Assembly: GCF_035285525.1 (NCBI RefSeq)
Contig: NZ_JAYKGW010000113.1
Coordinates: forward strand, 1 to 29,062
Length of the DNA: 29,062 bases
Origin: Okeania sp.
GTDB taxonomy: Bacteria > Cyanobacteriota > Cyanobacteriia > Cyanobacteriales > Microcoleaceae
Direction of reading: 5' to 3'
Below the pieces are notes generated by a model, which had not been told where the DNA came from, did not search any database, and was given only the letters and a program-made list of their open reading frames with translations. A program made the position numbers and the translations under genes. Positions 1-29,062 of this stretch are shown here, in pieces (positions within the stretch are counted from its first letter, which is position 1; every line of letters starts with the position of its first letter).

Positions 1-168
1 GAATGAAAATCTCTGACTTAGGAATTTTGACTTTTAACTGTTGAATGAAAATCTCTGACTTAGGAATTTTGACTTTTAACTGTTGAATGAAAATCTCTGA
101 CTTAGGAATTTTGACTTTTAACTGTTGAATGAAAATCTCTGACTTAGGAATTTTGACTTTTAACTTTT
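1..168. repeat. 42-bp tandem repeat, 4 copies (GAATGAAAATCTCTGACTTAGGAATTTTGACTTTTAACTGTT), cut by the window edge
   Basis: Copies 1-42, 43-84 and 85-126 are identical. Copy 127-168 differs only at its 3' end. The array abuts the recO start. Confidence 0.95.
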
Positions 169-181
169 GAATTTAATCTAT

Positions 182-1033
182 ATGGCGAAACTCTACAAAG
201 CAACAGGAATAAATCTCAAAACTATGCCTTTAGGAGAATCAGATCGTTTATTAACCATCCTAACTCCAGAATATGGTTTGATTCGAGTCGTAGCTTCCGG
301 AGCTAGGAAGCCAAAATCTAAACTGGGGGGTAGAAGCGAACTATTTGTCGTCAATCAATTATTGATTTCCCAGGGGCGATCGCTCGACCGAATCAACCAA
401 GCAGAAACCATAACATCTTACACTGGTCTTAGTCAAAACCTGGGAAAATTAGCAGCAGGTCAATATTTAGCAGAATTAGTCCTTTATCAAGCTCTCAGCG
501 AACATCCTCAAACTGAGCTTTTCTATCTACTCAACGAACACCTCGAACGTATAGAACAACTGCACCATAAAACTGACCGACTTTGGCATACCCAACTCAT
601 AGCATACCTTGCTCATGGAATATATCACTTACTCGCCATAGAAGGAATAGCTCCCCAAGTCCATAAATGTTGCGCTACAGGAAATGAACTAGAGCCAAAC
701 TTTAATTATTCTGACTGGCAAATTGGTTTTAGTATGGATGCAGGAGGAGTTATTAAAATTGATGATATTTCTGTTGTACAATCAGACTACCAAAATTTAT
801 CAAACCAAAACTCTAGTACCAAAATTAATACCCTGCTCAATGCTAATCAACTTTTACTGCTTCAACAACTACCACAAGCTAAACTTCAGACTTTAGTTCA
901 ACTGACTGCTTATCAAGATTGGGTGAAAGTGGAAAAACTTTTAAGAAAATATACCCAATATCATTTAGGTTATTCTATCCGTTCTGCGGAATTAATTGAT
1001 ACTTATTTACAATTATCATCAATACATCCATAG
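182..1033 (+). CDS. recO: DNA repair/recombination protein RecO
   Basis: N-terminus MAKLYKATGINLKTMPLGESDRLLTILTPEYGLIRVVASGARKPKSKLGGRSELF matches the RecO OB-fold region. Length is about 283 aa. I prefer the ATG at 182 over the TTG at 167 used by the ORF track. Confidence 0.85.
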   Translation: MAKLYKATGINLKTMPLGESDRLLTILTPEYGLIRVVASGARKPKSKLGGRSELFVVNQLLISQGRSLDRINQAETITSYTGLSQNLGKLAAGQYLAELVLYQALSEHPQTELFYLLNEHLERIEQLHHKTDRLWHTQLIAYLAHGIYHLLAIEGIAPQVHKCCATGNELEPNFNYSDWQIGFSMDAGGVIKIDDISVVQSDYQNLSNQNSSTKINTLLNANQLLLLQQLPQAKLQTLVQLTAYQDWVKVEKLLRKYTQYHLGYSIRSAELIDTYLQLSSIHP

Positions 1034-1052
1034 GTTTTACATACTATTGTAG

Positions 1053-1080
1053 GGGTTTGGTCTCCAAACCCAATTTTTTT
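1053..1080 (+). terminator. Candidate intrinsic terminator of recO, formed by a dispersed-repeat hairpin
   Basis: GGGTTTGG (1053-1060) / CCAAACCC (1064-1071), 3-nt loop, followed by AA + T7 (1074-1080). It lies 20 nt after the recO stop. Confidence 0.6.
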
Positions 1081-1108
1081 CACAAATCATTATTAATTAT
1101 TCATTAAA

Positions 1109-2491
1109 ATGCAATTATCTGATTCAGATTTAACAAAAGAACCAAAACCAGAAAACCAACCCGATCCAGAATCTACTGCGGAAGCATCTATAACAACTGA
1201 AGAATCCGAACGTGGACTTTTACCAGTGCTGAAAAACGGTAAATTCTTAACTCTCTGGAGTGGTCAAGTATTTTCTCAACTCGCAGACAAAGTTTACTTG
1301 GTACTAATGATTACTATTACTGCTAATCAGTTCCAAGCAGCAGACCAAACTATAAGTGGATGGGTATCGGCGATTATGATTGCTTTTACTATCCCCGCTG
1401 TATTATTCGGAGCTGGAGCTGGTGTCTATGTAGATAGGTGGCCCAAAAAAGTAATTTTAGTTGCTACAAATTTGGTCAGAGGTGGTTTAGTTCTAATTTT
1501 GCCCATAGTATTGTGGCTATCTAATGATTTTAATCTAGGCAATTTACCTTTAGGATTTTGCCTAATGTTATTATTAACCTTTTTGGTTTCCACCCTGACT
1601 CAATTTTTTGCCCCTGCGGAACAAGCAGCTATTCCTTTAATTGTAGAAAAGCGACATCTACTTTCTGCCAACTCTCTTTACACTACCACAATGATGGCTT
1701 CTGTAATTATTGGCTTTGCAGTAGGAGATCCTTTATTAGAATTAGCTGATAGTTTAGTCGCCAAAATTGGTTTTGGGGAAACTTTCGGTAAAGAACTTGT
1801 AGTAGGTGGAAGTTATGCGATCGCTGGTTTACTATTAATTTTACTCAAAACTGGGGAACAGAAAAATTTGAGTGAAAAAGAACAGCCCCATATTTTAGCA
1901 GATTTAGGAGATGGCTTGCGTTATTTGAAAAATCATCATCGAGTTCGTAATGCCATTATTCAGCAAATTGTTTTATTTTCTATTTTTGCAGCTTTGGCAG
2001 TTTTGGCAGTACGTTTAGCAGAAATTATTCCGGGAATGGAAGCTGAAGAGTTTGGGTTATTATTAGCTGCTGCTGGAGTAGGTATGGGTATTGGTGCTGG
2101 AATAGTCGGTCAACTTGGACATTGGTTATCCCATTTCCAACTCAGTTTCATAGGTTCGATCGGAATGGCAACTTCTTTAGTAGGTTTATCTATATTTAAT
2201 CAACAGTTTTGGGTAGTTATAATTCTGATTGGTATTTTAGGACTGTTTGGTGCAGTAGTAGGAGTACCAATGCAAACTACAGTTCAAGCGGAAACTCCTG
2301 AAGAAATGCGAGGAAAAGTATTTGGTCTCCAGAATAATGCTGTGAATATTGCTCTAAGTTTACCTTTAGCTTTAGCAGGGGTGATGGAAACTTTTTTAGG
2401 TTTACCAAAAGTTTTGTTAGGTTTAGGAGGAGTGGTAATAATAGCCAGTATATTTTTCAGTTTCTTTTCTCTGCCTACTAATATTGAATAG
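1109..2491 (+). CDS. MFS-family transporter
   Basis: 460 aa with a hydrophilic N-terminal tail followed by about 12 hydrophobic segments. The loop motif GVYVDRWPKK resembles the MFS loop 2-3 D-R-x-x-R/K signature. Confidence 0.75.
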   Translation: MQLSDSDLTKEPKPENQPDPESTAEASITTEESERGLLPVLKNGKFLTLWSGQVFSQLADKVYLVLMITITANQFQAADQTISGWVSAIMIAFTIPAVLFGAGAGVYVDRWPKKVILVATNLVRGGLVLILPIVLWLSNDFNLGNLPLGFCLMLLLTFLVSTLTQFFAPAEQAAIPLIVEKRHLLSANSLYTTTMMASVIIGFAVGDPLLELADSLVAKIGFGETFGKELVVGGSYAIAGLLLILLKTGEQKNLSEKEQPHILADLGDGLRYLKNHHRVRNAIIQQIVLFSIFAALAVLAVRLAEIIPGMEAEEFGLLLAAAGVGMGIGAGIVGQLGHWLSHFQLSFIGSIGMATSLVGLSIFNQQFWVVIILIGILGLFGAVVGVPMQTTVQAETPEEMRGKVFGLQNNAVNIALSLPLALAGVMETFLGLPKVLLGLGGVVIIASIFFSFFSLPTNIE

Positions 2492-2619
2492 AAGTTAGTA
2501 GCAATAACTGTAGGTTGGGTTGAGGGACGAAACCCAACATTTTCTTTTCTTTGCCTACTAATATTGAATAGAAATTAGTTGTAATAACTGTAGGTTGGGT
2601 TGAGGGACGAAACCCAACA
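2460..2619. repeat. 80-bp tandem duplication (2 copies) containing the last ~31 nt of the MFS CDS plus a GTTGGGTT..AACCCAAC hairpin repeat
   Basis: 2460-2539 and 2540-2619 align with only a few substitutions. TTTCTTTTCTCTGCCTACTAATATTGAATAG recurs as TTTCTTTTCTTTGCCTACTAATATTGAATAG. Confidence 0.9.
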
Positions 2620-2723
2620 GAAGTCCAGTAGTCAACTGTTTGACCTAAAACTGTGCATTAGATTTGCCATTATGGTAAGAACAACTAACTTACCTTAGCA
2701 GATTTCCTATTGCATTATTTAAG

Positions 2724-2815
2724 CAGGACTTACGCAGCCACCCTAGATATAGTGCTTAAAACTATTGCAAAATAGTTTCTTGACTCTATATATAGTACCT
2801 CCCGTGTAAGTCCTG
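2724..2815. mobile_element. MITE-like element, CAGGACTTACGCA terminal-inverted-repeat family (copy a)
   Basis: CAGGACTTACGCA at the left end and CGTGTAAGTCCTG at the right. The interior is itself an imperfect palindrome (CTAGATATAGTGC...CTCTATATATAGTAC). The same architecture occurs at 13131, 15213 and 19155. Confidence 0.7.
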
Positions 2816-2855
2816 TTAAGATTAAGAGCAAACAGTTCAATAGGTAATAAAGATT

Positions 2856-2884
2856 ATGGTTGGGTTGAGGAACGAAACCCAACC
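2856..2884. repeat. Dispersed hairpin repeat GGTTGGGTTGAGGAACGAAACCCAACC
   Basis: 8-bp stem GTTGGGTT/AACCCAAC with a 9-nt loop. Other copies lie at 2509-2539, 2589-2619 and 10475-10505, with a degenerate copy at 12002-12030. It sits just downstream of add on the minus strand and may act as a terminator. Confidence 0.85.
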
Positions 2885-2893
2885 TACTGGTGC

Positions 2894-2928
2894 TAATTAT
2901 TAATTATTAATTGTTAATTATTAATTAT
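2894..2928. repeat. Heptamer tandem array (TAATTAT)x5, STRR-like
   Basis: Units at 2894, 2901, 2908 (TAATTGT), 2915 and 2922. The array overlaps the last codons and the stop codon of add (2921-2923). Confidence 0.9.
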
Positions 2929-3964
2929 TAAAAGCTTCTGCAACTATAGATTCTGGCTTTAATAATCCTGTTAACATTTCCTGTGGTCTTTTACCATAAG
3001 GCCAAGCAAAAGCATGACGAAAAGCTGCATCTTGACAAGCTTGTAATTCTCGAAAATCAATTACATCAAGTGTCAATAAATTCTCATATTCAAAGGGCAA
3101 ACGTACATTATGTAAACCAGCATTATCTGTACAAATAGCAATATCTACTCCCGCATCAAAACATTTATCAAATACAGTCTTTAATTGAGTAATATCATCC
3201 AGAGTTCCTGTCTTGAAATAGGTAGTCGGACAAACTTCTAAACATTGCCCCCGACTAGCTACTTCTTTTAATAATTCAGGATATTTTAAAGGTATTTGAA
3301 TGCCATGACCAATACGCATTAAATAAGGTAATAATTCTGGATGACAACCATTAGGAGTTTCATACAAATGCCCCGTAGTTTTTACACCTTGTTCACGAGC
3401 ATATTTATAGAGTTTAATAAATTCATCTATCCGTTCTTTGTAATTATTATCTCCTCCAGCCACATCTATAGCACAGACATATTGTGGGATTTGTATTGCT
3501 AAATCCACAATTGCTCGATTAACTTCATCAGGCAAACGAGTATGAGTACATAAAATTTGGCTAGTAACAATAGGATATTCATTCTGTTGAGTTGCCTTAC
3601 CTACAGTCATAACTATTTCTGACATTAAATCTATCCTTTCAGACTGAGATAAATTATCTGGAGTTCTCAAATAAGGAGTATAACGTAACTCTAAATAAGC
3701 TAAATTTTCAAATGTATAAGCACCACGAATTAAGCGATAAATAAAGTATGGTAAAGTCTCAATAGTTTGAACTTTTTCTACTAAAGTATGTAGCTCTAAA
3801 TATTCTTCTAAAGTATTTCGTGGTTTAGTGTAGAAATCTTCAAATTGTTGATATTCAGGAAAAGGATTTGCCAATTCTTGATTTTGCCGTTGGAAATATC
3901 TCCATAAAACTCTAGGAACTACCGAGCCTCCTAAATGTCGATGTAATTCTGCGTGTAAAGCCAT
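2921..3964 (-). CDS. add: Adenosine deaminase family protein
   Basis: 347 aa. The N-terminal HAELHRHLGG is the H-x-H metal-binding motif of adenosine/AMP deaminase amidohydrolases. Size and the C-terminal ICTDNAG region are consistent with this family. Confidence 0.8.
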   Translation of the reverse strand: MALHAELHRHLGGSVVPRVLWRYFQRQNQELANPFPEYQQFEDFYTKPRNTLEEYLELHTLVEKVQTIETLPYFIYRLIRGAYTFENLAYLELRYTPYLRTPDNLSQSERIDLMSEIVMTVGKATQQNEYPIVTSQILCTHTRLPDEVNRAIVDLAIQIPQYVCAIDVAGGDNNYKERIDEFIKLYKYAREQGVKTTGHLYETPNGCHPELLPYLMRIGHGIQIPLKYPELLKEVASRGQCLEVCPTTYFKTGTLDDITQLKTVFDKCFDAGVDIAICTDNAGLHNVRLPFEYENLLTLDVIDFRELQACQDAAFRHAFAWPYGKRPQEMLTGLLKPESIVAEAFNN

Positions 3965-4130
3965 AGAAACTTAATTTATCCTTGATATAATATTTCTTTA
4001 TTCTGGGGAAAAGATGATTAAAATCTGAGAATATTAGGGAAATTAATCATTCACTTTTTATTTGAGTTATTTATGGATTATAGACTCCTTTTTTTTTTAA
4101 TTCCCAAAAGAATAAAAATTAATTATAAAA

Positions 4131-4796
4131 ATGACAGTACAAGATGACAGTCGAGAAAATGAACTTATCCAATTATTTAATTTAGAAAGACCAGTCAATT
4201 TAACTCGTAGTGGAACAGATGCAATCTTGACTTTAAATGGACTAAAAATTCCTTTTGAATTAAAGTCAACTACAAAAAATTCTGTAACTACAGTTAGAGA
4301 TTTTGGACCGGATCATATTAAAAAGTGGAAAGGAAAACATTGGTTATTTGGTTTTTATGAAAAAGGTGGTAAAATCCTAAAATATTGCTTATATGCTTCC
4401 CCAAAAATGATGGTTCCTTAGATTAGTGAAAAATCAGCTTATGTTGCATCAGATTATAAACTTGCTCAATTAATACCAGAATTAATTAGTATATCTTTAC
4501 TGTATAAAATTGTTGGCAAAAAAGAAGTTTATACACTCGAAGATGCTCAGAGTCTACAAAAAAGACAATACACAATTCAAGAATACCGAAATAAAATGGA
4601 TTTAGAATTTGGCTACTCTCCTGAAAGAATGCTTTTGATTTTAAGAGATAGATGTCAATATTTAATTGAGAAAGATTCAACTTTAAATAATCCTCATATT
4701 CCAGCCTCATATTTTAAAGATTGGGAGCAAATAACTACCAATCATGCTCAACATTTAAGAGAACTTGTAACAGAAACTATTCAAGAAAATACTTGA
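4131..4796 (+). pseudogene. Type II restriction endonuclease-like PD-(D/E)XK nuclease, interrupted by an in-frame TAG at 4419-4421
   Basis: Track ORFs 4131-4421 and 4596-4796 are in the same frame, and the frame is open between them apart from the single TAG. GTDAILTLNGLKIPFELKS gives a D-x13-E-x-K arrangement. The gene is convergent with, and overlaps, a C5 methyltransferase. Confidence 0.6.
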
Positions 4797-5304
4797 GCAA
4801 GAGATTTTGGACCGGAGCATATTAAAAAGTGGAAAGGAAAACATTGGTTATTTGGTTTTTATGAAAAAGGTGGTAAAATCCTAAAATATTGCTTATATGC
4901 TTCTCCTAAAATGATGGTTCCTTAGATTAGTGAAAAATCAGCTTATGTGAGATTAGATTATAAACTTGCTCAATTAATACCAGAATTAATTAGTATATCT
5001 TTACTGTATAAAATTGTTGGCAAAAAAGAAGTTTATACACTCGAAGATGCTCAGAGTCTGCAAAAAAGACAATATACAATTCAAGAATACCGAAATAAAA
5101 TGGATTTAGAATTTGGCTACTCTCCTGAAAGAATGCTTTTGATTTTAAGAGATAGATGTCAATATTTAATTGAGAAAGATTCAACTTTAAATAACCCCCA
5201 TATTCCAGCCTCATATTTTCAAGATTGCGAGCAAATAACTACCAATCATGCTCAACATTTAAGAGAACTTGTAACAAAAAATATTCAAGAAAATACTTGA
5301 GCAA
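4297..5304. repeat. 504-bp head-to-tail tandem duplication (4297-4800 and 4801-5304)
   Basis: Both copies begin GAGATTTTGGACCGGA and end AAAATACTTGAGCAA. The period is exactly 504 nt (168 codons). I saw no indels and estimate 15-20 substitutions by eye. Confidence 0.95.
4801..5300 (+). pseudogene. Duplicated 3' fragment of the endonuclease gene (carries the same TAG at 4923-4925; stand-alone GTG ORF 4947-5300)
   Basis: The translation of 4947-5300 is near-identical to the C-terminal part of the 4131-4796 reading frame (…EYRNKMDLEFGYSPERMLLILRDRCQYLIEKDSTLNNPHIPASYF…). Confidence 0.75.
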
Positions 5305-6481
5305 TAGACAGTGCTATTTGATAAGCCATAGGTGGTGGTACAGCATTACCAATTTGACCTAATGCTTGATAAACTGCCCCAGAAAATTGCCAAGATTCAG
5401 GAAAACCTTGAAGGATTCCACAGTCAGGAACAGACAACCGAAAATGACTATTTTTAGCTACAAATAAATGTGCTTTTTCTCTATTTTCAGCTACTCCATT
5501 CGGCCAAATCTGTAATTTTTCCCAAGCTTTTTGTGCAGAAACACTACTTAAAATAGAGGTAGTATGGCGGAGTCCAGTTAGCCCACTTCTGAGAGTAGGT
5601 GATAAAGCATCAAATCCAATATTTGGTAATCCTAAAGCTTCACGAATTCCCATACAAAGTTGCAATTTATCTGTATTTTCATAATCCTCAAAAATATTTA
5701 GTTGAACTGGTTTTGTCGATTGATTTGTTGATAAATGATGCCAACGATGAGTAGGCTTAGGAGGTTGATATTTCGCCAAATATTTTTCATCTCGAAAACC
5801 AACAAAAAAGACTCGTTTTCTAATTTGAGAAATCCCAAAATCTGAAGCATTTAAAATAAATTTCCTCAGTTTATAGTAAGAAGCTAAAGGAGATTCAATA
5901 ACTTCTTCAACATATTTACTAAACTTTTTACTTACCAATGCAGTAACATTTTCTGCCACAAATATTAGAGGTTCAATTTCCAAGACAGCACGAATAAATT
6001 CAGGGAACATATCACGATTATCTTCCTTACCTTTTTGACGACCAGCAACAGAAAAAGGCTGACAAGGTGGACCCCCATGAATAATATCAATTGACCCACG
6101 ATAAGAGCGCCAATCTACTTTTGTGACATCTCCCTTTTCACCTGAAAAAATTTGCCAATCTGGTCGAAGGTTACGCAAAGTATTACCAGCTTCTGGGAGA
6201 ATATCGTAGGAGGAAATATGATTAAAACCTGCTCGGTCAAAACCAAGGTCAAGACCACCACCTCCACTAAATAAAGAGAGACTTCGCCATTTATTTCTAG
6301 GCATTTGTGGCATCAAATTTTCAGGATTTAGATTCGGAATATTAATAGGATGTATTGGTTTTTTACCTTCTCCATTTAAAGCTTGTTTTTTAGCGCGACT
6401 AGATGCTTTTGAACGCTCTCTATAAACTTCTCTTTGTGCTTCAGTAATATTCCAACCTTTATGGGGTGATGCTTTTGACAT
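5285..6481 (-). CDS. DNA (cytosine-5)-methyltransferase
   Basis: Motif I FSGGGGLDLGF, motif IV GGPPCQPFS, motif VI ENV, motif VIII QIRKRVFFVGF, motif IX RLSVPDCGILQGFPESW and motif X GNAVPPPMA appear in canonical order. I prefer the ATG at 6481 (MSKASPHKG) over the TTG at 6511. Confidence 0.9.
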   Translation of the reverse strand: MSKASPHKGWNITEAQREVYRERSKASSRAKKQALNGEGKKPIHPINIPNLNPENLMPQMPRNKWRSLSLFSGGGGLDLGFDRAGFNHISSYDILPEAGNTLRNLRPDWQIFSGEKGDVTKVDWRSYRGSIDIIHGGPPCQPFSVAGRQKGKEDNRDMFPEFIRAVLEIEPLIFVAENVTALVSKKFSKYVEEVIESPLASYYKLRKFILNASDFGISQIRKRVFFVGFRDEKYLAKYQPPKPTHRWHHLSTNQSTKPVQLNIFEDYENTDKLQLCMGIREALGLPNIGFDALSPTLRSGLTGLRHTTSILSSVSAQKAWEKLQIWPNGVAENREKAHLFVAKNSHFRLSVPDCGILQGFPESWQFSGAVYQALGQIGNAVPPPMAYQIALSIAQVFS

Positions 6482-6510
6482 TAGGCAAGATAGATAATGG
6501 ATAATTAACA

Positions 6511-6538
6511 ATTAATAATTAATAATTAATAATTAATA
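6511..6538. repeat. Heptamer tandem array (ATTAATA)x4, STRR-like
   Basis: Units at 6511, 6518, 6525 and 6532, immediately upstream of the methyltransferase gene. Confidence 0.9.
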
Positions 6539-6913
6539 AATAGTGGGTAATGAAAACTATTTCTAGTTAGGGCTGGTGTATGGAAATCTCAAAGCTTTCA
6601 TAGATAAAACTTTTGGTCTTTTTAGATAGTGAGCAAAGTAGCAGATTTTCCCCTGATCAGATAAGAGTGAAAAAGTGAGTATTTGGGTTAAGACTTGAGC
6701 AGAGTTGGCAAGGGATAATTTTTACAAGTACATCCTCTAAAACTCCTGATTCCTCTTGACTCTTCACTACTCCCTACCTCTACCATCAGACTTTTTCAGT
6801 AAACCCTAATTATTAATAGACTTTCAGATTATTGTAACAATAATTAACAAAAAATAATTGACATAACCATAGAGTTGATGGGAGGATTGAAAATTGTGTT
6901 AACTATACTGTAG

Positions 6914-8242
<1,329 letters not shown>

Positions 8243-8300
8243 GAAATAGGGAGCAGAGAGAATAGAAAAATTTCTGAGGATGTTTGAAGAGAGATAGTAG

Positions 8301-8320
8301 TGGGAGCATCTTTGCTCCCA
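8301..8320 (+). terminator. Candidate terminator hairpin downstream of purA
   Basis: TGGGAGCA (8301-8308), loop TCTT, TGCTCCCA (8313-8320). It is followed by AT-rich sequence but not a clean T-run. Confidence 0.35.
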
Positions 8321-8451
8321 TAAATATTATATTTACTATGAGAAATCTCCAGAAATAAAAAATCAAGTCAATTATTGTAGAGAAATGATCAATTCTTTCT
8401 TCCTATTGCCTATTACCTATTCCCTCTTTGTCTGGAGATGTCTAATTCTCT

Positions 8452-8478
8452 ACTCCCGACTCCCGACTCCCGACTCCC
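8452..8478. repeat. Heptamer tandem array (ACTCCCG)x3.8, STRR-like
   Basis: TACTCCCGACTCCCGACTCCCGACTCCC read directly from the sequence. Confidence 0.9.
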
Positions 8479-8494
8479 TTTTTTATGATAATTT

Positions 8495-8503
8495 TGATAT
8501 AAT
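8495..8503 (+). promoter_or_regulatory. Candidate extended -10 element (TGATATAAT) for rplY
   Basis: A TGnTATAAT match lies about 33 nt upstream of the ATG at 8536. No convincing -35 element was seen. Confidence 0.3.
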
Positions 8504-8535
8504 CAATAAGCACATTAAGAGAAAAAAAAGTCAAG

Positions 8536-8838
8536 ATGGAAGTTACAGTAGAATGTCAGAAAAGACCCGAAGGTAGTAAAACTAAAGCCTTACGACGGGA
8601 AGGATTAATTCCCGCAGTATTGTATGGTCATCAAGTTCCAGAATCTGTTGAATTAACTATTGAAGTGAAAAAAGTGCAGCAGTTGTTAAAGAAAGCCTTC
8701 GCTAACAAAACTATTATTGACCTAAAAGTTCCTGAGATTTCCTGGAATGGGAAAACTGTGATTAGGGAAATTCAATATCATCCCTATAAACCAGAGATTT
8801 ACCACCTCAGCTTTTTCTCCGTTGGCGATCGCGCTTAA
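8536..8838 (+). CDS. rplY: 50S ribosomal protein bL25 (short form)
   Basis: 100 aa. RREGLIPAVLYG and the overall pattern are typical of short L25 proteins. Confidence 0.8.
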   Translation: MEVTVECQKRPEGSKTKALRREGLIPAVLYGHQVPESVELTIEVKKVQQLLKKAFANKTIIDLKVPEISWNGKTVIREIQYHPYKPEIYHLSFFSVGDRA

Positions 8839-8856
8839 TTCGGTTATCAGTTATTA

Positions 8857-9072
8857 GTAGTAGAGATTTCTAGAAAAGAGGGAACAGGGAACACTTAACT
8901 GGGAACAGGGAGGAATAATTGATGATTTGTGGATAATAATTAATTATCTTTAAAATTTTCGGATTCCATATTTAGACATCTCCACAAAAGAGGAAACAGG
9001 GAACAGAGAACCTACCCTTAACCCCTCCTAGGAGAGGAATAATTGATAATTTCTGAACAATAATTGATTTAA
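8857..9072. repeat. Two diverged copies of a ~100-bp dispersed repeat (AAAAGAGGRAACAGGGAACA ... GGAATAATTGATRATTT..AATAATT)
   Basis: 8857-8950 and 8968-9072 share both end blocks. The second copy carries an inserted CCCCTCCTAGGAG palindrome motif, which is also present at 10551-10572. Confidence 0.55.
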
Positions 9073-9130
9073 TGAGTGATTGTTGGAGATATCTATTTGG
9101 TATGAGCGGTGCGTTACATTCATTAACGCA

Positions 9131-9385
9131 CCCTACAACATGGCTATGACAGCCTAGAAGGCTGTCTTACAAAAGAACGCACCCTACAACATGGCTATGA
9201 CAGCCTAGAAGGCTGTCTTACAGTTGTGTCAATTCACTACAACATGGCTATGACAGCCTAGAAGGCTGTGTTACAAAAGAACCTACCCTACAACATAGCT
9301 ATGATAGGCAAGATGTCTGTGTTACAAAAGAACCTACCCTACAACATGGCTATGACAGCCTAGAAGGCTGTGTTACAAAGGTTTG
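9131..9385. repeat. ~51-bp tandem repeat, 5 copies, each with a GACAGCC-TAGAA-GGCTGTC hairpin
   Basis: Unit starts (CCCTACAAC) lie at 9131, 9182, ~9235, 9286 and 9337. The fourth copy is the most diverged (ATAGCTATGATAGGCAAGATGTCTGT). Confidence 0.9.
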
Positions 9386-9390
9386 CTCCC

Positions 9391-10398
9391 TTACTTAATT
9401 ATTTGCTCAACTTTATCTGACCAAGTTCCTTCTAGACGGGGGCCTTGAATTTGGACAACATTAGAAGCTAGATAATTTCCCCAAAGTGCAGCTTTAGTAG
9501 GTTCATAACCATGAGTCAAACCATATAACGTACCTCCAGCAAAAGCATCTCCAGCACCAACAGTATCGATCGCTGTTGCCGGAAATCCAGGTACAGTAAT
9601 AATTTGTTTATTATGAACTACTAAACAACCATCTTTGCCATTGGTAATAAAAGCTGTTTCCACCAACTCCCCAATTTTGGCAGCAGATTTTTCTAAAGAA
9701 TCTATTCCTGTAAAACTACGCGCTTCATCAGCATTGCAGAATACTACATCACAATAATTTGAAAGTACCCCACGGAAGTCATCAGCAAACATATCTACCA
9801 AAAATTGGTCTGAGAAGGTAAAACAAACTTTCACTCCTGCACGCTGAGAATCTTCCATAGCTTTAATACAAGCTTGCTTTGTACTTTCTCCAGTCCACAA
9901 ATAACCTTCTACATAACTATATTTACAACGCTTAATTTCCTCTGGATCAATATCACTAACACTGAGATTTACAGATGTTCCTAAATTTGTACACATAGTA
10001 CGTTCAGCGTCGGGAGTTGTGAGTACGACACAAGTACCTGTAGGTTCATCTGCTGTAGGTGCAGCAGCAACATTAAACTCTATTTTTAAGTCCAACATAT
10101 CTTGACGGTAGATTGCTCCGTTTGTATCACTGGCAACTTTGCCCACAAAAATACCTGTTCCTCCACTTTGAGCGATCGCTATCATGGAATTTGCAGCGGA
10201 ACCACCGGAACGTTTTTTTAAGGAGATGTTTTTTAGTCCTGCTAAAATTCCTCCTTGTGTTGGAGCATCCATTAAAGTCATGCCACTTTTTTGCAGGGAA
10301 TATTTTGTGATAAAATCTTCTTCTACAAGTGCGAGGATGTCAACTAGGGCATTACCGACACCGTATACGTCTAATTTTTGGGTGTTTACTGCTGTCAT
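9391..10398 (-). CDS. PfkB-family carbohydrate/nucleoside kinase, adenosine-kinase-like
   Basis: 335 aa with N-terminal VYGVGNALVD and C-terminal DTVGAGDAFAGG (the PfkB ATP/anion-hole motif). The adenosine substrate assignment is an inference from overall resemblance. Confidence 0.75.
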   Translation of the reverse strand: MTAVNTQKLDVYGVGNALVDILALVEEDFITKYSLQKSGMTLMDAPTQGGILAGLKNISLKKRSGGSAANSMIAIAQSGGTGIFVGKVASDTNGAIYRQDMLDLKIEFNVAAAPTADEPTGTCVVLTTPDAERTMCTNLGTSVNLSVSDIDPEEIKRCKYSYVEGYLWTGESTKQACIKAMEDSQRAGVKVCFTFSDQFLVDMFADDFRGVLSNYCDVVFCNADEARSFTGIDSLEKSAAKIGELVETAFITNGKDGCLVVHNKQIITVPGFPATAIDTVGAGDAFAGGTLYGLTHGYEPTKAALWGNYLASNVVQIQGPRLEGTWSDKVEQIIK

Positions 10399-10474
10399 TT
10401 ATTTTTCTATTGTTTGGCCACTTGATTATAATATCATAAAGAGGGAGTAGGAAGTAGGTAATAGCTGCAATAAG

Positions 10475-10505
10475 TGTAGGTTGGGTTGAGGAACGAAACC
10501 CAACA
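10475..10505. repeat. Dispersed hairpin repeat TGTAGGTTGGGTTGAGGAACGAAACCCAACA
   Basis: Same family as 2509, 2589 and 2856. Confidence 0.85.
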
Positions 10506-10632
10506 AATCTTCCGATCACCTAATCTATAACTCCTATTTCTCTTGACTTCACCTCCTAGGAGGGGTTAGGGGTGGATTGACTTCTGACTCCTAACTCCTC
10601 CCACTTAATAAAAGACTTCTATAAGCAAAACC

Positions 10633-10660
10633 TAATTATTAATTATTAATTATTAATTAT
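10633..10660. repeat. Heptamer tandem array (TAATTAT)x4, STRR-like
   Basis: Units at 10633, 10640, 10647 and 10654. The holB stop codon (10657-10659) lies inside the last unit. Confidence 0.9.
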
Positions 10661-11613
10661 TGAATCATCGCCATCAATGTACATTCCCAAACTAACCTGG
10701 GTTGTACATAGGAGAGCAAATATTTTCTGGCTGTCTCTAAATGTTGGAGAAATTCTACTCCGTAAACCTGCTGCCTCCAATAATAATGTTGTAAATAGTC
10801 TATCAACCATAACTGTGCTTCTGTATCCAAATTTTTACTAATATCTCGCCCTACTTCTAATGCTTGACGAGTATTTTGAATACCCTGAGTCGCAACTGCC
10901 AGAATATCTGCCGGAATTTGTTGTAGTTGTTGCCAATAAGCGATCGCTTCTCCTGGACTTCCTTGAGACATTGCTATTACTTCTGGCTTAGTCAAAATTT
11001 CTCCATAACCTGCTTTTTCTAATACTAACTGCATATTTTCCTCAGTCAAACGATAAAAAGGAATGCGTTGACAGCGCGACACCAAAGTTGGTAATAAGGA
11101 GTCAACTCCAGGAGCAATTAAAATTAAAGTCGCTCGTTTTCCTGGTTCTTCCAAAGTTTTCAATAAACCATTTGCTGCACTTTCTCCCATAGTTTCAGCT
11201 TGTTGTAATACCACAACTGATCTTGCTGCTTCTAGGGGAGGGCGACCTAGAAATTGACTAATATCGCGCACTTGTTCCAAACGTATTTGCGGAGGTGACT
11301 TGCGTTTTACTCCTGCTTCTGTTGCTTCTTTTGCTGACAGTAATTTTCCTTGGTGTAGATATGTTGGTTCTACCCAAAGTAAGTCGGGATGGTTTCTTTT
11401 GTGAATGCGATTTTGTAGGGATGAGGTGTTAGGGTTGGGGGAGAGAGTATTGGAGAATAGGAGTTCGATAAAACATTGAGCAGTTAAACCTCGTCCTATT
11501 CCTGAAGGTCCGGCAAATAGATAAGCAGGAGCAATACGTTGGTGAGCTACTGCTTGAGTTAATAATTCTATGGCTTGGTTTTGTCCGATGATAGGAGTAA
11601 ATTGTGATAGCAT
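10657..11613 (-). CDS. holB: DNA polymerase III subunit delta'
   Basis: AAA+ clamp-loader features: GPSGIGRG (Walker A-like), LLKTLEEP and LVSRCQRI (SRC motif). I prefer the ATG at 11613 over the TTG at 11616. Confidence 0.85.
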   Translation of the reverse strand: MLSQFTPIIGQNQAIELLTQAVAHQRIAPAYLFAGPSGIGRGLTAQCFIELLFSNTLSPNPNTSSLQNRIHKRNHPDLLWVEPTYLHQGKLLSAKEATEAGVKRKSPPQIRLEQVRDISQFLGRPPLEAARSVVVLQQAETMGESAANGLLKTLEEPGKRATLILIAPGVDSLLPTLVSRCQRIPFYRLTEENMQLVLEKAGYGEILTKPEVIAMSQGSPGEAIAYWQQLQQIPADILAVATQGIQNTRQALEVGRDISKNLDTEAQLWLIDYLQHYYWRQQVYGVEFLQHLETARKYLLSYVQPRLVWECTLMAMIQ

Positions 11614-11619
11614 CAATTT

Positions 11620-11647
11620 CAGTGATCAGTTATCAGTTATCAGTTTT
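11620..11647. repeat. Heptamer tandem array (CAGTTAT-type)x4, STRR-like
   Basis: CAGTGAT CAGTTAT CAGTTAT CAGTTTT, beginning 7 nt upstream of the holB ATG. Confidence 0.9.
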
Positions 11648-11697
11648 CCGTAGCCAACGGATTTTATATTATGAGGACGGACTTACACATAAACACT

Positions 11698-12000
11698 GGT
11701 AGTAGACCGTTTCATCTAAAATAGTGTAATAGGTAGGGACAGGTTTCTCAAGAAATTTGCATGCTTATTCTAGGATTTACATAAAGCCGCCCCTGAGAGG
11801 GTGGCTTATATCACTGGGGCGGGTTTATCTAGGAAACGGATGAAAACTCGTTGTACGGACGTATCGCTGCGCGAAATGAAACGCATTTTTCTTATGCAAC
11901 ATCCCTACTTGTAAAACCCGCCCCTACGGTGTCTTCCTAATGCACCATTTTAGATGAAACAATGCAGTAGCAGACCGTTTCATTTTAAATGATGCAATAG
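11698..12000. repeat. Composite of nested small dispersed repeats
   Basis: GTAGTAGACCGTTTCATCTAAAATAGTG (11698-) is repeated at 11964-. Its inverted partner CACCATTTTAGATGAAAC lies at 11943-11960. An inner GGGGCGGGTTT (11817) ... AAACCCGCCCC (11914) pair is also present. Confidence 0.6.
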
Positions 12001-12055
12001 ATGTAGGTTGGGTTGAGGTACGAAACAAGGGCAAAAATCTTTTCTCCCCCACTCT

Positions 12056-12664
12056 CTACTCTCTACTCCCTATGCTCACATATAAAGGTTGATTTTTGAC
12101 TTTTTCTATCCAATTTTGGAGCGCTGGAAACTGACTTAAATCAAATCCTCCTTCATCAGCAACATGAGTATAAGCAAACAAACAAATATCAGCAATACTA
12201 TAGCGATCGCCTACGAAAAATTGATGTTTTTCTAAGTGTTTTTCCATGACATTTAAAGCTGCATAACCTCCTAGTTGTTTTTGTTTAATTTGTGTTTTAT
12301 ATTCTTCTGCTTTTCCCAAAATACTTATCCAATAACGAGAGGTAGCAATATAAGGTTCATGGCTATATTGTTCAAAAAATAACCACTGCATTACTTGAGC
12401 TTGTTCCCATTTATTAGTGGGGAAAAATTTGGTTCCGGCACTGAGATAAAAAATAATTGCATTAGACTCAGATAAAAATGTATTTGGTTCTATTTCTAAT
12501 ACAGGAATCCTACCGTTAGGATTTTTTTGTAAAAATTCTGGGGTGCGACTTTCTCCTTTGGTTATATCAATTTCTATTCTGGTAAAAGGTATTTCTAATT
12601 GGGTTAATAATAGGCGGATTTTATAACAGTTACCAGAGGAAGAAAATTCGTATAATTTTAGCAT
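12056..12664 (-). CDS. Glutathione S-transferase family protein
   Basis: 202 aa. The N-terminal thioredoxin-like part MLKLYEFSSSGNCYKIRLLL...NPNGRIPVLE and the helical C-terminal domain are typical of GSTs. Confidence 0.8.
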   Translation of the reverse strand: MLKLYEFSSSGNCYKIRLLLTQLEIPFTRIEIDITKGESRTPEFLQKNPNGRIPVLEIEPNTFLSESNAIIFYLSAGTKFFPTNKWEQAQVMQWLFFEQYSHEPYIATSRYWISILGKAEEYKTQIKQKQLGGYAALNVMEKHLEKHQFFVGDRYSIADICLFAYTHVADEGGFDLSQFPALQNWIEKVKNQPLYVSIGSRE

Positions 12665-12722
12665 TTTATTTATAAGTTATTAGTACCTTATATCAGGGTT
12701 GGTAAAGAAATCATGTTCTGTA

Positions 12723-12781
12723 GGGGCGGGTTTCACAAGTTAGTTAACGAGTTTTTACATTGAGTCAGCTAAACCCGCCCC
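12723..12781. repeat. Hairpin repeat with 11-bp arms GGGGCGGGTTT / AAACCCGCCCC
   Basis: Arms lie at 12723-12733 and 12771-12781. The same arm motif occurs at ~11817/11914 and 13326. Confidence 0.8.
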
Positions 12782-13126
12782 CCATGATCTAAACAACAGT
12801 CTTTAGGGCGAGTTTATTATAATTAATAATTAATAATTACCTCTGGTTAAAACCGAGAGATAGTAAACAGGGAGCGGAAATCTGACTTCATTATTAATTA
12901 TTCATTAATTTCTCACCCGCCCCCATGATCTAAACAACAGTCTAACAGGGCAAGTTTATAATAATTAATAATTAATAATTAATTATTAATTATTAATTAT
13001 TACCTCTAGTTAAAACCGAGAGACCTATGCGCAAGAGGCAGAAATCTAATTTCATTATTAATTATTCATTAATTTCTAACCCGCACCCCATGATCTAAAC
13101 AACAGTCTAACGGGGCGAGTTTATGT
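12773..13126. repeat. Tandem repeat of 142/164-bp units (2 full copies plus a partial one) containing an internal heptamer tract of variable length
   Basis: Units start (ACCCGCCCCCATGATCTAAACAACAGTCT) at 12773, 12915 and 13079. The second unit has a longer AATTAAT/TAATTAT run. Confidence 0.85.
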
Positions 13127-13130
13127 AAAT

Positions 13131-13289
13131 CAGGACTTACACGGGAGGCACTATATATAGAGTATTGGTGCGTTGTGCGTTGTGCGCTTTTCATGTCGCG
13201 CAGCGTTATCGTATAGGGACTGCGAGCGCATTCATGTCGGCTCAAGCGCCGAAAAAGCACCCTACCAATAGCGTTCGTGCGTAAGTCCT
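13131..13289. mobile_element. MITE-like element of the CAGGACTTAC family (copy b), with a nested GC-rich insert
   Basis: Ends are CAGGACTTACACGGGAGGCACTATATATAGAG ... GTGCGTAAGTCCT. It is 159 bp against ~90 bp for copies a, c and d. The interior TATTGGTGCG...CACCCTACCAATA looks like a second inserted element. Confidence 0.65.
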
Positions 13290-13411
13290 ATAAATCTTAG
13301 AGTAAGCATAAAAATCTCCTCATCAACCCGCCCCTACCCCATATGAACCATTTTAGGTGTGTCAGTCTAGTAGGGTTGCTCAAAACTGCCGTGACCAAAA
13401 CAACTTCTAAC

Positions 13412-14938
13412 TTACTGCACTGTTACCACTTCTTCCACACTTTCATTTGCCAAGCGATCGACTGCTCGCAAAGCATAAGTTCCCGGACTAACTCTCACCC
13501 CATTAGTATCAGAATTTAATACTTGCGACAACACCCATTGATTACCAGTTTGCTGATACAACGCCCAAGAGCGAACATCTCCAGTCTTATCAACATTCCA
13601 ACTAATAACACCAGAATTAACTTGTACTCCTGTAGGTGCTGCAGGGGGTTGGTTATCTAACCACGGCATCGCTGGAGGTAATGCTGGCGTGGGATAAATG
13701 GAACTTTTGAACACATTATTCACACCCGCCACATTATCTCGAAACATCTTCATACTAAAAAAGATATTCCCCAAAGAAAGTTGACTTGCTCTCTGACGAG
13801 AAATAGCAACTTGTCTCTCAAACTCAGATATCGACCAACCAGAAGTTTGCAACTGACTTAAATAATTTCCGGCATAAATATGACGACGTTGGAGGTTTTG
13901 TTGCAACCACCAGTTTAATAACACGGGATAACTCTGTTGGGGGGGATCGATGCGCCAATAAAGTTGAGGTGCTAAATAATCTACCCAACCTTTTTCTAAC
14001 CATAACTTCACATCAGCATATATCTCATTGTATTGATCTAACCCGACAATACCAGGAGGTATCCCTGGGCGATAAATGCCAAACGGACTGATACCAAATT
14101 TGACATAAGGTTTCTCAGCGTGAATACCTCGATAGAGACGTTCCACCATAGTATTCACATTCTGTCGTCGCCAGTTAGATAGAGAAAGAGTGCCACCAGA
14201 TGCTCTGTAACTATTGTAGGTGTCGTAGTCAGGAAATTCTGCACCACCTTGAGGATAGGGATAAAAATAGTCATCAAAATGGATGGCATCAATATCATAA
14301 CGACGTACCACATCCATGATCGTATTGTAGGTTTGGTCTTGAATGACTTTGGCTCCAGGATCTAACCAAATATTTTTGCCGTATCTATAAGCATATTGGG
14401 GATATTTGACTGCTGCATGGTTGGATGCGAAAGGACCATCATTAGGACTAAGTCTGGCGCGGTAAGGGTTAAACCAAGCATGAAGTTCAATATTGCGTTT
14501 ATGACTTTCAGCGATCGCAAATTCTAAGGGGTCATAATATGGGTTGGGAGGAGTTCCCTGTTTTCCGGTTAACCAACCACTCCAGGGTTCGATGTTGGAA
14601 TTATAGAGAGCGTCTCCATTGGGGCGAACTTGCAAGACTAAGGCATTGAGATTTAGTTCCTGCATCCGGTTGAGAATGTTGAGTAATTCTGCCTTTTGTT
14701 GGAAAACAGGTAGACCAGGTTTAGAAGGCCAGTCAATGTTGGCGACAGATGCTACCCATGCTCCCCGAAATTCTCTGGGGGAAGCAAAGGATGGTTGTTG
14801 AGCTGTGGCAATGGGTAAATAGCTAGAGATTTGAGTCAGGGTTAGTCCTAATATTATTAGGCAACTCCAGAGGAGATTTTTTCGTCTAAATTGGATATTT
14901 TTGGGGATTTTAGCTAATAGTTTGCTGATTGGGTTCAT
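13412..14938 (-). CDS. Secreted glycoside hydrolase-like family 10 (GHL10/DUF187) protein
   Basis: 508 aa with an N-terminal signal-like hydrophobic segment and the FRGAWVASVANIDWPS motif characteristic of GHL10 proteins. Confidence 0.7.
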   Translation of the reverse strand: MNPISKLLAKIPKNIQFRRKNLLWSCLIILGLTLTQISSYLPIATAQQPSFASPREFRGAWVASVANIDWPSKPGLPVFQQKAELLNILNRMQELNLNALVLQVRPNGDALYNSNIEPWSGWLTGKQGTPPNPYYDPLEFAIAESHKRNIELHAWFNPYRARLSPNDGPFASNHAAVKYPQYAYRYGKNIWLDPGAKVIQDQTYNTIMDVVRRYDIDAIHFDDYFYPYPQGGAEFPDYDTYNSYRASGGTLSLSNWRRQNVNTMVERLYRGIHAEKPYVKFGISPFGIYRPGIPPGIVGLDQYNEIYADVKLWLEKGWVDYLAPQLYWRIDPPQQSYPVLLNWWLQQNLQRRHIYAGNYLSQLQTSGWSISEFERQVAISRQRASQLSLGNIFFSMKMFRDNVAGVNNVFKSSIYPTPALPPAMPWLDNQPPAAPTGVQVNSGVISWNVDKTGDVRSWALYQQTGNQWVLSQVLNSDTNGVRVSPGTYALRAVDRLANESVEEVVTVQ

Positions 14939-15093
14939 TGGTTGGATAGTTTTGGTAATTTAACCTTATTCTAGCTACATATTTAACTCTATAATCTTAA
15001 ATCATTTTTAATGATTTTTGGGTTGGTTTTAGTCAGTAGATATTTCTATAAAAGAGGGAATCAGCAATTATGAAATCATTCGTGATCAAAAAT

Positions 15094-15118
15094 TGTAGGG
15101 GTTTGGTCTCCAAACCCA
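15094..15118. repeat. Dispersed hairpin repeat TGTAGGGGTTTGGTCTCCAAACCCA
   Basis: Same sequence as 1049-1072. An inverted copy lies at 15407-15429, with variants at 27993-28004 and 28033-28050. Confidence 0.85.
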
Positions 15119-15212
15119 GATGCCGACAGATTTAGAGACAAGACCTCTACGATAAAATTCTACAAATTATTTAGAATTGCCATAATTGATAATTTATGAA
15201 TAAAAATTGATC

Positions 15213-15300
15213 GGGACTTACGCAGAGACCGTAGATATAGTGCTAATCCCATGGGCAATGGTTTTTTAACTCTATATGTAGTACCTTTGTGGAAGTCCTG
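15213..15300. mobile_element. MITE-like element, GGGACTTACGCA family (copy c)
   Basis: GGGACTTACGCAGAGACCGTAGATATAGTGC ... CTCTATATGTAGTACCTTTGTGGAAGTCCTG. Confidence 0.65.
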
Positions 15301-15406
15301 TTGATTTGATTTTTGATTTTTGGAGCAGTCTAAATGTTATATCAAATCTGCTTGCTTTGGAGAATAAGGTTCTACCATTATATTGATGAAAATTCCTAGT
15401 TCTAGA

Positions 15407-15429
15407 GGGTTTGGAGACCAAACCATTAC
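15407..15429. repeat. Inverted copy of the GGGTTTGG..CCAAACCC dispersed repeat
   Basis: GGGTTTGGAGACCAAACCATTAC is the reverse orientation of the 15094 copy. The two flank the MITE at 15213. Confidence 0.8.
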
Positions 15430-15574
15430 GGTCTTTAATTCTACCGATATTACCGGATTTGATATTAGGTGTTAGGTTGTAAGGTAAGCATTTCCTGCGG
15501 AATATTGATTATATTTTTATTTAATTTTTGGAGATGTCTAATAGATAATGAAAACTATCTTTAACTATTAATTA

Positions 15575-16273
15575 TCAATAAGTATATTCGTATTCATAGT
15601 TATAAGAATCTTCAAAGTTAGTGCTGACTCTAACTCCATTATTATCAACAGTACACACAAATTTATTTCGTTCCCCATAAACATCTACCCATCCTCGCCA
15701 TTCCCAACCTTCTATAGTTTTCCTGACATCTTTTTGAGAAGACCACTTCCCATTTCTAGGAAATCCCATTTCATATTCCATAAATTCTTGACAAGAACTC
15801 ACAACACTACTGGTGTTAGTTGGATTTTTATATTGATATGAATTATCGGGAATAATATCGGGTTCATATTGAGATGAATCATCAGGAAAATGATAAGAAT
15901 ATGGTTCTGTATCGAAAGTATATGCTGTTACTTTATTGTTGTCTATATTGCAGACAAAATTGCTTTTTTCTCCATCAAATTCTACCCAACCTCCCCACTT
16001 CCAACCCAATTCTGTTTTTGTTATATCTGACTCCGATGACCACCGCCCATTCCTAGGAAATCCCATTTCATCTTCCATAAATTCTTGGCAAGAATTAACA
16101 ACATAATTGGTATTAATATTGCTTTGAACATCATTTTTTGTTCTCACTTTTTTAGGATTAACTTGACTTGGATAATTATAATCTTTCAGTTTAATATGAC
16201 TATTATTACCAACATCGCAAGCTGCTAGAAAAACAACTGTAAATAATGCTAGAGCTAGGTTTTTTTTGTTCAT
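15575..16273 (-). CDS. Hypothetical lipoprotein with two tandem ~99-aa modules
   Basis: Signal peptide plus lipobox (ALALFTVVFLAAC). The module SCQEFME-EMGFPRNG-WSS...GW-W-GWV...G-E--KFVC-(I/V)DNN occurs twice, 297 nt apart. Confidence 0.7.
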   Translation of the reverse strand: MNKKNLALALFTVVFLAACDVGNNSHIKLKDYNYPSQVNPKKVRTKNDVQSNINTNYVVNSCQEFMEDEMGFPRNGRWSSESDITKTELGWKWGGWVEFDGEKSNFVCNIDNNKVTAYTFDTEPYSYHFPDDSSQYEPDIIPDNSYQYKNPTNTSSVVSSCQEFMEYEMGFPRNGKWSSQKDVRKTIEGWEWRGWVDVYGERNKFVCTVDNNGVRVSTNFEDSYNYEYEYTY

Positions 16274-16343
16274 CTTTCTCTATCTGGAAATCAAACTTTT
16301 AATTATCATAACACTAAAAGCTAATTTTGCAGAACTTAGGCAA

Positions 16344-16376
16344 AGAAACCCGGTTTCTAAGAGAAACGGGGTTTCT
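16344..16376. repeat. Strong hairpin AGAAACCCGGTTTCT-AAG-AGAAACGGGGTTTCT
   Basis: 14 of 15 arm positions pair, with a 3-nt loop. A second copy lies at 16659-16691. Confidence 0.85.
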
Positions 16377-16658
16377 GGATTTAGCTGCGTAAGTCTTATT
16401 TTGGAAGTTGCGTTTCTAGGAGAGTAGAAACCCGGTTTCTTGGTTTGGGTACATCTCAATACATGAAGAAAGCAAAAAAAATATCGCTTTTAGGTAATAG
16501 GTATGGGGGCAATAGGCAATATAAAACAAAGTATTTTTCGCTCTATGAGATGCGCCCCTGGGTTTGGCTGTAAAAACACCCTAATACACAAAATTAATTG
16601 TTTTACTAAAAGCTAATTTTGCAGGACTTGGGCAAAGAAACCTGCAGTACTTAGGGAA

Positions 16659-16691
16659 AGAAACCCGGTTTCTTCGAGAAACGGGGTTTCT
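16659..16691. repeat. Second copy of the AGAAACCCGGTTTCT/AGAAACGGGGTTTCT hairpin
   Basis: Identical arms with loop TCG. It is embedded in a ~130-bp unit also seen at 16300-16380. It lies downstream of the substrate-binding-protein gene and could act as a terminator. Confidence 0.85.
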
Positions 16692-16900
16692 GGGTTTGGC
16701 TAGAAAACCGCCTACACAAAATTAATCAATTGTGTCATTTTAGTAGTGGATTAATACAAATAATTCTGGCATGCATCTCATATTTGCCAAAATACTTTTT
16801 TTTCTATTTAGACATCTTCAAAAATAAAAAATTCAATCAATTATTATCGAGAAATTATGAATTACTTCTCCTTATTGCCTATTGCCCCCATACCTATTCC

Positions 16901-18721
16901 CTATTCTCTAATTTTCAATTCATCAATATTCCAAAAAGCACCGCCAATGGCAGAAAATTTTAAATTATCAATATGATTACGAATTGCTTGAAGTGAAAGA
17001 GGATTTACTAAAAAAAATATAGGCAATTGTTCGGCAACAATTTTTTGAAATTCCCCATAAATTTCCCGGCGTTTATTTTCATCTACTGTCTGATATCCAG
17101 CAGTAAATAATCGGTCAATTTCTTTTTCCCAGTCAGAAACTTGCCAATTTTTAATTGGTGGTTCACCAGGTCTAGAACCCAAATTAAACTGATGAAATGA
17201 ACCTTGACTTGACCAAAGCAGGGAAAGTAAGTTTGGTTCAAAGTCAGAGCCAGGAACACCAAAAGCTCCGACATAACATTCCCAATCTCTAGTCAATAAT
17301 AGCTTTTGTAAAACAGTGTTGAAGTTAAGTATCTGTAAATTTCCTTTAATTCCGATTTGACTTAAATCTTCTTTGATTTGAACTGCTGTATCTATTCGTA
17401 GTTTTTCTTCAGATTTTACTAAAATTGTAAATTCTACTTGGTTGCCATTTTCATCCAATAATTCATTAACATTATTATATTTAAAACCAGCGTCTAATAA
17501 TATTTTTTTTGCCTTTTTCGGGTTGTATTGATAAACCTTTAATCCTGATTTTGGAGATAAATAATAAGGACTGTTTACCCCTAAAGCAGAATGTTGTATT
17601 TCCCCTAAACCGCGATAAATGTTATTATTAATTCGTTGGCGATTAATGCCATAAGCAACTGCTTGTCGGAATGCTAAATTATTAAACCAACTAGACTTAA
17701 TAGGATCTAAAAAAGGTTTACCTTGAGAATTTATTCCTTGATTAAGATTAAAACCAACAAATTGATAGCCTCCCTGAGGACCACCATTATAAATCTTATA
17801 TTTGCCTCGTTTTTCTTCTCGCTTAAGTAATTGAAATGCTTCGGCATCTACTCTAATACTATCTAATTCCCCTGAACGAAATCTTAGCAATTGATTGTCA
17901 GTTGATGGAATAATTTGAATGATAATTTTATCTAGATAAGGAAGAGATTCACCTGCTGAGTCAGAACGCCAATAAAAGGGATTTTTCTGTAAAACTATTC
18001 TTTGAGAAGGAATATAATTTTCCAGTTTAAATGCACCATTACTAATGATTTTTTCTGGTTGTGTATTTGTATTCCAGATTGATAAAAATAGAGGTTTACC
18101 ATCAGCATCAGTTGCAGAAACACTATCCCGTAAAGCATGAGCTGGTAAAATTTTTAATCTTAATATGTACCTGAGAAATGGAGCAAATGGTTCGGGTAAA
18201 ATAAACTCTATTCGACGTTGGTCTATTTTTTTTATAGAGGGAAAAGCACCACTACTACCAATTCTTAAAAAGTCTCTGTAGACAGTAGGAATTTTTTGAT
18301 TTAGATAAATATCTTGATAGGTAAATACAACATCATCAGCAGTTAGAGGTTCTCCATTAGACCATTTTAATTCTGACCTTAAAGTAAAAATAATCCGCTT
18401 TTGATCTTCAGAGAAAATCCAAGATTCTGCTAAGGCAGGTTCTAATTCTCCAGTTAAACCATTTTCTGACATTAATCCTTCGTAAATATATCCAAAAATT
18501 CCGTAGGGAGAACGAGATATAGGATAGTTAAAAGTAGATGGAGGAGTTGGGTTAACTAACACTAATTTTGAGTTATCGTTACTCTGGGAGTTTAATAATG
18601 TTGAGCGACAACTACTGGTCATAATTAATAGACAAAATAATAGAATCCCTACTAAAAAGAGTCGGACTCTAAAAATAGTAAATCTATGAATATTTTGATT
18701 TTGGTTTTTACTTTCTAACAT
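16901..18721 (-). CDS. ABC transporter substrate-binding protein, family 5 (peptide/nickel type)
   Basis: 606 aa with an N-terminal hydrophobic signal ending LIMTSSC (possible lipobox). The WSNGEPLTADDVVFTY motif is typical of SBP_bac_5 proteins. Confidence 0.8.
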   Translation of the reverse strand: MLESKNQNQNIHRFTIFRVRLFLVGILLFCLLIMTSSCRSTLLNSQSNDNSKLVLVNPTPPSTFNYPISRSPYGIFGYIYEGLMSENGLTGELEPALAESWIFSEDQKRIIFTLRSELKWSNGEPLTADDVVFTYQDIYLNQKIPTVYRDFLRIGSSGAFPSIKKIDQRRIEFILPEPFAPFLRYILRLKILPAHALRDSVSATDADGKPLFLSIWNTNTQPEKIISNGAFKLENYIPSQRIVLQKNPFYWRSDSAGESLPYLDKIIIQIIPSTDNQLLRFRSGELDSIRVDAEAFQLLKREEKRGKYKIYNGGPQGGYQFVGFNLNQGINSQGKPFLDPIKSSWFNNLAFRQAVAYGINRQRINNNIYRGLGEIQHSALGVNSPYYLSPKSGLKVYQYNPKKAKKILLDAGFKYNNVNELLDENGNQVEFTILVKSEEKLRIDTAVQIKEDLSQIGIKGNLQILNFNTVLQKLLLTRDWECYVGAFGVPGSDFEPNLLSLLWSSQGSFHQFNLGSRPGEPPIKNWQVSDWEKEIDRLFTAGYQTVDENKRREIYGEFQKIVAEQLPIFFLVNPLSLQAIRNHIDNLKFSAIGGAFWNIDELKIRE

Positions 18722-18980
18722 TGGGAAAATTATTGGGGAAAATTTGTTTGGTTTATACTATAGCAATCCTATTTTCTTTGTGTATAAAAATCTTACCGCT
18801 TTTAGGGAACGGGGAATAGGAAATAGGAAAAATACTTTTTTCCAAAATGGATGAACCACATTGCCATAAGCAAAATCTAGTAGGGAAGTTGCATAAGGGC
18901 GTCTCTACTGTGGTTTAGCGAAATGAAAACTGCTACAGGAAGACCAAGAGAAAAAAATCAAGGAACAATTATTCTTCTCA

Positions 18981-19097
18981 CACCTCCCACCCGGACCACA
19001 CCTCCCACCCGGACCACACGAACCACATCTTCCACACTCCCCACACCTCCCACCCGGACCACACGAACCACATCTTCCACACTCCCCACACTCCAGA
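18981..19097. repeat. C-rich 9-nt-periodic array (13 nonamers, consensus CAC-NNN-CCA) with higher-order structure A-A-B-A-B (A = 18 nt, B = 27 nt)
   Basis: A = CACCTCCCACCCGGACCA at 18981, 18999 and 19044. B = CACGAACCACATCTTCCACACTCCCCA at 19017 and 19062. By hand count 74 of 117 nt are G/C (about 65 C and 9 G on the plus strand). Confidence 0.9.
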
Positions 19098-19154
19098 TAG
19101 AGTTGCCCAAACTCAAAATCAATGGTAAAGTTTTGTAAAGAAAACTTAATTTAT

Positions 19155-19245
19155 ACAGGACTTACGGAAAGGTACTATGTGTAGAGTTAAAAAACTATGG
19201 CGCCATAGTTTTTAACGCTATATGTAGCGTCTAGTGCGTAAGTCC
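19155..19245. mobile_element. MITE-like element, CAGGACTTACG family (copy d)
   Basis: CAGGACTTACGGAAAGGTACTATGTGTAGAG ... GCTATATGTAGCGTCTAGTGCGTAAGTCCT. It ends 15 nt upstream of the MATE start codon. Confidence 0.65.
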
Positions 19246-19260
19246 TATTAGAAAAAAACT

Positions 19261-20607
19261 ATGAAACAACAACTAACAGAAGGTAAAATTAGCCTACTCT
19301 TATTAAAGCTAACAATACCTATGATTTGGGGAGTGCTTGCTGTCATTGGGTTCAATATTGTTGATACCTACTTTGTCAGTAAGCTGGGAACAAAAGAACT
19401 AGCAGCAATGAGTTTCACCTTTCCAGTGGTAACATTATTAGGTAGTGTATCAATGGGTTTAGGAACAGGTGCTGGTTCTGTTATTTCTAGAGCTATTGGA
19501 GAAGGAGACCGCCACAAAGTAAAAGGACTTACTACTGACAGTCTAATTTTATCCGTATTAACAGTAGGAATTTTCGTAGTCCTTGGTTTAACAACTATCG
19601 ACCCCATATTTACAGCATTAGGAGCAAAAGCAGAAATTCTGCCCCTAATTCGAGAATATATGGAAATTTGGTATCTGGGAGTAATTTTTATCGTAGTGCC
19701 AATGGTAGGTAACAGTGCTATTCGCGCTGCTGGTAATACATTCATTCCCAGTGTGGTGATGATTTTAGCAGGTCTTGTTAATGCTGTGTTAGATCCAATG
19801 TTAATTTTTGGAATAGGTGCAATTCCACCGATGGGGTTGCAAGGAGCAGCATTAGCAACGGTTATTGGTAGGGCAACTACATTAGTAGCTTCTTTGTTTT
19901 TTCTGCACTATCACGAACAAATGATTTCCTGGAAGTTGCCTAGTTTGAAGGTTATGCTCCGAAATTGGCAAAATATCCTTTATATAGGTATACCTGCCAC
20001 CGGTACAAATATGATTACACCAATTTCTATAGCTTTTATTACTAGCTTGATGGCAAGTTATGGCACTGCAGCAGTGGCAGGTTTTGGTGTTGCTTCTAAG
20101 GTAGAGATGTTTTCTGTTATTGTACCAATAGCATTATCTGCTAGTTTCGGTCCCTTTGTCGGGCAAAACTGGGGAGCCAAAAAGTATGACCGTGTGTATT
20201 TTGCTTTGCGCTTAGGGTTTCAGTTTTGTCTGTTTTGGGGAATTATGGGAGCGATCGCTCTTGGTATAGGCGGCAGTTGGGTTGTTTCAATATTTGATAA
20301 AGATCCGGCAGTTGTAGAAGTTGCTGCTAAATATTTACTGATAGTACCTATTAGTTATAGTAGTGCGGGGATTATATTAATTTGTAGTACCACTTTTAAT
20401 GCTTTGGGGAAACCTTTACCTTCTGTAGTAATGACTATCACTAAGATGTTATTTTTGTATGTACCTTTGGCATATTTGGGAAGTTGGTTATTCGGAATAA
20501 ATGGTATTTTTGCTGCTGCTTGTTTTGCTAATTTGGCAGTTGGTATTGGAGCTTATCTTTGGTATCATAAAAAATTTCTTCAAAACTATAAATTTCAAAG
20601 TGTATAG
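19261..20607 (+). CDS. MATE family efflux transporter
   Basis: 448 aa and about 12 hydrophobic helices. The N-terminus LLKLTIPMIWGVLAVIGFNIVDTYFVSKLGTKELAAMSF is typical of MATE/NorM-type proteins. Confidence 0.8.
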   Translation: MKQQLTEGKISLLLLKLTIPMIWGVLAVIGFNIVDTYFVSKLGTKELAAMSFTFPVVTLLGSVSMGLGTGAGSVISRAIGEGDRHKVKGLTTDSLILSVLTVGIFVVLGLTTIDPIFTALGAKAEILPLIREYMEIWYLGVIFIVVPMVGNSAIRAAGNTFIPSVVMILAGLVNAVLDPMLIFGIGAIPPMGLQGAALATVIGRATTLVASLFFLHYHEQMISWKLPSLKVMLRNWQNILYIGIPATGTNMITPISIAFITSLMASYGTAAVAGFGVASKVEMFSVIVPIALSASFGPFVGQNWGAKKYDRVYFALRLGFQFCLFWGIMGAIALGIGGSWVVSIFDKDPAVVEVAAKYLLIVPISYSSAGIILICSTTFNALGKPLPSVVMTITKMLFLYVPLAYLGSWLFGINGIFAAACFANLAVGIGAYLWYHKKFLQNYKFQSV

Positions 20608-21127
20608 CAATCCTGGATAGGTTGTTACCAATCAAAAAGTAGATAAAAAAAACTGAAACTTTTAACTTTTCTCTATTTCCTAAAAGGGATAATTTCTTGG
20701 CTTTATTCAAAATTGATATGTACATATCAATAGTACTTAAGCAAAGGTACCATATATAGAGTTTAAAACTATTGCGAGTTTTAAAGGCTTCAGACGCTTT
20801 CAAGCATTTTTTATGTTCTACTTTGTATAGAATTTAAGGGAATAAAAACTATAGATATTAGGGAACACTTAACTGGGAATAGGTATGGAGGAAAAAGTAT
20901 TTTTGCAAATGTGAAATGCACCCAAAATATAAGTTATAAAACTTCTCCTTTTCAGAATAAAAAAGAAATAATATTTCCCTATATTCAATCCTCTCAGTTT
21001 TAACCAGAGGTAATGATCAATTATCCATTAATGAACTAACAAAAAAAAATTATTAACAAAACTGAAAATTTAAAGCTATACTGTAAACTAAAAAATACTT
21101 TTAATACATTTACCCAAACCCCATGCC

Positions 21128-23254
21128 ATGCGGTTGCAACGTCAGTTCAGTGGACAAACTATTACCTTAGACACCCAAAACCAAATTGGTGGCGGTGGTG
21201 AAGGTCGTATCTATTCTATATTACAAGACCCATCTCTGGTGGCCAAAATCTACCATAAACCCACAGATGAAAATGCAGATAAGTTAACCATCATGTTTTC
21301 CCATCCACCCAATGCACCCACAGCAGGAGGACATTCGGCGATCGCATGGCCTGTAGACCTATTACGGACTATCAACCAGAAACAACAAATAGTCGGTTTT
21401 TTAATGCCCCGTGTTTACAGAGCGGAACCAATACATATATTTTATAATCCCAGAAACCGTCGGCAAAAAAAACCCCTTTTTAACTATCGTTATCTGCACC
21501 GCGCTGCTCGTAACTTAGTGGCAGCAGTTAACGCTTTACATAATAGTAAATATGTGATCGGTGATGTCAACGAATCAAATATTCTGGTAACAGATACCGC
21601 TCTTGTCACCCTAGTTGATACCGACTCATTTCAAGTCCAAGACCCCTATACCCAAGAATTTTACCGTTGTCCAGTGGGTAAACCAGAGTTCACACCCCCA
21701 GAATTACAAGGTCAGAGTTTCCGAGATATTGACCGCAAACCTGAACATGATTTATTTGGCATTGGAATATTAATATTTCAACTTTTGATGGAAGGAACTC
21801 ACCCTTTTGCTGGAGTTTACAAGGACAGAGGGGAGCCTCCTACCATAGAAACACGAATTAAATTAGGTCATTTTCCCTATGGAAAAAAGCAAGTTCCCTA
21901 TCGTCCGATGCCACTTGCACCAAATTGGAAAATTTTGCATCCGAGCATACGAGAATTATTAATTGAGTGTTTTGAAGTAGGTTACAAAAAACCAAGGTTG
22001 CGCCCAGATACCAGAACTTGGTTGCAGGTTTTACGAGAGTCTGAGAATAGTTTGGTGACTTGTCAAAGAAATAATCAACATTTGTATGGAAATCACTTAA
22101 AGTCTTGTCCGTGGTGCGAACGGACTAAATTATTGAAAGGGCGAGATCCTTTTCCTTCCAGGAGAGCAGTACAAAATAAGCAACATTTGGAACCTGGACT
22201 CAAGAAGCAGAAGTCGTTATCATTAGCAGCACAAAAAACTGCTCCCCCTAAAAAACCAGGACGACCGAAACCAATTATCATACCTCGGCAAATGGGGCAA
22301 TATCAACCTTTACTAACTCCTGTTTCTACCAAATTTAGATCGCCGTCATTACCAATAATTCCCTTGCCAGGGGGTGGTAACGGTTTTTCTGGTGTCGCCC
22401 AAGATGCTATTTGGGGTGGTCTGTGGGGAGTTTTGTGTGCAGCAGCAATATCAGGTTTGGTATTAGCTATCATCAAAGGTAGCGTTGCGACGATCGGTGG
22501 TGTAATTATGGGAATATTGTGGGGTGGTTTTTTAGCGCTCTCCTTTCAGTATGTGATCCCAACAAATTCATCTAATGTTAGTCTAGGTTTAACTGGGGCG
22601 ATGTGGGGAGGGTTTATTGCGGCTGCTATTAGTGGCATTGTTTATGGAGTCGGCAACCGCGATGGGGCATTTGGACAAGCATTGGTATTGGGTGGATTTT
22701 TAGGGATTATTTGGGGTGGTGTTTGGAGTGCTTTTAAACCACCTTTGGCGCTGCCTGTTCCGGGGCGAGTTTGGGGAGGACGAGGTTTATTTTTAGGGTC
22801 AATTTGGGGTGCTTTTTTAGGTGCAGTTATTGGGGCAATTTTATCAGGAGTTTTTGTGTTTCAGGAAAGTCTAAATCAGAGTAATAATTCGGCGATATTG
22901 TTATCTATGTTGATGAGTAGTATGATTCCGGCAATGGGTATAGGTGGAATGGGAGGAATGATGGGAGGTTTTGTTTTTGGACCTATTTTAGGTGTACCTA
23001 CTTTGCCTTTATCGAATAAATTATCTGGATTTAGAGGTGGTGTATTGGGTGGAATTTGGGGTTGTTTTTTAGGAGTAATTATTGGGGTAATTTTGGGTGG
23101 TATTTTATCACAAATTCCGTTGATAGATTTAGTGGGAATTGTCGGAATCAATGCAAGTATAACATCAATTATTTCGACAATTTTTGGAGCTGGTTTAGGT
23201 GCTATTGGTGGTTGTTTTTCCGGAGCTGCTTGGGGAGCTATGGGGAAATGGTAA
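21128..23254 (+). CDS. Hanks-type Ser/Thr kinase-like domain fused to a Zn-ribbon-like motif, a Pro/Lys-rich linker and a glycine-zipper/WGG-repeat polytopic membrane region
   Basis: Kinase features: G-loop GGGGEGRIY, VAKIY lysine, catalytic-loop-like IGDVNESNILV, DTDS (DFG-like), FTPPE (APE-like) and DLFGIGILIFQLL. The C-x5-H-x10-C-x2-C motif spans residues 312-330. Residues ~416-708 are Gly-rich and hydrophobic with 8 W-G-G/A/C motifs. Confidence 0.7.
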   Translation: MRLQRQFSGQTITLDTQNQIGGGGEGRIYSILQDPSLVAKIYHKPTDENADKLTIMFSHPPNAPTAGGHSAIAWPVDLLRTINQKQQIVGFLMPRVYRAEPIHIFYNPRNRRQKKPLFNYRYLHRAARNLVAAVNALHNSKYVIGDVNESNILVTDTALVTLVDTDSFQVQDPYTQEFYRCPVGKPEFTPPELQGQSFRDIDRKPEHDLFGIGILIFQLLMEGTHPFAGVYKDRGEPPTIETRIKLGHFPYGKKQVPYRPMPLAPNWKILHPSIRELLIECFEVGYKKPRLRPDTRTWLQVLRESENSLVTCQRNNQHLYGNHLKSCPWCERTKLLKGRDPFPSRRAVQNKQHLEPGLKKQKSLSLAAQKTAPPKKPGRPKPIIIPRQMGQYQPLLTPVSTKFRSPSLPIIPLPGGGNGFSGVAQDAIWGGLWGVLCAAAISGLVLAIIKGSVATIGGVIMGILWGGFLALSFQYVIPTNSSNVSLGLTGAMWGGFIAAAISGIVYGVGNRDGAFGQALVLGGFLGIIWGGVWSAFKPPLALPVPGRVWGGRGLFLGSIWGAFLGAVIGAILSGVFVFQESLNQSNNSAILLSMLMSSMIPAMGIGGMGGMMGGFVFGPILGVPTLPLSNKLSGFRGGVLGGIWGCFLGVIIGVILGGILSQIPLIDLVGIVGINASITSIISTIFGAGLGAIGGCFSGAAWGAMGKW

Positions 23255-23256
23255 TT

Positions 23257-23284
23257 TCAGTTATCACTTATCAGTTATCAGTAT
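23257..23284. repeat. Heptamer tandem array (TCAGTTA-type)x4, STRR-like
   Basis: TCAGTTA TCACTTA TCAGTTA TCAGTAT, starting 3 nt after the kinase-fusion stop codon. Confidence 0.9.
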
Positions 23285-23505
23285 GAAGTCAGAGCCTTTG
23301 TACCTTAATTTTTCGGTAAATATTGAGTTATATTTGAACTTCTCTAATTATGCACAACTACTTAAAATTATTGTCTATTATAATATAAAAAAATGGCTTT
23401 AGTTGTCTAGCTGCAACGGCCACCTTATTTTTATCTCAACTTTAAAATAGACATTAATATCTGTTTTGTAACAAATATATAACTTATAGGATTTTTCATA
23501 AAGAT

Positions 23506-23992
23506 GAGGTACGTTTACGATCCCCCTAAATCCCCCTTTCCCTTGTCTACCCCCCCCTTAAAAAGCTATGCTTTATAAACATCTTTCTTAACATAAAACT
23601 TGGGCATTATTGAGAAGTTATATGTAATACTAATTCCCAAAAGTATTGCCCAAGTATAGCAATACTTCAGTTATTAACTAATCAGTATAAGCAAAATTAC
23701 TTTTTTGCTGATTTTAGCTAAGTTAATGTTAATTATTCTTATGTTTGCTTCTCCCTTACTCCCCTGCTCAACAAAATGTAGAAAACTTTTTGAAAAATGG
23801 TATAAGTCTTGGTTCGGCTTTTTTGGAAAAAAAATGTATTTTTTCATACATTTTTCTGGGATTATTTAAGTATTTTTACTTGGCTAGCATGATTGTTTCT
23901 CCCGGCTCCCCTCCTCCCCAGAAGGGTTTTAGGAGTTTCTGATCAGAGATAGCTAAAAAAAGGGGGGGTGGTGGGGTCTAAAACTGTACCTC
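23506..23992. repeat. ~487-bp segment bounded by imperfect inverted repeats rich in C/G homopolymer runs (possible non-autonomous element or structured leader)
   Basis: The left arm is GAGGTACGTTTACGATCCCCC...ACCCCCCCCTTAAAAAGCT (23506-23567). The right arm is AGCTAAAAAAAGGGGGGGTGGTGGGGTCTAAAACTGTACCTC (23951-23992). Confidence 0.45.
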
Positions 23993-24044
23993 ACAGAGAA
24001 CGAGAACTGCTATATCTATTTTATCAAGATTTTTCGGAAAAAGA

Positions 24045-26549
24045 ATGAACTCTAAACAGTTACAAAGGTTGTTAATCTTTTATTCTGCAGTAGGAATATT
24101 AGCTATTAGTATATTGGTAGCAATAATAAGTATATTTCCCCTTTCTGAACAACTTAGAAGGAATCAAGAAAGGAACTTACAGTCAGCTTTACGAACTAAA
24201 AGATTAACGGTTGAAGTATTTCTTTCTAGAGCTAAAGATATTGCTTCCCAAATTTCTAGTCGTACTCAAGCAAGAGTAAATTTAGAAATTTATAATCGTA
24301 ATCCAAATAATTCTGCTGTTGCTGTTTCTAAGGTGAAATTATATCTAACAGATGCTCTTAATCAGACTGAAGATGTAGTTGGAATTAGTCGTTTAGGTCT
24401 AGATAATAAATTAATAGTTGAACTTGGTATACCTATTCCTCAAAAATTTTGGAATTTGCCAGTTAAAAAAGCTAAAATCAGCAATCCAATTTCTATCGAT
24501 AATAAATTATATTTCATGATTACCCAACCAGTTCATAACTCACAAAAACAACGAATCGGTACAGATTTTGTTTTATTTAAAATGCAAGGTTTAGAAAAAA
24601 TTATCACAGATAATACGGGAGTAGGTAAGACTGGTGAAGTATTTTTAGGAACTTTAGAAAAACAACAACTCAAATTATTTTTATCATCGAAAAATCAAAG
24701 CAACAGTTTATCTGAATCAATTACTAAAGAGTTAGAAAAAACCTTATTTTCTCAAGATTCTGGAGTAATATTTGTCAAACCTAAATTTTGGAATTATGGT
24801 CAAATAATTGCTTATGAATCTCTATCAGAAGTAAATTGGGGACTAGCGATCGCCGTCGAACGTCAAGAATTGTATGCTCCAGTAAATCGTCAGCTTATTA
24901 CCATTGGAATTGTCATAATAGTTTTAAGTCTTTTGGGTACTGGTGGAATGATTGTACTACTCCATCCATTAACTGGTCAAGTAATTATTAAAACTGATGA
25001 ACTGGAAAAACAACTAGAAGAAAAAAATCAGGCTTTAAATGAGTTAAGTTATACTCAACAACAACTACTTTTGGAAATTCGCGACCGCAAAGAAAGCCAA
25101 ATTAAACTGCAAAATCATAATAGAATATTAATGGAACTTGTGCAAAATCGAGCTGTAAATCAAGGAGATTTGTTAACAGGTATTCAAGCAATTACGGAAG
25201 CTACAGCTAAAATATTAGAAGTTGAACGAGCCGGAGTTTGGTTGTATGACGACTCGAAAAATTATTTAAAATCTCTAAATTTGTACCAAAACCAACTCAA
25301 TGAACACATTAGAGAAACAAATCTTGATATGAAAAATTATCCTAATTATTTTCGAGCGATTAATTCACTACAAAATCATGGCATTATTGCAGCTAATGAT
25401 GCTCACAACGATCCTAGAACTAAGGAATTTTCTGAGACTTATCTCAAACCTTTAGATATTTTTTCTATGCTTGATGCTGGAGTTTGGATTGGTGGAGAGA
25501 TAGTGGGTGTTATTTGTATAGAAAAGTGCAGTGAAATAAAATATTGGACTGTTGAAGATGAATTTTTTGTACATTCAATTGCTAACCTAGTGTCTTTAGT
25601 AATTGAAGCTAGCGAGCGCAAACAAACTGAGAATGCTTTACGAGAATCAGAAGCTCAATTAAAAGTACAAAAACAAGAATTACAGGAAACTTTAAAAGAA
25701 CTAAAATCGACTCAAACTCAGATGATTCAAAGTGAAAAAATGTCTAGTTTAGGTAGAATGGTTGCTGGAGTTGCCCATGAAATTAATAATCCGGTTAACT
25801 TTATTCATGGAAATATTACTTATGCAAAAAATTATATTCAAGATTTGTTCGGTTTACTTCAACTTTATCAAAATTATTATCCCCATCCCCATCCTGAAAT
25901 TGAGTCAGAAATTGAAGCTATTGAATTAAATTTTCTCCAAGAAGATTTAAAAAAAGTTCTCACATCTATGGAAATTGGAACTGAACGGATTATAGAGATT
26001 GTTAAGTCACTACGAACTTTTTCCCGTTTGGATGAAGCAGAAATTAAGGAAGTAGATATCCATGAAGGAATTGATAGCACTTTAATGATTTTACAAAATC
26101 GCTTCAAACCTAAATCAGGATTTGTTGGTATTGAAGTAATTAAAGAGTATGGTCAACTTCCCAAAATTAACTGTTATGCAGGACAGATTAATCAAGTATT
26201 TATGAATATTATTAGTAATGCAATTGATGCCATTGAAGAGGTTCAATTTTCTCAATCTCGCTCAGAAAAAATGGGTGAGGTAGGTTGTATTAGAATTAAA
26301 ACTCAAGTAATAGAAAATAATTGGATAAAAATTTTGATTGCTGATAATGGGGGAGGAATGAGTGAAAAGGTTCAGTCTAATTTATTTGAACCTTTTTTTA
26401 CCACCAAATCTATTGGCAAAGGAACAGGATTAGGACTTTCCATTAGTTATCAAATTATTGTGGAAAAACATCAAGGAAAACTAGAATGTAATTCTCAGAT
26501 TGGAAAAGGTACAGAATTTATAATTATGATTCCGATTAAGTTAAATTAG
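24045..26549 (+). CDS. Sensor histidine kinase (two TM segments flanking a ~260-aa extracytoplasmic Cache-like region, then coiled coil, GAF, HisKA and HATPase_c)
   Basis: TM1 spans residues ~10-32 and TM2 ~284-306. The GAF-like block is residues ~360-522. H-box VAGVAHEINNPVNF (His578), N-box MNIISNAIDA, G1 ADNGGGM and G2 GKGTGLGLSIS are present. Confidence 0.85.
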   Translation: MNSKQLQRLLIFYSAVGILAISILVAIISIFPLSEQLRRNQERNLQSALRTKRLTVEVFLSRAKDIASQISSRTQARVNLEIYNRNPNNSAVAVSKVKLYLTDALNQTEDVVGISRLGLDNKLIVELGIPIPQKFWNLPVKKAKISNPISIDNKLYFMITQPVHNSQKQRIGTDFVLFKMQGLEKIITDNTGVGKTGEVFLGTLEKQQLKLFLSSKNQSNSLSESITKELEKTLFSQDSGVIFVKPKFWNYGQIIAYESLSEVNWGLAIAVERQELYAPVNRQLITIGIVIIVLSLLGTGGMIVLLHPLTGQVIIKTDELEKQLEEKNQALNELSYTQQQLLLEIRDRKESQIKLQNHNRILMELVQNRAVNQGDLLTGIQAITEATAKILEVERAGVWLYDDSKNYLKSLNLYQNQLNEHIRETNLDMKNYPNYFRAINSLQNHGIIAANDAHNDPRTKEFSETYLKPLDIFSMLDAGVWIGGEIVGVICIEKCSEIKYWTVEDEFFVHSIANLVSLVIEASERKQTENALRESEAQLKVQKQELQETLKELKSTQTQMIQSEKMSSLGRMVAGVAHEINNPVNFIHGNITYAKNYIQDLFGLLQLYQNYYPHPHPEIESEIEAIELNFLQEDLKKVLTSMEIGTERIIEIVKSLRTFSRLDEAEIKEVDIHEGIDSTLMILQNRFKPKSGFVGIEVIKEYGQLPKINCYAGQINQVFMNIISNAIDAIEEVQFSQSRSEKMGEVGCIRIKTQVIENNWIKILIADNGGGMSEKVQSNLFEPFFTTKSIGKGTGLGLSISYQIIVEKHQGKLECNSQIGKGTEFIIMIPIKLN

Positions 26550-26964
26550 GGTTTGCTGAAGGTAGGCAATGGGCAATATTTATAGCCGTTAATTGTTCTA
26601 AATTTTTCCAAGTTTTGTGAGAAAAAATCCAGAGTTTTTAAGGTTAATTTAGTAGTTTTTTGACACTTTTTATAACTAGAAAAATCCTTTAAGATTTGTA
26701 TATTAATACTTTGATATTTAATCAGCAAGCCCTAATTAATAATTGATAATTTCTACAATTAATTCTGGTTAAAAATGAAAGAATTGAATAGAAGGAAATA
26801 TTCTTTTTGTATTAGGCTTTATACCTTTATTTTTATGTAAAATTTATTGATAAAGTTAGTAACTATTTTCTGCGGAATGCTGCGCCAATAGCTTTTTAGT
26901 GAATGAAGTAACTATTATTTGGTATTAAATCACAATAACAGCGAGCTTGCTCTAAAAGTAATAA

Positions 26965-27006
26965 AGCTAATAGCTAATAGCTGATTGCTGAATGCTGAAT
27001 GCTTAA
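26965..27006. repeat. Heptamer tandem array (AGCTAAT/TGCTGAA-type)x6, STRR-like
   Basis: AGCTAAT AGCTAAT AGCTGAT TGCTGAA TGCTGAA TGCTTAA, ending 7 nt from the nagB-like stop codon. Confidence 0.85.
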
Positions 27007-27012
27007 AAGTAA

Positions 27013-27816
27013 CTATAAGAGGTTAGCAGAATCAGTATCTAAAAACAATATTGCCTGAGATTTTTGTCGTAAAATAGAAGCAGGACAAAATTGATTAATC
27101 GGATTATATAACATATCTTTAATTACTTTTGCCTTTCGCTTTCCTGGTGCAAAGCAAAGAATTTTTTTTGCTGAACAAATTGTGGGAATAGTTAATGTAA
27201 ATGCGTATTGGGGAACTGCATTAAGATTAGGAAAATGACCTTGGTCTACCTGTTGTTGACGATTAGTTATATCAAGTTTGACTAACTTCACTGTTCGAGA
27301 GTCATTAAAATTAGCTACAGATGGATCATTAAAAGCTATATGTCCGTTTTTTCCTACCCCTAAAAAAACTAAGTCGATAGGTTGAGAAGATAATAATTTA
27401 GTGTAGCGATCGCATTCTTCTAATGGTTCATTCACATCACCTTCAATATAATTAAATTGGTGAGGTTTAATAAATTTTTCTACTTTTTCCTGGAGATAAA
27501 AACGGAAACTTGCAGGATGATTTCCAGATATTCCTAGATATTCATCAAGATGAAATAAAGTTACTTTAGACCAGTCTATAGCACCTAAAGAAATTAAGTT
27601 TTGGAGAAACATAATTTGTGAATTTCCAGTTGCTAAAATAACAGTTGCTTTTCCCTGTTTAGTAATTAAATTTTGCAAATATTCTTGGGTAATATAAGCA
27701 GCATCTTGAGCCATTTTTGCTTCTTGATGATATACTTTGACTGATAGAGAATCAACAAAAAATGTTTTGATTGGTTGATAGAGTTCGGTTGTGTTATTGC
27801 TGAAATTAGAAGCCAT
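27013..27816 (-). CDS. nagB: Glucosamine-6-phosphate deaminase/isomerase family protein (NagB/Pgl superfamily)
   Basis: 267 aa. FHLDEY and GVGKNGHIAFNDP match the NagB signature blocks (FNLDEY, GIGxNGHIAFNEP). Confidence 0.7.
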   Translation of the reverse strand: MASNFSNNTTELYQPIKTFFVDSLSVKVYHQEAKMAQDAAYITQEYLQNLITKQGKATVILATGNSQIMFLQNLISLGAIDWSKVTLFHLDEYLGISGNHPASFRFYLQEKVEKFIKPHQFNYIEGDVNEPLEECDRYTKLLSSQPIDLVFLGVGKNGHIAFNDPSVANFNDSRTVKLVKLDITNRQQQVDQGHFPNLNAVPQYAFTLTIPTICSAKKILCFAPGKRKAKVIKDMLYNPINQFCPASILRQKSQAILFLDTDSANLL

Positions 27817-27819
27817 ATA

Positions 27820-27861
27820 ATAATTGATAATTGATAATGGATAATGGATAATTGATAATGA
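27820..27861. repeat. Heptamer tandem array (ATAATTG/ATAATGG)x6, STRR-like
   Basis: Units at 27820, 27827, 27834, 27841, 27848 and 27855. The array starts 4 nt upstream of the nagB-like ATG. Confidence 0.9.
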
Positions 27862-28031
27862 AAACTATAGCAATCGTAAATAGATAGTGAGATTTTATGG
27901 TAGGGGTTTGGTTGCCAAATCCCTTTGGGTTTTGGTTTGGATAATTGATAATGAAAACTATAGCAATCGTAAATAGATAGTGAGATTTTATGGTAGGGGT
28001 TTGGTTGCCAAATCCCTTTGGGTTTTGGTTT
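27848..28031. repeat. 93-bp tandem duplication (2 copies)
   Basis: ATAATTGATAATGAAAACTATAGCAATCGTAAATAGATAGTGAGATTTTATGGTAGGGGTTTGGTTGCCAAATCCCTTTGGGTTTTGGTTTGG occurs at 27848 and again at 27941. Confidence 0.9.
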
Positions 28032-28178
28032 TGAGACCAAACCCCTACAGTTTTTTTCACGAATAATTTCTGATAGCTATATCTCTGATTATAGTTAGCT
28101 GAAAAAGTCTTTTTTTCAAGGTATAAATCAAGAATCAGAATAACAAACCAGGTTTCTATTTAATCTTTGATGATGTGA

Positions 28179-29036
28179 TTATAAACTGTCTAAAAATCCC
28201 CCTACTATCTGATTAAACTTTTCCGGTTCCACCAAAAATGCCCAATGATTTCCCGGAATTTTTTCTACTTTTAAATTCCTTAAATACTGACGATAAGGTT
28301 TAACTTGCACATCACTTTTATTGACACCTTTTTCTGGTTGAATAAACAAAGTTGGTACATCAATATATTCTGTTAAACCAGGAACTCGCATCACTTCTGT
28401 AAATATTTCATTTCTAGCAGGAATCACAAATTTACTTCCCCACTTTCCATCAGCTTTTTTATCAATACTTTCCCGAAAAACTGTTTGTTGAAATTCGCTC
28501 CAACCAGCATATTTTCCTAACTCTTTTGCTTGAGTTTCTGCTTCAGCAAAACTATCAAACGGACCCATACCTTTGAGAGTTTCTAAAGTTCGATAAAGTA
28601 GAGGAAAAGTAATTTTAAGAAATCCAGGCATTTTGCCAATAAAAACTGGATCTGCCAAAATCATACTTTTAAATTTTTCCGGATTTTTTCTAGCCCAAAT
28701 ACAAGCTAATTTTCCCGTCCAAGAATGACCTAAAATATGAGCTGAAGACCAGTTTAAATATTTCATTAATGCTTCTAAATCGGCAATTGTTGTTTCAAAA
28801 CTATAATCAGTTTCTGGTTTTTCACTTTCTCCATGACCGCGCATATCTGGCGCGACAATATGATATTTATTTGCTAAATATTCTCCCAAACTTAGCCAGA
28901 CTAAAGCTGAATCTGCTAAACCATGTAATAATAAAAGTGGTTGTTTTTTTTCTTGACTTTCTTCTGTTTGCCATTCTAGATAAGAAAGTTGAATATTGGA
29001 TGAATTTAACGTTTTGCGATAATAAACCATAATCAA
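28179..29036 (-). CDS. Alpha/beta-fold hydrolase
   Basis: 285 aa with the LLLLHGLADS oxyanion region and a GHSWTG nucleophile elbow (G-x-S-x-G). The start could be the ATG at 29036 or at 29030. Confidence 0.75.
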   Translation of the reverse strand: MIMVYYRKTLNSSNIQLSYLEWQTEESQEKKQPLLLLHGLADSALVWLSLGEYLANKYHIVAPDMRGHGESEKPETDYSFETTIADLEALMKYLNWSSAHILGHSWTGKLACIWARKNPEKFKSMILADPVFIGKMPGFLKITFPLLYRTLETLKGMGPFDSFAEAETQAKELGKYAGWSEFQQTVFRESIDKKADGKWGSKFVIPARNEIFTEVMRVPGLTEYIDVPTLFIQPEKGVNKSDVQVKPYRQYLRNLKVEKIPGNHWAFLVEPEKFNQIVGGFLDSL

Positions 29037-29062
29037 AATATGAGAATTGAATCTATTAATTT

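Follow-up and report, generated by a model that had tools for sequence, protein, structure and literature searches.

The window analysed here, a 29,062-nucleotide stretch of Okeania sp. DNA, contains between positions 4131 and 6481 an interrupted gene, a long tandem repeat and a DNA methyltransferase (MTase) gene. The question raised by this arrangement is whether these are the remains of a single restriction-modification (R-M) system and, if so, in which order it fell apart. Our analysis indicates that 4131-6481 is very probably a type II R-M cassette consisting of a dead endonuclease gene with the PvuII fold and a convergent, open C5 MTase gene, in which a stop codon arose and a duplication followed. 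The locus includes a MTase with complete catalytic motifs and, adjacent to it, a separate endonuclease gene, and the two form a conserved pair, as in type II systems. They are not both intact, as they would be in a functional system: a TAG is present in both copies of the repeated segment, together with R181K and G182D.

The reading frame that starts at 4131 on the forward strand was re-derived and found to contain four stop codons, TAG at 4419-4421, TGA at 4794-4796, TAG at 4923-4925 and TGA at 5298-5300. As an earlier note made from the nucleotide sequence had described, the first one ends the ORF, and the frame stays open beyond it up to the TGA at 4794-4796, giving a conceptual product of 221 amino acids (4131-4796). 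Hundreds of proteins of 221 amino acids align with this product over its full length, and they have Trp at the position of the window TAG. They belong to a family with 930 matches, the members of which are called only "hypothetical protein" in their sources. Residues W97, R181 and G182 are invariant across 46 diverse family members; in the window, the Trp97 codon has changed from TGG to TAG, and E126K, R181K and G182D distinguish the complete-length pseudogene from its close relatives. The TAG of the second copy, which the note had also listed, occupies the Trp97-equivalent codon. The residual 96-codon ORF (4131-4421) keeps the PD-ExK core (D30, E43 and K45), with a spacing of D30-x12-E43-x-K45 instead of the D-x13-E-x-K first reported. 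It lacks the long helix, residues 91-118 in the model of an intact homolog, that encloses the break site, as well as the entire C-terminal helical and recognition part.

The earlier note had assigned the interrupted gene to the PD-(D/E)XK restriction enzymes, and this assignment was borne out by the predicted structure of an intact homolog. The AlphaFold2 model of the intact homolog P0001 had a pLDDT of 92, and a Foldseek search of the PDB with this model returned PvuII in all of the top 12 matches (probability 1.0, E 2.6e-5), with a core of ~100 residues superimposed at 2.0-2.4 Å. In the hhalign comparison with PvuII (E 9.2e-5), D30, E43 and K45 align with D58, E68 and K70. The HMM search of the 221-amino acid protein that the note had proposed was run, and it did not itself identify a nuclease. 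Pfam, NCBIfam and PADLOC searches with the read-through protein and its fragments yielded nothing or only matches with E 0.007-0.012, including PADLOC REase_II at E 0.007. At the thresholds used, the PvuII family PF09225 did not match the window protein or 45 of the 46 homologs (the remaining one had E 0.012); roughly one in three homologs has a precomputed PF09225.18 match on record. When the PDB was searched with a sequence profile, only chance matches came back, and a tblastn search of plasmids with the endonuclease gave none. Because the Pfam and PDB sequence-profile searches found nothing, the nuclease identity rests on the fold, the hhalign alignment and the gene context.

The second gene, on the reverse strand (5285-6481), codes for a C5 cytosine DNA MTase of 398 codons plus stop, with an open frame and significant matches to PF00145 (2.7e-58) and TIGR00675 (1.4e-48). 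Motifs I, IV, VI, VIII, IX and X, as claimed in the note, are all visible in the alignment (FSGGGG, PPCQPFS, ENV, QIRKR, RLSV..LQGFP and GNAVPPP). Furthermore, the AdoMet-binding FSGGGG, the GGPPCQPFS with the catalytic Cys and AENV are invariant columns of the family that are kept here. The note placed the start at a TTG at 6511; the ATG at 6481 is likelier, as it gives the 398 amino acids found in all relatives. The endonuclease and MTase genes are convergent and overlap by 16 nt. Two prolines that are invariant elsewhere in the family carry substitutions unique to this gene, P218S (motif VIII) and P304L (within a conserved part of the target-recognition region); these are the only unique deviations at invariant sites, a number within the range of other homologs. 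Pairwise dN/dS values were ~0.2, and the window branch accumulated 13 synonymous and 20 non-synonymous changes, a ratio of ~0.44 that is below neutrality and suggests some purifying selection on this branch. The enzyme may have kept its activity on DNA, now as a de facto solitary MTase. The ~65-amino acid basic N-terminal extension (residues 1-65, 6287-6481) that the note considered unusual is of that length and basic, but it is not peculiar to this locus, since it is conserved across the whole MTase family. In the AlphaFold2 model, residues 14-35 form a single long basic helix and residues 36-65 an ordered coil, and no Pfam domain was found before residue 66. A helix-turn-helix regulatory role for the extension was considered and rejected, as the predicted structure has one helix and no helix-turn-helix. 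The target-recognition region (residues ~245-345) had no informative match from which the specificity could be read.

A head-to-tail repeat joins 4297-4800 to 4801-5304: its period is 504 nt (168 codons), and the two segments are 97.0% identical, with 15 mismatches and no indels, in agreement with the in-frame repeat with roughly 15-20 substitutions first seen by eye. Copy 1 comprises codons 56-221 of the endonuclease gene, its stop codon and the final 20 nt of the MTase gene; copy 2 is unlike it at 15 positions. The copies meet at 4800|4801 (...ACTTGAGCAA|GAGATTTTGG), and a single A common to the edges of the repeat (4296, 4800 and 5304) is the only junction homology, 1 nt. That the unit reaches 20 nt into the convergent MTase was also correct: 4781-4800 is a stray MTase 3' end, on the reverse strand, identical to 5285-5304, where the gene itself ends with its stop at 5285-5287. 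For at least six of the 15 differences, and possibly up to nine, copy 2 carries the derived state; S107L, W198C and T216N are among them. The derived changes also include a cluster of four base changes at 4949-4954 (copy-2 state GAGATT) that creates, as the note proposed, the GTG of a 117-amino acid ORF (4947-5300, forward strand). This mechanical ORF covers endonuclease residues 105-221 of copy 2 and carries R181K, G182D and W198C; there is no support for its expression as a gene. Exact-product look-ups with the 96-, 117- and 66-amino acid ORF products found none on record. The differences between copies are seven synonymous and eight non-synonymous, with replacements slightly below the expectation under strict neutrality, numbers too small to interpret. 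Gene conversion was sought in the spacing of the 15 differences; tract lengths were about random by hand estimate, the longest identical tract (119 nt) being approximately what 15 random differences would produce. The duplication was absent from all relatives compared (Okeania, Dapis, Trichodesmium and Microcoleaceae MAGs). Several further tandem duplications are present in the same window.

Seven derived substitutions are common to both copies and absent from five relatives, and four of them are G>A replacements (W97*, E126K, R181K and G182D). Therefore, the death of the gene most likely preceded the duplication, one of the two possibilities given in the note, and this is the parsimonious reading. 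In the proposed pathway, the endonuclease gene would have gained the TGG>TAG change at Trp97 along with replacements at invariant residues (R181K and G182D). An illegitimate, slippage-type event at 1 nt of junction homology would then have produced the tandem copy of 504 nt, which starts at codon 56, includes the stop codon and extends 20 nt into the MTase 3' end, and would have left the true MTase end, beside copy 2, intact. The two copies would later have drifted 3% apart. We infer the order of events and the slippage mechanism, and likewise the activity of the MTase.

Other explanations for the repeat have to be weighed against this pathway. The genome could have a single copy, the second one being a product of a strain-variant mis-join or a repeat expansion during assembly. 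The organism has been seen in only one public run, and a search of JGI metagenome contigs for the junction 24-mer found no match, both of which would fit an artefact. However, there are 15 differences between the copies, which join at a non-homologous junction (1 nt); a haplotype mis-join would not yield such a junction, and other tandem duplications exist within the window. In addition, a second assembler breaks at the repeat: the Logan k=31 contigs of run SRR19514071 correspond to window positions 2903-4343 (L018) and 5247-6522 (L016), and their ends at 4343, which was predicted before the look-up, and 5247 coincide with the 31-mers that are the last to be unique before the repeat and the first to be unique after it, exactly at its outer limits. 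These contigs come from a single run that is possibly also the source of this assembly, and thus represent an independent assembler rather than independent DNA; their ending at the outer edges of the repeat nonetheless argues against an assembly artefact. The left contig continues 30 nt past the copy-1-specific base at 4313, as expected of a repeat entered from different left contexts and not of a SNP bubble between strains with a common left flank. An artefact is, in our opinion, highly improbable. A similarly small chance, a shade lower, was given to the acquisition of the second copy from outside, by illegitimate recombination joining a fragment of a related strain's cassette to the resident one. 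The cassette has indeed been exchanged between lineages (dS 0.14-0.15 compared with 0.42-0.63 in the flanks), and at 4313, 4403 and 4716 (less clearly at 4556 and 4694) copy 2 has the state common in relatives and copy 1 is the odd one. Against this, the seven derived changes, including the TAG, are in both copies and in none of the five relatives, which would make the donor a member of the same pseudogene lineage, and a simple tandem duplication would produce just this register, exactly head to tail and with nothing inserted.

Two further proposals give the duplication a function. According to one, the 96-amino acid core and the copy-2 GTG-ORF piece reassemble into an active or attenuated nuclease, making the duplication adaptive. 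The two ORFs jointly cover residues 1-96 and 105-221, and the GTG is a derived, copy-2-specific change, but several observations speak against a split enzyme. R181K and G182D, in both copies, affect positions invariant in 46 homologs, copy 2 also has W198C at a nearly invariant Trp, and the break falls within the long helix 91-118. No Shine-Dalgarno-like sequence was seen by eye just upstream of the GTG, a promoter scan, which is blind to ribosome-binding sites, had no site between the copy-2 TAG and the GTG, and the 117-amino acid product is not on record. Moreover, relatives destroy the endonuclease gene outright, by other routes. We consider this proposal barely credible. According to the other, to which we give very little probability, the duplication is non-neutral and the insert was retained for relieving convergent-transcription or antisense interference with a MTase kept as a working solitary enzyme. 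The insert would put 504 nt more between transcription from the still-present endonuclease promoter and the overlapping MTase 3' end, and would contribute one more stop codon as well as a decoy of the MTase tail. If true, this could explain how an intrinsically unstable 97%-identical repeat survived to 3% divergence. A stop codon followed by a tandem duplication of a dead gene is the reading that we prefer.

The cassette lies between add (adenosine deaminase, 2921-3964, reverse strand), a flank shared with relatives L001 and L013, and purA (adenylosuccinate synthetase, 6923-8242, forward strand), shared with L013. Its dS is ~fourfold lower than those of add and purA, which points to a recent exchange, and its flanks differ in Okeania and Dapis; horizontal exchange of the cassette is supported by these sequence comparisons. 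The note had proposed horizontal acquisition from AT-richness and the absence of HIP1 sites; the exchange stands, but that basis was rejected as non-diagnostic of foreign origin. Zero HIP1 sites in the module against 1.2 expected is not significant (P(0)=0.29), and the GC3 values of the endonuclease (0.149) and MTase (0.163) genes equal that of add (0.153), purA being the outlier. The host is a member of the Microcoleaceae related to Trichodesmium, Okeania and Dapis, and not of the Nostocales as the note had assumed.

The convergent pair recurs in L001-L006, L010, L011 and the viral contig L019, and the tail-to-tail pairing extends to unrelated taxa: it was seen in cyanobacteria, in a SAG of the Margulisiibacteriota and a MAG of Thiomargarita, and in a viral contig. 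An intact Okeania endonuclease gene lies at 10001-10666 of L002. Within Okeania, Dapis, Trichodesmium and Microcoleaceae MAGs, stages of decay can be observed: both genes intact, the endonuclease broken and the MTase intact, or both broken. The endonuclease gene was lost through nonsense codons (L007), insertions of repeat elements (L005, L008, L012 and L013) or deletion (L014). The MTase gene is open in L005 and L012, and broken or lost in L007, L008, L009, L013 and L014. A dead MTase gene next to a live endonuclease gene was not found among the loci compared.

As a route to the recognition sequence, avoidance of palindromes was examined in 182 kb of DNA from the clade; the approach was rejected, as many sites were depleted and none could be assigned to the cassette (observed/expected: TTCGAA 0/20, GTCGAC 1/12, GAGCTC 0/9, GTGCAC 0/9 and GGCC 99/177). 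In the published Trichodesmium m5C methylome, differentially methylated cytosines are reported to lie in CpG, and no motif is linked there to the enzyme of this cassette. A promoter and terminator scan gave no more sites than expected from shuffled sequences.

In R-M decay, restriction genes typically die first and methyltransferases linger. The decay of a defence system at 4131-6481 is real, was correctly read in the note and is an ordinary example of this process. Its wider interest lies in the large PvuII-like endonuclease family, matched with confidence by none of Pfam, NCBIfam and PADLOC, so that genome surveys could mis-score the MTases of intact pairs as orphans. The clade also offers a natural series in which one cassette decays by independent routes, i.e., nonsense codons, tandem duplication, repeat-element insertion and deletion. 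Trichodesmium-type genomes tolerate much non-coding DNA (PMC4649490), and the presence of an old, diverged duplication within a pseudogene of a bacterium adds one small observation on the weak purging of such sequence in the lineage.

Among known systems, R.PvuII (CAG^CTG; PDB 1PVI, 1PVU and 1F0O; Pfam PF09225, Endonuc-PvuII) is the best and only strong fold match of the endonuclease family. The motifs G(T/N)DA, (F/Y)ELKS and (H/P)W(L/I)F.(F/I)Y are common to both in the hhalign comparison, and a C-terminal DLEF.Y..ER...NNP.IP..Y corresponds to PvuII 118-147, with a score reached in 35 of 2000 shuffles (P ~0.018). The enzymes differ in length, 157 amino acids in PvuII and 221 here; the core and the NNPxIP segment are separated by an additional ~65 residues, mainly helical, a module that occurs as two to three repeats in some homologs. 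Of the PvuII recognition elements (the His83-85 triad and the Asn140/141 loop), the triad is replaced by V-R-D, and the NNPxIP segment appears to be kept. His84 of PvuII is the sensor of the protective N4-methyl group (PMC4705667); the partner MTase of PvuII is an N4 enzyme and the one found here is a C5 enzyme. The latter has all the catalytic motifs of the M.HaeIII/M.HhaI type (PF00145, TIGR00675), M.HaeIII being the best solved relative by sequence (5.8e-37 over residues 68-243), but its ~65-residue extension before motif I has no counterpart in the solved enzymes. C5 MTases of type II systems with an N-terminal regulatory extension are represented by the M.SsoII/M.EcoRII/M.MspI type, with which the window enzyme has in common ~60-70 additional residues at the N-terminus; here these are predicted to form a single long helix instead of a helix-turn-helix, and the genes are convergent rather than divergent. 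Finally, orphan MTases reportedly derive from decayed R-M systems, according to comparative genomics by Seshasayee et al. in 2012 and Oliveira et al. in 2014. The locus resembles such solitary MTases in that the endonuclease is inactivated and the MTase frame is open, and the lethal reverse state occurs at no locus here. The view of an R-M system turning into a solitary MTase is correct as far as this state is concerned but probably not as a stable endpoint, since relatives commonly lose both genes. With the MTase gene also broken or lost in several members of the clade (L007, L008, L009, L013 and L014), the solitary state looks transient and not recruited for a new role, which suggests that a dead endonuclease with an open MTase usually represents an intermediate stage before both genes are lost.

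The read-through product of the endonuclease gene (4131-4796, plus strand), with X in place of the TAG, was used as the query in database searches. There were 930 matches with identities of up to 90%, most of them exactly 221 amino acids long and covering 96-100% of the query, and their source names do not go beyond "hypothetical protein". An invariant Trp occupies the position of the TAG in alignments of 19 and 46 family members, so the change was TGG to TAG. The earlier note had taken the product for a nuclease. Searches of Pfam and NCBIfam with the window protein gave no match, PF09225 (PvuII) was touched by one of 46 homologs (E 0.012), PADLOC assigned REase_II (E 0.007), and a sequence-profile search of PDB with the family found nothing. 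Nonetheless, the nuclease identity was recovered by other means. The AlphaFold2 model of an intact homolog, P0001 (mean pLDDT 92.2), was compared with PDB using Foldseek, and the top 12 matches were all PvuII (probability 1.0, best E 2.6e-5), with a core of about 100 residues superposing at 2.0-2.4 Å. Once the PvuII sequence had been confirmed against PDB, an hhalign comparison matched residues 16-78 of the family to PvuII 46-106 (E 9.2e-5), placing D30/E43/K45 over D58/E68/K70. The catalytic spacing is D-x12-E-x-K and not D-x13-E-x-K as first read. The C-terminal segment, DLEF.Y..ER...NNP.IP..Y, aligns with PvuII 118-147 at a score that was reached in 35 of 2000 shuffles. Taken together, the fold match, the hhalign alignment and the C-terminal segment settle the identity of the endonuclease, by model and profile comparison, as a predicted PvuII homolog.

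The family differs from PvuII by an insertion of about 65 residues, mostly helical, that separates the core from the NNPxIP segment, and by V-R-D in place of His83-85. His84 of PvuII contacts the protective N4-methyl group (PMC4705667), while the methyltransferase paired with the family here is a C5 enzyme. Because of the V-R-D replacement and the C5 partner, a specificity other than CAGCTG is expected. The TAG at codon 97 truncates the protein right after the β-sheet core, and the long helix 91-118 and everything beyond it are gone. The segment inserted relative to PvuII, a helical module of about 61 amino acids corresponding to residues ~115-175 of the window endonuclease (about 4473-4655), is present as three in-frame tandem copies in P0042 (344 amino acids) and as two in P0111 (287 amino acids), both apparently intact homologs. 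Such variation in copy number might change the spacing or the specificity.

The region was inspected base by base and then aligned against itself with a shift of 504 nucleotides. Segments 4297-4800 (copy 1) and 4801-5304 (copy 2) are arranged head to tail and differ by 15 mismatches, without indels (97.0% identity); the sequences flanking both copies are unrelated, and the homology at the junctions is a single A (4296/4800/5304). A repeat finder recovered the identical family with a spacing of 504. Tandem Repeats Finder did not report the repeat because its maximum period, 500, is shorter than 504. No further copy of 4131-5304 was found by self-BLAST of the whole window. Translation of 4131-5300 in a single frame encountered stops at TAG 4419, TGA 4794, TAG 4923 and TGA 5298. 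The methyltransferase open reading frame, on the minus strand, stops at 5285-5287; therefore, the ancestral convergent overlap between the endonuclease stop and the methyltransferase was 16 nucleotides, and copy 2 ends 20 nucleotides inside the methyltransferase gene. Nucleotides 4781-4800 are identical to 5285-5304. These results agree with the in-frame duplication across the overlap, the TAG in both copies of a frame open to TGA 4794 and the stray methyltransferase tail described in the earlier note, which was correct overall; its three small errors concern the catalytic spacing, the methyltransferase start and the taxon. The window has further, smaller tandem duplications, in intergenic DNA or close to it: 42 nucleotides × 4.1 at 99% (1-172), 80 × 2 at 94% (2461-2619), 51 × 4.9 (9130-9379), 45 × 2.1 (18979-19091) and 93 × 2 at 100% (27845-28031). 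Slippage-type events are thus evidently common there, which suggests a general propensity for such duplication. Neat as it looks, the 504-nucleotide duplication spanning the convergent overlap is an illegitimate event inside a pseudogene, with nothing unusual in its mechanism.

The duplicated structure was also checked as a possible artefact of assembly. Its junction was not found when looked up in JGI metagenome contigs. Look-ups of the exact products of the window add, methyltransferase and purA genes gave matches in Logan contigs from a single run, SRR19514071, and nowhere else. The contig carrying add corresponds to 2903-4343 and the one carrying the methyltransferase gene to 5247-6522. 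The ends at 4343 and 5247 fall exactly where 31-mers unique in the window stop and resume, the repeated ones beginning at 4314 and the last starting at 5246; the end at 4343 had been predicted beforehand from k=31 logic. The left contig extends through the copy-1-specific base 4313, which fits a repeat entered from two left contexts and not a strain SNP bubble. A second assembler therefore agrees with the duplicated structure, though possibly from the same reads. Comparison of both copies with five close relatives polarised the changes. Seven derived substitutions are common to both copies, including W97*, E126K, R181K and G182D, all four of them G>A; no member of the family varies at R181 or G182. 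In the simplest reading of these shared changes, the endonuclease gene would already have been a pseudogene, with its nonsense mutation, when the duplication occurred, as first proposed. Gene conversion between copies may also have spread the shared changes, but the spacing of the 15 differences bears no sign of it. These differences are seven synonymous and eight non-synonymous nucleotide changes, too few for a selection test. Copy 2 accounts for no fewer than six and perhaps as many as nine of the polarisable changes, including W198C, and the GTG that opens the 117-amino acid reading frame (4947-5300) was made by a four-base cluster derived in this copy. At a distance of 0.030, the copies are about one fifth as far from each other as the cassette is, at synonymous sites, from its nearest relative, L001 (0.14-0.15), so the duplication is not recent.

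For the methyltransferase, ATG 6481 is a likelier start than TTG 6511, giving 398 amino acids as in all relatives. Residues 66-393 match PF00145 (2.7e-58) and also TIGR00675, and M.HaeIII is the best solved relative. Homologs at E ≤ 1e-30 numbered 3092 among 8000 candidates scored; among the matches listed, query coverage was 97-100% down to about 55% identity. The N-terminal extension of about 65 residues is present as first noticed, but it is not unusual: it is conserved in 40 of 40 aligned members, with R17, S27, G37, P42, P49 and L51 invariant, and is a family trait and no local oddity. AlphaFold2 predicts a single long basic helix (14-35) followed by ordered coil, and no helix-turn-helix. 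Pairwise dN/dS against relatives is about 0.2. The window's own branch, with 13 synonymous and 20 non-synonymous changes, gives roughly 0.44, below neutrality and above most relatives. Two prolines invariant in 39 homologs are uniquely changed, P218S in motif VIII (GxPQxRxR; codon 218, 5829-5831, minus strand) and P304L in the LTGPRHTTS stretch (codon 304, 5571-5573, minus strand); other, presumably functional, homologs have 0-4 such deviations. These replacements could mark the onset of relaxed constraint, or may reflect a weakened enzyme that favoured loss of the endonuclease. The frame is open and the enzyme plausibly active. An ATAATTA/TAATTAT heptamer array lies directly upstream of the start codon (6494-6539), where the Logan contig carrying this gene ends; others are at 2894-2931, 10633-10661, 12959-13002 and 27820-27859.

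Scanning species-representative genomes yielded 15 loci. The nearest, L001, belongs to a Microcoleaceae MAG (94% nucleotide identity) and others to Okeania, Dapis and Trichodesmium, so the assignment to Nostocales was wrong; a Margulisiibacteriota SAG and a Thiomargarita MAG are distant. The 504-nucleotide duplication was found in none of these loci. Both genes are intact in L002, L003, L004 and L006, and in L001 the endonuclease gene is intact and the methyltransferase gene open up to the contig end. The endonuclease gene is broken and the methyltransferase gene open in the window, in L005 (269-nucleotide insert) and in L012 (two copies of a 133-nucleotide element). Both are broken or lost in L007, L008, L009, L013 and L014: L007 has three nonsense codons in the endonuclease gene and a fragmented methyltransferase gene, and L008 and L013 have repeat-element insertions and deletions in both. 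L014 has a deletion from endonuclease codon ~42 into the methyltransferase gene, and L009 only an internal endonuclease fragment. No scanned locus combines a live endonuclease with a dead methyltransferase, in line with the toxicity expected of such an enzyme. The inserts that disrupt endonuclease and methyltransferase genes in relatives are short, repeated, MITE-like elements with heptamer arrays of the types CAGTTAT, GGGAACA and CCCTATT (L005 10100-10368; L012 450-582 and 785-917; L008 6010-6206 and 7160-7322; L013 11430-11725). Related copies of some occur in the window at 11616-11645, 15063-15211, 16800-16903 and 27847-28082.

AT-richness and the absence of HIP1 had been offered as weak cues of horizontal acquisition. 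Both carry little weight, since GC3 of the two cassette genes equals that of add and the HIP1 absence has P=0.29. Acquisition is better supported by the contrast with the flanks. Against L001, dS is 0.63 for add, 0.147 for the endonuclease and 0.137 for the methyltransferase; against L013, with which the cassette shares 90-93% identity, add has a dS of 0.42 and purA one of 0.62. Cassette dS (0.14-0.15) is thus about fourfold below that of add (0.42-0.63) and purA (0.62). In Okeania and Dapis the cassette sits in different surroundings, and family members on IMG/VR viral contigs have the convergent, overlapping layout, one of them (L019 5992-7801, UViG_2816332600_000005) together with the same N-terminal extension of the methyltransferase. 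Endonuclease homologs of 40-52% identity are on this and five other predicted viral contigs (L020-L024). These comparisons of sequence indicate that the cassette has been exchanged among Microcoleaceae lineages after they diverged, at the same add/purA site. Counts over 182 kb, made up of the window and 11 loci of the clade, show strong depletion of several palindromes (observed/expected): TTCGAA 0/20, GTCGAC 1/12, GAGCTC 0/9, GTGCAC 0/9, ACATGT 0/7 and GGCC 99/177. Such a pattern would fit numerous restriction-modification systems in the clade, past or present; none of the depleted palindromes is assignable to this cassette.

There is nothing categorically new at the locus. The most useful by-products are the PvuII-like family, which existing models capture poorly, the differing number of helical modules among its intact homologs and the parallel decay series. 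The endonuclease has the fold and catalytic motif of the PvuII family, outside the Pfam threshold and lacking the His triad. As proposed in the earlier note, a dead endonuclease gene, here found to be PvuII-like, is paired with an open C5 methyltransferase gene; the locus is type II in gene content and pairing, though not in function. It behaves as a textbook type II cassette in decay and follows the familiar course, with loss of the restriction gene coming first.

Follow-up and report, generated by a model that had tools for sequence, protein, structure and literature searches.

The window, by which we mean the whole 29,062-nucleotide stretch of DNA analysed here, contains a 708-residue ORF on the forward strand (21128..23254), with an ATG start and a stop codon at 23252-23254. 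Its product is identical to P0001 from Okeania sp. and aligns with 63 full-length orthologues at 50-82% identity and 100% coverage. An earlier sequence-only reading of this DNA had picked out the same ORF along with a set of motifs, all of which are present where it placed them, including the kinase motifs GGGGEGRIY (residues 21-29), VAKIY (38-42), IGDVNESNILV (144-154), DTDS (164-167), FTPPE (188-192) and DLFGIG (208-213). The product is a probably active member of the YegI family of Ser/Thr kinases, a little-understood family known from E. coli, and a previously undescribed eight-helix membrane domain rich in Gly and Trp takes the place of the YegI tail. The protein is an altered version of a known kinase type and does not represent a new type of system. 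The features of the locus are as follows.

21043..21126, forward strand: conserved 5' region with a promoter-like site (conservation, match to a sigma-70-type consensus)
21128..23254, forward strand: whole gene, YegI-type Ser/Thr kinase with an eight-helix membrane domain (ORF, orthologue alignment)
21128..22048, forward strand: protein kinase domain, residues 1-307 (Pfam PF00069, AlphaFold, Foldseek, YegI alignment)
22049..22135, forward strand: Zn-knuckle or treble-clef-like element, residues 308-336 (conservation, AlphaFold)
22136..22198, forward strand: post-ribbon segment, residues 337-357 (conservation)
22199..22363, forward strand: disordered Pro/Lys/Gln-rich tether, residues 358-412 (pLDDT)
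22364..23251, forward strand: Gly/Trp-rich membrane domain, residues 413-708, eight predicted TM helices as four tandem hairpins (AlphaFold, hydropathy, charge)
22385..22555, forward strand: hairpin 1, helices 1-2, residues 420-476 (hhalign)
22574..22735, forward strand: hairpin 2, helices 3-4, residues 483-536 (hhalign)
22736..22777, forward strand: central basic cytoplasmic loop, residues 537-550 (conservation)
22778..22990, forward strand: hairpin 3, helices 5-6, residues 551-621 (hhalign)
23030..23239, forward strand: hairpin 4, helices 7-8, residues 635-704 (hhalign internal repeat, DNA repeat)

The N-terminal domain is predicted to adopt a kinase fold, as the motifs had led the sequence-only reading to propose. 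Pfam PF00069 (Pkinase) matches with 37.5 bits over the whole protein and 39.9 bits over residues 1-334, above the gathering cut-off of 31.7, and AlphaFold pLDDT is mostly 80-95 across residues 1-350. Foldseek, the check suggested at the time, matched the domain to solved kinases with a probability of 1.0 and target-normalised TM-scores of 0.65-0.70, the fold matches including CDPK, FGFR2, PLK1 and PknA, while the best sequence match in the PDB was PpkA of P. aeruginosa (E 0.0011). The landmarks consist of the P-loop (G21-G26), K40, the alphaC residue D51, the catalytic loop I144-G-D146-x4-N151 and the metal loop D164-T-D-S167. K40, D146, N151, T157, D164 and S167 are invariant in the 63 orthologues, and T165 is conserved in at least 90% of them. 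In place of the canonical HRD and DFG triplets the protein has I-G-D and D-T-D, a replacement already recognised from the letters. This loss is no argument for inactivity since the active E. coli YegI departs from the canonical triplets likewise. The kinase is predicted, with good support, to be cytoplasmic and probably catalytically competent.

Among the COG4248-type 'protein kinase + helix-hairpin-helix' proteins, the founding member is E. coli YegI (b2070), which aligns with residues 8-330 (116/334 identical, 35%, E 3e-50), the alignment ending at C330. The N-terminal module is no orphan and belongs to a family in which kinase activity, autophosphorylation sites and topology have been experimentally shown for YegI. 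YegI is an active Ser/Thr membrane kinase that prefers Mn2+ and autophosphorylates with second-order kinetics; it has an experimentally demonstrated two-pass, N-in/C-in topology, loses its activity when the DFG triplet is restored, and lacks a sensor domain, its membrane part being just a two-helix anchor (10.1101/819920). The two proteins share a [VI]-G-D catalytic loop (IGDVNESN here, VGDVNQNS in YegI), a D-[ST]-D-S metal loop (DTDS here, DSDS in YegI) and, right behind the kinase domain, a C-x5-H-x8-C-x2-C motif that reads C-IVSAM-H-VYPAHLTD-C-PW-C in YegI. T157, T165 and S167 align with S153, S160 and S162 of YegI, its mapped autophosphorylation sites. An even number of helices, membrane tethering and the cytoplasmic location of both ends, all shown for YegI, are predicted here.

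The differences lie in the catalytic-loop Asn, kept here as N151 but replaced by Ser in YegI, and in the part behind the kinase domain, where the Okeania protein additionally has the invariant GRDPFPS segment and then ~55 residues of disordered tether. The YegI tail has a coiled region and a helix-hairpin-helix motif behind its two membrane helices, whereas the Okeania protein has eight predicted helices and nothing beyond them. No Pfam match to a helix-hairpin-helix was found in the protein, and the chain ends within the membrane domain. The database names 'DNA-binding protein' and 'helix-hairpin-helix domain-containing' derive from the YegI tail, which is lacking here, and were rejected.

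Receptor-type Hanks kinases such as PknB of M. tuberculosis, PrkC of B. subtilis and PpkA of P. aeruginosa are likewise built from a cytoplasmic N-terminal kinase, a linker and a membrane-spanning part. In these, a single membrane helix is combined with a folded extracytoplasmic sensor (PASTA and others), whereas the Okeania protein is predicted to have no extracytoplasmic domain and has replaced HRD and DFG. Paralogues in cyanobacteria carry the module of kinase, CHCC element and GRDPFPS segment at 56-63% identity, followed by a Pro-rich linker and one or more hydrophobic segments, and their tails differ, being TPR, WD40, FGE-sulfatase or other multi-pass types. At least one hydrophobic segment lies soon behind the module in 48 of 50 such relatives. 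A fusion of PP2C and kinase occurs among them (P0110), and the tail of P0119, with 9-14 helices and 'GRGRW' repeats, is unrelated to the Gly/Trp domain (hhalign probability 0.1%).

The Cys/His element behind the kinase (C312-x5-H318-x8-C327-P-W-C330), described earlier as Zn-ribbon-like, is a family-wide feature, its four residues being invariant in the 63 orthologues and in 10 relatives with other C-terminal architectures, with the same pattern in E. coli YegI. AlphaFold places two short strands (309-311 and 319-321) and a helix from residue 328 there, with pLDDT of at least 90, and we expect that the element binds metal. The following post-ribbon segment lies outside the YegI alignment and contains G338-R-D-P-F-P-S344, which is invariant across orthologues and across the paralogues with TPR, WD40, FGE-sulfatase and other tails. 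Residues 332-415 had been read as one Pro/Lys-rich linker. A disordered linker is indeed present, but it is confined to residues 358-412 (pLDDT <50), while residues 331-357 are structured and highly conserved. The tether is weakly conserved and varies in length among orthologues, and residues 346-425 contain 16% Pro and 11% Lys.

The remaining 296 residues are predicted to form a helical membrane domain by AlphaFold, hydropathy and charge, which agrees with the earlier view that the Gly-rich region is embedded in the membrane and speaks for neither a soluble nor a disordered region. The AlphaFold helices span residues 420-450, 453-476, 483-509, 513-536, 551-583, 588-621, 635-660 and 676-704, and the domain terminates in a conserved WG..GKW. 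Modelled by itself, the domain has a pLDDT of 81.8 and a pTM of 0.63; the full-length model has a pTM of 0.51, with an arrangement of the domains relative to each other that carries no confidence. Gly makes up 22% of residues 426-708, only 12 of these 283 residues are charged, and the hydropathy of the region supports membrane segments. The mean number of K+R is 0.8-3.4 in predicted cytoplasmic loops versus 0.5-0.7 in outer loops, a distribution that fits the positive-inside rule with an N-in/C-in orientation. In the AlphaFold model the outer turns of three of the four hairpins are 2-4 residues long. The domain is therefore predicted to be polytopic, with both ends inside and almost nothing exposed on the outer face.

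W-G-[GAC] motifs occur eight times, at residues 429, 465, 493, 529, 549, 560, 644 and 702, and GxxxGxxxG occurs 16 times. When residues 416-708 were shuffled 10,000 times, the means were 0.81 and 3.15, respectively, making the GxxxGxxxG enrichment ~five-fold, and neither observed count was reached in any shuffle. Across the 63 orthologues the residues at the motif positions vary little or not at all. Inside the helices Gly, Trp and a single Ser are invariant, and none of the invariant residues is charged. Counting Pro as well, there are ~27 invariant Gly/Trp/Pro/Ser positions, to which the conserved extreme C-terminus is added, and this holds when stand-alone forms of the domain are included. 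The loop between the two halves, K-P-P-L-x-L-P-x-x-G-R-V-W-G, is the most basic one (mean K+R of 3.4). K537, P538 and P539 are invariant in an alignment of 14 domain sequences that includes stand-alone forms, and the 63 fused orthologues all have P539, with P538 present in at least 90% of them.

Comparison of the hairpins with hhalign reveals an internal repeat, with probabilities of 96.7% for hairpins 1 and 2 (E 3.8e-10), 89.6% for hairpins 2 and 4, and 98.9% for hairpins 3 and 4 (E 2e-17). The last pair is also visible in the DNA, where 22782-22842 and 23034-23094 are 75% identical. No Pfam family matched residues 416-708 at E<=10, a search in which the HMMER filters drop most matches above ~0.1. 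No matching structure was found for the domain in the PDB (best E 0.69, TM-score ~0.2) or among predicted viral structures (best E 0.49). It is well supported that the domain constitutes a new family made of four tandem two-helix Gly/Trp-rich hairpins. Glycine-zipper proteins, including the Pfam Gly-zipper families and the GlsB/YeaQ/YmgE 'transglycosylase-associated' proteins, also have helices rich in GxxxG and GxxxGxxxG arranged in hairpins, but three features are peculiar to the Gly/Trp family, namely its four-hairpin repeat, its conserved W-G motifs and its K-P-P-L / GR-WG loop. ATP-synthase subunit c and Mic10 are oligomerising Gly-rich hairpins, which the domain resembles by analogy only.

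The membrane domain is found only in Oscillatoriales cyanobacteria, mostly Microcoleaceae, and is nearly always joined to a YegI-type kinase. Carriers of the fused gene include Trichodesmium, Okeania, Microcoleus, Planktothrix, Arthrospira and Lyngbya. In the 80 loci examined, each genome record has a single fused copy, and sequence identity broadly tracks relatedness. A search of 50,697 phage and 72,556 plasmid records found no copy of the domain. Judged from these comparisons, the gene looks like a vertically inherited, stable, single-copy chromosomal gene. A stand-alone paralogue of 290-300 residues occurs solely in the Okeania, Trichodesmium, Dapis and Hydrocoleum group, where it aligns end to end with the domain at 32-38% identity and has conserved neighbours, a NUDIX gene on one side and an ABC permease gene on the other. 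The existence of this paralogue suggests that the membrane domain works without a kinase, and the domain may have a function of its own, e.g., transport, pore formation or membrane shaping, beyond that of a mere sensor.

The gene looks monocistronic, as had been thought. A conserved promoter-like region of its own precedes it, and partner genes are absent from the window, where its neighbours are housekeeping genes. The region 21043..21126 is 77-89% identical to the corresponding position upstream of the orthologue in Okeania, Dapis and Trichodesmium loci and contains TTAACA (21053-21058), an 18-nucleotide spacer and TATACT (21077-21082). The total count of sigma-70-type sites in the region is not above chance, and we take its conservation and consensus match to suggest that it may act as a promoter. 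A search for conserved RNA structure in it gave none, with 4 predicted pairs and no covariation.

The statement that no partner genes are evident holds for the window but not for the family. The 29-kb window has no VWA or PP2C gene in the 21 kb upstream of the kinase gene or the 6 kb downstream of it, and the loci of Okeania, Trichodesmium and Dapis likewise lack one at distances of up to 6 kb, whereas orthologues of the Microcoleus/Tychonema clade lie 3.5-5 kb downstream of VWA and PP2C genes. The products of these genes are 54% identical to YegL and 37% identical to PphC, respectively, so that YegL-like and PphC-like partners adjoin the kinase there as they do for YegI. A VWA protein and a PP2C phosphatase are what YegI-family kinases are usually partnered with, and operons of VWA, PP2C and kinase genes are found in E. 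coli, Pseudomonas and Granulicella.

We lean modestly towards the explanation that this is a YegI-type kinase with a zinc knuckle, a tether and a membrane domain for input and localisation, and that the kinase is activated through self-association. The membrane domain would be the input and localisation module, with its GxxxG faces packing helices together in one protomer and from one protomer to the next. Self-association would be altered by a change in the bilayer or by the binding of a membrane partner; the tethered kinase domains would then trans-autophosphorylate the activation segment at T157, T165 and S167, after which the activated kinase would phosphorylate cytoplasmic substrates. A PphC-like PP2C phosphatase encoded elsewhere would probably reset the kinase, and a YegL-like VWA protein would probably be part of the circuit too, in line with E. 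coli and the Microcoleus-clade orthologues. This activation model is carried over by analogy from YegI and from PknB-type kinases, for which dimerisation and activation-loop autophosphorylation are the established model (summarised in 10.1101/819920).

The sequence-only reading had raised a membrane-perturbing module under kinase control, and we consider it rather unlikely that the eight-helix domain is such an effector, which would form or open a channel or pore or otherwise perturb the membrane and would be switched by the kinase, e.g., through phosphorylation of the cytoplasmic loops or the tether. GxxxGxxxG motifs are known in several channel-forming segments, and their enrichment here, the autonomous activity implied by the conserved stand-alone protein, and a four-hairpin repeat that could line a central cavity are all in keeping with an effector. 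Against it, the helices conserve no charged residue that could line an aqueous path, and the positions that are invariant are Gly, Trp, Pro and one Ser; no structural likeness to any solved channel, transporter or holin emerged from the PDB and viral searches; and the post-kinase segment is an exchangeable tail elsewhere in the family. A role in sensing, anchoring or oligomerisation fits better because the family is modular with close relatives nearly all membrane-tethered, because no polar residues are conserved inside the helices, and because the domain is absent from phages and plasmids and its inheritance as a stable, single-copy chromosomal gene looks vertical. It is also unlikely that the domain is a passive anchor or scaffold, which would only place the kinase in the plasma or thylakoid membrane or beside a membrane complex without carrying a signal, perhaps paired with the stand-alone paralogue and with regulation coming from the VWA and PP2C partners or the expression level. 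The simple anchor of YegI, the long disordered tether, and the membrane tethering of nearly all relatives whatever their tail are consistent with this, but one or two helices would suffice for an anchor, far less than a 296-residue domain with so many invariant positions and a conserved extreme C-terminus, and the restricted distribution of the stand-alone paralogue means that pairing is not general.

An anti-phage or conflict system, in which the kinase detects infection and the membrane domain brings about abortive infection by killing the cell, seems very improbable to us. Weak PADLOC matches link the protein to the defence kinases mad6, MkoA, PD-T4-6 and PglW (E 2e-6 and weaker), and these are limited to the generic kinase core. 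YegI-like modules are found on plasmids, and sets of kinase, zinc-ribbon, PP2C and VWA genes occur within predicted conflict systems of multicellular bacteria (PMC7159879), but the membrane domain itself appears in none of the phage and plasmid records, and the gene is located amid housekeeping genes as a single fused copy whose identity roughly follows relatedness. Defence genes usually have a patchy distribution. Loss of the canonical HRD and DFG triplets might point to a pseudokinase that retains only a binding function, which we regard as extremely doubtful considering that YegI is active with the same substitutions (VGD and DSD) and is inactivated when DFG is restored, and that the Lys, the catalytic Asp, the metal-binding Asp and the Asn, which is lacking even in YegI, are all invariant here. 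A more adventurous and quite improbable reading has the four-hairpin domain as a new class of bilayer-embedded device peculiar to filamentous cyanobacteria of the Microcoleaceae type, either a membrane-state sensor that gates the kinase or a membrane-opening module gated by it. The sensor form could respond to tension, curvature, lipid packing or thylakoid status, and the opening form could serve controlled death of single cells in the trichome (necridium formation, Trichodesmium-type programmed cell death); in that case the stand-alone paralogue would represent an ungated or partner form.

YegI-type kinases and their VWA and PP2C partners have a wide distribution that takes in E. coli, Acidobacteria and cyanobacteria, and the fused variant described here has been kept throughout an entire lineage of filamentous cyanobacteria of ecological importance. 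Replacement of the YegI tail by a purely intramembrane domain narrows the possible inputs to events inside the membrane, and this variant is a useful entry point to the function of the YegI family. The Gly/Trp domain adds a membrane-protein family that has neither a Pfam entry nor a structural relative, and the propagated misannotation as 'DNA-binding protein' is corrected.

The flanks of the gene had been called repeat-rich. Tandem Repeats Finder does not bear this out, reporting none in 20608-21127 or 23255-24044, and a repeat search of the flanks gave only weak AT-rich pairs. Tandem repeats are present in many other intergenic regions of the window. The two flanks do contain copies of two short dispersed repeats, of which related genomes and other parts of the window have further copies.

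On the forward strand, 21128-23254 is an open reading frame of 708 residues with an ATG start, and every motif that the sequence-only reading had listed for it was found in place. The kinase landmarks are K40 in VAKIY, D146 and N151 in IGDVNESN, and D164 in DTDS, and the Cys/His motif is present as C312-x5-H318-x8-C327-x2-C330. The eight W-G-[GAC] motifs described in the C-terminal half lie at residues 429, 465, 493, 529, 549, 560, 644, and 702. When residues 416-708 were shuffled 10,000 times, none of the shuffles reached this count (mean 0.81) or the 16 observed GxxxGxxxG motifs (mean 3.15). Residues 426-708 are 22% Gly and contain 12 charged residues out of 283. The fusion is real and was correctly described.

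The N-terminal half contains the Hanks-type kinase domain that had been claimed for it. Pfam Pkinase scores 37.5 bits against the whole protein and 39.9 bits against residues 1-334 (gathering cut-off 31.7), while NCBIfam returned only kinase-containing models such as LanL and LanKC, all far below threshold. AlphaFold, drawing on 63 orthologues, modelled residues 1-350 of the full protein with confidence (pLDDT mostly 80-95), and in Foldseek this model matched solved protein kinases at probability 1.0, the target-normalised TM-scores being 0.65-0.70. Residues 8-330 are 35% identical to YegI of the E. coli K-12 genome (E 3e-50), and the two proteins share an unusual catalytic loop (IGDVNESN versus VGDVNQNS in YegI), metal loop (DTDS versus DSDS), and Cys/His motif (C-QRNNQ-H-LYGNHLKS-C-PW-C versus C-IVSAM-H-VYPAHLTD-C-PW-C).

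YegI is an active, Mn2+-preferring Ser/Thr kinase although it lacks HRD and DFG, and changing its DSD to DFG kills activity (preprint 10.1101/819920). It autophosphorylates at S153, S160, and S162; mutation of any of these lowers activity, with the S162 mutation abolishing it, and its second-order kinetics are consistent with dimer formation (preprint 10.1101/819920). T157, T165, and S167 of the Okeania protein align with these three serines. All 63 orthologues share T157 and S167, along with K40, D146, N151, and D164, and T165 is kept in at least 90% of them. Given this conservation of catalytic residues and phosphosites, together with the YegI precedent, we infer that the Okeania kinase would be catalytically competent.

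A database entry with exactly the sequence of the Okeania protein is called 'DNA-binding protein' or 'protein kinase domain-containing protein'. The COG-derived names on this protein arise because the C-terminal part of YegI has a helix-hairpin-helix motif; this region is missing from the Okeania protein, which makes these names a misannotation. The four Cys/His residues are invariant in the orthologues and in ten relatives with wholly different tails, and the region is modelled by AlphaFold at pLDDT of at least 90 as two short strands followed by a helix starting at the CPWC knuckle, making metal binding by these residues plausible. The segment beyond it had been described as a Pro/Lys-rich linker spanning residues 332-415. 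Predicted disorder is confined to residues 358-412; the preceding stretch, 331-357, is both conserved and structured, and G338-R-D-P-F-P-S344 within it does not vary.

Other proteins, cyanobacterial and from bacteria more widely, join the module of kinase, CHCC motif, and GRDPFPS segment, at 56-63% identity, to TPR, WD40, FGE-sulfatase, or other multi-pass tails. A crude hydropathy scan placed one or more hydrophobic segments shortly past the module in 48 of 50 of these relatives. The varied tails and these hydrophobic segments suggest a kinase that is tethered to the membrane and bears an interchangeable part after the tether, as is usual for receptor-type bacterial Ser/Thr kinases. Five of the YegI-like kinases (P0075, P0087, P0104, P0119, and P0120) have a tail of 9-14 predicted membrane helices made from another repeat, W-R-x-V-K-x-L-A-G-R-G-R-W ... 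A-A-L-G-M-G-T-A. This 'GRGRW' tail was considered as a distant version of the Okeania membrane domain and rejected (hhalign probability 0.1%); it may be a second hairpin-repeat membrane domain that has yet to be described.

For the Gly-rich region AlphaFold predicts eight long helices from residue 413 on.

Predicted helices of the membrane domain (AlphaFold)
Residues 420-450: helix 1
Residues 453-476: helix 2
Residues 483-509: helix 3
Residues 513-536: helix 4
Residues 551-583: helix 5
Residues 588-621: helix 6
Residues 635-660: helix 7
Residues 676-704: helix 8

Modelled alone, this domain reaches pLDDT 81.8 and pTM 0.63. Three of the four turns on one face of the model consist of only 2-4 residues, and the opposite face has longer, basic loops. 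In 14 family members the mean number of Lys plus Arg is 0.8 in the N-terminal stub, 1.4 in loop 2-3, 3.4 in loop 4-5, 1.8 in loop 6-7, and 0.9 at the C-terminus, versus 0.5-0.7 in loops 1-2, 3-4, 5-6, and 7-8. This pattern fits the positive-inside rule for a predicted N-in/C-in eight-helix protein, the topology that would be needed since the kinase is cytoplasmic. YegI itself is a two-pass inner-membrane protein with both ends in the cytoplasm (preprint 10.1101/819920). Under the N-in/C-in topology the conserved Trp residues would all fall in the cytoplasmic half of the helices.

Profile-profile comparison of sub-alignments showed that a two-helix hairpin is repeated four times in the domain, with probabilities, perhaps somewhat inflated by compositional bias, of 96.7% for hairpin 1 versus 2, 98.9% for hairpin 3 versus 4, and 89.6% for hairpin 2 versus 4. 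The repeat is also visible in the DNA, where 22782-22842 and 23034-23094 are 75% identical. Apart from one Ser, one Lys, and one Phe, every position that is invariant throughout the family and its stand-alone members is Gly, Trp, or Pro. The single Lys, K537, sits in the central loop, so no conserved charge lies inside the helices.

The sequence-only reading had known of no described function for the architecture. We found no description of it in literature on COG4248, on YegI with a zinc ribbon, or on glycine-zipper kinases of cyanobacteria, but the N-terminal half is a member of a known, biochemically characterised family, YegI, and it is the C-terminal half that is an undescribed, lineage-restricted membrane domain. 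Pfam gave zero matches at E<=10, either to the membrane domain alone or to the linker. The reliable search for relatives was an exhaustive phmmer scan, which found nine among 1.84 billion cluster representatives. A single-sequence word search with the domain failed to recover the fused orthologues, and a domain-alignment profile search of 5.8 billion proteins was uninformative, its prefilter being saturated by low-complexity words (6 close relatives recovered). Foldseek with the membrane-domain model found nothing significant in the PDB (best E 0.69, TM-score ~0.2) or among the predicted viral structures of BFVD; matches to major-facilitator transporters (E ~1, TM-score ~0.2) were dismissed as noise. 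The domain occurs in 0 of 50,697 phage and 72,556 plasmid records.

A phylogenetic profile with one genome per GTDB species yielded 123 membrane-domain loci. The 80 of these that were listed come nearly all from Oscillatoriales-type filamentous cyanobacteria (Okeania, Dapis, Trichodesmium, Microcoleus, Tychonema, Planktothrix, Lyngbya, Limnoraphis, and Capilliphycus). Metagenome bins labelled differently or less precisely account for a few, among them one Richelia and one Candidatus Obscuribacterales.

State of the membrane-domain gene at 80 listed loci (123 in total)
In-frame fusion to kinase and CHCC module: 75
Truncated at contig end: 2 (L015, L058)
Interrupted: 1 (L072)
Stand-alone genes: 2 (L073, L087)

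The interrupted orthologue, at 5272-6903 of the L072 locus from Planktothrix sp. GU0601_MAG3, is broken within the kinase domain; its open frame of 544 codons has the CHCC motif and lacks the catalytic loop, the mark of either a pseudogene or an error in sequencing the MAG. A stand-alone form of 290-300 residues exists alongside the fused form in Okeania, Trichodesmium, Hydrocoleum, and Dapis. It aligns with the fused form over all eight helices at 32-38% identity and has its own conserved context, with NUDIX and ABC permease genes as its two flanking neighbours. These features together indicate that the membrane domain is autonomous. No kinase adjoins the paralogue, and a split kinase gene was rejected.

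The kinase gene lies in an ordinary stretch of chromosome.

Neighbours of the kinase gene
Upstream: RecO, MFS transporter, adenosine deaminase, Dcm methylase, PurA, PfkB kinase
Also upstream: HolB, GST, GHL10 hydrolase, solute-binding protein, MATE exporter
Downstream: Cache/GAF histidine kinase, 6-phosphogluconolactonase-like protein, hydrolase

No neighbour is conserved across genera in 20 loci from different genera, synteny being confined to clades. The absence of partner genes noted from the sequence holds for the Okeania locus but not for orthologues of the Microcoleus/Tychonema clade, where VWA and PP2C genes lie 3.5-5 kb upstream on the same strand, 54% identical to YegL and 37% identical to PphC, respectively. 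VWA, PP2C, kinase is the canonical operon order of the kinase family, found as yegL-pphC-yegI in E. coli and also on Pseudomonas fulva and Granulicella plasmids, and a related protein, P0110, is a PP2C-kinase-FGE-sulfatase fusion. This family context and the Microcoleus/Tychonema loci indicate that the fused kinase is the cyanobacterial counterpart of YegI in a three-part VWA/PP2C/kinase circuit, whose partners are not nearby in Okeania.

In the Microcoleus-like contig L001 (4953-12112), a same-strand row runs from the YegL-like VWA and PphC-like PP2C through a UPF0259 membrane protein, a 231-aa protein without assigned function, and an RNase III-domain protein to the kinase orthologue, and the same row occurs in L033, L042, and L060. 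The three genes in between may be part of the circuit. In E. coli, yegD (L009 3675-5027), which encodes an HSP70-family protein, lies beside yegI. HSP70-only proteins appear in one theme of GAP1-N2 systems, and a neighbouring third theme contains sets of kinase, zinc ribbon, PP2C, and VWA (eLife, PMC7159879).

The best-supported reading, which we hold with moderate confidence, is that the protein would work as an active YegI-type kinase whose eight-helix domain, embedded in the bilayer, would be an input and self-association module, its state controlling trans-autophosphorylation of the tethered kinase domains. A membrane domain acting as a kinase-controlled pore or membrane-perturbing effector would also be compatible with the stand-alone paralogue and the glycine zippers, but polar lining residues and structural relatives are both absent and we consider this unlikely. 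Ranking behind it, and doubtful in turn, is a mere anchor or scaffold, which the domain's size and conservation speak against.

A defence role is very improbable: PADLOC matched only the generic kinase core, which led us to reject such an assignment, the gene context is housekeeping, and phage and plasmid records lack the membrane domain. Least probable of all is a pseudokinase, since YegI is active with the same substitutions and every catalytic residue is invariant. The fusion is of use mainly as a handle on the input of YegI-type kinases and for the new membrane-domain family that it defines.

The 85 nt 5' of the start codon are 77-89% identical among the orthologous loci of Okeania, Dapis, and Trichodesmium and include a promoter-like site, TTAACA-18-TATACT. 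This supports independent transcription of the kinase gene and favours the monocistronic unit suggested from the sequence. Rfam had zero matches across the whole window, no conserved RNA structure was found in the conserved 5' region, and no terminator-like site was found after the gene. At 21118-21130 the window has CCCATGCCATGCGG and eight orthologous loci have CCCATGCGG, a 5-nt duplication (CCATG) immediately 5' of the start codon that creates an out-of-frame ATG at 21123 and, from it, an ORF of 15 codons that overlaps with the true start at 21128. The duplication could lower kinase translation in this strain or could be an assembly error.

A dispersed element of ~70 nt with core TTTTAACCAGAGGTAAT has three copies in the window, at 20958-21030, 26740-26814 (-), and 12820-12873 (-), and also occurs at non-homologous sites of related Okeania and Dapis loci. 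It probably represents a small repeat found throughout the genome, not one specific to the kinase gene. The heptamer run (TTATCAG)n immediately 3' of the stop codon (23255-23282) recurs beside another gene at 11617-11644 and 3' of the orthologous gene in L012, L017, and L021, and many other intergenic regions of the window are filled with heptamer arrays such as TAATTAT and ATAATTA. A 232-aa ORF at 15575-16273 (-) has no Pfam match at E<=0.001. Four intergenic stretches, 1-172, 2461-2619, 9130-9379, and 27845-28031, hold large, nearly perfect tandem repeats (83-100% matches) with periods of 42, 80, 51/104, and 93 nt, respectively. Between the solute-binding-protein and MATE genes, a perfect 45-nt tandem repeat (18973-19091, 2.1 copies, nested 18-nt units) gives rise to a spurious Thr/Pro/Arg-rich ORF at 18923-19138.
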